From positions 3,596,001-3,660,000 of the forward strand of contig OX597821.1 in assembly GCA_951406725.2 (NCBI GenBank): 64,000 bases of DNA, read 5' to 3'. How positions within the stretch are numbered: the stretch's first letter is position 1; each line of letters begins with the position of its first letter. The notes beneath the pieces were generated by a model. The model was not told where the DNA came from and searched no databases. It saw only the letters and a program-made list of their open reading frames with translations. Below, in pieces: positions 1 through 64,000 of the stretch. Made by a program: the position numbers and the translations under genes. The stretch comes from Octopus vulgaris. Its lineage: Eukaryota.

Positions 1-322
1 CGACGACAGCTTTGTGAGTGCATTTGGTAGACCGAAACTGAAAGAAGCCTGTCGTATATATGTATATATGTACATATATATATATAAGTTCATGTGTGTG
101 TGTGTTTGCGTGTCTGTGTTTGTCCCCCCCCCACCAACATCGCTTGATAACTGATGGTGGTGTATTTACGTCACTATCACTTAGCAGTTCGGCAAAATAG
201 ATCGATATAATAACAACTAAGCTTACAAAGTGTAAGTCCTGTGGTCGATTTGCTCGACTAAAGACGGTGCTCCAGCATGGCCGCAGTCAAATGACTGCAA
301 CAATTAAAAGAGTAAAAAAGAA
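1..322 (+). mobile_element. SINE family A (tRNA head, internal TA/TG microsatellite), 3' part
   Basis: Matches the copies at 10219-10730 and 62325-62745 (GTGAGTGxATTTGGTAGAC...GCGGTGCTCCAGCATGGCCGCAGTCAAATGACTG). 5' end is cut by the window edge. Confidence 0.85.
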
Positions 323-358
323 TATATATATATATGCGTGTGTGTGTGTATACACAGT

Positions 359-560
359 CGCCATGATAGATCGTTAACCACTACACACATTTTATTCTCT
401 CTTTTTTTTCTGTCCTTGTTTTTTTTCTCTGTTCCTTTCCGTAGAAGAGTGTAGGTTCGAAACTTAAAAGACTTTTTCTATTCCAGAGTGTTATACTAAT
501 ACATCTGTTTATTTTGTACATCACCTGCCTTCGTCTTTTGATTTTTTCGTAAACTCTCCC
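359..560 (+). mobile_element. Penelope-like solo pLTR-type repeat with degenerate hammerhead motif (435-472)
   Basis: Same ~200 bp family as 15627-15824 (opposite strand). Flanked by TA/TG tracts. Contains cttt-CCGTAGA-A-GAGT-gtag-GTTC-GAAAC-tta-aaag. Confidence 0.6.
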
Positions 561-1534
561 TCTCTCTATATATATATGTACATACATACATATATACATT
601 TGTGCGTACGTGTATCTATATGTCTATTTGAGTCAGTGAATCGTGCATGTAAAGGATATTAACATCGAAATAAAACTACAAAGTTGTGTATTACTGACTC
701 CATTATTTGCTTTATGTTTCATAAACCTTTTCCAATCTCTCCTCATCAAAAATGTTTTGGACTGATACTTAGACCATTGGAAACCTATAAACAAGAAAGC
801 TTTTGTTAAGAAATTGCAAAAGAAAATACATCTATGCATACGTTCTGACATACACACGCACACACTCACACTTTTACACTCACACACACAGAGTATTATA
901 TATATCCAACATATAACGGATAAGCATATGTAGAGGTATATCGTTCTTCCAGCAGCACATTACGTGTACAGTTCAATTACACCTGCACCTTCATACATGC
1001 ATACAAATATGGCCACTTCTTTGCACGTCTTTGTAGATACACAGAAACACATAGACGCGTATATGTAAACATACAATAAAATATATTTGTCTATGTGTAT
1101 TTATGTATGTATGTGTATATGTATGTATGCATGAATATATGTAAGTTTTCATATATGTAATATATATGTATACATCAGCTTTTCAATGTTTGTATGCGCT
1201 GAAAATTATATTTGCTTAGATGCCATTTTATTTCTATTTTGCTTATTTCTTCTGCACGAGTCTAGAAAACGGAAATAAACAGGAAATTCGTTTTTTGTCT
1301 TATACATAATGAAGGAATTTTTGCATACATATATTTCACCTTTGATATGTGTGTATATATACTACATTTCTATGGTGATATTTTTGCAGTGTATCATAAT
1401 CCTGTGTAAGTCATGGATTCTTGTATAATTTGCAATAAAAAAATGTGTACAGAATAGAAAATTTTGCATGATAGCAATTATATGTATATGTGTGTAAGAA
1501 TAAATATAGATATATTTCTATGTAAGTGTGAATG

Positions 1535-1640
<106 letters not shown>

Positions 1641-2062
1641 GGGGTGTGTGTACGTGTTGATGGATGTAGGTTTGTGTGTTTATTTAAGTATCGAAAGGTG
1701 TACATAAAACATATATACAAACTTATAGGTATGTTTGGAAATCTCTCACGACACACATATTTTAATGCATATGTAGGTATATATGCAATGTGTGTTCGTT
1801 GTGCTGCAAGTGTTCTGTAAGATATTCTATGGAAAGAATCTACGTTTATTTCACAAATATCATGTTCCGTTTATCACAATTGACCAAAGGATGACAACGG
1901 GGAAATAGGAATAACGATTTACATTTTCCAACACACTGCTATACACACACGCGCGTGCGCACAGATATGCAAATATATTTATGCATATATGTTTCAGTGT
2001 GTCTATGTATGTATGTATGTATGTATGTATGTATGTATATATATATGTCTGTGTGTGTGTTC

Positions 2063-2123
<61 letters not shown>

Positions 2124-2128
2124 TAATG

Positions 2129-2341
2129 CTCTTCGCTTAGTTTTCACTTGGGGCTGGCCAGATTGGAGCAATCTCAAGTATAGTCAGCCGAAATTGCGAA
2201 GATAATCTGATACTTGACTGAGGAAAGAAAACTTCGAATGACTCGTCCTTGTTTTCTTTGTATCATCAATCTGGATGTTTTGTTGTCCTCTTTTCGTATC
2301 ACCTAAATGTCCGGATGCTTTGCGTCCTTGTCCCATTTCGT
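2129..2341. repeat. Unclassified ~210 bp insert between (TA)n tracts, possibly Penelope-like pLTR
   Basis: Complex sequence bounded by TA runs, with GGCTGGC...GTCAGCC-GAAA hairpin. Only one copy in the window. Confidence 0.3.
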
Positions 2342-2961
2342 ATATATATTTATATATATATATATATATATATAATGCATAAACAAACGACGTAACGTAT
2401 ACCGAATGTAAAAACGAAAGGGAGACAAACAGATGGTCCATAATTCTTCTTCAGTTATCGACTAATTGGTAGTGTTCAGTTTCGCATATTTAACGATATG
2501 TCTGTGTACTTCCCAATTGGCGGCGCCCGCAAATTTCTTTTTTCTTGCGGAGAATTAGTGACGATAGCAAACAAAACAAAAGAGATAAAACGACACAGAG
2601 TATGATATCGGACGGTGGACGATTACGAAATGTCGGACAAAATACTGCTTTGAGGCAATGGAGGTGAGAATAGTGGGTAGCGCTTAGAAAATGTCATGAG
2701 GGATGGAAAATGGAGAGACAGAGACTTTGCGACTGGTCAGACAAGGAACCAGTTAAAGAAAGGGAAAATAGGAAGATAAAGGGAAACTGGTAGCTGGTCA
2801 ATTGAGAGCAGCAGGCAGAGGAGAAAGACAGCTAGAGTGACAGAGAAAAATGTGAAGGGGATGAAGAATTTAGGAATACAAGATGAAGAGTGAGAAAAAG
2901 GGTAAGTAGAAAAGCTAGAAGTCAGAAGGCCAGAGAAAGAAAAAATAATAGAATGGAAGCA

Positions 2962-3002
<41 letters not shown>

Positions 3003-3291
3003 AAGAGGTATATAAAAATTTGCTTCTTAATACAAATTCGGTTTGTGTTGCGTTGCCACCCGTTCGTTTTTACATCCAGTATACTCTACGTCGTGTGTAT
3101 ATACATTTTTCATTAATGGAACGCACCACTCTCCGAATATGTATTTACTAGTAAGTTCCATATATATATATATATATATCTTTAAATGATTATTCTGGAT
3201 CATATTCACCATCTACATAAATTTCTGCTTCCCATTCGCTTGGCAGACAGTCAGACCGTCATTGCTATAACAGTGTTATAGTGAAGGTGTT

Positions 3292-3717
3292 ATAGCACGC
3301 CGGGCGAAATGCTCAGCAGTATTTTGTCTGTCGCTACGCTCTGAGTTCAAATTCCGCTGAAGTCGACTTTTCCTTTCATCTGGAGGTCGATGTAATCGCC
3401 TTAATCCGTTGGTCTGTCCTTGTTTCTACCCCCTGGGTTTAGCCCCTTGTGGGTCGTAAAGAAATAGGTATTTCGTCTGTCTCTACGTAATGAGTTCAAA
3501 TTACACCGAGGTCGACTTTGCCTTTCATCCTTTCGGGGTCGATAAATTAAGTACCACTTACGCACGGGGTTCGATGTAATCGACTTAATCCATTTGTCTG
3601 TTCTTGTTTGTCCCCTCTGGGTTTAGCCCTTCGTGGGTAGTAAGGAAATAGATATTTCGTCTGCCGCTACGTTCTGAGTTCATATTCCGCCGACGTCGAC
3701 TTTGCCTTTCATTCTTT
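3292..3717 (+). mobile_element. SINE family B, tandem array of ~2.4 units (period ~184 bp)
   Basis: Repeated GTATTTCGTCTG...GAGTTCAAATTCC...GCCTTTCATCCTTTCGGGGTCGATAAATTAAGTACC...GCCCCTTGTGGGTAGTAAAGAAATA. Junctions at 3467 and 3651. The central block resembles the MetaSINE-type domain. Confidence 0.85.
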
Positions 3718-3989
3718 ACGTTGATTTTCAAGCGTTTCCAAAATGCTCATTACGTGGCGTTGCCAAGTAAGCTAATGTCACGCGATTTAGACTGTTTCCA
3801 AAGTTTTATTTTCGTTTCTCTGTTATTAATTTTACACTCGTCTCTATCTTAGTAGAAACTGATGGATAAAGCTTAGTTCAGATATTCTCATTTTAAAAAT
3901 CATCTCTTGAAATCATCGTTGAAAGGACGTCTGTGTTGCCTTAGCGGAGGTTTATGCTCTCTGAGTGCTCTTGTTATTGTTTTTGTTGT

Positions 3990-4310
3990 GAAAGCGCATG
4001 GCTCAGTGATTAGAGCGTCGGTTTCACAATCATGCGGTAGTTATTGGGATTCCAGGAACGGGCTGTGTGTTTTGTTCTTGAGCAAGACACTTTTTTCTCC
4101 TTGCTCCAGTTCAGTCAGATGTAGAAATGAGTGCCAAGGTGTATCGGCCTTTGCTTTTCCCTTGGATAACATTGGTGGCGTTGAGAGGGGAGGTCGGAAT
4201 TCATTGGCGATTGCTTTTCATAAAAAAAAAACTTTCCCGGACATGGACCGTGAAGGGGAACATTCAAGATGCCATCCCTTAGTCATTCAAGGCCGAAGGG
4301 GGTCTTTGCT
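3990..4310 (+). mobile_element. SINE family C (tRNA head plus V-SINE-like central domain)
   Basis: A-box-like TGGCTCAGTGATTAGAGC, then GTTCTTGAGCAAGACACTT...TTGCTCCAGTTCA typical of the V domain. Ends next to a (GTT)/(ATT) tract. Confidence 0.6.
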
Positions 4311-4312
4311 AC

Positions 4313-4375
<63 letters not shown>

Positions 4376-4382
4376 CATTATT

Positions 4383-4558
4383 AAGCTGGCAGAAGTTTTA
4401 GCACACTGCACGAAATGCTTAGTGGTATTTCTGCCGTCGCTACGTTCTGCGTTCAAACTCTGCCGAGGTCGATAAATTAAGTACGAGTGAATCACTGGGA
4501 TCGAGATTATCCATTAGACCTCCCCACCCAAAAAAAAAAAAATTGAACTCTTGTGCCT
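4383..4558 (+). mobile_element. SINE family B-related copy with a variant tail
   Basis: AGCTGGCAGAA...GAAATGCTTAGTGGTATTTC...GTTCAAA...GAGGTCGATAAATTAAGTAC matches 44247-44478 with an internal deletion. Confidence 0.7.
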
Positions 4559-4892
4559 CCTCCTTTTCTGTTCAGTCCAATCTGTCTTTCATTCAACGAA
4601 GCAGAACAGGAGGAGGTACACGGGATGGAAAAATAACGGAAGAGGTCACAGGCAATGAAAATAAGACGAGATAAGAAAAATAATATACGAGTGAAGAACG
4701 AATATATAAGCGTTTGTGTATTTGGAAAGAAAAAAGTATGATCATACTTTTATATGAATTATAAAATTATATGCCTGGTAATACGGTCATAAAATGATCG
4801 ACTGCTTTGCATCAATCAAGCACTTAGACTTATAGTTTCGTTTTTGGTAACACATTGCACATGGCTGCCTATATTAATTATATATATATATA

Positions 4893-5412
4893 CTAGCAGT
4901 ATCGCCCGGCGTTGCTCGGGTTTGTAAGGGAAATAACTATATAAGCATTTTTAGAGAGTTACTTCCCTTATAGATGCCAATTCGGGCTTTCTTAGCCATT
5001 TCTGTTTTGGTGTCTTCAAGCCATGAAGTCGTTGTTCTAAAAGAATGCTGGTCTCCTTGACAACGCTTTACGACGTTGATTTCCTTACACTCCCTTCCCC
5101 ACAGCTTCACGAGGGAGGGAAGAAGGGGGAGAAGCAACACAGGTGCAGGTGTTTGAGCGTGGACGCCAACTCCGCCGCCATCGACACACGAAATATTATG
5201 CATTAAAATGGAATAAAAAATGATGTTAAATTATTTTTTAAATCGTAGACCCATCGTAGACGCGCGCTTATAGCCCGACGGGCTCGATATGAATCACGAC
5301 TATAAGATGCCCGAATTTGGTTAAACTGCACCGCAAAATGTGGGAGTAGTGAGGAATCTAAATCGAAGGGGACAGACACTCACACAACTAGTTTTATATA
5401 TATAGATATAGA
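4893..5412 (-). mobile_element. Non-autonomous Helitron
   Basis: Minus strand starts TCTATATCTATATATATAAAA and ends in hairpin CCCGAGCAACGCCGGG plus CTAG followed by T. The last ~35 bp closely match the Helitron end at 53982-54016. Confidence 0.8.
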
Positions 5413-5629
5413 TCATTACTTTCGCAGTATATCATATAAAAACAAATTGGCTTCTACGTGCTTGTTCCTACAAACGTACGATCGACATTGACTTATCAAA
5501 CCGGCGAGATGCTTATAAATTTTGTTACAAATACTTCAAACCTTATGCCTTTCTTGTAGAGGGTCTTCATTGGTTTCCAAATGACACGTGTGGAATGAAC
5601 GGCATTATTCGCGTATTTGTTTTATTCAC

Positions 5630-5771
5630 TCAATTTCTGTCACGAGCTTGTTCATCCCTGTTGTGAATGTCGAGATCGAATTCCAGCAGTCCTTGAAACG
5701 CATCATGGGTGTTAACAGATGTATATTTTTCTTCCAGCCAACTTTTCATAAAATATCTACATGGAAATGTC
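5630..5771 (-). CDS. Candidate terminal coding exon of an unidentified host gene
   Basis: Acceptor-like cctcctttactgtacag|G, a 46-codon open frame (TFPCRYFMKSWLEEK...ARDRN*), and AATAAA at 5626-5621. No homology recognised. Confidence 0.2.
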
Positions 5772-5850
5772 CTGTACAGTAAAGGAGGACCTGGCGTATG
5801 TGAGCTTCTATAAGCTCTTTTCTGTTCGTGTGTATGAGTATATGTATATG

Positions 5851-5903
<53 letters not shown>

Positions 5904-7122
5904 ACCAATATATATATTTATTTATACACACATACATGTACGCGCGCGCACACACACACTCAAACATGAATATATGTGTGTGTGTGTATGGGGGTGCTGT
6001 ATACATGCGTATAGTTGCATGTGTTTGTAGCTATACTCATTACTAAATACAGAGAAAGAAGAGATGGACAGGCTGAAAGAGAGAGGAGAGAAAGAGAAGT
6101 GGAGAGGAAAATTCATACACTATTTTGATCTCCTGAGATAACGTCCACGCAACACAAGCATTTTTCAAAATAAAAACCTATTTATATGCAAGTTTATGGC
6201 TGATATTTCAATTCTTTCAACAGTCGTGCATAACTTACAAACTGCTTTTTTACCGATATATGCTGTACCTCTTCTTCTTTTTTCTTTTTTCTTTTTATTT
6301 TTTTAGGAGGCTCGATGAAGATTTTGCGATAGACATTATTGAAGAATTTGCCTTCGTAAATCATGAGAAATATATACTTCGAAATTTCAATATTAGCTGG
6401 CTTCCCATTTTGATGGGAACGAATGATGTACGTTTCATATATATTACAAACGTGTGCGAAATAATTATTGGATTTACGTTTTGCCACAGGTGTATTACAT
6501 TTCTCATAAATAAGGTAAACGTGGAAATATGACAAGATGACAAGGGATCATAATAAGTAACAAATTCAAACTTGCCACGTCTAATATAACAGAATTATGT
6601 AAATCACAGTATAAAGATGTGAATCAGGAAACAAGGGCGCACAACCCGTAGTCCTTAGTTTTGCATTATGAGGAAGAAATTGTAACATGATTGACGTTTA
6701 ATAAAGTCACTTTTGGAAGGATAAAAATAAATCCCGGAAAACAGTCTACGTATAAAAATTTGAAGACATCCTTATATTGTTAAAAGGCGTAAATAATGGA
6801 AGAAGACGAGTGTAGTGTCATATGAGACGCAGACGTATCGAAGAGGAGAGAGATGTTAGATGTGGCAAATGGTTATTATTTTGGAATATATTATGCGCAT
6901 GGAGAGGCAATGGTGTGGGCGATGAATGATTCTCTGAAGGCGATGTGTGTCTGTTTTGTTTTTTTTAAGTCATTGTGTTAATATTTTGGGCGTATTGATG
7001 CGTGTATACGCATCGTACTTTTTTGTTACGGCTGTGATTTATTTGCTTCCGGTTTGTATGTCCTGCCTGATGTTATATATATATATATATATATACATAC
7101 ATACATACACACACACGCACAT

Positions 7123-7165
<43 letters not shown>

Positions 7166-7167
<2 letters not shown>

Positions 7168-7265
7168 CAACAAGCTTCTTTGAGTTTCTCTCTACCATAT
7201 CCACTCACAAGGCTTTGGTCGGACCGACGCTATAGTACAAAACACTTCCCAAGGTGCCACGCAGA
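7166..7265 (-). mobile_element. SINE family A fragment
   Basis: Reverse complement of CTGCGTGGCACCTTGGGAAGTG...CAAAGCCTTGTGAGTGGAT, between TA tracts. Confidence 0.75.
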
Positions 7266-7291
7266 ATATATATATATATATATATGTATGC

Positions 7292-7345
<54 letters not shown>

Positions 7346-7812
7346 ATGTATATATATGAGTCTCTGTGTATATATGTGTGTCTTATTCTGTGAACGCGTG
7401 AGTGTGAGTGAATAAATAAATACGTATGGATGTATGAGTGTAAGCATGCGTCTATATGTGTTTAGAGTTAACAAGCAAACATTTATGATGTAATATAGGA
7501 AAAAAAACATAAAACTAAGTGCTAATTTTCTTTCCAACTGAAAGTGCTATCGCATTCCCAAAAAGCAGGTGTGTACTCATACTATATGTAATACATCCAT
7601 TTTGAAAATTTGAAGAAAATTATAAAGATTTATTTTAAATGAGACATGTACACACACAACATACAGACGCTAACGCACACAATCACACACCCACCCAAGC
7701 ACACACACTCATATAGATAGAGAGAGAAAGAGAGAGATAGAGAGAAAGAGAGAGAGAGAAAGAGAGAAAGAGAGAGAGATAAACAAACACACACACGCAC
7801 ACATATATATGG

Positions 7813-7843
<31 letters not shown>

Positions 7844-7867
7844 GGCATATGTATAGATATATATGCA

Positions 7868-8400
7868 TACAGGGTGGGCTGAAATGTTCACACGTTGAAG
7901 ATGAAGGTGTAATGTGGGAGATGAGAAAACTTGCGTGCATTAATTTTAACATATCTTGTTAATGGTTATATTGTTTCTTTCCAGGTAAAACCGACTTGTT
8001 TTAAAAAGGAACAAAATTTGTCACCTGGTGTTATCAAGTTCCTGCAGAAGAAGGGTTCAGCCCCCAACGACATTCATACTGACATGGTTGCTACATTAGG
8101 AGATGACGCATCAGCTTTATTAACAGTGCCCCAGAGGAAAACTGTACCTAAGAAAAGGAAGAGAGATTGTTGAAGATGAACCACTGTCTGGACGTCATTC
8201 AGCTTCATCCAGCGAGGGAAACATTGATCCTGTTCACAAGGTTATAGAGTATAGGCGACAATCGAAGGCCCAGAAAAACTGACAAAATGTGACTCGTTAC
8301 ATCAGCCAATGCTTCAACACTAAAGTCCTTGGTGTCAATGGTTGTTGTGCGTGACTGTAGTGTTGAAATGTTTGATCACCCTCACTTGGCTTGGATTATC
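7868..8400 (+). mobile_element. Decayed mariner element (5' end and N-terminal HTH)
   Basis: TA-CAGGGTGGGCTGAAA TIR-like start. Translation GVIKFLQKKGSAPNDIHTDMVATLGDDA...VEDEPLSGR matches the mariner HTH/linker. Confidence 0.65.
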
Positions 8401-8401
8401 A

Positions 8402-9262
8402 TACAAGAAGACACCCTAAAGAATCCGAAAACTTGCAATATTATCTCATTTACTTAGATTTACATTTTTGCACTTTTATTGTCATCAAAATATTCTCCAT
8501 TTGAAGCAATGCATCGGTCCAGACGGGTTTTTCCTTATTCGAAACAGTGCTAGAGCTCTTGCAAAGCGATGCCATTTAACGCCTCCGTCGTTTGTTCTTC
8601 ACCACTTCCAGGTCTCAAAATTCTGTATCAGCAGTTTTCGTCAGCAGTGATGACCTTCGAAAAAAATTCCGGATCTACTTACAATTGTTCTTTCAGCTCT
8701 CGATATGCATTCAGTCATGACTGCTTTTTATCTTACGTGAGCAAACGAGACGCAAATTTTGCTGCAACCCCATTCATTCGTAATTCCTCGCTCAAAATTC
8801 GTTGGCAGAAGCTCCAGGACATAACAGTCATATCATCAAGTTCATCAATTATACGGTGATGGTGCTGCAAGTTCACTTCATGAATTTTCATGTTTTCATT
8901 CATTCGGAAGGTCTTTGGTAATACTAAACGATGCTGGTTTTCAAGCGACAAAGGACAATTCCTAAAGCGGGGAATACATTCGTCAACTTGTGTTTTGCTC
9001 ATTGCAGCGTCCTTTTAAGCTGTTTGATGCATGACGAATTTTTCGGCCACAGTTTTTCCAGCAAGAAACAGAATTTCATGGAAACACGCCTTTCAGGCAT
9101 CGCAAAAATCAACGAAGAGAGGAGAAGCACTTCAAAACAAAGACGGGTCGACAAATTTATGCCTAAAGGTTGCATCAAGTGGCATCTAGCGGGGGAAGCT
9201 TGAACTACTACGGGTTTGTTTCACAGAGACCGTTTCCGGTTACTTTTGAGTACCTCCTCCTA
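8402..9262 (-). mobile_element. Internally deleted mariner fossil
   Basis: Minus translation KFCFLLGKT...MSKTQVDECIPRFRN...CQRILSEELRMNGVAAKFASRLLT...FFSKVITADE joined to C-terminal RLDRCIASNGEYFD. Multiple stops. TIR-like end at 9236-9262. Confidence 0.8.
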
Positions 9263-10218
9263 TAATGTCCAATATGAAAAAAAGAAGAAAAGGACAATTA
9301 CTGGGAACCAGTATTGGAGTAACGACAAACTCATATTTGATGGAGAAATTATTTTACCAATAGGATGAATGTTTCTTCACTAATGATCCCATTGGTGAAG
9401 AAACCAGTAGAAGGAGAGGATGGACTGCAACAGGGATCGTGTTGAAAAATAATCCTGATTTCTTCACATTCCATGAGAGAATATTCGTCAATCTATGAAC
9501 TTTCCAGCGTAGAATTATACATATCGAAATGCATACATTTTGATATTCATATATTGTGCATGTATTTATCTCTTTCTGTTTTCAGCCAGTTGGCTGCTGT
9601 GCTTCTGAGGCATCACAAATGTTGCTGCTATTATTTCCCTGCTCCTCCTTTTGTAGTTGGTATTTAATCTTCGAGGGTATTCAAATTTACTGAGTTTTTT
9701 GTCCTTGAACCAGGCTCATCTGAAATTCTAGACAGTAGAGAGTCCAGTTTTGTCTTGGAAATATCTACACCATAGATGTCTTTCTGTACGATATCTAATA
9801 ACTCTCACTATTGGATAATGCAATATGTGTTCTTAACTCTGGATGCGGAGGATGAGATATTTGATTTTATGCAATGGCTCTCTGTTTAATGTTTGGCATA
9901 AATTTAAACGCTAAAGTTTGCAACCAGTCCTCGTTCTAGGAACTTTCAGATTTATGGCACGGTATCTGTCACTCTCATTCACTTTATGGTGTAGAGGCAA
10001 TCTTTTTGAAATGTTCCTAGTACCTGTCAGTTACACTGGGGCAATCCTTTTTTTGTAGCAGAGTTCAATTGTGTTAGGTTGCACCTGCTACGCAGTGATC
10101 ACGAACAGGGGAAAAAATCTGATTACTGTTGACAGGAGAACCGTCTTGATTTCTTGCCGCTTCCACTCAAATTTCTTGGAACCCGTCCCCCTAATCGTTT
10201 ACATTTCACTGGTGTCTA

Positions 10219-10730
<512 letters not shown>

Positions 10731-12742
10731 CATTTGAAAAGATGTATACTTGCTCATTTTAATGGCCAGATAAAGTCTTGATGGTGAATCAAGGACTGCG
10801 ATCCCTCCTAGTTTAATGCATATTAATTTATTCAGTCGAATTATGTTTCATACTTCGTCATGTAGAAGGTACGTGACACCTCTAGGACTCATTACTATTT
10901 GTGATATTATTGAATGGAAGCAGGTTGGAAAGGGCCACTCGAAACAGCAGAAGCACCACAATAGTAATGTCTGCTACTCCAAGAACAATATTTTTTTCTT
11001 GAAAAAAGGAAGCATTGGTCTTCTCGTATATGGTCATCCTCTTTTAGATAGTCAAGCAAATACCCATTTCTGACCATGATGAGATCAGGCAGTTTGTCAC
11101 ATGACATTTCACGAGCGACTTTCTTTTCCAAATTCGTGATACATTAGATCCCCTTTTAAGCTGTTGAGGAAATGTTTAATGTCGAGTCGTTGTGTTGTAG
11201 GAACTAGGTCTTGCAGCTCCTTAAACATGCTGGGTGTTATCAACTCATTTTGAGCAAAGCACATGATTAGTTTCCTTCAGACTCGTCATTCCAAGTTTTT
11301 ACTAATATACGAGCGCTGAATGACAGGTCCTGGATTCTTAGCATCTACATTTCTACCACCTTTATGAATTGGGCACATTGTTCTGTCCTTTAATTTACTT
11401 CGAAATTTACCAACATAAGGAGCTCAGGTTGCAGTGGATTTGCTGAACTCATTCATACGTTTATAGAAGGTTCACTGAGAATATATGACTGCCAGTATCT
11501 GGGGTTAGGATTATTTAATTTCCATTACATCATTTTTATATAGACGTAACAAATTATTGGAGCCTGTCTCAATAGGCAGATCGTTAGCATCTGTTGTGGT
11601 AAAAGACTTAACGTGATCGCTCACATGCGTGTACAACAGAGGGCATGTAAAAACCCATATGAAGTGCTCACATAGTATTTTATTTACGCTTTTGTGATCT
11701 CTATTTAGACAGCTAGGCTCTTAGATCAGTGACCCTACCTTGCAATACAACGTGGGTGAATCTTTAGCAAATTGTAAGAAAGCTATACGACCTGTTATTA
11801 TATATTTATAACCGTGGCTCCTTTTCTTTCTCTCACTTTCCCTTTTCATGGGTGCATTGCAGACATTTTCCAACCTCAACAAGGAAATTTTCGGTGAGCA
11901 TTTTTCTGCGTTATATTTAAAGTATTTGCAAATTTTGAAAATCATCATGTCTCGTAAGACGTTTTATCTTCCTGGAAATGGTGTTTGTGTATAGGCTGGC
12001 TGTACCCTTTCGAATATATTTTATACATAATGCTTGCGTTATTGATAGGAATGCAGATTCATATCGGTGCCAGGTGTGGAGAAACAGTTATGCCAACTGT
12101 GCTTCAGGAACTACTTTTGAATTAATTTCTAGATTGCTTTGTGAATGTTCACAAGGTTAGAGTCTAGAAGTACCATATAAGCAACATGTATGTGGCTTTC
12201 TTCGGCCCATACATCGTCAGCTCTATTTCATAGGGATTTGAGACTAACGTGGATGAATGTGAATACGTTTCATATATATGTGAACCAACTGCAGTACTAC
12301 TTATCGCATAGAAAAAACACCTCGGTGAGATTCCAGAGAAAAATCATTTCTTATTCACATCACATCATTGCATAGATACAAAGGGAGAGACAACTGGCAC
12401 GGATATCATGTAAGCTGAAAACCTACACACACACACGCACACACACATACACACACACACACTCATACAGAGTCACACACACAAACACACACTCACATAT
12501 GTATCAAAGATTTAATGCCCTTCCCGACACATATGTCCATGGTCACATGGATTCTGTTTCGTATATATCGCCTTGCACACACCGATCGCGACCCAGGTCT
12601 GCCGCAGGATTACTCCCTTTGCAAGCTGTTTGAATGGGATTAACGGAAATAATGTGTTTATCTCTTGCCAACAAGGCATCCTTCGGCCCTGCAACGAAAT
12701 ACATACATGCATGCATACATACATGCACGCATGCATACATAC

Positions 12743-12777
<35 letters not shown>

Positions 12778-12783
12778 CACATA

Positions 12784-13942
12784 CAGGGTGCCCCCAAAAT
12801 GTGTGCATACTTTAAATAATTGTAAAGTAGGTGTTTATTAAAATATATTTCATTTTCAAAAATTAATATAATCTACAGACATTATTTTATTGTTTTGCCA
12901 ACGCCTTTTTCAAACTGACGTCCTTTCTGGTCCAGTCACCGCTGACAACGTGAAGCAATGGAATCACAAACATCACGAAAGAATTTCTCGTTCAATGGCT
13001 ACTCTCAAATCAGTGACTGTAGCAGCTTTCATAGCGCAGACTTTGTCTTTAAGGTATCCCCATAAATAAACCTATCCACATGTTTGACAAGATCTCATCA
13101 AGGAAGGATCTAATACCGCGATGGTAGTGTGGGAGTGGCTAATCTTGCTGAACATAAAACACCTCATCTTCAGAGTCTTCTCTGATGCTTAGCAAGACAG
13201 TCTGTTGCAGCAAGTTCAAGTAAACGGACCAGTCACAGAAGCATTAAAAAAACGATCCAGTTAATCCTTTTGATGATAAGCCACACCACACTGTAACCCC
13301 TGGTAAATTTACATGGTGGTCCACCATAAAATGCGGATTCTCAGGTCCCCAGTAGGTCCAACTGTGGCGGTTAATTGAAGCGTTTAATTTGAACCTGGCT
13401 CTTCATTGCACACAATCTTTGTTGGAAAGTATGCAGGTTCTACACATCATGCCAAGTACCAATCGCAATACTGTCTAGATCATCGTTATTAATAGCATGA
13501 ACTTGTCTTGTAACGTAACTTTTCCATTGACAACGCTTCAAAATGATTTTGAAATACCTGCTTCACGACTCGCTTGCCGCACAGGTTTTCTTGAACTTTG
13601 GTGATACGTTTCCAGCATTCTTTCTTGCTTTTTTGGGGTTGTTGATGTTCGTGGTTTTCCGGAACGCTTCCTGTTCACATTCTGAACAGTTCCATCGGCT
13701 TCAAACTTATCTCTAATGCGAGTAATCGTAAGTCGTTGGTGAATCTTTCCGAAACTCACTCCTAAACAGTCTTTCCACTTCAACTGCGTTTTCACACTTC
13801 CAGTAGCATTTTAGAATGAATTTCCTTTGTTCAAAGCTTAGTCTGAATGGCATCATTAATTCCAGTGAGTTTTATCTGGAAAGAGAAAACACCAATTGAG
13901 TTATCAGCTGTTAAAGTGTTTATACATTTTTGGGATACCCTG
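12784..13942 (-). mobile_element. Tc1/mariner-superfamily element (maT/DD37D-like), near full length, decayed transposase
   Basis: ~32 bp imperfect TIRs (CAGGGTGCCCCCAAAATGTG / CAGGGTATCCCAAAAATGTA) flanked by TA. Minus-strand peptides [66 protein letters not shown]. Confidence 0.85.
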
Positions 13943-13947
13943 TATAT

Positions 13948-14003
<56 letters not shown>

Positions 14004-14146
14004 TGTATGTATGTATGCATGTATGCATGTATGTATGTATGTATGTATGTATGTATGTGTGTATGCATGCATGTATGCCTGTATGTATGTATGCCTGTAT
14101 GTATACATGTATGTATGTACGTATGTATGTATATAAATGTACATAT

Positions 14147-14202
<56 letters not shown>

Positions 14203-14440
14203 ATGCTTGAATTTATTTATTGCTAAGAGTTTTCAATATGCCAGGATAATTAGAATACAATATTCTTTTACCGCATATACTTTACATTTATAATATTGTT
14301 TAATGTGGTAACTTTAGAAATCATATAAAAAAATCGAACCGTTATATCTGAAATATATTCGAAAAGTTTTTTACGTAACACTGATACATATATACGCATA
14401 TCTTTGTAGCTACCCCTCTTACCACCTATGAAGCTGGCTC

Positions 14441-14570
<130 letters not shown>

Positions 14571-14911
14571 TATATATATATGTGTGTGTGTGTGTGTATG
14601 TGTATATAATTCAATTGCTTCCTGAATTTTATGCGTATCTTTTGAGGAAACATATTACATTTAAATGGATTTTTTTCCCCATTTAAATTCCTTGTATTGA
14701 AAATGTATGAGAAAAATTATGCATACAGCATCAATATATGTCAAAGTATTATATGAAAAGTAAGATGAAGAGTAAGTTTCATTTTTTTTTTTTCATTTTC
14801 TCCCACCGAATATTAATATTATGTGCATATATTTTTACATCACATGGAATATCATATATAATTCAGAAATATATTTCCATTCCATGATTATTTTAAATTT
14901 TGCTTCATTTC

Positions 14912-15008
<97 letters not shown>

Positions 15009-15423
15009 ATACAAAAATATATGCATATTTATACAAGTACATCTAGGCATATAAACATACATATGTGTTTGTGCATGTGTGGGTGGGTGGGTGTGTATCA
15101 AAGCTGGGTAAAGTAACGGCAGTATGAAGAGTTTCTTGAAAGACAGAGTTTTTGATGTAAAAGTTGCTCAGTAAATGTTTTCAGTAAATGCTTAAGAATT
15201 TATTTATTCGTTCGTTTATTTCTGAGAACTCTTACGTCGCGGAAGGTTTTGCTCACTTAATAATTCAATACCTTATAACATATCGGAGATTCTTATCACT
15301 AACTCATAGACGCACACTTTAAAGACACACACACACTTTGATTGACACAGGGATAGTGAGATAGATTTTTATATATTTGGTTCGCTGTCCTAAATACCCC
15401 CCACACCTGTTTACAGTCATTCA

Positions 15424-15485
<62 letters not shown>

Positions 15486-15626
15486 CTGCATACGTAAACA
15501 TACATTGTGTGTTTGTGATTTTCTGTACACGTTTATGAATACTGTTTGTGTGATATGCAATTACTCTAATTTTCGCGATATAGTTTTTGAACAAGACTTT
15601 TATATATATATATATATATATATATA

Positions 15627-15824
15627 GGGAAAGTTTACGAAAATAAACAAAAGACGAAGAGAGGTGGTGTACAAAACAAACAAATGTATTAGTATAGCGC
15701 TCAGGAATAGAGAAAGTATTTTACGTTTCGAGCCTACGCTCTTCTACAGAAAGGGACACAGAAAAAACAAGGAGAGAAACAAGGAGAGGAAAATGTGTGT
15801 AGTGGCTAACGATCTATCATGGCG
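15627..15824 (-). mobile_element. Penelope-like solo pLTR-type repeat with hammerhead-like motif (15717-15753)
   Basis: Second copy of 359-560, inside (TA)n. Minus strand reads ttt-CTGTAGA-A-GAGC-gtag-GCTC-GAA-ACGT-A-aaa. Confidence 0.65.
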
Positions 15825-16653
15825 TATATATGTATATGCATTTATATGCATCTATATACACTTATATATATTTATATGTATATATATATAAATTCACACA
15901 CACACACACACACACACTTATATACGGCATGTTTATCTATGTATACATATAGATAAATATACAGAGGTAGAGAAGGGGAGAGCACTCGAATTGTACATAA
16001 ATTTTAGAAGTACTCAAATGGATAAAAAAGAAAATAATCTTTTTTTTTCCAGCTTATTTGTGGCAGTGAAATTTATATTTACTTTGAATTTTAGTTGTTC
16101 TACTAGACATTTTGTTGATGCTATCCTTGTAGGCCATTCATATATTCGTTGTGTTTTATATTCTTGTATTTGGTTTTCATCTTACAGTAAGAAAATTGTA
16201 TTTATCTTTGTTATATGTTGCTTTCATACCCATAGAGGATGTCATGAAAAAAAAATCATCGTATCTATTCTTCACACCACTGATTTCATTTGCATATACT
16301 TGGACGTCATAATAAAAAATTCTTAGCTGTCATAGTGATGTGTCTGTTTTAGTATGAGCGTAGTATATAATTTTCTGCTTATCTCAACGAAATGAGTCAA
16401 ATATTCATTACAAGTAGAAGCAGATACACCTAGATACTACCTTCTTGGAATGTATCACTTTCTGTACTTTATCCTGACAGAATCATTTCGCTAACTTCCT
16501 ACATATTTATTTACTCTACGTCGCCCAGAATAGAAAGAATTTGTGCAACGCTTTGATTGTGGCACCAGAAAATTCAGTAAGATGAAGAACACCGTAATTG
16601 AAGAATTGTTTTTAATCCAACATGTCAATACCTGAATTACGTCAATGCCATAC

Positions 16654-16880
16654 CTATTTCTTTACTACCCACAAGGAGCTAAACACAGAGAGAACATACA
16701 AGAACAAGCAGATTAAGTCGATTATATTGACCCAGTGCGTAACTGGTACTTAATTTATCGACCCCGAAAGGATGAAAGGCAATGTCGACCTTGGCGGAAT
16801 TCGAACTATGAACGTAGCGGCAGACGAAATACCGTTAAGCATTTCGCCCGGCGTGCTAACGTCTCTGCCAGCTCGCCACC
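16654..16880 (-). mobile_element. SINE family B, full length
   Basis: Reverse complement of the 44247-44478 copy. Lies inside a 16 bp direct repeat (16638-16653 / 16954-16969). Confidence 0.9.
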
Positions 16881-16975
16881 TTTTCAATTCGCATCAGTTC
16901 ACGCGGATAGCCGCGCTCTTCATTGACGGACGAGCCGAGTGATTCCCCGTCCATACGTCTATGCCATACGTTATA

Positions 16976-18476
16976 CAGTGTACCACTGCTTATTCGCGGT
17001 TCGGCATTCAAGAATTTGTGACTGCAAGAAAAAAAAACATCCCCTTGCGTGCTAACATCATCCGCAAGAAAACGTGGAAATTATACTAGGAGCTCGACAG
17101 AAGAGACAGAGCAGAAGGCATCAAAGAACCAAAACCAAGACAATCGACAGAACCGAACCCGAAGATTTTCAAACCATCAAGGTGTTGTTTAACCGTTTCC
17201 AGAAACGGTTTACAATAAAGTGTGTTCCCTGCATGGAGAGACAGTATCAGCCGACAAAGAAGCCGTCTTGAAACCTACAGGCAGATCATCGAGGACAAGG
17301 GATAGAAGCCAGATCAGGTTGTCAATATGGATGGCATTGGTATATTCGGGAAGAAGATGCCTTCCAGAATGTACATTGTGAAGGACGAAGCCAGCGCCCC
17401 AGGATTTAAGACACAGATAGACAGAGTGATGCTAATTATGTGTGGTGATGCTGCTGGCTTCGTGATGAAACCAAGACTTATTTACAAGGGCCTTGAAAAA
17501 TAAGAATGAAAAGCTGCCTGTAAACTGAATGCACAAACACAAGACCCGGGTTACCAAAAGTCTAACTTTGAATTGGTTTCACTAATGCTTCATTCCTCAA
17601 GCAAGGAATACAAGCAAACCGTATGCATGGAATTCAAGGTGCTGCTTGTTCTGGATAATGCCGGTGGTCACACTTCGAATTTGAATCACGAATGACTCCA
17701 AGTAAAATTCCTCTCTGCTAACACCACCTCCCACATCCACTCTATAGCTCAACGCGTGATCCGTGCCTCCAAGGCACTTTACACTCGGAATTCTCTCCAA
17801 AATATTATGGACGCAATGAATTCGGACAGGAATTTCAAGTTAAACGTGTACTGGCGTAACTTCACGATTGCAGTGTGCCAGGCAGACATCCAAGCGGCAC
17901 TTAAAGACCTGAAAAAAGAGACACTCATTGCATGGTAGAAGAACGTGTGGCCAGACTGTGGCCAGGACAACGAGGGCTTCTCATCTGCAGATATTCAGCA
18001 GGAGGCTGTCAACGATGCGGTGAAACGTCAACAACCTCATCGATGCCAACTCAGAAATCCTGACAGACGAAGATTTGTTGGAGTTGATTAAGCCTGCCAG
18101 CGAAGAGGAGGATGAAGTGCCAGAGGATGATGTGGGCCTGATAATCGAACGTCTGTCCGATCTTTTAAGGTCAACAAAGAAAGGCGAAAGCATGGGATCA
18201 TTATATGGTCCGGTCTCTCCAATTAAAAAATATCATCGATGCTGCCATACAGACATATGAAGCACTCCTCACCACCATGAAGAAACAACGATAGCAACTA
18301 CCTATCACAATGTTCCTCAAGCCCACCAAGAAAACACGACATCCCCTAAAACACCTGAATTAGAGTTGTCACCTGAATAGCGTTAAAACATACATTCCAC
18401 TTTATTTTTTTTAAAATTATTATCAAATATAATAATACATACACACACACACACAGACACACATACACACACACAG

Positions 18477-18508
<32 letters not shown>

Positions 18509-18630
18509 CATGTTTTACGTTATATTTTGACATTATAGGCATTTTTATGGATCATGTCTTATATTCGCGGTTTTTCATTATCCAGGGGTGCTCAAGGAAG
18601 TTAACCCCTGTGTATACCGGGGGACTACTG
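16976..18630 (+). mobile_element. pogo/Tigger-type DNA transposon fossil (DDE_1 transposase)
   Basis: TA-CAGT...ACTG-TA ends. Peptides FNRFQKRF, LHGETVSAD, PDQVVNMD, KKMPSRMYI, APGFK, LIMCGDAAG, NWFH*CFIPQ, FKVLLVLDNAGGH, YWRNFTI. Many stops and frameshifts. Confidence 0.85.
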
Positions 18631-19825
18631 TATTCTGGGTCGATGATTGTATTCATTAGAAGCTACACAGTACCTCAACAAAATCCATTCTTTTCAGTGA
18701 CTTATACGCTGGTGAAAACAGTGTTACTCTCATTGACATCTAGGATGCATAGGATCACACCAGCCATATGCATTTTATACAATATTTTCATGGAATAAAC
18801 TGTTTCTCTTTTACAGATTACTAAGGACTTTTGATTTTTTTATATCATATTTCTTTCTGTATACGCAACCCAGCCAGTTTGATCTTTTTGTGTCTATTGA
18901 AAGCATACTGTCAAATGTCGATAAGGCAACCCGAATAGACAGAAGTGTTATTTCAATTTTGTTTTTTAGAATTAAGTGACAATCAGCTCTCTTAACCAAT
19001 TTCCTATCTAAAAATTCTTCAATCACATCACATGCATAACACTATTTCCACTTCATGATTTAGAGTGCTGAATTGACAATGGATCTTTTGGATTGCTTTT
19101 TGCCACAAACCATCCTATATAATCTATTATTTCTAACTCTTTATGTTTTCATAGAATGAACGCATATCTTCCAGAGAGACAGCCTCTATATTTTTCCTTA
19201 TTCATTGTTCACTTATCCCTGTATAAACCGCCGTCTCTGGTTGAACGGATTTCTTTTTAATTATTTCTATCTTACATTTCTGCCATGTTTTTACAATGAT
19301 AGCATTTCTTCCTGGAAGCTTTCAACTGCTGTTTGAGGTTTATCAATTCATATTTACATTCCTACCATTGTATTTTACAATGTTTCCCAGTGAAGAATGT
19401 ACCGATTTGGTTGTACCCATTTAAAGAATATGTTTATACAGCGAAGGCTCTTACCAGATTTACATTCTAAACAGTTTTTCATAATCGATTTTTGCATTGT
19501 TTCAATGTTTTGCGTATATATATATATATATATATATATATCCATGTGTATGTGTAAGCATGTATGATTTGGCTATTTTTGCATCTAGAGGTGTATATTG
19601 TTATTAAATTTTCTCTTATTTCTCTCATGAAATCTTATTTTCACTTACTTGTACGCACCATCTTTCCATGTCACAGTTTTTGTATTTGTGTCCATTCACA
19701 CATTTCTATTACAGCATTCACATTATTATTGTCGTACCCATTCTAGTTTTTACTTAATACTTACAGTGTTCAACCCTCCTAATATCCACGTTCCCTTCAC
19801 ACACACTAAAATGTTACACTCGCAC

Positions 19826-19962
19826 ACACACCTTTGATGACTACAAACACATATGCATACACTGTACTTCAAACACCCATTAAATTCGCCATTACACACC
19901 TTTGATGACTACAAACACATATGCATACACTGTACTTCAAACACCCATTAAATTCGCCATTA
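19826..19962. repeat. Perfect 68 bp tandem duplication
   Basis: ACACACCTTTGATGACTAC...AAATTCGCCATT occurs twice head to tail. Confidence 0.95.
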
Positions 19963-20270
19963 TATTTCTGTGCCTGCACAATTCTGCGCTCATCCACTCA
20001 TGACAAGGTCATGAAATGCACACACAACATTGCTAGACGATACTTATACCAAAACACATAGACACTGCTACGCATGCGCGTATGCAACCGTTCACTCTTC
20101 TCTTTATACAATAATATCTGTGCAAAAGTGTTTGTAATTATATGTAGATAAAAGGACCAAAATTAGTGAAGAGATCTGCTGTTGGTTGTTCAGACATCTA
20201 CTTAACATAAAAATGCAAAAATACATCCTATAATATTTCTGAAGTGCCGATTCCATGGCAGGTCAATGAA

Positions 20271-20596
20271 ATATAAATGAGTAACAAAGCCCTGCAGGTG
20301 TCAATTCATCACGGCCGTTTCAAACGACACCTTTAATTGATTAATAAAAGCATTACATCATTTCAAGGAAAACGTTTTCGTTAGATGTGTGCATAGACTT
20401 CATACACAAAGGTCTAAACAAATGCTTCAAAATATACGAATATGTTAACTCAGTTGGTTTGTCCTTTATGTTTCAAGTTTATCCAATCATCTGACCATAA
20501 CTGCTTCTTTGCAATGATGTAATGTTTTCATTAATCAAATAAAGTAACCGGTTGAAACGACCGTAATGAATTTCGACATTTACATCTTTGTTCCTC

Positions 20597-20604
<8 letters not shown>
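20271..20604. repeat. ~334 bp diverged, essentially spacerless palindrome with hammerhead-like motifs in both arms
   Basis: The left arm aligns with the reverse complement of the right arm along its whole length (roughly 70-80% by eye). Centre ~20437. Confidence 0.8.
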
Positions 20605-20662
<58 letters not shown>

Positions 20663-20726
20663 ATATCTACATATGTATATGTATATATATATATGTGTGT
20701 GTGTATGTATAAACATACATATATAT

Positions 20727-20817
<91 letters not shown>

Positions 20818-21236
20818 ATTTTCTTCAACACAACTCGTCAGCTTCAAGAACGCTTTAGGCAACATTCCTGCCGCATTTTAGTTATTTCTGACCTATTTAA
20901 ATTCACCAAAGAAATAAGATGATCCAGTCTATTAAGAAAATCGGTCACGAAGGCAATGCTATTCAATTAGTATGAATTCAAAACATAAATAAAAAGCAGA
21001 AAACAGGTTGACCGAATGTTAAATTCTAAGAAAAATATAATATATATTATTCACTAACGAAGGTATTCTACTTCAGAACAATCATTTTACTTAACAGAAT
21101 AAATATTTAACATAACTCTAATGCGATTCAGATAAATTAAGAAAAGCAATAAAGATGAAAATTTTATTAAAAATTTAAATCTAAAAATATTTAATAATAA
21201 TGATTAAAAATATTTAAATACAGCAGTTAAAAGTGC

Positions 21237-21350
<114 letters not shown>

Positions 21351-21384
21351 AGCAACAACAACAACAACACCAACATGTTCACAA

Positions 21385-21585
21385 ATTGGTTAAGCAGTGT
21401 GCGGACAAAATGCTTAACGGCTTTTCGCCCATCTCCACGACATAAGTTCAAATTCCGCCGAGGTTGACTTTGCCTTATACTATTTCAGGATCGATAAAAT
21501 AAGTACCTGTTGAGCACAAGAATAGATGTGATTGACTTACCCCTTACCCCGAAATTGCGGGCCATGTGCCAGAATTTGAAATAAA
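21385..21585 (+). mobile_element. SINE family B-related copy with a variant tail
   Basis: AAATGCTTAACGG...GTTCAAATTCCGCCGAGGTTGACTTTGCC...TCGATAAAATAAGTACC. Confidence 0.65.
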
Positions 21586-22211
21586 TATTTAGAAACTGTT
21601 TAGCTAGATGTTTCACCGATACTAACCTTAACAAAACAGTTTTTGCAAAGATGAAACTTGTCTTTATATATAATATTAAATGGGGTCATTAGGGGTGAAG
21701 AGATATAAAGAATCTAAAAGATGGAGTTGGAATGAATACCTCGCACTTACATATCCTCTTAATATTGTATCACCACTTATGATGTAAGTATTGATGCGAA
21801 TACACACGTGTCTCCCCGTGTGTAGGTGTGTGTATGCGCACGTGCAATCGACTGTGCACACAAGTGGTTGCACTAATGTGCATCTCTCTATCTATCCACA
21901 TCAGTGACAGAAATCTCGTATTTCGAGTAAACTTTAAAATTAATTAAACTCCTAATATGAATCACTTTTGTCTGTCATAAGCTTTTTATATCTCGCGTCT
22001 TTTTCCCTCTGTTTCCCCCTCTCTCTCTCCCCGTATCTATCGCCCTCTCTCTCTCTCTCGGTATCTCTCGCCCTTTCTCTCTCACCCTCTCTCCATACGT
22101 ATTTTCAAACAAAGTACGTATACATACATGCACAAATACACACGCACATATGTATACGTACATAATTACATTTACATACACATACACAACGATGCGTAAA
22201 TATTCAGATAC

Positions 22212-22270
<59 letters not shown>

Positions 22271-24032
22271 TGTTTCTTTATTAGCCACACAGGGCTGCAC
22301 ACAGACAGGACAAATTACAAGGTAGAGCTTTTCTTTTTGGGATAAAAAAGGGGGTTTGGTTTTCGATCAAAAGGGATCGTAAAAGGAAAGAAAGAGGAGA
22401 AAAAGGGGGGGGATAAAAAATAAAAGGAAAAGGAAAAAAGGTCAATAGGGATCGCTATCACAGAAATGTCAATATGAAGTGTAAAGGGGAGGACAGGTGA
22501 GGTTTACCCGTGGAAAGAAAAGCCTACGGAAAAGACCACGGTAACCTCTATCAATGAAGTCACATGTTATATTTTTTTACAAATAAGCTACTCTCTGTAT
22601 TAATTTTTACGGTTCATAGGATCATAGTCAAGGTGGCTTCGTCATTCATACGTGCCACCCTTGCTACATTCACCCATCTTTTTTTAAAACATTCACTAGA
22701 CAAAACTTGCCTCTCTACTCTCACTTTCCTCTTCAAGTGATACTTGAAGAAGTTGATGAGAGATTGACTAGAGAGGAAAGTGTTTGTCTCTAATCCTTTC
22801 AGGCGCGTCCACCAGATACATTCTTTCGCTATAGCCACAAGTATGATAAAAATAGCTCTTCCTTCCCGTTTGAAGGAAGGAGGCGTGACGATATTAAATA
22901 TAGACTCGGCTGATAAACTGACACGTACCACACATGACAGCAGTCGTTCGACATAAGCCCAAAGGTCGGAGATTCTTGGACACTGCACGATTGCGTGCAG
23001 AACGGTTTCGTCGCTCTCCCCGCATCTCGGGCAGGTCGGCCCCGTGTTTCTCGAGCCATGCCTATAGAGCTTATCCCGAACGGGTAGCGCTTCTCGGTAG
23101 CACTGCCAGGCCAGGGATCTCTGGAAGTTGTCCATAGGTCCCGGCCCGAAAGTCGTTTCAAACAGGCGGGTCAGGTATACCTCGTCGACGCCCAGGTTTG
23201 CCCCAAGATCGTCGTCGTACCTTCCCTCCACTAATCCCCTATAGAATGCTTTGGTTGTGTTGAAGTCACTCCACGTCGACCTGGGACGGCAGAGTTGCTT
23301 GAGAGAAACGCGACACTCGCGGTGCCATTCGCTCTTCCTCGGCCTCTTTTTGATCCACGACTGCAGTTCGGTCATGGAGACGAGCTGCGGGAAAGCGTGC
23401 CACACAAACGGCGACCACACCTGTTCACCGTCGTCTACATAGAGCCGGAGATGTCATAGTCTCAGCGCGTGTCTGCGCATCATCAGCCACGGCATGCCCA
23501 GCCCTCCTTGTAACGGGTGTTGACAGCAAATGGATCGCCTGACCATCGGGACGCATCCTTTCCAGCGGAAGAGAATGCGTTCTAGTTTGGTGACGGTAGG
23601 GTCGGGACATGGTACGACGGTCAAGCGGTAGTAGATGATGGACGCGATGTACGTGTTCGCCACCTCCACCCGACCATTTAGGGACAGTTTCCTCTCGGCC
23701 CATTGCCGGGCGAGAGTGACCACCCTACTCGTTTTCTCGTTCCAGTTCTTCTCCATTTGGAGGTCCAGACCGAACCACACCCTGAGCAACTCAACCGGGC
23801 CGTCCGTCCAGCGTCCCACGACGGAGGTACTGGTGGACGGCATGGGCTTGCTTCTCCAGGTGCCGAGTCACAAGCCCACTGACTTTTCCCGGTTAATTTT
23901 CGCTCCTGTCACCGCTTCGTAGTCTTTCAGTGTCTCGCCGACCAGCTCGGTGTGCTCGTGGCTTGACTCTATGACGGTGACGTCGTCCGCGTATGCAGAC
24001 ACGCTCATCTCGCATCCCAATTCTTGCGGGAT
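22271..24032 (-). mobile_element. 5'-truncated L1/Tx1-clade LINE inserted in a (GATA)n tract
   Basis: RT YADD motif at ~23980-23995, thumb region, C-terminal zinc finger CPRCGESDETVLHAIVQC, and 3' UTR ending GGCTAATAAAGAAACA. GATA repeats on both flanks. Confidence 0.9.
22614..24030 (-). pseudogene. Tx1-type ORF2 C-terminal half (RT + zf-RVT), two in-frame TGA stops
   Basis: ORFs 23454-23843 and 22614-23420 share a frame with SAYADDVTV...GAKINREKS. Stops at 23868-23870 and 23454-23456. Confidence 0.85.
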
Positions 24033-24215
24033 AGACAGATAGATAGATATATAGATAGATAGATAGATAGATAGTTAGATTGATTGATATATAAATGAAT
24101 AGATGGTTAGATAGATTGATATATAGATAGAGAGAGAGAGAGAGAGAGGTACTGACAGAGAGAGAGATGGAAAGGGCAGGAATAGAAACAGCGACAGCAG
24201 TGACAGTAGCAGCAA

Positions 24216-24284
<69 letters not shown>

Positions 24285-24614
24285 CAGCAGCAGCAGCAGC
24301 AGTTGAAGTAAATTGTAAATTCATAGTAGCGTTTATTTGGTCTTACCTAAATCGGCCATCGATTATATTGTTGGCTAAACGATAGTATAGCAGATAAGTA
24401 GTAAATACACAAAAACCAAAAAATATTAGATATTTGAATGAAAATGCTTTTTTAGAAATTGCTGAATACATTTCAAAATGCTAGGAAGGATCTAATATAT
24501 ACGCAGCATTCGAGCAACGCTTAAGGCTGTATATAGATATACGTAGATATCTGTGTTCGTATAGGTACAGATTAATACATTCATACATACATACATACTT
24601 ATATATACGTAAAT

Positions 24615-24649
<35 letters not shown>

Positions 24650-24714
24650 TGGGCGTGCATGCGTATATGCATAGATAATAGAGACAGAATAAACAACGTA
24701 ACTGAAACAAACTG

Positions 24715-24917
<203 letters not shown>

Positions 24918-25392
24918 GTGCATGTGTGCGTATGTGTGTGTGTGAGTTATATACGCGAACAGCACTAATTGTGTTCATTGAAAACGATGAAAAAGTGTTA
25001 TTAATATGTGAATAGATATATTTCTATAGATGAATGTAAATAATGTAAAAGTTTATTATGGGTATTTTTGATTGGATTCAAAATTGCTAGTTAAAACTAC
25101 AGAGACTAATATAAGAAGACAGACGGAGAGAAACAGAGACGGGAATATTGAGGGAGTGATTGAGGTAGAAATTAAGTAATTGATGTGTCGTGAAAGAGAC
25201 AGCTAGCAATTAATATTTCTTCAGTTCGTGAAAACGATATTTATATTTACGATTACGAACTACAGAAATTTATGAGGGAAACTTTAAATATGTGCTTTAA
25301 TATAAATACACAGCTACAAAAATATATACATACACATATGTGTATACTTATATATATATATATATATATGAATATATATATATATAAATATA

Positions 25393-25444
<52 letters not shown>

Positions 25445-25475
25445 TGTATGTATATATATATTTATATATATATTC

Positions 25476-25516
<41 letters not shown>

Positions 25517-25619
25517 GATGTCTGTGCGTATGTTATTTGCACATATATGTGTACACAAGGACATAAATAAATATATACATGCTTATTTATATGTGTATAG
25601 ATAAAGGTATATATACTTG

Positions 25620-25684
<65 letters not shown>

Positions 25685-25687
25685 ATG

Positions 25688-25741
<54 letters not shown>

Positions 25742-27416
25742 TGAACTTAAAACTATAAATGCGTTCATACGTACATATCGGCATTGAGCGTTGCATACAT
25801 AAAGGCATCCATATATAAATGCATACGAGTGTATATAAGTATTTTGTGCGTGTTTGAAGATCAATTAGTTTGGTTTTTAATATTTCAATACTTCTCTTTC
25901 ACTAGATTGGCAAATCGTGTGTGTTTATTAATTTTATGAAAAATAGTTTTATCATAATTCGTTACTGAATTTTGTTGATTTTGATATGGTTTTTTATTTA
26001 TCTATCCAAATTTTCATTTGGGAGACTTCAATTAGTTTCGATGGCATGAAGCGTAGTATACAAAAGTTACATAACATAGAAATAATCGCGTTTTATTAAG
26101 GAGTGTATTTCGCCTTTGAGGAATTATATAGAAAGTATTCATTACATATCATACACTGATTCGATAAACTCATTTCATAAATAATACAAAGTATATAATA
26201 GATTATAGCGTGTTCTAAATACGTTATTTCACTACTGAACAATTTTGAAACAATGTAGATATGTAAGTATTTGAAAAGGTATACGTATGTATGCTTGTAG
26301 ATTTCTATGAATTTTGTCTATGAATATGGCTTTAGGTGTATATACGTACATAATACACATATACGTCTGTGTGTACACACACACACACACACTCAGACTC
26401 TCACACATATATATATACAATATGTATTTATATATATGTATATATACATATACATACACACATATGTATATGTATAGATATATATATATATATGTATGTG
26501 TGTGTATGTGTGTGTGTATGTTTGTGCATGTGTTTGTATATAAATATATATATATATGTATGTATATGTGTATATATATATATATATATAGAGAGAGAGG
26601 AGAGAGAGAAAGAGAGAGAGCGATGGATGGATGGATGGATAGATAGATTGATTGGTAGACAAATAAAGAGATAGATATACATGTTCATATACACATGTGA
26701 GTAGATGTTTGTGAGTTTGTGTATGTATGCATGTCTCAGAGAGAGAGAGAATCCATAATAGTCTAAATTTTTTACAGCTGTTTTAAATCGTTCATTTAAC
26801 ACGATTCGTGTATGTCTAGATTCTCTATGGCTTCTTAGATCACCAATAAAGTGGAGCAACGTGTGATAATGTTTCCGATTGATCCCCTAAATCAATTATC
26901 AATATCAAGGTAAATTACCTGCAAATGAAATCGTAACCTTTTGAAATAGAAGTATACGTTAGATAATTTTATCCAAGGTATGTACCAAATAAAAGGAAGA
27001 CGCGTTTGGAAATCTGTTTGTCAATCGAGATGGATCGGACGCTATCCAGGAAAGGAGATATCAACGTGACAAGTAATTAAATATAAAGAAACATTGAAAC
27101 AAATATACCAACTATAAAATATAATAATAACCCCGACTAGCAGCAGGGAAAACGTAACAAACAATTTGGTTTCGCAAATTGAAGTTAGATTTTCGTTTCA
27201 TCTTGTGCTAAGTCACGTAATTCTTCCATCTATCTCGTAGTCCTTGAAACAGAACTTTGGCACTGTCTTCTTTCTTACTCTGATCAATCCCTTCGAAAAT
27301 AGATAGGTTTTCAACTTTTCGATATGCGTCTTACACTTGGTTTTCAATATTACCATAATTATTGGAAGCTTTTAACATGGCATATTGTATAACGTTTTTA
27401 ATGTATCTCTAGACCA

Positions 27417-27483
<67 letters not shown>

Positions 27484-27945
27484 AAGAGAGAATGAGAGAG
27501 AGAGAGCAAGAGAGAGACAGACAGACAGAGAGGGAGAGAGACGGAGACAGACAGACAAAGACAGAGTGAGTGAATGAGGGGGAAAATTTAATAGCATGAA
27601 ATACACTTATAATTATGGGCACAGAGTCTTCTATGCCTATATACTGAAGATGGACGCTAAATTCGTCTAACCACTTCGAGGCATCACTTTATATTCTACA
27701 CATACTGAAAGCGAGGAAGAAGACTGACAGAAATTCATAAAATAATTCAAACACTTTTGGATGGACGAATTTGTGGATTATTTTAATAACTTTTCCTTCA
27801 TCAGCAAAATATACTGGGCGAAATAAATTAAATATTGATGCATACCCACTTTTAAACTATTATAAATATCTATGCATGAATTTACCTAATTTGGTCAATT
27901 TTATATATTGGCCACTCATACAATGATCTTATCCTTAATTATATT

Positions 27946-27995
<50 letters not shown>

Positions 27996-29474
27996 AAGTT
28001 GAAAGTGCAGTGGGAGTCGCTTTGATTTTTATATTTGTAAATATATATTTTTATTTGTATATATATATATTCATGTATGACTCTGCAAGTGTGAAGGTGT
28101 CTGTCGTTTGTATTGATACATTATAGAATCTCATTTTAACGATCATATTAAACCTCATAATTTTGTACTCTTATGCATTTCTTCTCCAAGGAACCAAACA
28201 AATCCATTTGTATATCATTTGATTGTCGTAAGAATGAATATTATATCACTTTCTGTCTATTATCATTTATCATTCATGAAAGAAATTGTTGTGTTCAGCT
28301 GCTGAACTTTCCCTCCCTGTTTATCTTCATGCGAACGTAACTATTGTTATTAGGAGCAGTACCGAAGTTATAATACAAATAGATTACCATAAATCTGATT
28401 CCTGAAATGTATCTAATTTAAATAATATTGCTTTCAAAATTATTTTTATTGGGTTTGATGTAAAGCGGACTCTATGTACAAAATGCATACCAAGGAGATG
28501 TCGAATTTAGGTTATGATTTCCAAGGCATTTTTCATCATCATAAATATAGTGCTGAAATATTGAAGTATTGATAACATTATATTTATTCGAAGGCTTTAA
28601 GATATTGTACGAGTCCACCTACTTCCATATACTTACATCAGATCGGATATTGCTGAAATCAAACAATTATTCTTCGATATGGGTTAGCAAATTATCTCGG
28701 AGGTCATTCTAAGATGAAAGCGAGCATCTTTAGACATTTCCAACTTTGACGACGACGGTCTCTAGTAAAAATTGAACGAGCTTTATGCTATTTGGAACAT
28801 GAATGTAATAAATCGGTCTAAAATGATGATCGAGTTAAAATTGTGTTCTTAATATGAAAGAGCGGATGGGGTTCAGAATGCGTTTAATACACTTTAATGT
28901 ATTAATAGCGAAGACTGTGATAGTAATGGAATTATTGGTTATGGAAGGGGGCATTTGTAATATTATATTAGTAGTATATGTTGTTGTTAGTTTCGGTAAT
29001 ATGGTGACGTAGGCTTGTGTGTGACGGTTACGACGAAACTAATGTTAAGATTACTTAGCATGCAAATGGTACCTAGATGCTGACATCCATAAAGTGATTT
29101 CGAAATATAATGCTAGGCAAATTCACTTTACATCTTATAATATACATTAATCCAATAGCTACTTATAACTTGAGAATACGGTTTCGAGTGCAACAGTAAT
29201 GGATAATATAAATGAATAACCATTCTACTGAAGAAGGAAAGGTCAAGACGGCTATTTGTAGAGCCAGAATGCAATAATAACTGTAATCTAGTCGAAGACA
29301 GATTTTATGTCCATGTGATAGAGACTGCTATTAACGCTATTTCTTAAAGTATAGACGAAGATATAGGGAAACTGTTGAAATAAACATTCAAGAAATGTAG
29401 ACCGAGAACTTTCTGGTGGAAACAGCAATTACTCTATTGTGTAACAATCATATATATATATACATACATACATG

Positions 29475-29526
<52 letters not shown>

Positions 29527-29532
29527 TACACG

Positions 29533-29569
<37 letters not shown>

Positions 29570-29641
29570 GTACACATATATATATATGTATATGAATATG
29601 CATACTTATATCTATGCATATATACATGTGTGCATGCATAT

Positions 29642-29673
<32 letters not shown>

Positions 29674-29679
29674 ATATAC

Positions 29680-29725
<46 letters not shown>

Positions 29726-30239
29726 GCGTGTGTGTGTATATTTATGTGCATCTAAATGTGCATATATATTATGTCTGCATAAATAGAAAATGCCTGTGCG
29801 TTTGTGCCCCTATGTGTATGTTGATAAAATCATAGAAAGAGAAAAAGGAGATTACGATGTAAGGTGCAGACAAACAGATGAATCATATATATATACATTA
29901 TTTGGTGACAAGAGCATGTTAAGTACATAAAAAAGTTTAACAAGTTCACACACACACAAAGACACACACACTCACACCATTCTGACCTCCATACAGACAC
30001 AGATATACACACACATATACACACGCAGCACCATGCCAGATGCCAATCACACACATACCATACATACAGACACACACACAGGCACACACACATCTTCAAG
30101 ACAATCACACACGCGGTTGACAAACGGGTACACATATACACACACCATCCTACCAAATTTTAAAAACACACAGACACATCTATTCACACCACATATGTAT
30201 ATACACACACACAAAGAGACACACACACTCAAACCATCC

Positions 30240-31450
30240 TGACATCTAAATCAATCCCCCAAATCATTGATGCTTGAAGGAGAGACAAAAAGGAGAAATT
30301 CTTTTCAGTTCCACATTACTCCTCCTTCTCCCCACCCAAACACACCTACAGTGTCCCTTGAAATTGATAATATTATTTTATGTTAACATGGTGGACAGGT
30401 CAGTTTTAGCTTCCCTACTATTATAATGTAAACCTTTTTGAACTCATAATATTCTGTGCATGTATACCAATATTCCACTGAACTTTTTAATAATTCCTTC
30501 TGGAAATTATCTTGAGAATGTATAATATATTTGTTGTAATCTTTTGTGCCCAATATTTCAATGAACTTGTTAAACTTTTTTTATGTTCTTAACATGCTCT
30601 TGTCTCCAAAGAATGTATATATATGTTTTGTAGTACTCTGTGTCAACCGATATTCTGTGGGTGTTTGAATATACAGATACAATACCAATATCCCACTGAA
30701 CTTTTTAATAATTCCTTCTGGAATCTATCGTTAACATGTTCTTGAGAATGATTATTTATGCTGTAATCTTCTGTGCCCAATATTTTAAGGAACTTGTGAA
30801 ACTTTTTTATGTCCTTAACATGTCCTTGTTACCAAAGACTGTATATATGTAATGTATCATTTTGTAACAACCAATAATTAACGCAACCAAACATGTTACT
30901 TTTGACAATCTTTTTCCAAAGAGTGAAACCGGTAAAGTAAATAAATATCTTTTAAAATTGCATTTCCAAACCTTCTTTCGTAAACAATTCCACTCGTGCG
31001 GTACCCCACAACTCCACTTTGTTATATATAAACATCACATGAGTCCCGAAAATGCCACCTAAGACACAACAAGCAGACATTTAATGAACCAAAATATACT
31101 AAGAAAATTACAAGAAATCTCCTCGAAACTTTCAACCCTAATCAACAAAGTCCAACAATCGCACTTATACCTAAATGGACTCCTGGATGCTAAAACAGCC
31201 AATCAAACCCCTGACATCATCCCAACACTACAAAATCTAATCAAATCTATAGAGACAACAATACTCCCAAAGCAGGAAGAAACTAAAGACTGCATCTCAG
31301 TTTAAAACACTTACAAACACCTGGATTAAAAATCTCAAAGCACGCAAATTTGCTTTCTGGAACTTCATAAAAAATAATAACAAAGCAGACATTTATGAAA
31401 AGTCGCTCAACTCCACCCCTATCATTCTACCCAGAAAACTGCAAATAATA
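30240..31450 (+). mobile_element. Probable Penelope-like fragment: ~215 bp internal tandem repeat, hammerhead-like motif (30896-30940), start of an ORF
   Basis: 30465-30626 is similar to 30683-30850. Motif TTACTT-TTGACAA-tcttt..aaaga-gt-GAA-ACCGGT-A-AAGTAA. Downstream broken ORF MNQNILRKLQ... / NTWIKNLKARKFAFWNFIKNNNKADIYEKSLNSTPIILPRKLQI. Confidence 0.5.
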
Positions 31451-31451
31451 T

Positions 31452-31554
31452 TTTGCCGAACCGCTAAGTTACAGGGACGTAAACACCAGCATCGGTTGTC
31501 AAGCGATGTTGCGGGGACAAACACAGACACACAAACGTATACACACACACGCGC

Positions 31555-31648
<94 letters not shown>

Positions 31649-31790
31649 GCGACGGACATCTTTCAGTTTCCGTCTACCAAATCCACTCACAAGGCTTTGG
31701 TCAGCCAGAGGCTATAGTAAAATACATTTGCCCAAGGTATCACGCAGTGGGACTGAACTCGGAACCATGTGGCTCGTAAGGAAGCTACTT
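31452..31790 (-). mobile_element. SINE family A, body (its head is displaced to 35362-35398 by nested insertions)
   Basis: Matches the family A reverse complement up to GGAACCATGTGGCTCGTAAGGAAGCTACTT, then breaks. Confidence 0.9.
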
Positions 31791-33764
31791 TATTTCATAA
31801 AATTTGTCATCATAGACAGTACAAAGAGTGTGTAGCTTTGCGGGCTGGACAAACACATTAATGAATGGAAATGAAATAGAATGAATAAATGAGAGACGAA
31901 ACCCAACACCCGCCGATTGGAGTTTGCTCGAAAACTTATTTTCTTTTTTAAAAAATCAATATGAGGTTTCAAACCTCTTACAAGAAGGAGGCAGTATAAC
32001 CTCTTACTTAACATGTGTTTTTGGGTTTTTTTAAACACACAATTGAGGTTATAAACCACTACAAATAATACAATAAGATGAGGTTTCAAACCCTATAACG
32101 AGGGTCTTTCACCTCCTACTCTTCGATATATCCATCGATATATTCATCATTATCTTCAATGCCGCTTGAGTTCCTGTATCCCACCATTTCCCATGCCTCA
32201 TTCATGTAGGACATGTAAGTCGTGTAAGGGCCACCCGGCCATATGCGACACTCCTCCCCAAATCCTTTAAGCCTTTCCCACAAGGGAAACCTTATGACCT
32301 CCACAGCTATCTGCGGAGGCCATTCGGGATCCCGTGTGAAGGGCATATCTACTGTCTCTTTATGTTCTTCTACTATGTTTTCCACCTCCCCGCCCTTATA
32401 GAAAAAGATAATTAATTGATCATCTTTAAAGGTGGGGCTGGTTTATTCCACCGTGGGTGGCACAACTTCGGGACATGCAGACGGCACATCATCTCCCCGC
32501 TGAGACGACCCGTTCTTTTTCCTTCTTTTTTTCTTTTCTTCCTGACTTCGGGAGAGTGGAGCTTAGGTTCCTTTTTAATCCTTTTTGAGTTGAGGAGGCT
32601 GAAGCGTCCTCGACCACTTCCACCTCTCCCTTTGACCGGGTAGGGGAGGTGGAATCTAGTGACTGTTCCAGGACCTTACCATGGTCCTTGGGGCAGTTCC
32701 TTTTAATGTGGCACGAGTGACACTTGGGGGGACGTCCCTCAAGTATCACCGGATACCTGAGGCCAGCCATTTTCAAGAAATCTGGAAAAACCAGATCTGT
32801 TGCGGCCGATGGGGTCCACAGGGTCAAAATCGCTTTTGATCCTTCCCAATCGACCGCCGGCAATACCCTTACATTTAAGAGCCTGTGCCCGCCATCCCCC
32901 AGTCTCCATCGGATGGTATCTTCAATCCAATCCGCTTCGGTGTCTGGTGGTAACCTACATACCCAGGCTCGTATTAATTTTATCCCACAATATGACGGAA
33001 GGAACAGCATTTCCTTGCCTTCTAAAGGCTGACTCGCAAACTGGCGAGCCTTTTCCCCGTTGTCAAACAGCAACCATACGGTTGCATGCTTGACACCACG
33101 AGATATATATTTTAAAGAGGATAAATATTCTTTAAGTTCATTTTTTATGATTTGTTTTCGGAAGACGGTGATGGAATTAAAAACTTTAGAGTAAGTTCTA
33201 AGTACCATCGTCTTCTCCTCCATATCTTTTAACCACTGCTTAAGCGGGTTGATTTCCCACTCTACGACAGAGTTTTTATTTTTAAGTTCCTTCTCTGCCA
33301 TGTCAAAAATCAGTTCAGAAGTAGTTCAAAAGAGAGTCTGCAAAAAAATTAAACCGAATAAAAAAATAAAACAAAATAAAAGAGTAGAGGGGGAAACTGA
33401 AATTAAAGTAATGAAAAGAATGAAACAAAATTTAGAAAGAAAGAAAAATAGAAGGGAAAAGTAAACGAAAAACCTCACAAGTAGCACAGACAGGGGATCC
33501 TTTGTATAATACTCCAAAAAGGTAATCCAAATGGCTTTTTCTTATTTTTCTGGCGAGATACGCCCACTAGAATTTACAAGAAGAATTTTCAAGCAAAAAT
33601 TCTCAATTCACCTTAACAGTGACGAGAACCCAGTATTTTGCTCGCTATAGCGAGCCATAATTTACAATTTTTTTTTTTGTACTCTTTTATCTATTCACGG
33701 AGCCAAAACTCACATCTTCTCACTGTAACAGTCCAGACCAACTAGAGTTGCATTCTGGGTAACC
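31791..33764 (-). mobile_element. ORF1-only (non-autonomous) Tx1/L1-like retroelement, family 1
   Basis: 5' UTR, gag-like ORF, and 3' end ...TTTATGAAATAA joined to the SINE target. Flanked by GTAAG(G/C)AAGCTACTT repeats. No RT or endonuclease motifs seen. Confidence 0.7.
32489..33301 (-). CDS. ORF1/gag-like nucleic-acid-binding protein with a partly deleted CCHC knuckle (270 aa)
   Basis: ORF track. GRPPKCHSC-HIKRNCP followed by a basic low-complexity tail. Alignable with the paralogue at 34835-34190. Confidence 0.65.
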   Translation of the reverse strand: MAEKELKNKNSVVEWEINPLKQWLKDMEEKTMVLRTYSKVFNSITVFRKQIIKNELKEYLSSLKYISRGVKHATVWLLFDNGEKARQFASQPLEGKEMLFLPSYCGIKLIRAWVCRLPPDTEADWIEDTIRWRLGDGGHRLLNVRVLPAVDWEGSKAILTLWTPSAATDLVFPDFLKMAGLRYPVILEGRPPKCHSCHIKRNCPKDHGKVLEQSLDSTSPTRSKGEVEVVEDASASSTQKGLKRNLSSTLPKSGRKEKKKEKERVVSAGR

Positions 33765-33783
33765 GTAAGTAAGCAAGCTACTT

Positions 33784-33973
33784 TATTTCATAAAATTTGT
33801 CATCATAGACAGTACAAAGATTGTGTAGCTTTGAGAGCTGGACAAACACATTAATGAATGAAAATGAAATGAAATGAATAAATGAGAGACGAAACCCAAC
33901 ACCCGCCGATCGGATTGTTCTCGAAAATATATTTTCTTTTTTTCAAAATCAATATGAGGTTTCAAAACTCTTA
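33784..33973 (-). mobile_element. 5'-truncated second copy of the family-1 3' end
   Basis: Close match to 31791-31980. Preceded by GTAAGCAAGCTACTT at 33769-33783. Confidence 0.85.
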
Positions 33974-35360
33974 GAATTGTTGTAAATATATGTGCTGCCC
34001 TTGTGGCAAATTAAATTAAATAAAGTAGCTTGTAAGATGTTATAGTCCCACTTGCGGCTACGTCGGCGGCCCAGGAACATCCGCCGACCGTCCTATGCTC
34101 CACTTTTTCCTCTCTCTTTTTGATGCTGCGGGAGCAGGGGGCTGCGTCGACAGACGCAGGGGCGTCGTTACCCTCCTCCGCCGCCTATACATTCTTTGGT
34201 GAGCAACCATTGTTGATCACCTTTCTTTTTCTTTTCGTGGAGGAAGTTGCCTCCACGACTTCCACCGTCTCCCTCTCCAATGAATGGGCGGCGGACATTT
34301 CCTCTTTTTCATGCTGCAGGGCCTTACCACGGCCCTTGGTACAGTTCTTACTGATATGGCCAGGCTCCAGGCACAGGTGACATTTGGGGGGAGGGGCGTC
34401 CCTTAAGTATCACCGGGTACCTGTACCCGGCAATTTTTAGGAAGTCTGGGAATGTCATATCTCCCACGGCCACCGGGGTCCACAGGGTCAAAGTTGACCG
34501 CATACTCAGGCACTTCTTATCTTCCTTCCACAATAAGTGGAGAGGAACAAAATTTCATCTCCCTCAGGGGGCTCGTTAGCAATTCTGCTAACTTCCTCGG
34601 GTGTACCAAAGAGCACACACACCGTTGCAAATTTGGTCCCCCGTGAAATAAATTTTATAGTTGGCAGGTAGTCTGCCAAACCTCTCTCTATTACGCTCTT
34701 GTCGAAGAGGGCGATGGCACCACACGGCCTAGAATAGGTTCGTAGTACCACCGTCCTCTTCTCAAGATTTTTAATCCACTGTTTGGGAGGGATAACATCC
34801 CACTCCAAGGCAGTGGCTTCATTCTTCCTTGCCATGTGTAAAAAGTTCAAACAAAGTTCACATTAGATTTAAAAATGAAGAAAGATACAAAAAAGAAAGA
34901 AGACACAACAAAAGGGAAGAAAAAATAAAATAACAGTTCAATAAAGTTTTTGTTCCAAACCAAATGATAGACATGAAGAAGAGGTCAAATGATAACAAAG
35001 AAAACAATTTTCGGCCGAAAGGTACTCCTTTCCACAGAAATTTTCAAAAAACAATTTCTCACAGTTATGTGAGAGAACACACACGTCTCCACCGCAAGGC
35101 AGACAAAAAGCTCCGAATCCAGTAAGGACTCTTTGCTAGTACAAAAAGATAAACTTACAAGCAACAAATCCTACTGGACTCAAGGAGCAAAGAGTCTTAC
35201 CTTAAAGTATGGCGTCTTTTAATTTTCGCCAGCTGCACACCAGCGTTACTTCAACAGGTGCGTGAAGAACACTTTTTGTTATTTTTTCTTTTTAGGATGG
35301 AGCTCAAATTTCACGTCCTCACTGCTCACTTGCAAGAAGTCGACTAGACGCGCATGAGCG
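33974..35360 (-). mobile_element. ORF1-only Tx1/L1-like element, family 2, with locally inverted 3' tail
   Basis: ORF1 MARKNEATALEWDVIPPKQWIKNLEKRTVVLRTYS...FPDFLKIAGYRYPVILKGRP, frameshift, then PKCHLCLEPGHISKNC (intact CX2CX4HX4C). Tail plus target bases lie on the + strand at 33974-34032. Confidence 0.7.
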
Positions 35361-35361
35361 G

Positions 35362-35398
35362 AAGCAACTACTTACCACACAGCCACTCCTACGCCTAT
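35362..35398 (-). mobile_element. SINE family A 5' head (continuation of 31452-31790)
   Basis: AAGCAACTACTTACCACACAGCCACTCCTACGCCTA is the reverse complement of the head seen at 10242-10275. Confidence 0.9.
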
Positions 35399-35901
35399 AT
35401 TATATCATGTAATATATTTTAGATGGAGTGATGAAGATAAAAACGTGTTCGTGTTGTGTAGTTAATCGCAAAGAATCACGAAGATATGTTTGTTTTGGTA
35501 CGTTGTTCGAGACGAGCAAAACACAACATAATTTTGGCAATGTCAATAGTGCTTCTGTAGTTGTGATCCTATGTAGGAGGGAAAAGTTTCTTGAGGTATA
35601 CCAAGATTGCAAAATCAGTGAGTATAGAAGCGTAGAATTGTTAAACTTTTAGAGTGAATGTAACTTTACTTGTTCTGTCTATGCTCTGAATTCAAATACC
35701 AACAAACACAAATTTATTTTCCATTATAACCGGAACGATAAAAGATAATTGATCCGTTTGATCATTGCCAGTGTTGGACCCTTTATTCACTATAAGGGCC
35801 TGAAGTTCCCAGTACCTAGAGGTTGTATGTGTATATACATACATATAGATGTGTATGTGTGTTTTAGACATATGTGTACAGGCACACACATACACCCCAA
35901 T

Positions 35902-35990
<89 letters not shown>

Positions 35991-37632
35991 TGTATGTATG
36001 TATGTATCGTATTTCTTTTCTGGCCCGCTGATTTAGAGTGTTATACTCACGTTTCTAAATAGACGGCTAAAATCTCAAGTTCTAGTTTTATTTTGCTCTC
36101 TACAGGGCATCTATAATTCTTCTTAATTTATTTCTATGACATTGTGTTTGAACCGTGAATGAATGAATATCTGACGAAAACAGGTTATAATTCTCTGGCG
36201 GATGTAACAGTTTGACTCGTAAATTTTACAATTACATTCAATTGTGCCTCCTGTTCATTAGATCGGGCTAATGTGGAAGTTTTCCATTCACACTGAATGT
36301 AACATGGTCTAACCACGAGATTTTGAGTAGTGTAGCACGTGCTTTGCTTTATGAGATTTATACATCCATTAGGTACTTGATTAATGTTATGTTTTTTGTG
36401 ATTTTTGTTTCATTGGTGCGGATGGGTTTGCACGCGTACTGTTCTAAGACCTGCAAGGCTATTTGCTTTGCCATTCAACGACGTTAACGGTTAAAATTTC
36501 CGTATTTAGGCTTCTTTTATTTTTTGCTAAATTAAAAGTTCGATTAAGAAGTAATTTGAATTCCGACATTTTGTACATGCAGGAAACTCCGTTCACCACT
36601 TTTGATATTTTTGCTGTTTATAAAGTGTTATTTCCTATTGCTGTACAAATGTTTAAGAGAATGATCAAAATATATCCTTAATTTATGCTAGAATCATGTA
36701 TGGACGTAAATATGAAATCCTCACAATTTTTACTCACAGACTAAATGCTGTTTTCTCGAGAGTATATTCTGCCAAATAATTAGATCGAGAAAATCAAATC
36801 AGGAATACGTTGAATCATACGGGTGTACCATCCGGTACTAAATTAAGCAGAACATTTGCCTTCCCGATGTTGAAACTCAAACAGACAAGAAAATAGTATA
36901 CATACTTGCAAATTTGTATTATACATAACTAGATATACAAAGAAATGTACAAGGGCTATATTATGTATCTTAATATATATACAAAGCTGAATGTGAGAAA
37001 GTTATGTGAAAAGGATGGAAACTAGCATTAACGTATTGCCTCCTTTTAAAATTCATTTGCGACGTAAAGACAATTATCGGGGATTATCGTTGCGTGTTTA
37101 TATGGACATATGCGTATATGTGTGATAAAGACGGACATCGTAAATAGCAAAGACTGAATCTGCTGTTTATCACATGATATCTCTTCTTTTGATTATATTG
37201 CGCCACTTAACATGTCTCGTATCTTCAATGAATCTAAGACTTCGGAAACATTGTTTTTCCCTTTAAGTCTCTCACTTTATTTCCATTTCACTATGTACAC
37301 TTATATAGATACATAAATATGTAAATTTCAAACGTATAAAATTGAATTTCTCTGTCTGTCTGCCTGTCTCTCACTCTTTCTCTCTCTCTCCATCTTTCTC
37401 CCGCTCTCTATCTCTCTGTCACTTTCTCTCCTTTTATAACTTTATGTATGTATGCATGCAAGTTGTTCACAACTCCATATAGTCAACTGCATTTTTCACA
37501 AATTTGTAACTTATATGCTTGACTTAGATAAGAGCCACAGGCAGGGTCCCAGTTACTGAAAGCTGAACGCGTCTTTCACGGCAAGCCAGGCTTACAGGGA
37601 CCGGATTACCACATTGCTAATAAAGCAAGTTA

Positions 37633-37633
37633 A

Positions 37634-37706
<73 letters not shown>
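37633..37706. repeat. (TATC)n microsatellite
   Basis: Directly visible. Confidence 0.95.
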
Positions 37707-37915
37707 AATCTGTCTGTCTGTCTGTATGTCTGTCTGTCTGTCTACAAAATACCTACGTATCAATGTATCTCTCTATCAATGTTTTTGCATATGTGTGTTT
37801 CGGGATGTCTTGGCGTATGTGTTTATGTAAGAGATGGGTATACATGGATAAGTAGCTAAAATTACTGGCTTATAAACGTCGTAATCTAGAATCTCAAGTG
37901 AACATGTACATGTGA

Positions 37916-37957
<42 letters not shown>

Positions 37958-38089
37958 ATACACAGATAAATAGTTCTACCAAGCCATCTAGCTGTCTCTG
38001 TCTCCCCAGGTTAATGACTGGAATAGTTAAAAGATAATATATATATATATATGAGAGATTCATATACGTAATGTATTATACACACACAC

Positions 38090-38120
<31 letters not shown>

Positions 38121-38648
38121 TGTATGTATGTATGTATGTATGTATGTATGTATGTATGGGTGCTGGATTTTGTGAAAGTCTGAATGTGTGTGTCCGTCTG
38201 TGTTACAGTTATCAATATGTGAGTATGTTAATTTAATTTCTTAATTCAGTTGTCAATACTGCCGATCAATTCATAAGTAATATTGACCCAGTAAATTTGT
38301 TATTGGAATGGTGACTCCAACTTACACACATACACACACACACATACATATACACACGCACACACACACACTCATATATATATATATATATATATATTTA
38401 TGCAAATGTATTTATATAGACACACGCGTACACATATGTATTTCTATGTACAAGTCTATACATTTATGTATATAAACATGGAAACATACATATATACTTA
38501 AATGTTTACGATGAAAATTATTTTGTTACGACTGAGTGAATGGCTTTTTTGTCGATATGTGTAATATGTATACATGGTTGCATATATATATATATATGCA
38601 TAGTTATGAACGTATATGTGTGAGTATGTCTGTGAATGTGTGTATATA

Positions 38649-38690
<42 letters not shown>

Positions 38691-38768
38691 CATACATGTA
38701 TATATATGTATATGTATCTGTTTGTACGTATACATATACATTTATACACACCATACATATATATATAC

Positions 38769-38893
<125 letters not shown>

Positions 38894-38983
38894 TATATGC
38901 ACATCCATATATACATATGTAAGTGGGTAGATTGAAGTGTGACGTTCCTAAATGAGGAGGAGTGAGAAAGAGATTCAAACGGG

Positions 38984-39024
<41 letters not shown>

Positions 39025-39836
39025 CGAGAGACAGCGAGAGAGAGAGATAAACAAAAAATGTGAGGAATCCCAAAAGGCAATTTGTGTCAATATGTCCTTT
39101 TAACCCTCTAACTTATATTATTTCAAAAAGAATTATCTATTTGTTCGTTTGTCATGTTTGAATAATACATTACAATTACTCCGTTTTCGAAACAATCGAC
39201 GTTATATATTTAGTTGCGTATCGCAGACCAATAACTTTTCATTTCTACTTCATTTTTGCCTCGTTCTATGTTAATGTTTTCCCTTATTTAATATTGTTGT
39301 TGCATATTTTTGTTCTCTATGTTAGTGCCCTCTCTCGCTCCCTGCTTCTTTCTCTGTCTCTTCATATATATACCCACATATATATGTACATACATACATA
39401 ATATATCCATATATCTACGTGTGTGTGTATTGTATATGCGAATGTGTGAATATATGATTATATATTTGTGTGTGTCTGTGCATATGAGTAAGCTTGAGTT
39501 TGCGCACTCGGGATGGTGTATCTAAGTATATTTGTGTGTACGTATGGAATAATTTTGCTCTTGTTTTACCTTTTTTTCGCCCTCTTATTTTCAATCAAGA
39601 AATGGAAATTTCATGTAAGTGGATGTTATTTTGGGTCGAAGTCAACAAAACAGTTAATTTCCTATCTTCATTCTCCAATATAAATATACACACATATATA
39701 TACATATTCATACATACACACATACATGCATAAATACAAAGACACATACATATGAATGCCCACACACGTATGAATACATATATGTATGTATATGTATGTA
39801 TGCAGGCATAGATATATATATATATGTAAGTATGTA

Positions 39837-39890
<54 letters not shown>

Positions 39891-39981
39891 TTTATTCATG
39901 GGCACATACATAAACATATACATACATATGAATGTATATATACATATATATATAAGTATATATATATTGATATATATATAA

Positions 39982-40031
<50 letters not shown>

Positions 40032-40663
40032 GTATACATGCATACATACCTACATAAAGACACATAAACATAAATACAATCATACATATGTATGCATACA
40101 TACAAGTGTATTTGCTCATTGCACCCATATTGCAACCTAATTTATTCTAGTATAATTCTCATAAATATATCATTTTTTGCCCTCTTCTCTTGTGTGTGGA
40201 AACATATATATATATGTATGTATGTATGTATATATATGTATTTATGTATGTTGCGTGCTTTTGGTTTTACATATTGTTATTACTCGAATTTGTAAGTATG
40301 TGTGGCTGTGTATGTGTGTGTGTGTTAAGGTATGAGGAAATGGAACGCAAGAACTGAAGTTACTATATTCTTTGTGTTAACTTTTTTTTTCAAGATCAAC
40401 AATAGACATTAGTAGTAAAAGGCACACCTAAATGCACACATTATACAGAAAGGTATTTTTTGTATGAACACACACACACACACACACACACAAAAGATGC
40501 AAATATATATATAAAGAGAGAGAGATGTGTTATAGATAGATAGAATGTGAGAGAGTTAAAAAGATACAGTATTTGACAAGTAACTGCGTCTCGTCGTGAT
40601 TACAATTGATGTCAACCTTTTGTGCTATCTATAAAATTCTTAAATCATTCGTACCATGTGAAT

Positions 40664-40699
<36 letters not shown>

Positions 40700-41784
40700 G
40701 AGAGAGAGACAGAGAGAGAAAGACGCATATATATATATATATACATACATTTATAAGCATTCATGCATGCATACAGATACTCAACAAGAAAAGGTGGAGT
40801 GTGGTTATAGGTAGCTAATTACACCAAATTGGAACATTTCAATAGGAAATTGGATTTGCTTATTCTCAATATAAGTAATCCTATTGCTTGGAGATATCCA
40901 GTTGCTGACACATTCGTCTTTCTTATCAGACATCAATTCATTTGAGCACGAGATTATATGTTATGTCGCCCCTTTTCGTGAAACGAAATACTATTTAATG
41001 ATGATAGATTAACAAAATTGTTAGATATTTACACAAAATGATTTGCAGCATCTCAATCAAGTCTTGAGATTCTAGGTGATTAGTGCTACCTATGTAGAAC
41101 TGAAAATATAGCGGCCCGGTAACTCTAGTCAAAGTTTATACTGTCCGATCAATATTATATATATTTTATTATATATAAACCGTTTGTCACTGGAGTCATT
41201 TGTGGCAATTTTGGCACTGAAATTAAGGAAACTATCTCATTGTAGGGATATTCTTTTTTAGAATACGAAATTCGTGTTTATTAAGCATGATGTGATTGCA
41301 ATTTTATGATTTCATGCTTTCATTTCAGCGAAGTTTATGTAATATGACATTTAAGTGGTTATTACCTTATGAATTCTCTTTAACAGAATATATTTCTGAA
41401 CACACGAAATTATTCTAATGATATATAACTTAGAATAACTTAGAAAGGTTTTGGCCAGTATTGGCCCAGGCCACACCGAAGATATAAATGTACTGAGGAA
41501 ATTTGTCCGGGACAACCGCATATCAGAGTGTGCAAATAGCAAGCGTAGACTAAACTAGAATGCTTGTATTATATTGGACCCGACAAAGTGCAAAGGTATA
41601 AGACAGATGCGAAATTTAGTGTACTACTCAAGTACAAATACGTCATTGCTGCAGGTTCGTCGTTCTTAGAATTCCGCTCAACCACCGCACTATTTTCTTA
41701 ATATTAATAAGCCCCGAAGAAAGGGTCAGCGCAACGGGGAATTCGACAGAAATATTACGATGTACTTTATTCTACACTCTAAAC

Positions 41785-42116
41785 TAGGGTGGCTAATATG
41801 AGGCCCGCAGGACACATGCGGCCCACACACTTTTATCTTGCAGTCTTTTTGATACTTTCTTTAAGTATTGTGTTTAATTTCGAGATATAGCTGATTGTGT
41901 AAACATTTGTTTCAAAAGCAATTTAAAATTTATAAGCGGCAATAAAGCAATAGCCTACAATTTTATCATTTTAAACAATGGAAAAGTATGAAAAATTCTT
42001 GATTTTGTAATGAGATTGTTTGACTAATAGTGCATAAAGTATACAAGCGTCCGTCAAAAAAATTTCTGTGTTTGAAGTGGCCCGCAATGTATGATAATTC
42101 GAGTTGGCCAGGCATG
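41785..42116. mobile_element. Non-autonomous hAT (Charlie/Buster-like) MITE
   Basis: Perfect 8 bp TSD CTCTAAAC at 41777-41784 and 42117-42124. Imperfect TIRs TAGGGTGGCTAA / TTGGCCAGGCATG. Subterminal GGCCCGC motifs. Confidence 0.85.
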
Positions 42117-42134
42117 CTCTAAACTATATCTCTT

Positions 42135-42924
42135 TCTTGACCACGGACCTACAATCCCAGAGACAAAGGCAGTGAATGATTTCAGGATCAGTATGTGCAA
42201 TGACGTATCATTTTATATGCATATTACTAAGATGGCAGCAAAGTGGAGACAACTGGTAATATGGATACTGATGTCGTTCAGGTCAAGAGACCGAGAAACT
42301 ATGTTGAACCTGTTTGGAACTTTTGTTCTCAGCCGTCTAGACTACAGCTCCCCGTTTTGTTAACCGCATTGTGTCAAACTAACAGCGGAGCATGAAGCAG
42401 TCCAACTATACAAAAAAGGTTTAACACAGTGTAGCGGAAGAGCCAAGGGATAGGTTGAGAAAATAGCAACTTTACTCCCGGAACCACAGGAGTGAGAGAT
42501 ATGCAATAAATTACATATAGAAAACTCTAGAAGGGCTAGTACCTAATTTCGGCATTGAGTGTTATACAGAACTGGCAGTCATTGTGTTGTACGAACGATA
42601 CAATCCACTCCATCTAAATTCAGAAGCAATTACTCCAATAGTCAAGGGTTCAAAGGCCCGCAACTCTTCAATGCCCTGCCACAAAAATTAAGAAATCTGG
42701 ATAAGACGGAAGTAGATGTCGTCATAAAGGCACGTGATATCCTCCTCTCCACAATATCGGATGAACCAACATCCCGACATGATGTGAAACCGAGAGCAGA
42801 GGAATCGAACTTTCTTATACACCAAAATGGGTCAACAGCTGGGACAAAGGCACACACAGGAGTGGTGAGATGAAACGGCAGCATGACCACAGCCGCATGG
42901 CTGAAAAAGGTAGGAGAGTAAAAA
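42135..42924 (+). mobile_element. CR1-like LINE 3' fragment (decayed ORF2 C-terminus plus tail)
   Basis: WILMSFRSRDRETMLNLFGTFVLSRLDYSS, ERYAINYI*KTLEGLVPN, GFKGPQLFNALPQKLRNL, LLSTISDEP are typical of CR1-group post-RT regions. Confidence 0.8.
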
Positions 42925-42929
42925 CGTAC

Positions 42930-42961
<32 letters not shown>

Positions 42962-43049
42962 ACACACACACACATATACATACATACATACATACATACA
43001 TACATACATACATACATAATACATATATATATATATATATATATTATAA

Positions 43050-43085
<36 letters not shown>

Positions 43086-43380
43086 TAATTAAGGGGAACC
43101 TAAGAGATACCGCCATGCTAGAAATAGCAGCCAAAACATGCCTCTAAAACCACATTAAATGTTCATACAGCACCATGGCAGAAGATAAAGAGAGAAAAAA
43201 AGCTAGCAAAAAATTTACTGGATAATTCCAGATTTCGGTTTTCTGACTCTTGGAAAGAAACGTTCTGCCTTCATCAGTGGAATATACGCAGATAGCTCAT
43301 AAATACAAATATTTATATATACAACATACGAATACTTTCATATACGAACGTTATACGTATACATGCACGTATGCTCACGA

Positions 43381-43476
<96 letters not shown>

Positions 43477-43478
<2 letters not shown>

Positions 43479-44197
43479 TGTGTGTGATTGTGTATAGAAG
43501 AATATATTAATAAAAAGAATTCCAACCTTGTCTGATTTTCACGTTTTATTTACAATATAATGATATATTATAAGATAATATATTATAATTGAATAAAATA
43601 AAATGAAATAGTAGAATGTTAAATGTTCATTCTGATTGAACTAGTACTTTCATGCATTGAATTCTGCAATCTTCGGGTTCATGTAGTAGTGTTGACAGTC
43701 ATGCTTCACAATTTTTACTGTAGCAAGATGATTGATTCTGTGCTATAAATACAGCTGGGTAGGCTCCAGAATGCTAGGTTTTGCAAACTGTATTCTGACC
43801 AATCAGTGTGTAGTATCACTCAATTACTTAAGCTGATTGGTTGGTTGAGCTGATTGGTTTAGGCATCACGCTTTGTTGGACATGTCAAGAGTCCTGTATC
43901 TTGACCCTGGCCGAAGCAGCAATTGTTGGGTTATTTTTAGAAATGTTGTAAATATCCTTTGTCAGAGATTTTTATATTTCTATATTTCAATTGTCATCAT
44001 CATCATTGTCAGCACCTTAATTATTGTTGCTAGTGGTGATGGTGGTGGCAATAGAACTTTTAACCCTAAATAAGATAATTTTGCTATCTTCATCTTGATC
44101 ACCTTTAGTATTGTTGTTGTTGTTAGTGGTCATGGTCGTAGCAGTGGAAGTAATACCTCTAAGTATTATTATTATTGCTTATTTAGCTTGGGTTCGA
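43477..44197 (-). mobile_element. Penelope-like fragment with pLTR hammerhead
   Basis: Starts at a (TA)n tract, carries the hammerhead motif at 43637-43681, and is bracketed by a ~60 bp direct repeat. Confidence 0.55.
43637..43681 (-). ncRNA. Minimal type-I hammerhead ribozyme-like motif
   Basis: UGAAC-CCGAAGA-U-UGCA-gaauucaa-UGCA-U-GAA-AGUACU-A-GUUCA: 5 bp helix I, helix II, palindromic helix III, UA cleavage site. One core change (U4C). Confidence 0.7.
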
Positions 44198-44246
44198 ACG
44201 AATACTTACATATACGAACGTATACTTATATATGCACGTATGCATA

Positions 44247-44478
44247 AGGCGGCGAGCTGGCAGACACGTTAGCGCGCCGGGCGAAGTGCTAAGCGGTATT
44301 TCATCTGTCGTTACGTTCTGAGTTCAAATTCCGCCGAGGTCAACTTTGCCTTTCATCCTTTCGGGGCCTATTAATAAAGTACTAGTTTCCCACTGGGGTC
44401 GATATAATCGACTCAATCCCTTCGTCTGTCTTTGTTTGTCCCCTCTATGTTTAGCCCCTTCTGAGCAGTAAAGAAATA
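44247..44478 (+). mobile_element. SINE family B, full length with 18 bp TSD
   Basis: GGCGGCGAGCTGGCAGA...GTAAAGAAATA. TSD TATATATGCAC(G/A)TATGCA at 44227-44244 and 44479-44496. Confidence 0.9.
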
Positions 44479-44504
44479 TATATATGCACATATGCACACG
44501 ATCA

Positions 44505-44540
<36 letters not shown>

Positions 44541-45715
44541 CTTGTTTCAATCATTAGACTGTGGTTATACGTATAGATATATATGTATACACACACTATC
44601 ATGCACACGTGTGTTTCTGTGTGTGAGTACGTGAGCGTGTGTTTGTTCTATTAACATGAAAATAAACTCAAATCACATGCCGTGAGTAGACTTGTATCTC
44701 CAATTAATGAAATGGATTTTATTTCAACACCGATTGAACTTTTATCTTATGACTCCCATTTTGAGCGCTGGCATTCAGGGCTCAGAAATATATTCGTAAA
44801 TTCCCCGAGCTTATGCCTTGTTAGTTGAGTCTCGTTTGGTTCACTCATTCATCTTGAGATACAAACATCACTGCTAAGTCACGGATGCATACTGTTTCCC
44901 AGACCATTTGTTTTTATTCTTCTATTTCTTTAAAACTTGTACTCGTGTGCAAATACATACTCACCGAAATGGCTAACGAAATAAGTCTGTTTTTATTGCG
45001 TCTTAATTTCTGAACGTACATGAAATATATTTATCGTTTTCTCTTGAGAGGTTTTCTCGTAATATGTTCCGCAGATTTGGCTGTCTTAATTGGCATGAGA
45101 GAAAATGTATTCAGCTTCAGTTATCTCGTAAGTACAGGGTTACAATAGTTTTACATTGTCTTCTCCTTAATTATCTCCAGTCGCAAATAAATGATATTCA
45201 GCTTTAATAATTTGTCCCGCTAAACTTCTTTTCTCATATTAGATGAGTCTAAAAATGTTTGTTAAAGTAAAGGTCACGCAAACAAAAGTGTTATACAAGC
45301 AGAAGGGAACATTTATCTTCGTGTAATCGTCATTGCGGCTCTTTGTTACTATTGTCAAAATTATATAAGAAGATTTTTTTTAAATAATTGCTCAGTTAAC
45401 ATTTTATTGTGTTATTCTTGTTCATTCAGTTGTGTGTTGGATTATTTTCTTTTTAGTTTACAGTATTGTGTAGTAATGTGGTATACATACATTTGAGAAC
45501 TCTCTATAAGTCAAAATGCGAAAATATATATAAAAAAAAAAGATTTGTAATCCAGACCATTTTTGTAGTAGAATTCCAGGGTATTAAAAATATGTTTTTA
45601 TTTAAAAAGTTACCATAGTTTTCTGTTATAAGTATTCTAAAGGAAATTTCATTTGTTATTTCTTGAATAAAATGTTTTGGACTGAGAGACAATCAATCTT
45701 TGTAACTTATTATTC

Positions 45716-45795
<80 letters not shown>

Positions 45796-45810
45796 AATAA
45801 ATAAATAAAA

Positions 45811-46176
45811 AGCAAGATTAGTAAATATAAGGACTTGCGAATGGAAATTGAAAAAAATGTGGCATCTCAAGGCGACTACAGTACCAGTGATTGTGGGATC
45901 TCTAGGAATGGCAAAAAAAGGTACTGAAACCTATTTGGAAATGATAGGAAGTGCAATAAAATTGTGTTGACTGGAACGGCTCATGTACTGAGAAGAGCAT
46001 TATTGCTGTGAAAATAACATCCATTCATGAATTTATTTATTAATTAATTTTTAAATACATATTTTGCCTGTGAATTTGCGTGTGTAATCTGGGAATGCAT
46101 ACAATGAGCTTATTTGCCCTATGTGTACGGAAAACACTGTGCGAGAAACGGAAGAAAATTTGAAGAAAGAAGGAAA

Positions 46177-46177
<1 letters not shown>
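45811..46177 (+). mobile_element. 5'-truncated RLE-type non-LTR retrotransposon (R4/Dong-like) in a (TAA)n tract
   Basis: KISKYKDLRMEIEK/MWHLKATTVPVIVGSLGM...KIVLTGTAHVLRRAL is the end of a restriction-like endonuclease domain. (AAT)n on both sides. Confidence 0.8.
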
Positions 46178-46252
<75 letters not shown>

Positions 46253-46706
46253 GTGACGACGACGGCAACAACAGCAACAGCAACAATAATAATACATTTC
46301 AAATTTTGGCACAAGGCCAGGAAGTTGAAAAATTCAGTGCTCATTTTATTGATCCCGAAATAATGAAAGATAAACTGGGTAAATCGGGCAACAATGGTAT
46401 TCGAACTCAGAATTTACAGACGATCTGAATGCTGCTCAGCACAAAAACAGACAATAGAATGTGTGACACCATCATCACGTGTAATTACATGAAGCATGTC
46501 AGACTTAATAGCATTATACATATTCTATTACATTTTTAACTTTTGGGTATATATATATATATGTACACATTAATCAATATAAAGGTAGCAAAAAATTCAA
46601 GAAAAATTTATCGCCACCAGCGGTCTAGTGAGAAAGAAAAAATAGTCACAGACTATATATATATATAATTTCAACAATGTATGTATACATATATGTATAT
46701 ATATAT

Positions 46707-46874
46707 ACATACATACATACATACATACATACAACATACATACATACATACATACATGCATAAATACATACATACATACATACATGCATAAATACATACA
46801 TACATACATACATACATACATACATACATACATACATACATACATACATACATACATACATACATACATACATA
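46707..46874. repeat. (CATA)n microsatellite
   Basis: Directly visible. Confidence 0.95.
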
Positions 46875-47374
46875 CGAGGAGTGAAGAAATATCAAATAGG
46901 CATTTCGATTCCATTACTTGATTGATAATTATTTCGCCAACCTCCGCCAGGATTAAATCTGAAGCCGACCGAAACCGTGTTTGAAGTCAAAACGTTAAGC
47001 GCAATAACGAAACATCGTAATGCCTTTTGTACATTTTAACGATTCTTCAAACCCTCTGCAATAACATCTGCCATTACGAATGGTCTTCATTTTTTTGTAT
47101 TTCTTTTGCCTCCTCGTATCCTCCTGCTTTTCCTCTCCCGCTCATTTTTCCTGCAAATACTACTACTAATATAGCTTTAAAACTGATATGAGGATAACAA
47201 TAATGTTTTGTCGGATCATATGTCCTTTCTCCTTGTGTCTATTCTACAAACTTCATTTGAGCAACTGAACAGAAACGAAAATATATCAGAAACAAAATGA
47301 AATACAACATAAAAATAACACCTATTTTCCATTATGTTTCGATAAGAATGTCACACAAAAAACAGTGCATAATA

Positions 47375-47467
<93 letters not shown>

Positions 47468-47498
47468 TATTATTATCATTATTATTATTTATTTATTC

Positions 47499-47540
<42 letters not shown>
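47375..47540. repeat. (CAT)n/(ATT)n compound microsatellite
   Basis: Directly visible. Confidence 0.95.
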
Positions 47541-47541
<1 letters not shown>

Positions 47542-47799
47542 ATTACCATGGCGAATATTCTGTATTTTCTAACAATAAACATCAGGATGATAATAGCATG
47601 CAGAAATTACATGGTGGGACGTCAAATTACCTATTCCTTCACACTCTTTTGCAAAGAAGAATGATCTATTCCACATTGTTCTACATACATGTACACGTAT
47701 CTGCAAAGACACACACAGGCACGCACGCACACATTGACATTCACACATACATACATATACATACCTGTATGTATGCATGTACATATATATATATGTATA

Positions 47800-47908
<109 letters not shown>

Positions 47909-48078
47909 GAGGCAGATATGTGAGTGTGTGCTTGTCTGTGTGGTGTGCTTCTGTGCGTGTGAGTACCATTGTGGCGGCGTCGATGAGGACTCAATGCCTA
48001 TTTCAGGTAATGTAGCGCTATCTACGTCGGAATCCTCGCAAGTTGTTATTTTCCACATCCTCCTTCATATACTTCATA

Positions 48079-48742
<664 letters not shown>

Positions 48743-49534
48743 CATATGTACGAATAAAGAAGAACAAATAACGACCGGCACATGTTTCAAATATGTTTTT
48801 TCCGTGATCTGATAATAGGGCAGCATGCATTTCTAACGTATACATCAGCTTAAGGGAAATTACCCCAGTAAAATTCCTTAGAATATTATTGCTATCACAG
48901 TAATAGACGTGAAGAACCTGGGTGTAATTATATTAGTTGTAGCCAACATTTACAACTTTATATCCATTGATTCTTTGATCATAAATTCTACTGCCTGATT
49001 TTGAGTTTTCAACGTTACATACATTAGTCTACTTCGTTCGGGCACCCCAAAATTGTTATCATTGATCTCGCTGTAATTTTCGTCTTATGGATATCCATAA
49101 ATAAAATCAAGAGGTTATGAAAGATTACTTCAAAAGTAAGGAAATGTATAAATTAAAACTCTATCAAATGAATGAACATGAACGGAACAAGTATGCATAT
49201 CTTACTCTTATACATAGACTTATAAACAAATATACGTTTATTCATAAATGGAAACAGAAAGACGTCGGCACAGATGCATACGCAAACACTCAATCATACC
49301 AGACGTAATGATACATTGCTCTCCCCTCCAAAACCACTCACGCACACACACAGACACACAGATTCATACACACAAACATACGTGCAATGGAAAATATCAT
49401 ATATCTCTAATATATATACCAACACATTCAATCACTCATTCATATTAAGTGAGAAATGCACAGACAAAATATTATCAGAAACTTCAGTGAATAAATGTGA
49501 ACACGTAAGAATTAGGAGAATATACTATCATATA

Positions 49535-49570
<36 letters not shown>

Positions 49571-49857
49571 GTGTGAAAATATGTATTAGTATATAACTAG
49601 ATATATATTCTCATATAAATATACATATATGTATGTATACATACATACAAACACACACACATACGTATATATGTGTCACGAGCTGGTGATTAACACACGC
49701 CGAGGAAGGGTAACCACCCAGAAACTCGAGTCCGTGTGTATCAGGTGTGTATGACGCAATTACTAAACGGTACACAGAATGTGTCGTTAGCCACCAGAAA
49801 GAAATGTCTTCCTGGGGTTATGAACGCCAGTAGCACTCTCCTGTATTTGACATTTAT

Positions 49858-50133
<276 letters not shown>

Positions 50134-50396
50134 GGCAGGCAATAGGTTGCTTAGCCACATACCGAAAAAATTAGAAATAGCAGTCAGAGACTGTTTTTTT
50201 CTATTTTCTACAAATGAGACTCCACATTTGACATATCCCTGTAATACACATATGCAAAACAGAAGGAAGAAATAACGAAAACAAAGACTAACGGTCATTT
50301 ACGAACGCGTTTCTAGATTAGAAATATATTAAAATATATATTTCATGTCTTTCATCAGCGTAAACCTCCACTAGAATAGATTTATCAAATGCTACG

Positions 50397-50643
50397 TACC
50401 TCCACTTCCCCACCAGGCGCCTGGTCGGCAAGTGGAGGTATGAACCATGGTTTACGCAAACTATTCATCGCTTGAAAAACACCGGCTAATACACGGTGTC
50501 AGGTCTAATAGTTCTTGAGAAAATAATCCAGAACTAGTTACCTCCCTTACAAATAATCTTTTTTCTCAGGAACTATTAGACCTGACACCGTGTATTAGCC
50601 GGTGTTTTTCAAGCGATGAATAGTTTTGCGTAAACCATGGTTC
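50397..50643. repeat. 44 bp palindrome abutting a near-perfect 82 bp-arm inverted repeat
   Basis: Palindrome 50397-50440 (2 mismatches). Arms 50442-50523 and 50561-50643 with a ~37 bp spacer. Confidence 0.9.
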
Positions 50644-50786
50644 GCTTTGTTCTCTTACTTCATTATCAGCTTATAATCATCTCATAATAATGACTTTTAT
50701 GACTCTTATTACTGCCTCAGTCAATCTAAATGTATATATTTGTCGTTACTTGTCATAAATAGCCTTTTCTTATTTGCAATGTGCAT

Positions 50787-50852
<66 letters not shown>

Positions 50853-50855
<3 letters not shown>

Positions 50856-51048
50856 TAACAATAAAGGGTGAAATTAATTAATTTGGAATAATTATTAATT
50901 ACACCAAGTAGATTTCAGCATGTAAAAGCCTCATTCGAGGAAAATTTAAGTAATACTAAGCAATTAAGGGTTTAGCAACGAATTGCCTCACCAATTTCTA
51001 AATTCGGTGTGTGGTGAGGCAATTCGTTGCTAAACCCTTAACTGCTTA

Positions 51049-51052
<4 letters not shown>
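50853..51052. repeat. 200 bp insert in (TA)n ending in a 41 bp-arm foldback
   Basis: Arms 50953-50993 and 51012-51052, one mismatch, 18 bp loop. Confidence 0.85.
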
Positions 51053-51104
<52 letters not shown>

Positions 51105-51112
<8 letters not shown>

Positions 51113-51312
51113 GTATGCGTGTGTGTCTGTGTTTGTCCGCCCCCATCGCTTGGCAACCGATGTTGGTATGTTTACGTCCCCGTAACTTAGTGGTTCTGCA
51201 AATCAGACCAATATAATAAGTACTAGGTTTACAAAGAACACTTCCTAGGGTCGATTCGTTCGACTAAAGGCGGTGCTCCAGCATGACTGAAACAAAAAAA
51301 AGTATAAAAGAA
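51105..51312 (+). mobile_element. SINE family A, 3' half
   Basis: GTGTCTGTGTTTGTCC...CATCGCTTGGCAACCGATG...AAAGGCGGTGCTCCAGCATGACTGAAAC. Confidence 0.85.
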
Positions 51313-51327
51313 CATATATATATATAT

Positions 51328-54016
51328 ATATATATAAAATGCAGTTTGTCTGTCTGTGCGTCTGTCCGGTTGTACCCTCACCCTGTCTACGGCTTTCAAC
51401 CGATTCTGATGAAACTGGACACACACATAGCCCAATGTCATAATTCAAAACTAACGCAGCGAAAATATTGAAAATTTCCCCCAGTTCTGAAAAGAAATCG
51501 ATAAATTCGACATGGGGTCGAGAATCTAAGCTTATCATATGCAACACATTTTCTGCTGTAGTTTTCGCAACTTGCAATCGAGTTTCACCAAACCCATGGT
51601 GAAGCTTAATGTTACCCTAAGAAACTTAATTCTGCCGTGACTTTTCCCTTCAATACCTTACCATCAGAAAAAATCGATAAAATCATGCCACTTTGGGAAA
51701 TCGCGTTCAAATTGAAGATGACATATTTTCGACAATATCTTTAACAAATTGGCAGGAATTTTTTTTTTTAATTCACAGCGAGCATTATGTCTGCTCCAAG
51801 GAGCTATATTGTCCTTTTCATTCCAATAGGATACTTTATTACTGGAAAAAATCGGTTAATTAAATCATATGTGGCACACATAGCAAACCGATTTGTGTAT
51901 TAAACACAAACCACAGACTGTCTAGGGGACGCAACTCGACCTTCTTTAACTCTCTTACTTCCCCCAAATGACTATCAAACAGCTATCGATAATTCAACCC
52001 ACAGGAGGAAATCTAGACTTAATCTTCAAGGTATCCCACATACAAACCAAAGATTACATCGAAACCTCCAGACTAACCTAAGTTTTGGTGAACCAATTCC
52101 TACCAGGAAGAACTTACCTTCGTGACTTTACCTCCAACACCGCTACTTCAAGCAGTCAACGAGACAAAACATGTTCAGACAACATAACCTTGGCTTACTT
52201 CTGCTAATCGCTGTTGCAGCCGCAAGTTATTCGAATCCTTTTTTCGTTTAAACTTTCTTTATAACTACCGCCCCAAACGTTTTACCTTAAATTTTTGACC
52301 TACCCTAAGGGTACTCGGACGCTACTTACAAACTCTTCGTTTATTATAAGCCGCTTTTGTCGTGTGCACCAAAAAATCTTTTCCATTCGTTTGTTCAGTT
52401 TGGTCACTTTTCGCTTTTTCGTTGTTATCACTCACATTGCTGCCCGCTTTTTTTCTGCAACATCGCCAAGAACTCAGAACAGGCCAACATTCTGCGCAGA
52501 TGCAAACTCATCGTATGGGACGAGTGCACTATGGCACACAAAGGGGCCTTTGAGGCACTGGACAGGTCTTGCAAGACATCAGAGATTCTACGGCCCCCAT
52601 GGGAGGATTGACTTCACTTCTTTCAGGAGACTTCAGGCAGATTCTACCTGTTATTCCTAAAGGAACCCGTGCCGATGCCGTGCGCGCGTGCCTTGAGTCG
52701 TCAGCTCTTTGGGCACATGTGCGGCCCTTGCACCTCCAAACTAACATGCGCGCGCAGTTGATTGGTGACAGCGGATCCGCTGCATTCTCTATGGACCTTT
52801 TATCGCTCGGTGAAAATAGGATGCCAGCTGATGCGGACGGCTGCGTTCAATTGGACTCACTGCACCCTGCTAGCCTCCGGGACGCTGTTTTCCACGACCT
52901 ACAAAACAACTTACGCGACCTAAAATGGCTGGCAGGCAGAGCTATTCTCGCACCCAAAAATACAACCGTCAACTCCATCAATATCCAGCTACTTGAAGCT
53001 ATTCCTGGTGATGTCCACGTCTACAAATCTATAGAAAGGAGAGCAGACCCCACCGAGCTTGCCGATTATCCTGTTGAATTCCTGAATTCACTTGAATTGC
53101 CAGTCCTGCCGCCACACATCCGGAAGTTAAAAGTCGGTGCGCCCATTATGGAATTTGGTTCCACCTAAACAGTGCAACGGCACACGTCTGGTTGTGAAAC
53201 ATTTGGCACCACATTTAATAACGGCCACAATACTTACCGGTTGTGGGAAGGGAGAGGACGTCTTCATTCCACGCATGCACCTTCAACCATCGGGCGCTGA
53301 CCTACCAATCCACTTCAGGCGTTCTCAGTTTCCTGTCAAACTCTGCTTTGCAATTACCATCAATAAATCCCAAGGTCAAACGCTACAAGTCGCTGGGTTA
53401 CATTTGGGCGAACAGTGCTTCGCCCACGGTCAACTCTACGTGGGCTGTTCACGCGTTGGGAGGCGCAATGATGTTTTCATGTTTTCGCCCAAAGGGACAG
53501 CTAGGAACGTCGTATACACAGAAGTATTGGGGCGAAGAGAAGACATTGCAACCTACACATGCGCCTTCGTTCCCTAGAGGGAAAGGACTAGATCGGGATT
53601 AGTCGTTGCCTACTAGAGGCTCCCGAGGCCCCTTTCGCTAGACTTAAGTTAGGATTAGGTAGGGGTTAGCTGTGGTCCGAACCCAACTTGGGTTCGAGGA
53701 GGGCGGTGTCAAAAGGGCCCACATGTGCAACCTTATCACCTCTGCCGGTCAAACTCCCAACACATGCGTTCCCGTCGCGACACTGATCCCACAGAACTGG
53801 GTTGGGTGTGCTAAACAAAACCAGAAAATGCACTTTGACTGTCATAGATTTTCTTCATGCATGCAAGGGAACGGTGCCTTGAACGCCTTAATGCCTTTTA
53901 GGCTTCATTTTACAAAATAGCTGTTCAATGAGTACAAAAAAGGGTAAAAAGGTAAAGGGCATTGCTTATCGGCAAAGTTTCTTACATACCCGGGCAACGC
54001 CGGGCTATGCTGCTAG
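51328..54016 (+). mobile_element. Helitron deletion derivative carrying a PIF1-like helicase remnant
   Basis: 5' TATATATAAAATGCAGTTTGTCTGTCTG (the 5' TC is obscured by a TA run). 3' hairpin CCCGGGCAACGCCGGG plus CTAG|T. Helicase fragment inside. Confidence 0.85.
52453..53577 (+). pseudogene. Helitron RepHel PIF1-family helicase C-terminal part, two frameshifts
   Basis: LIVWDECTM (Walker B), GDFRQILPV, LQTNMR, RAILAPKN, YPVEFLNSL, CNGTRL, QFPVKLCFAITINKSQGQTL, FAHGQLYVGCSRV, NVVYTEVL. Frameshifts at ~52568 and ~53150. Confidence 0.92.
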
Positions 54017-54020
54017 TATA

Positions 54021-54075
<55 letters not shown>

Positions 54076-54122
54076 TACACATGCATACACATACAAGCAC
54101 GCACACCCATACTGACACACTG

Positions 54123-54177
<55 letters not shown>

Positions 54178-54181
<4 letters not shown>

Positions 54182-54447
54182 AATATAATATGTGGCAATT
54201 ATTCGGTAGCCATGATAACACTCCGCGTTTCGGATGTCGGGGCGGAAACCCATGCCGGCATCTCTTCAATTATCGGGCCCGATAAGTGAAGAGATGCCGG
54301 CATGGGTTTCCGCCCTGACATCCGAAACTCGAAGTTTTATTATGGCTACCGAATAATTGTCTCATATTATATTTGCAGATAAATTCCTCTATTTACATAA
54401 TATCGAAGTCTCTTTCATTCTCTTGTTGTCTTACCATTTCTATCAAT
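54178..54447. mobile_element. Penelope-like pLTR with a spacerless 200 bp palindrome (54178-54377) and back-to-back hammerhead-like motifs
   Basis: Centre GGG|CCC at 54277/54278. Arms of 100 bp with 8 mismatches. The right arm continues ~70 bp further. TA tracts flank it. Confidence 0.8.
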
Positions 54448-54479
54448 ATGTATGTATATACATATATATATATATTACA

Positions 54480-55250
54480 TAAGAAGGAAAAGGACAACAG
54501 AAGCCAACGCAGGATGAGTACCTGAAGTCATGTAGAATAATTCATTGAGAGTAAATTTAAAGTCTTACACCTGTTTTTGGGATATCCTAAGTGATAAATA
54601 TATACTTGTCTGTATACTGGATAGTCCCTCTAAGAGACAAGGTGAGTATGTATGAACGTTCTAGACAGGTAAATGCTCAGTTTATAAGGTAAAAGAAGGA
54701 GATTAAGGAGCAAAACATATAGTAGAATGCAAGCAGGAGAATAAAGTTAAAATCTCATCCTTTTCCGGAGGGCAATAAGGTTGGTCCCTTCTTCCCTGAA
54801 GGGATACGTCCTTAGGTATAATGCCAAGATTTTGTAGTCCTTTCTAACCTAATATCATATATACCTGCTAACACAGAAGCCTCATACGGATACCTAAATC
54901 TAGCTTTCTCTCTGAGCTTCCAACCTATCGGATGACCAATTATAGCACTTACTAAGCATACCTTTCCGTTTAGATCACCAGTGAACCCCTCGTATTTTTT
55001 GTATATATAAATCCTTGTTTGACGCGTATGCGCAGGTGCTCACTTTTCCCTCTTAGGCAATTACACAACACATGTAGATTAGATACTTATTGAAAAGGAT
55101 TTTTCTCGAACACCACATTCATGTTCGTTCAATCAACGATCCCTCTTCTGTACTTGAGATGTCTTGCACACATTGCAATTGTGTCAGTTCATGGTTTAGT
55201 TAGAAATGATTTATATGTTCCAATTGCCCAAAAGGTTTTGCGGTTTCATT
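54480..55250 (-). mobile_element. Decayed Penelope-like element 3' end (Cys linker/GIY-YIG remnant plus hammerhead-like motif 54562-54638)
   Basis: Minus peptides CNVCKTSQ... and STCVV*LPKREK*APAHTRQT resemble the PLE linker and GIY-YIG start. Motif GTCT-cttaga-GGGAcTATCC...GGATATCCC-aaa-ACA-gg-TGT-A-AGAC. Confidence 0.5.
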
Positions 55251-57721
55251 TTACCGTGCTCTGACCTGATTCATTTATTCTCTACTATAGTTGACATGGA
55301 TATTTAACTAAATATATTTTCGAATTATGCCATTATAAAGTTTTTAGTTATAAATTGTTTACATGCTTGTTCTTTTACGTTCCTTAAAGAAGGATACATT
55401 TTAAGCCATCGTGAAAGAGGAAAGAGAGAGGTCGGGTAGATAAGTATTTTTAATTACTTAATTTCAATTTCTGAGTTCGATTTTCGCTGGAGAATAACTT
55501 CTCTCTTCATTCATTAATCTACGTTCGCGAACTTGCCAAAGCATTTCTGTTTTCGCTAGCAGGCGTTGCAGCATTTATTCTCGTTGTTTGTGTTATCAAA
55601 TCAAATCCTCTTTTTTTGGAGACTTCATTCCCTGTTGGGTGTAACATCACTTCGAACGCCTTAAGCGCTTTTTGCGCTTTCTACTCTAACTGAAATTTCT
55701 GAGCTTGATATTACCTACCGGCATCCACCTACAAATTTTGGAGGCATTTTAAATAAATAATTTGATTTCACTGTCTTCCTTTTACTGACGGATAAGTCAT
55801 TCACTATATTTCGGTCTATTCTGAGATATATGTTTAAAAGAAATTTCCTGACATTTCAAATATTAGGATTGAATCTGAAACCACGTAGTTGCGGAGCGGA
55901 AATTTTAACGAGCCATACCTGAAATGAAACTAAACAACCACAAAAACAGCAACGCTAATTCGAAAGTCATCATGAAACAAGTCAGAAAAGTCACGCACAA
56001 TTATATTGAAATAGGTCCTGAAAAAATGGAAACACGTTGAGGTGGTACCATTATGCAATGTACGATATATATGAAATTTGTGGTTAGTGGAGGATGTTTC
56101 CTTTGAAATACACAAATGTATATAAATTGATATGTTTTTGCTATCTTACAACACGGAATAATGAATAATTTATTTATTTTGCAATAAAATTTGTTTTATC
56201 TTTGAAGCAAATGAATAACTTAACATAATTTCTGAAGAATTCAATGAATGTAATACATATGTATATATGGATCTATGCAGGAGCATTTGTGTGCTTACAT
56301 GTGTGTGTGTGTCTGTGTGTAATGATTATTTTCAAATGTTTCTTTTCAAATAAGCACGCATATATTTAGAAACGCACAGTTTCATAGCGTATATGCATTT
56401 GCTCAACAATACAAGAGAATCTCAACATTTTTGGTTGACGTGGTATAAATAGCAACAAAAGCCCACCGATATGGGAACCTACCATTTGAAGCATTGGCTA
56501 GTTTAGTCACAGAAATCCTGATACTATATAGACTTGAGCGATAACCTAGGGCTACATACTACATATCTCTATGTATATATGTTTGTATGTGTGTGTGTGT
56601 GCGTGTGTGTGTGTTTGTGTGTGTTTAAAGTTAACATGCAAAGATCAAGATGTGGGAATTTAGTAACATTCGAGCAGTCCGTAGAAGGCACAAAAAACAA
56701 CTTTCAGGAAGGATAGTGGTTTATTGACGTAAAAGATTGTAAATTCTTCCTATATCAAAGTTCGATAAGCTGAAAAACGGTAATCTATAGCTTACGGTTA
56801 GCAGTTGGGGATGCTGTGTATGCGAATAAAGATACAAAATCAGGGAATGGAGAAGGTAAAATTCGGAGTACACATGTTTCATAGCTAGCAAAACCTCTGA
56901 AGTTGCAATTGCCCAAACGGGAGTTAATCCGCTAACTACTCGTCGGGTCAAAGATACCTTAATCAAATGATGTTTGTAGTGTTCAAGAGATCCCATTTCA
57001 ACTCGCAGGAGAGTCGATCGAATATCGATGTAAACTCATAAGTAGATCAGGACTGATATGGATGGAAGCATCACATCAGGGACGAAATGTTTTACATGGA
57101 TAAATGATTTGGCTCTGCGGAAAATGTGAACAAATTTCAAATACAGTGTAGTTTGCAAACTGAATTAATAATAAATAATAAAAAAAATTGTGTATGAAGA
57201 ATTAAACAGTAATATACATAAATATACATATAAGCGAATAATTTTGTGAAAATCAGACTTAATGAACTCCTATGACTATAAAAAATGTATATACTAATGC
57301 TCTATATTTATTGCGAAGCGTGTGTGGATTTATACGAAAACAATTTAGGATTTGTGTGTGGGCGGGGACATACCAATCTGTCTGTCCATCTGCCTCTCTG
57401 CCCCTCTCCCGCCTTCTCTCTCCATAACGCATATTTTAGCAAGTGTTTCGGGGAATGTGTACGTTATTGTTGCATAATCAAATAAAAAATCGTCTGTTAC
57501 AAAGTACTTCCAAGGTGTAATTTGTTAGTATATTTACTACAATTTCTTCTACAAAACAGGTTTCTATATACAAGATCTACAATGTACTTTTAAATTGAAA
57601 TAAACCCGAAATGGAATATAAAATATGAATTTAAAATATGCATAAAGTAACATGTATATATAAGAAAAATGAAATTACTCTTTTGAACTTCAGATAGTAC
57701 CATGAAATTTGAGCTAGATTT

Positions 57722-57757
<36 letters not shown>

Positions 57758-57836
57758 AATGTGTGTGTGTGCGTGTGTGTGTGTGTGTGTGTGAAATACA
57801 TATTTAGTAGAGGACATCACCAACAAGTGAGAAATA

Positions 57837-59108
57837 TTAGGTTCTTCCGAAAATAATGGCAGCTATAAGTATTGTGTTTTCAAACACAATTTCATCATAG
57901 CATCTTAATTATATTTTAGGTGAATTTCGATATACTTAATAATGGATGTATGCTCTTTAATAATCTTCTACTTCTTTCAGACAGAAAACATTCTCGAAAC
58001 ATGGGCGCTCTTAATTATGAACATGAAAAAAGTGTTCTTTCGCTTACTTTACTTGCGTGAGTTCAAGCTTGGGCACAATGCCTCCCGAACTGCTACCAGT
58101 ATCAATAGAGCATGGGGAAAGGTGTCCACAAGGGATCGCAGTGTACGAAGGGGGTTTCAGAAATTCCGTAGTGGTAATGAAAGCCTTGAAGGTGAAGAAG
58201 GTAGTCTTGACAACGAACAGTTGAAAGCAATTGTTGAACAAAGCCTACGTGAAATTGTCAGAGAAATGTCTGAGAATCTTTGAGTCAGTATTGCCACAGT
58301 CTCACGAAATCTGAAGAAGTTTGGTGAGGTGGAAAAGCTCGGTATTTATTGAGGGTACTGCATGAGCTCCATGAAAATCGAAAAGTTCGGCGTTTTGAAG
58401 TGTGTTGGACGCTCTTTCTGCAAAACACCAATGATCCTTTTCTTGACCGAATACTCATTTGTGTGACAAGTGGATCATTTTTGATCGCTGTAAACAACCA
58501 GGTCAATGGCTTAATCGTGATTAACCCCCAAAACATTTCCCAAAGCCAAAGTTGCATCAACAAAAGATTATGGATACTGTCGAGTTGTCTGCCATTAGTG
58601 TTGTCCATTACAGTTTTCTGGAAGTCAATCAGAGCATTACAGCAGAGATTTACTGCAATAAACTCGCTGAAATGCATGCTCACTTGCAAAATATGAGACC
58701 AACATCGGTGAATCGGTGTGGCCCGATTCTGCTCTACGATAATGTAAATCCACCTGTTGCAAGAATGACGCTGCAGAAACTCACGGACTTGGGATTCGAG
58801 ACTTTACCACATCCTCCATATTCTCCGGATCTTTCACCCACTGGCTACCATTTTTAAAGCATGTAAACACATTTTTTAGTGATAAAACTTTCAGGTCCAA
58901 TCCAGAGGTGGAATCAGCTTTCAAAGATTTCTTAGCATCAAAGCCAATATGTTGTTATCAACGTGGCATAAATAATCTCGTTGATCGATGGCAGAGATGC
59001 GTAGATGTTCACGGCTCATACTTTGACTAATCAAAACATTTCTATTGTTAATTTTTCTAGAATAAAATTATGTTTCTGAAATCGGCCATTATTTATGGAA
59101 CAACCAAA
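57837..59108 (+). mobile_element. Full-length (1272 bp) mariner element, inactivated
   Basis: TIRs TTAGGTTCTTCCGAAAATAATGGC / reverse complement TTTGGTTGTTCCATAAATAATGGC, flanked by TA. The transposase spans the interior. Confidence 0.92.
58017..59030 (+). pseudogene. Mariner (DD34D-type) transposase pseudogene
   Basis: EFKLGHNASRTATSIN, FQKFRSGNESLE, VLHEL (WVPHEL-like), PFLDRI, ILLYDN, LPHPPYSPDLSPTGYHF, RWQRCVDVHGSYFD*. Stops and frameshifts. Confidence 0.9.
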
Positions 59109-59198
59109 TACGTCACGAGAGAAAAATACAGAACAGAATATCAAAAGAAGGTAACTCACTCATCTGTTGTCGGATTCTTTATTACTCCCTATTTCATG

Positions 59199-59272
<74 letters not shown>

Positions 59273-59479
59273 TGTTGCCTGGAAATATTTAAGAACATAC
59301 GATTTAATATGTAAATACTTAGTCACTTCATCTAGACGTAGCTTTAAAATGTGGTTGAGAAATTAATAATAGTAACGAATATAATTATGTTTTAGAAATC
59401 AATAGAACGCAGTTGCACTAATGAGGTATTGCTAAGACCTAGTCAGTGCTTTATTATTGATTTTGTCAGTATATTGGAG

Positions 59480-60000
59480 CATAGGATTTACCAAAAAACA
59501 TTGAAAGACAAAAGAACTGTCAATATTCCTCATTAATATGGTCAACGTTGATATAACTACTTTTTAGCAGCATAAATATCTGCTGACTTCCTTCCAGTGA
59601 ACGGTTTTACCAAAGCCTTGCCTATTTTGATTATTGATGTACACAACTGTTTAATTACAAGACTTCGTGATACACCTACCATCGTCCGTATTACTGCTGT
59701 TTACAACGATCATTGAATCGGAAATCTGCATATTGTCTGGTCGTTTTGCAATGATTCACGTAAATAACACTGCATTTATTTCTGAATTTTCTTGTACTTC
59801 ATAGTTTGCTATACACAATCGTTTTTAGGCATTTTATAATCATCCATGAAATGCGTTAACTTCCCTCGTCTTTTAATACCAATTATGGTAAAAGGTCAAT
59901 ATGGTAAATTCTCACAAATTAATTAAAACTTTTAGCTATTTCGAAACTGTACTTTTTTCACTTTCCAGTATTGAGTGTCTTCATGCGTTTCCCAAATTAT
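59480..60000 (-). mobile_element. Very old pogo/Tigger-like fragment
   Basis: Minus peptides SEINAVLFT*IIAKRPDNMQISDSMIV (CENP-B-type HTH-like), EGKSADIYAA and LTVLLSFNV. Confidence 0.4.
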
Positions 60001-61611
60001 TCTTATAAACATTGAAAACCACCTTTATAATTAATTGGAAAATATACAATTAGCTATATGGAATGATATTGACAGCTCCTTGGTTATAAAAAAAGAAAGG
60101 AACGAAAAACGTCCGGGAACAACGGAAACTTACCGTAGATGACTTCGTAAGAGTAAGTGTGTAGATACGCTTACAATGAGTTTGCTAATGTTGTAAAGCA
60201 GTATTTTGCCATTGTTGCATCTGTCTTTTGATTACGGTTGTCACTCTGACAGTGTCATATTTCGAAGTCGTTGATCGAATGTTACTATCTGGCAGTGTAC
60301 GACCCCCGTTCCAATCGTACATTATTGTTACCCTCAAAAGGATGGATCGTTATAACGTCCACTTAGTACAACAGTATAATTACTATATCAGCACAGACAC
60401 GTCCATCAACACAGACTTCTCGCACTTTTGACCTTTCTGAACTTCTCTCGGCGACCGGCCACTGCTCTATTTATAATGGCTGACTACTATTACTTTTTAC
60501 TGGGAGGGGTATACAGTTTCAATATACGACGGATAAACAGCGGATAGCAAGAAATTTTTGTTGTAGTAGATTATATGGACTGTGCTACTTAACTGGATTT
60601 GAAGTCAGAAATATAATCTATAAGCTGATAATGGTGCATTTCTGTTATTCTATTGCCATTAGCAAATTCATAAGTTATTAAATAAATTACTAACAATAAG
60701 AAATAGTTTATATTTAAGCAATTAAATTAATGGTATACAATTAAAAACGTGATAAAAAAAGAGAGAGTATATAATTAATTGCTTTTTCTTTTACTAGAAA
60801 ATTATTACAAACGGGTGCTATAATGATGCTATAATGGGAAAACAATGGACGTTTGATAAAATGAATTGTCGTTTTATGCAATAACGTAATGTATTTTACA
60901 CTAATTTTAAAATTTGTGTAGAGAAAAAATTTATATGAAGACAAAAATTGTATAAATATAGAGAAGTATGAAATTAGTATTATAAAAGAGCACGTGATAT
61001 ACACTCTCGCTCATTTGATCAGAGGTTAACGCGGACTGGTTCGATATCTGGGTAAACAAAAGCAAAAAAGAAGTACGCATATTATATATCTCTCACACTT
61101 CTCTCCTTTCCTCTCTCGCCTCCTCTCTCTCTGTATATATACATAAACACACATACGTGCGTTTGTGTGAGTGTGAGTGTATGTGTGTATATACAGATAG
61201 GAGAATAGATATAGATAATTGCATATACATACACATATACGCAAGTATGTACTCATTCACACACACACACATATAAACATATATATATTTGTAGTGTAAG
61301 ATATGAATTGAGAGAATTGTGCGGTTATCACAGAAAGCTACTCTAACGGATTCAGCTATCAGATTTCACAGTAACCCAGAACAGAGAAGAGCGATGCAGG
61401 GTGAGATAACTTTCTTTAGTTGCATTGGTTTGTGACTATAAATTGTATTGAATAATGTGTAGCATGACCATTAATTATATTAAATATATGGAAATACAAT
61501 CTACACGACTCTGAAATTATAACAGGGGTGTAATTTTATTGATGTTAAGTGGTTAAATGAATATATTCATCTCTCAAACTTTTTGATATTTTTAATTCAT
61601 ATATATATATT

Positions 61612-61784
61612 CTCTTATTTGTTTCAATCATTTGATTGCGGCCATGCTGGAGCACTGCCTTGGTCGAGCAAATCAACCCCAGCTTATTCTTTGTAAGCCT
61701 AGTACATATTCTATCAGTTTTTCGTGCCGAACCGCTAGGCGACAGGGAAGGAAACACACCAGGTTGTCAAGCGATGTATGGGGT

Positions 61785-61800
<16 letters not shown>
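61612..61800 (-). mobile_element. SINE family A, 3' half
   Basis: TGTTTCAATCATTTGATTGCGGCCATGCTGGAGCACTGCC...GTTGTCAAGCGATG. Confidence 0.85.
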
Positions 61801-61831
<31 letters not shown>

Positions 61832-62324
61832 TTATATATTTACTGAGTTAATATTCATATAACATTGTGCCAACTAATTATTTTTCATAATTATTATATA
61901 GTTACATATATTTCTCAGAAACATCCCTGTGTTGGCATTTCATCGGCTGGAATACGATTAATCAGTGTTGGAGTTTTCAGAATTCTCTACCAATACCGTT
62001 GTACATTACTTTTGGCCAACCCAATGTAGATAAGGATAAACAAAAATCTAAAAGTACGATGACAGTACCAACAACAATAACATCAACTCCGCTACGGCGA
62101 CCTTCAATATAATCGTAGTAATAATAATATTAAGAGTATGTGTGTGAGCGTACGAGTGTGTGCGTGTGCGTATGCGTGTGCGTAGTGTGTAATTTCTTTC
62201 GTTTGTTTATATTACACTTTAAGACTCTTCCTCAGTTTTTGTATTTACAGACAAAACCCGTGAGAATAGTAGTCGTAACAACCTCTTCACGAGAAAAATG
62301 TAATATATTAGAAAATAAAACTTA

Positions 62325-62475
62325 AGGTGTGGCTTGCTTACCAACCACATGGTTCCGGGTTCATTCCCACTGCGTGGTACCTTGCGTAGGTGTTTTCTAA
62401 TATAGCCTCGGGCCGACTAAAGCCTTGTGAGTGGATTTGGTAAACGGAAACTGAAAGAAGCTCGTCGTATGCATG

Positions 62476-62535
<60 letters not shown>

Positions 62536-62745
62536 TTTGTGTGTCTGTCTTTGTCTCCCCAACATCGCTTGACAACCGATGCTGGTGACTTCACGACCCC
62601 GTAAATTAGCGGTTCGGCAAAAGAGACCGATAGAATAAGCACTAGGCTTCCAATAATAAGTCCTGAGGTCGATTTGCTCGACAAAAGGCGGTGCTCCAGC
62701 ATGGCTGCAGTCAAATAATTGAAACAATAATAGAGTAAAGAGTAT
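62325..62745 (+). mobile_element. SINE family A, near full length
   Basis: GCTTGCTTACCAACCACATGGTTCCGGGTTC...internal TA/TG...GGCGGTGCTCCAGCATGGCTGCAGTCAAAT. Confidence 0.9.
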
Positions 62746-62997
62746 ACAAATTTCACTTTGAAAAAATTTGCATAGTTACAGGGGGAAACTATTTTATTAA
62801 AATGATTTGTTTATGAGAGTGTCGTAGATGCTAAGTATTATCAAACAAACAGCGCCTCACACACGTTTGATACTGTATGCAGCACTATATGGCTTTAAAA
62901 ATAATTTTTCATATTTTCGCAGTATATGAGTTAAAACAGTATTCCTATCGACTTTTGTTCTGTAGTGTCATTATTTCACCAGGTACGCGGATAGATT

Positions 62998-63257
62998 TTT
63001 TTTTTGTTTCCCGGCTTCTTGGCGTATAGGTCTCCTACCTGGACGGGACGCCGGTCCGTCGCAGATGACCTGCAAGATGCTGGAGGAAAGAGTGAGAGAA
63101 TGTTGTGGCGAAAGAGTCAGCAGAAGTTCGCCATTATATTCTGCCGAAGCAACGTGGAGCTTAGGTGTTTTCGCTCATAAACACACACATCGCCCGGTCT
63201 GAGATTTGAACCCGCGACCGCGAGTCCGCTGCTCTAACCACTAGGCCATGTGCCTCT
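62998..63257 (-). mobile_element. SINE family D (tRNA head, A-rich tail)
   Basis: Minus strand GAGGCACATGGCCTAGTGGTTAGAGCAGCGGACTCGCGGTCGCGGGTTCAAATCTC with A/B boxes. TSD-like CGGATAGATTT at 62988-62998 and 63279-63289. Confidence 0.8.
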
Positions 63258-64000
63258 ACATGGCCGTGTAAATCTCCACGGATAGATTTACACCACGATG
63301 AATGATGTGTATTCACAATATTCAAGAATGATTTATGCTATCCATTTCATTGTTTAGGATTTATAAACGAAATCTATCTTCATTCAGATTTGTTCTTGTA
63401 TCTTTTCTGAAAAGTGAATTCTACAGGGGAGGTTTTAACTTTGTGCAATTTACGCAGAATATTGAAAAGTTTCCCTTTTAACCGGCAACATTATGCTTGC
63501 TATGAACATTGGATCCGTTCTCATCGTCCAAAATGAAAATGCAAAGGAAGTCGAGAGCAATTTACGACACTACACTACAGAATATCAAGCGGTGTAGTTG
63601 TTATTAGTAATGTGTACCAGTTTTATCCAGCCGGTCCTTAAGATCGAAAACATTTTAATGCAGAAGGCCCTATCTTTTCAATTGTATTCTACATCTAGCG
63701 ACCTCATTCTCTCTATCATGTACTTTTTAAATTTCTATTTATTAAATACACGCAATTCACGGTTTATCTCATCTATCGTATACAGGAAACCTCTACTTAC
63801 AATCTCATTGACTAAACGTTCTGTTAGACAGTTTAATTTGATATTGTGTTCAACTGTACTCAAATCGATCATCCCATCTTGTCAGACGTATTCTATATCT
63901 GGCTACATTATACAATTTGTTATATTTTTAGAAAGATTTCTGCTTTTATATGCACTAATATGTGTTTCGAGTTCTCACTGTTCTTTAGAAAGGATGAAAC

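Follow-up and report, generated by a model that had tools for sequence, protein, structure and literature searches.

Stacked ORF1-only retroelements and a SINE-targeting LINE system of the L1/Tx1 group in Octopus vulgaris

The stretch of Octopus vulgaris DNA analyzed here (hereafter the window; 64,000 nucleotides of contig OX597821.1, positions 3,596,001 to 3,660,000) carries two ORF1-only retroelements, both inserted at the same base of a SINE head so that they form a stack. Genome-wide copies reveal that they are part of a real SINE-targeting system of the L1/Tx1 group with ORF1-only passengers. The best overall explanation, which we regard as highly probable, is that the stacked elements have their site in common with a full-length LINE encoding an endonuclease (EN) and a reverse transcriptase (RT), and that they are likely mobilized in trans by target-primed reverse transcription (TPRT).

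The SINE is split by the insertions, as an earlier sequence-only reading had recognized, and both the SINE and the inserted elements are on the minus strand. In window coordinates, the features are arranged as follows, in the 5' to 3' direction of the SINE:

35374-35395, minus strand: 5' part of the SINE head, with A-box-like TGGCTGTGTGG (35385-35375); assigned from sequence, and matching intact SINEs of the window
35360-35373, minus strand: 5' junction, comprising a target duplicate with a 1-bp deletion and the E3-family leader CTTCC, with which E3 copies elsewhere begin
34046-35359, minus strand: body of the E3-type ORF1-only element; stops and an internal deletion interrupt its ORF1, which starts at 34835
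33973-34049, plus strand: 77-bp block of the same element in inverted orientation, which holds the old E3 tail, 10 nt remaining of the target (34023-34032) and the start of the captured E1-type tail
33784-33976, minus strand: E1-type 3' tail of the chimeric element, taken for a truncated "190-bp sibling" in the sequence-only reading
33769-33783, minus strand: middle junction, comprising a target duplicate (33774-33783) and the E1 leader CTTAC (33769-33773), presumably divided as in young families and truncated copies
31791-33768, minus strand: E1, an ORF1-only element, with AATA at its end directly on the target
32489-33301, minus strand: E1 ORF1, 270 aa (321-333 aa in three sister copies)
31832-31838, minus strand: tail motif AAGCTAC, the reverse complement of target GTAGCTT
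31776-31790, minus strand: 3' target copy, which is the SINE's own sequence, AAGTAGCTTCCTTAC with one mismatch
31452-31775, minus strand: SINE body, likewise matching intact SINEs of the window; it contains B-box-like GTTCAGTCC (31758-31750) and a (TA)n run

The recurrence of the SINE target sequence at the junctions, also proposed earlier, is confirmed at four sites: 31776-31790 (one mismatch), 33769-33783 (exact), 34023-34032 (10 nt, inverted) and 35360-35373 (1-bp deletion, ending CTTCC). The 2-kb E1 element is 94-95% identical to its three sister copies. Its ORF1 has suffered private losses: 12 bp are missing from the CCHC knuckle at 32712, and ~76 bp near 32570. The ORF1s of the window match no Pfam family.

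The number of insertions differs from that first proposed. Three insertions from two families had been counted, each ending in the sense orientation of the SINE; there are two events, one of which is a rearranged chimera, and the third tail (33974-34022) is on the strand opposite to its own ORF1. Segment 33784-35359 matches a single chimeric element that is found in sense at other loci, with five full matches (L068, L075, L081, L082 and L268) and one further locus (L084) that matches the chimera and has a different final tail. Aligned to the in-sense copies, the window chimera displays the 77-bp inversion (33973-34049) beside a ~340-bp deletion; when inverted, the block is 91-94% identical to the in-sense block at six loci. 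Three independent insertions were discarded on these grounds: a single chimera with a 77-bp inversion accounts for the supposed sibling, the inverted tail and the 1.4-kb element alike. The old tail, the target remnant and the last 217 bp of E1 together constitute the normal 3' end of an E3 subfamily, present at L068, L073, L075, L078, L081, L082 and L016 (found with the end of the 1.4-kb element). L073, L075 and L078 appear to be one duplicated region. The E3 element has lost part of its tail and now moves as a unit with the captured E1 tail. What the old tail lacks is the region of the target-complementary motif, which is substituted by an E1 tail carrying that motif, and this replacement suggests that the motif region is needed. 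Genome-wide, at least 11 ORF1 clusters are found, versus the two families claimed for the window.

The junction repeats of the window could in principle stem from a single insertion that was tandemly duplicated in place or misassembled, but we consider this origin very improbable. The bodies of the two elements are alike only in two patches of 68-71% identity, and each element belongs to a separate family with copies at other loci. Some long arrays do arise by local duplication, such as that of family Z on contig C1, but the stacked copies of families A and Y are scattered over their trees. As for misassembly, none of the contigs listed bridges the inversion joint near 34046, whereas the joint at 33973/33974 is bridged, with no difference, by a 123-nt contig of public run X3 (33902-34024), and therefore exists as DNA. 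The inversion and the deletions are private damage. Among the stacks of this system the window represents an ordinary one, two elements deep and damaged, whose tail-capture chimera is informative.

Targeting of the SINE was evaluated across the 2.8-Gb genome with a pattern for the shared 3' tail motif that contained no target bases. Of 1,076 exact copies, 903 run directly into the target AAGWAG, and the reversed-pattern control gave 0 matches; E1-type tails fall outside the pattern, so that 1,076 is a lower bound on insertions. As a background, the window has AAGWAG at 85 of 128,000 positions, and 3 of its 516 AAATA are followed by AAGWAG; the adjacency of tail and target is far above chance. 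When the first 30 loci were inspected by eye, 26 went straight into the target, in sense. The 173 motifs without an exact AAGWAG have mostly mutated targets among those inspected, and the exceptions L199, L251 and L016 have ends away from the target. The E1 searches, in which the best 40 candidates were scored, give the same picture: besides the window, 28 of the 29 best tail matches stop at the target, 26 of them followed by SINE body, and at the 5' end 28 of 29 others come after a SINE head and one after another tail. The DNA and protein searches cover the best matches only, which biases them towards well-kept copies. All families end at the T/AAG step, which directly follows the A-box-like motif on its 3' side. 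The three SINE variants retain 31,235, 33,013 and 5,605 intact 28-bp sites (~70,000 overall). The target preference (903/1,076; 30/30 in family A) is far above Kojima's rule of more than 20% of flanks of one type. The sequence-only reading had proposed SINE targeting, to be judged by the flanks of genome-wide copies, and those flanks bear it out; its further suggestion is that the high-copy SINE may serve as a safe harbour. Contigs from runs labelled organisms B, C and D likewise cross the tail-SINE joint, but those listed all fall short of 31 letters on one side or the other and do not establish spread to other species; no RNA source appears among the matches listed.

The same flanks would be inherited if head, insert and SINE body were copied together as one hitch-hiking composite, a reading compatible with the near-identical 5' junctions among full-length copies of one family and with the tendency of young families to occupy the young SINE variant (45 vs 23 insertions, against a genome background of 49%; p 0.003). 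It is largely refuted by the divergence of the host SINEs. Family A copies are 98.7% alike (median, without the query) but the SINE bodies behind them only 91.8%; the corresponding values for E1 are 95.3% and 87.8%. For comparison, intact SINEs belonging to the respective variants are 93.7% (n = 5; A) and 87.4% (n = 16; E1) alike, and in family A the distances between elements and between host SINEs are uncorrelated (Mantel p 0.20, n = 27). Single families are found in different SINE variants. Moreover, 5'-truncated copies of many lengths adjoin the head (L009, L231, L242, L248, L257, L264, L277, L298 and L299). In a survey of 60 further motif loci, of which 59 could be parsed and 37 yielded a 5' junction, such truncated copies are 51 to 753 bp long and share ~6-11 target bases beyond microhomology. 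Private variants are common to both target copies in L127, L277 and L283. Inserts younger than their hosts, together with truncated copies adjoining the head, argue for insertion, and we give hitch-hiking hardly any credence. Insertion leaves the hallmarks of TPRT seen here: target-site duplication, variable 5' truncation and a fixed 3' end.

A search with the E1 ORF1 protein returned 20 loci, one of which (L139) holds a 5.44-kb element with endonuclease and RT that ends at the target base. This element represents family A, which has many copies, several with ORF2 frames of 1,133-1,150 aa. The expectation of a full-length EN+RT partner at the same junction has thus been realized. ORF2 contains Exo_endo_phos (PF03372), RVT_1 (PF00078) and zf-RVT (PF13966) above the Pfam cut-off, with the APE endonuclease at the N-terminus and the zinc domain at the C-terminus, and Pfam identifies zf-CCHC in ORF1. 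The 3' end is at the target in all 14 copies selected for long ORF2 and in all 30 tail matches (query locus included). Among four more diverged loci, L158 ends at an old SINE variant, L159 has a gap followed by SINE body, and two lack a 3' end. The nearest solved structure to the family A ORF2 is human L1 ORF2p (229 bits over residues 6-870), versus 70-74 bits for R2 proteins. Judged by these protein similarities, family A is a LINE of the L1/Tx1 group. The earlier assignment to Tx1 holds at the level of this group and no further: the homologue matches listed include no named Tx1 reference and almost no names at all, the sole informative one being an Argonauta hians protein with 64% identity in the RT. 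ORF1 proteins of the Tx1 clade combine a CCHC knuckle with RRM-type domains. Pfam detects no RRM in the family A ORF1, and a ZCCHC3-like atlas match at 0.89 is a lead only. The shared tail and junction make it likely that ORF1-only elements are moved in trans by the ORF2 of a full-length relative. Since the window elements are older than family A, the helper that actually moved them was probably an older relative, L158 being one candidate.

The ORF1-only elements are not recent deletion products of family A. At 19 of 20 fetched 9-kb loci no EN/RT frame is present in the insert, and at the exception, L139, it belongs to a separate stacked element. The E1 and family A ORF1s share 22% identity (E 9e-17). 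Fifty-three long ORF1 frames form 11 clusters at 84% identity, and dN/dS among the 11 cluster representatives is 0.08-0.51 (one pair saturated); the ORF1-only families are under purifying selection. They constitute an old, selected, HAL1-like lineage. HAL1 (half-L1) is a non-autonomous element with ORF1p only (PMC5753468), and the present elements are likewise non-autonomous, ORF1-only and found alongside an autonomous L1-group LINE. Unlike HAL1, they are site-specific and encode a CCHC-knuckle ORF1 only 22% identical to the present autonomous ORF1, and the system has at least 11 ORF1 clusters with tails swapped via stacking. HAL1 proper, which is derived from mammalian L1, was rejected, as ORF1 matches the local CCHC-type family and no L1 ORF1 Pfam family. 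The ORF1-only elements work like HAL1 but are not HAL1.

The 5' junctions reveal that the 15-mer is not a plain target-site duplication, as had been assumed: ~9-10 bp are duplicated and the remainder is brought by the element. In SINE hosts of the T variant, full-length A and Y copies have the A-variant 5' junction in all 18 informative cases (11/11 A and 7/7 Y), the A loci having been chosen by their 3' variant, blind to the 5' end. The 5' junction of young full-length elements always ends TAAC, even with T at position 13 of the host 3' copy. Imperfect 16-nt junctions occur in 11 of 11 mismatched versus 5 of 16 other hosts (Fisher p 0.0003); as this trait clusters on the family A tree, the association may or may not mean that host mismatch produces such junctions. 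A 15-bp duplication with an extra T as a private mark was also dismissed, since the extra T is present at many loci. Leaders are family-specific, CTTCC in E3, CTTAC in E1 and CTAAC in A, Y and Z, and this order is the age order of the SINE variants (76%, 87% and 94% pairwise).

Because the leader is borne by the element, every full-length insertion restores all 15 bp of the site upstream of itself. Elements occur stacked in groups of 2-8, and contig C1 has 82 tail motifs in 69 sites, with arrays of 2, 2, 2, 4 and 8. The 7-copy Z array on C1 contains six units that group in a single clade, with 2-15 differences in 2 kb, which points to local duplication; the three Z units at L236 do not group in this way. 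Family Z lies directly upstream of another element at five of six loci on C1, and L139 indicates that Z joined upstream of A later than A itself. Stacks as co-mobilized dimers are unsupported, with the stacked A and Y copies scattered (four changes for four rows each).

The tails carry a reverse complement of the target, AGCT(A/T)C, which lies ~45 nt from the 3' end, or 80 nt from it in family A. The motif agrees with target position 4 in 151 of 154 scored junction rows (196 found). One agreeing row, L217, is spurious. Long-branch rows (L077, L217, L243 and L273) were removed before the tree tests of co-variation. On the tail tree (41 rows) the motif changes five times and a single origin is rejected (p 0.039); only two independent tail-target pairs fall on well-supported (starred) branches, and the co-variation is confounded with age. 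None of 68 insertions of young families is in the old SINE variant, which accounts for 8% of exact sites (p 0.003); this avoidance fits RNA pairing, endonuclease drift and site accessibility equally. RNA folding predictions show the motif paired with a read-through copy of the target, at levels that are not significant (z -0.84 to -1.95; E1 tail -0.84). A far-reaching proposal is that the LINE RNA helps to choose its DNA target: the antisense 3' tail and the sense 5' leader would pair with both nicked strands, the guide bases would have been rewritten in parallel lineages over three SINE subfamilies, and family Z would have specialized on occupied sites. We find this proposal rather doubtful.

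The SINE itself is weakly tRNA-like in its head. Its A- and B-box-like motifs were recognized by eye, no tRNA match was found in Rfam, and ARAGORN calls tRNAs at a relaxed threshold only, with inconsistent isotypes. OR/OK SINE families were reportedly described by Ohshima and Okada in 1994. A tRNA-like head raises the question of whether the elements really aim at a host gene for a tRNA or another small RNA, with the SINE struck as a look-alike, all the more since Tx1-clade families are known at U2 and other multicopy RNA genes, according to the sections of PMC4494074 consulted. However, in a sample of 35 distinct tRNA sequences (30 loci, seven isotype labels, snRNAs not among them) no match exceeds 9 of the 15 target bases, nearly all inspected insertions are within SINE sequence, and the leaders follow the SINE subfamilies. 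A host gene as the true target is therefore improbable, and the SINE is favored as the target proper.

We propose the following route to insertion. The APE endonuclease would nick the bottom strand at 5'-CTACTT/ACC, and priming would begin on the shared 3' hairpin tail; a TT/A nick step is L1-like. The RNA would begin with a short target-like leader that anneals during second-strand joining. Stacks would then enlarge by re-insertion at restored sites and by local duplication, and tails may be swapped by read-through into the adjacent stacked element. Leaders and complementary tail motif vary with SINE subfamily. The RNA may pair with target sequence; in the simplest form, it would make a stem with the target copy acquired by read-through. 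This pairing would need updating as the SINE evolves.

Tx1-clade LINEs that strike other transposons have been published, and what is added here is a SINE as target. According to the parts of PMC4494074 consulted, Tx1 of Xenopus is found in Tx1D, crocodilian Tx1-Mar in Mariner-N4_AMi, Tx1-8_Crp and Tx1-4_AMi in LTR elements, and Tx1-9_AMi in Harbinger, and Tx1 family targets also include piggyBac, U2 and microsatellites. As in those systems, an APE+RT LINE hits a multicopy repeat; the same source describes non-autonomous passengers that share the target (SINEU) and mentions tandem insertion. In contrast, the present target is a SINE head, with 84% of the exact tail motifs placed at a single base of it, the passengers encode ORF1, a leader rebuilds the site and the tail carries a target-complementary motif; clade kinship is known here to the L1/Tx1 group only. 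Keno and Utopia target U2, and Utopia-1_NVit sometimes inserts in tandem (PMC4640811, in part). They too insert at a single site in a multicopy small-RNA-type sequence, but theirs is a conserved host gene, whereas here it is a selfish repeat whose site has changed across three subfamilies. The RNAs of R1 and R2 carry flanking target sequence, from the rDNA unit and in the same sense. Both there and here the 5' junction is shaped by target-derived RNA sequence; for the internal antisense tail motif found here, they offer no citable counterpart. Co-transcription of R2 is mentioned in the portions of PMC4494074 consulted. Our literature search found no SINE-targeting LINE, Repbase, Dfam and subscription papers being beyond its reach. 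For Octopus vulgaris, 13 recently active L1-Tx1 families have been counted in a study whose main text, as far as consulted, contains no target analysis (PMC13282606).

With this system, a SINE joins the known targets of site-specific LINEs. SINE, LINE and ORF1-only passengers form a three-level parasite system, and its young copies with intact ORF2 are open to tests. The target evolves: leaders, tail motif and host subfamily shift together, so that the genome records a site-specific element tracking a moving site. Whether an APE-type LINE gains or shifts its specificity through protein alone or through RNA too becomes directly testable, which bears on retrotransposon-based gene insertion; if the RNA-guided reading were true, target choice would be reprogrammable through RNA base changes. 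Finally, the window chimera illustrates that stacking is able to generate new families through tail capture.

Elements inserted at the 15-bp target in the SINE head are found stacked inside one SINE, in the following arrays; Z and E1 are ORF1-only families, and family A is the autonomous 5.44-kb endonuclease and RT LINE that ends at the same target base.

L233-L235, G000:C1:223.689-223.709 Mb: between SINE head and SINE body, a run of seven Z elements followed by one of family A
L155-L156, G000:C9:2.664-2.681 Mb: a single SINE holding three autonomous copies, all full-length and arranged head-to-tail
L015:1691-1791: E1, then target, ~90-bp truncated autonomous-type tail and SINE body

Six of the seven Z units in the L233-L235 array were compared, and these form a single clade. 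Family A also includes irregular copies: one carries an internal inversion (L154), and another is 5'-truncated, with no SINE head found adjoining the truncation (L147).

At G000:C1:68.30 Mb (L215/L292), a single element lies in reverse orientation at the SINE target, which is near-palindromic, flanked by an inverted SINE body on the upstream side and an inverted head on the downstream side. Separately, seven tRNA-like genes are clustered within 3 kb at L306 (G000:C12:25.27 Mb), with Cys(GCA) called for five of them.

Besides the split SINE, the window contains two further features.

30526-30876: two diverged copies of one unit, ~227 bp apart
30868-31450, + strand: broken reading frames, adjoining the truncated 3' end of the SINE

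A Pfam search of the frames at 30868-31450 returned no family above the cut-off, and this segment is probably a fragment of a different mobile element.

L084 is a chimera of the ORF1-only family E3. It shares its old tail with the E3 chimeras that end in a captured E1-type tail, but its own captured tail is another one (72% to E1), and the locus represents a second tail swap. The tails of L199 and L251 terminate in (ATA)n or (TTA)n-like runs instead of the SINE, and perhaps belong to a related family that has a microsatellite as its target.
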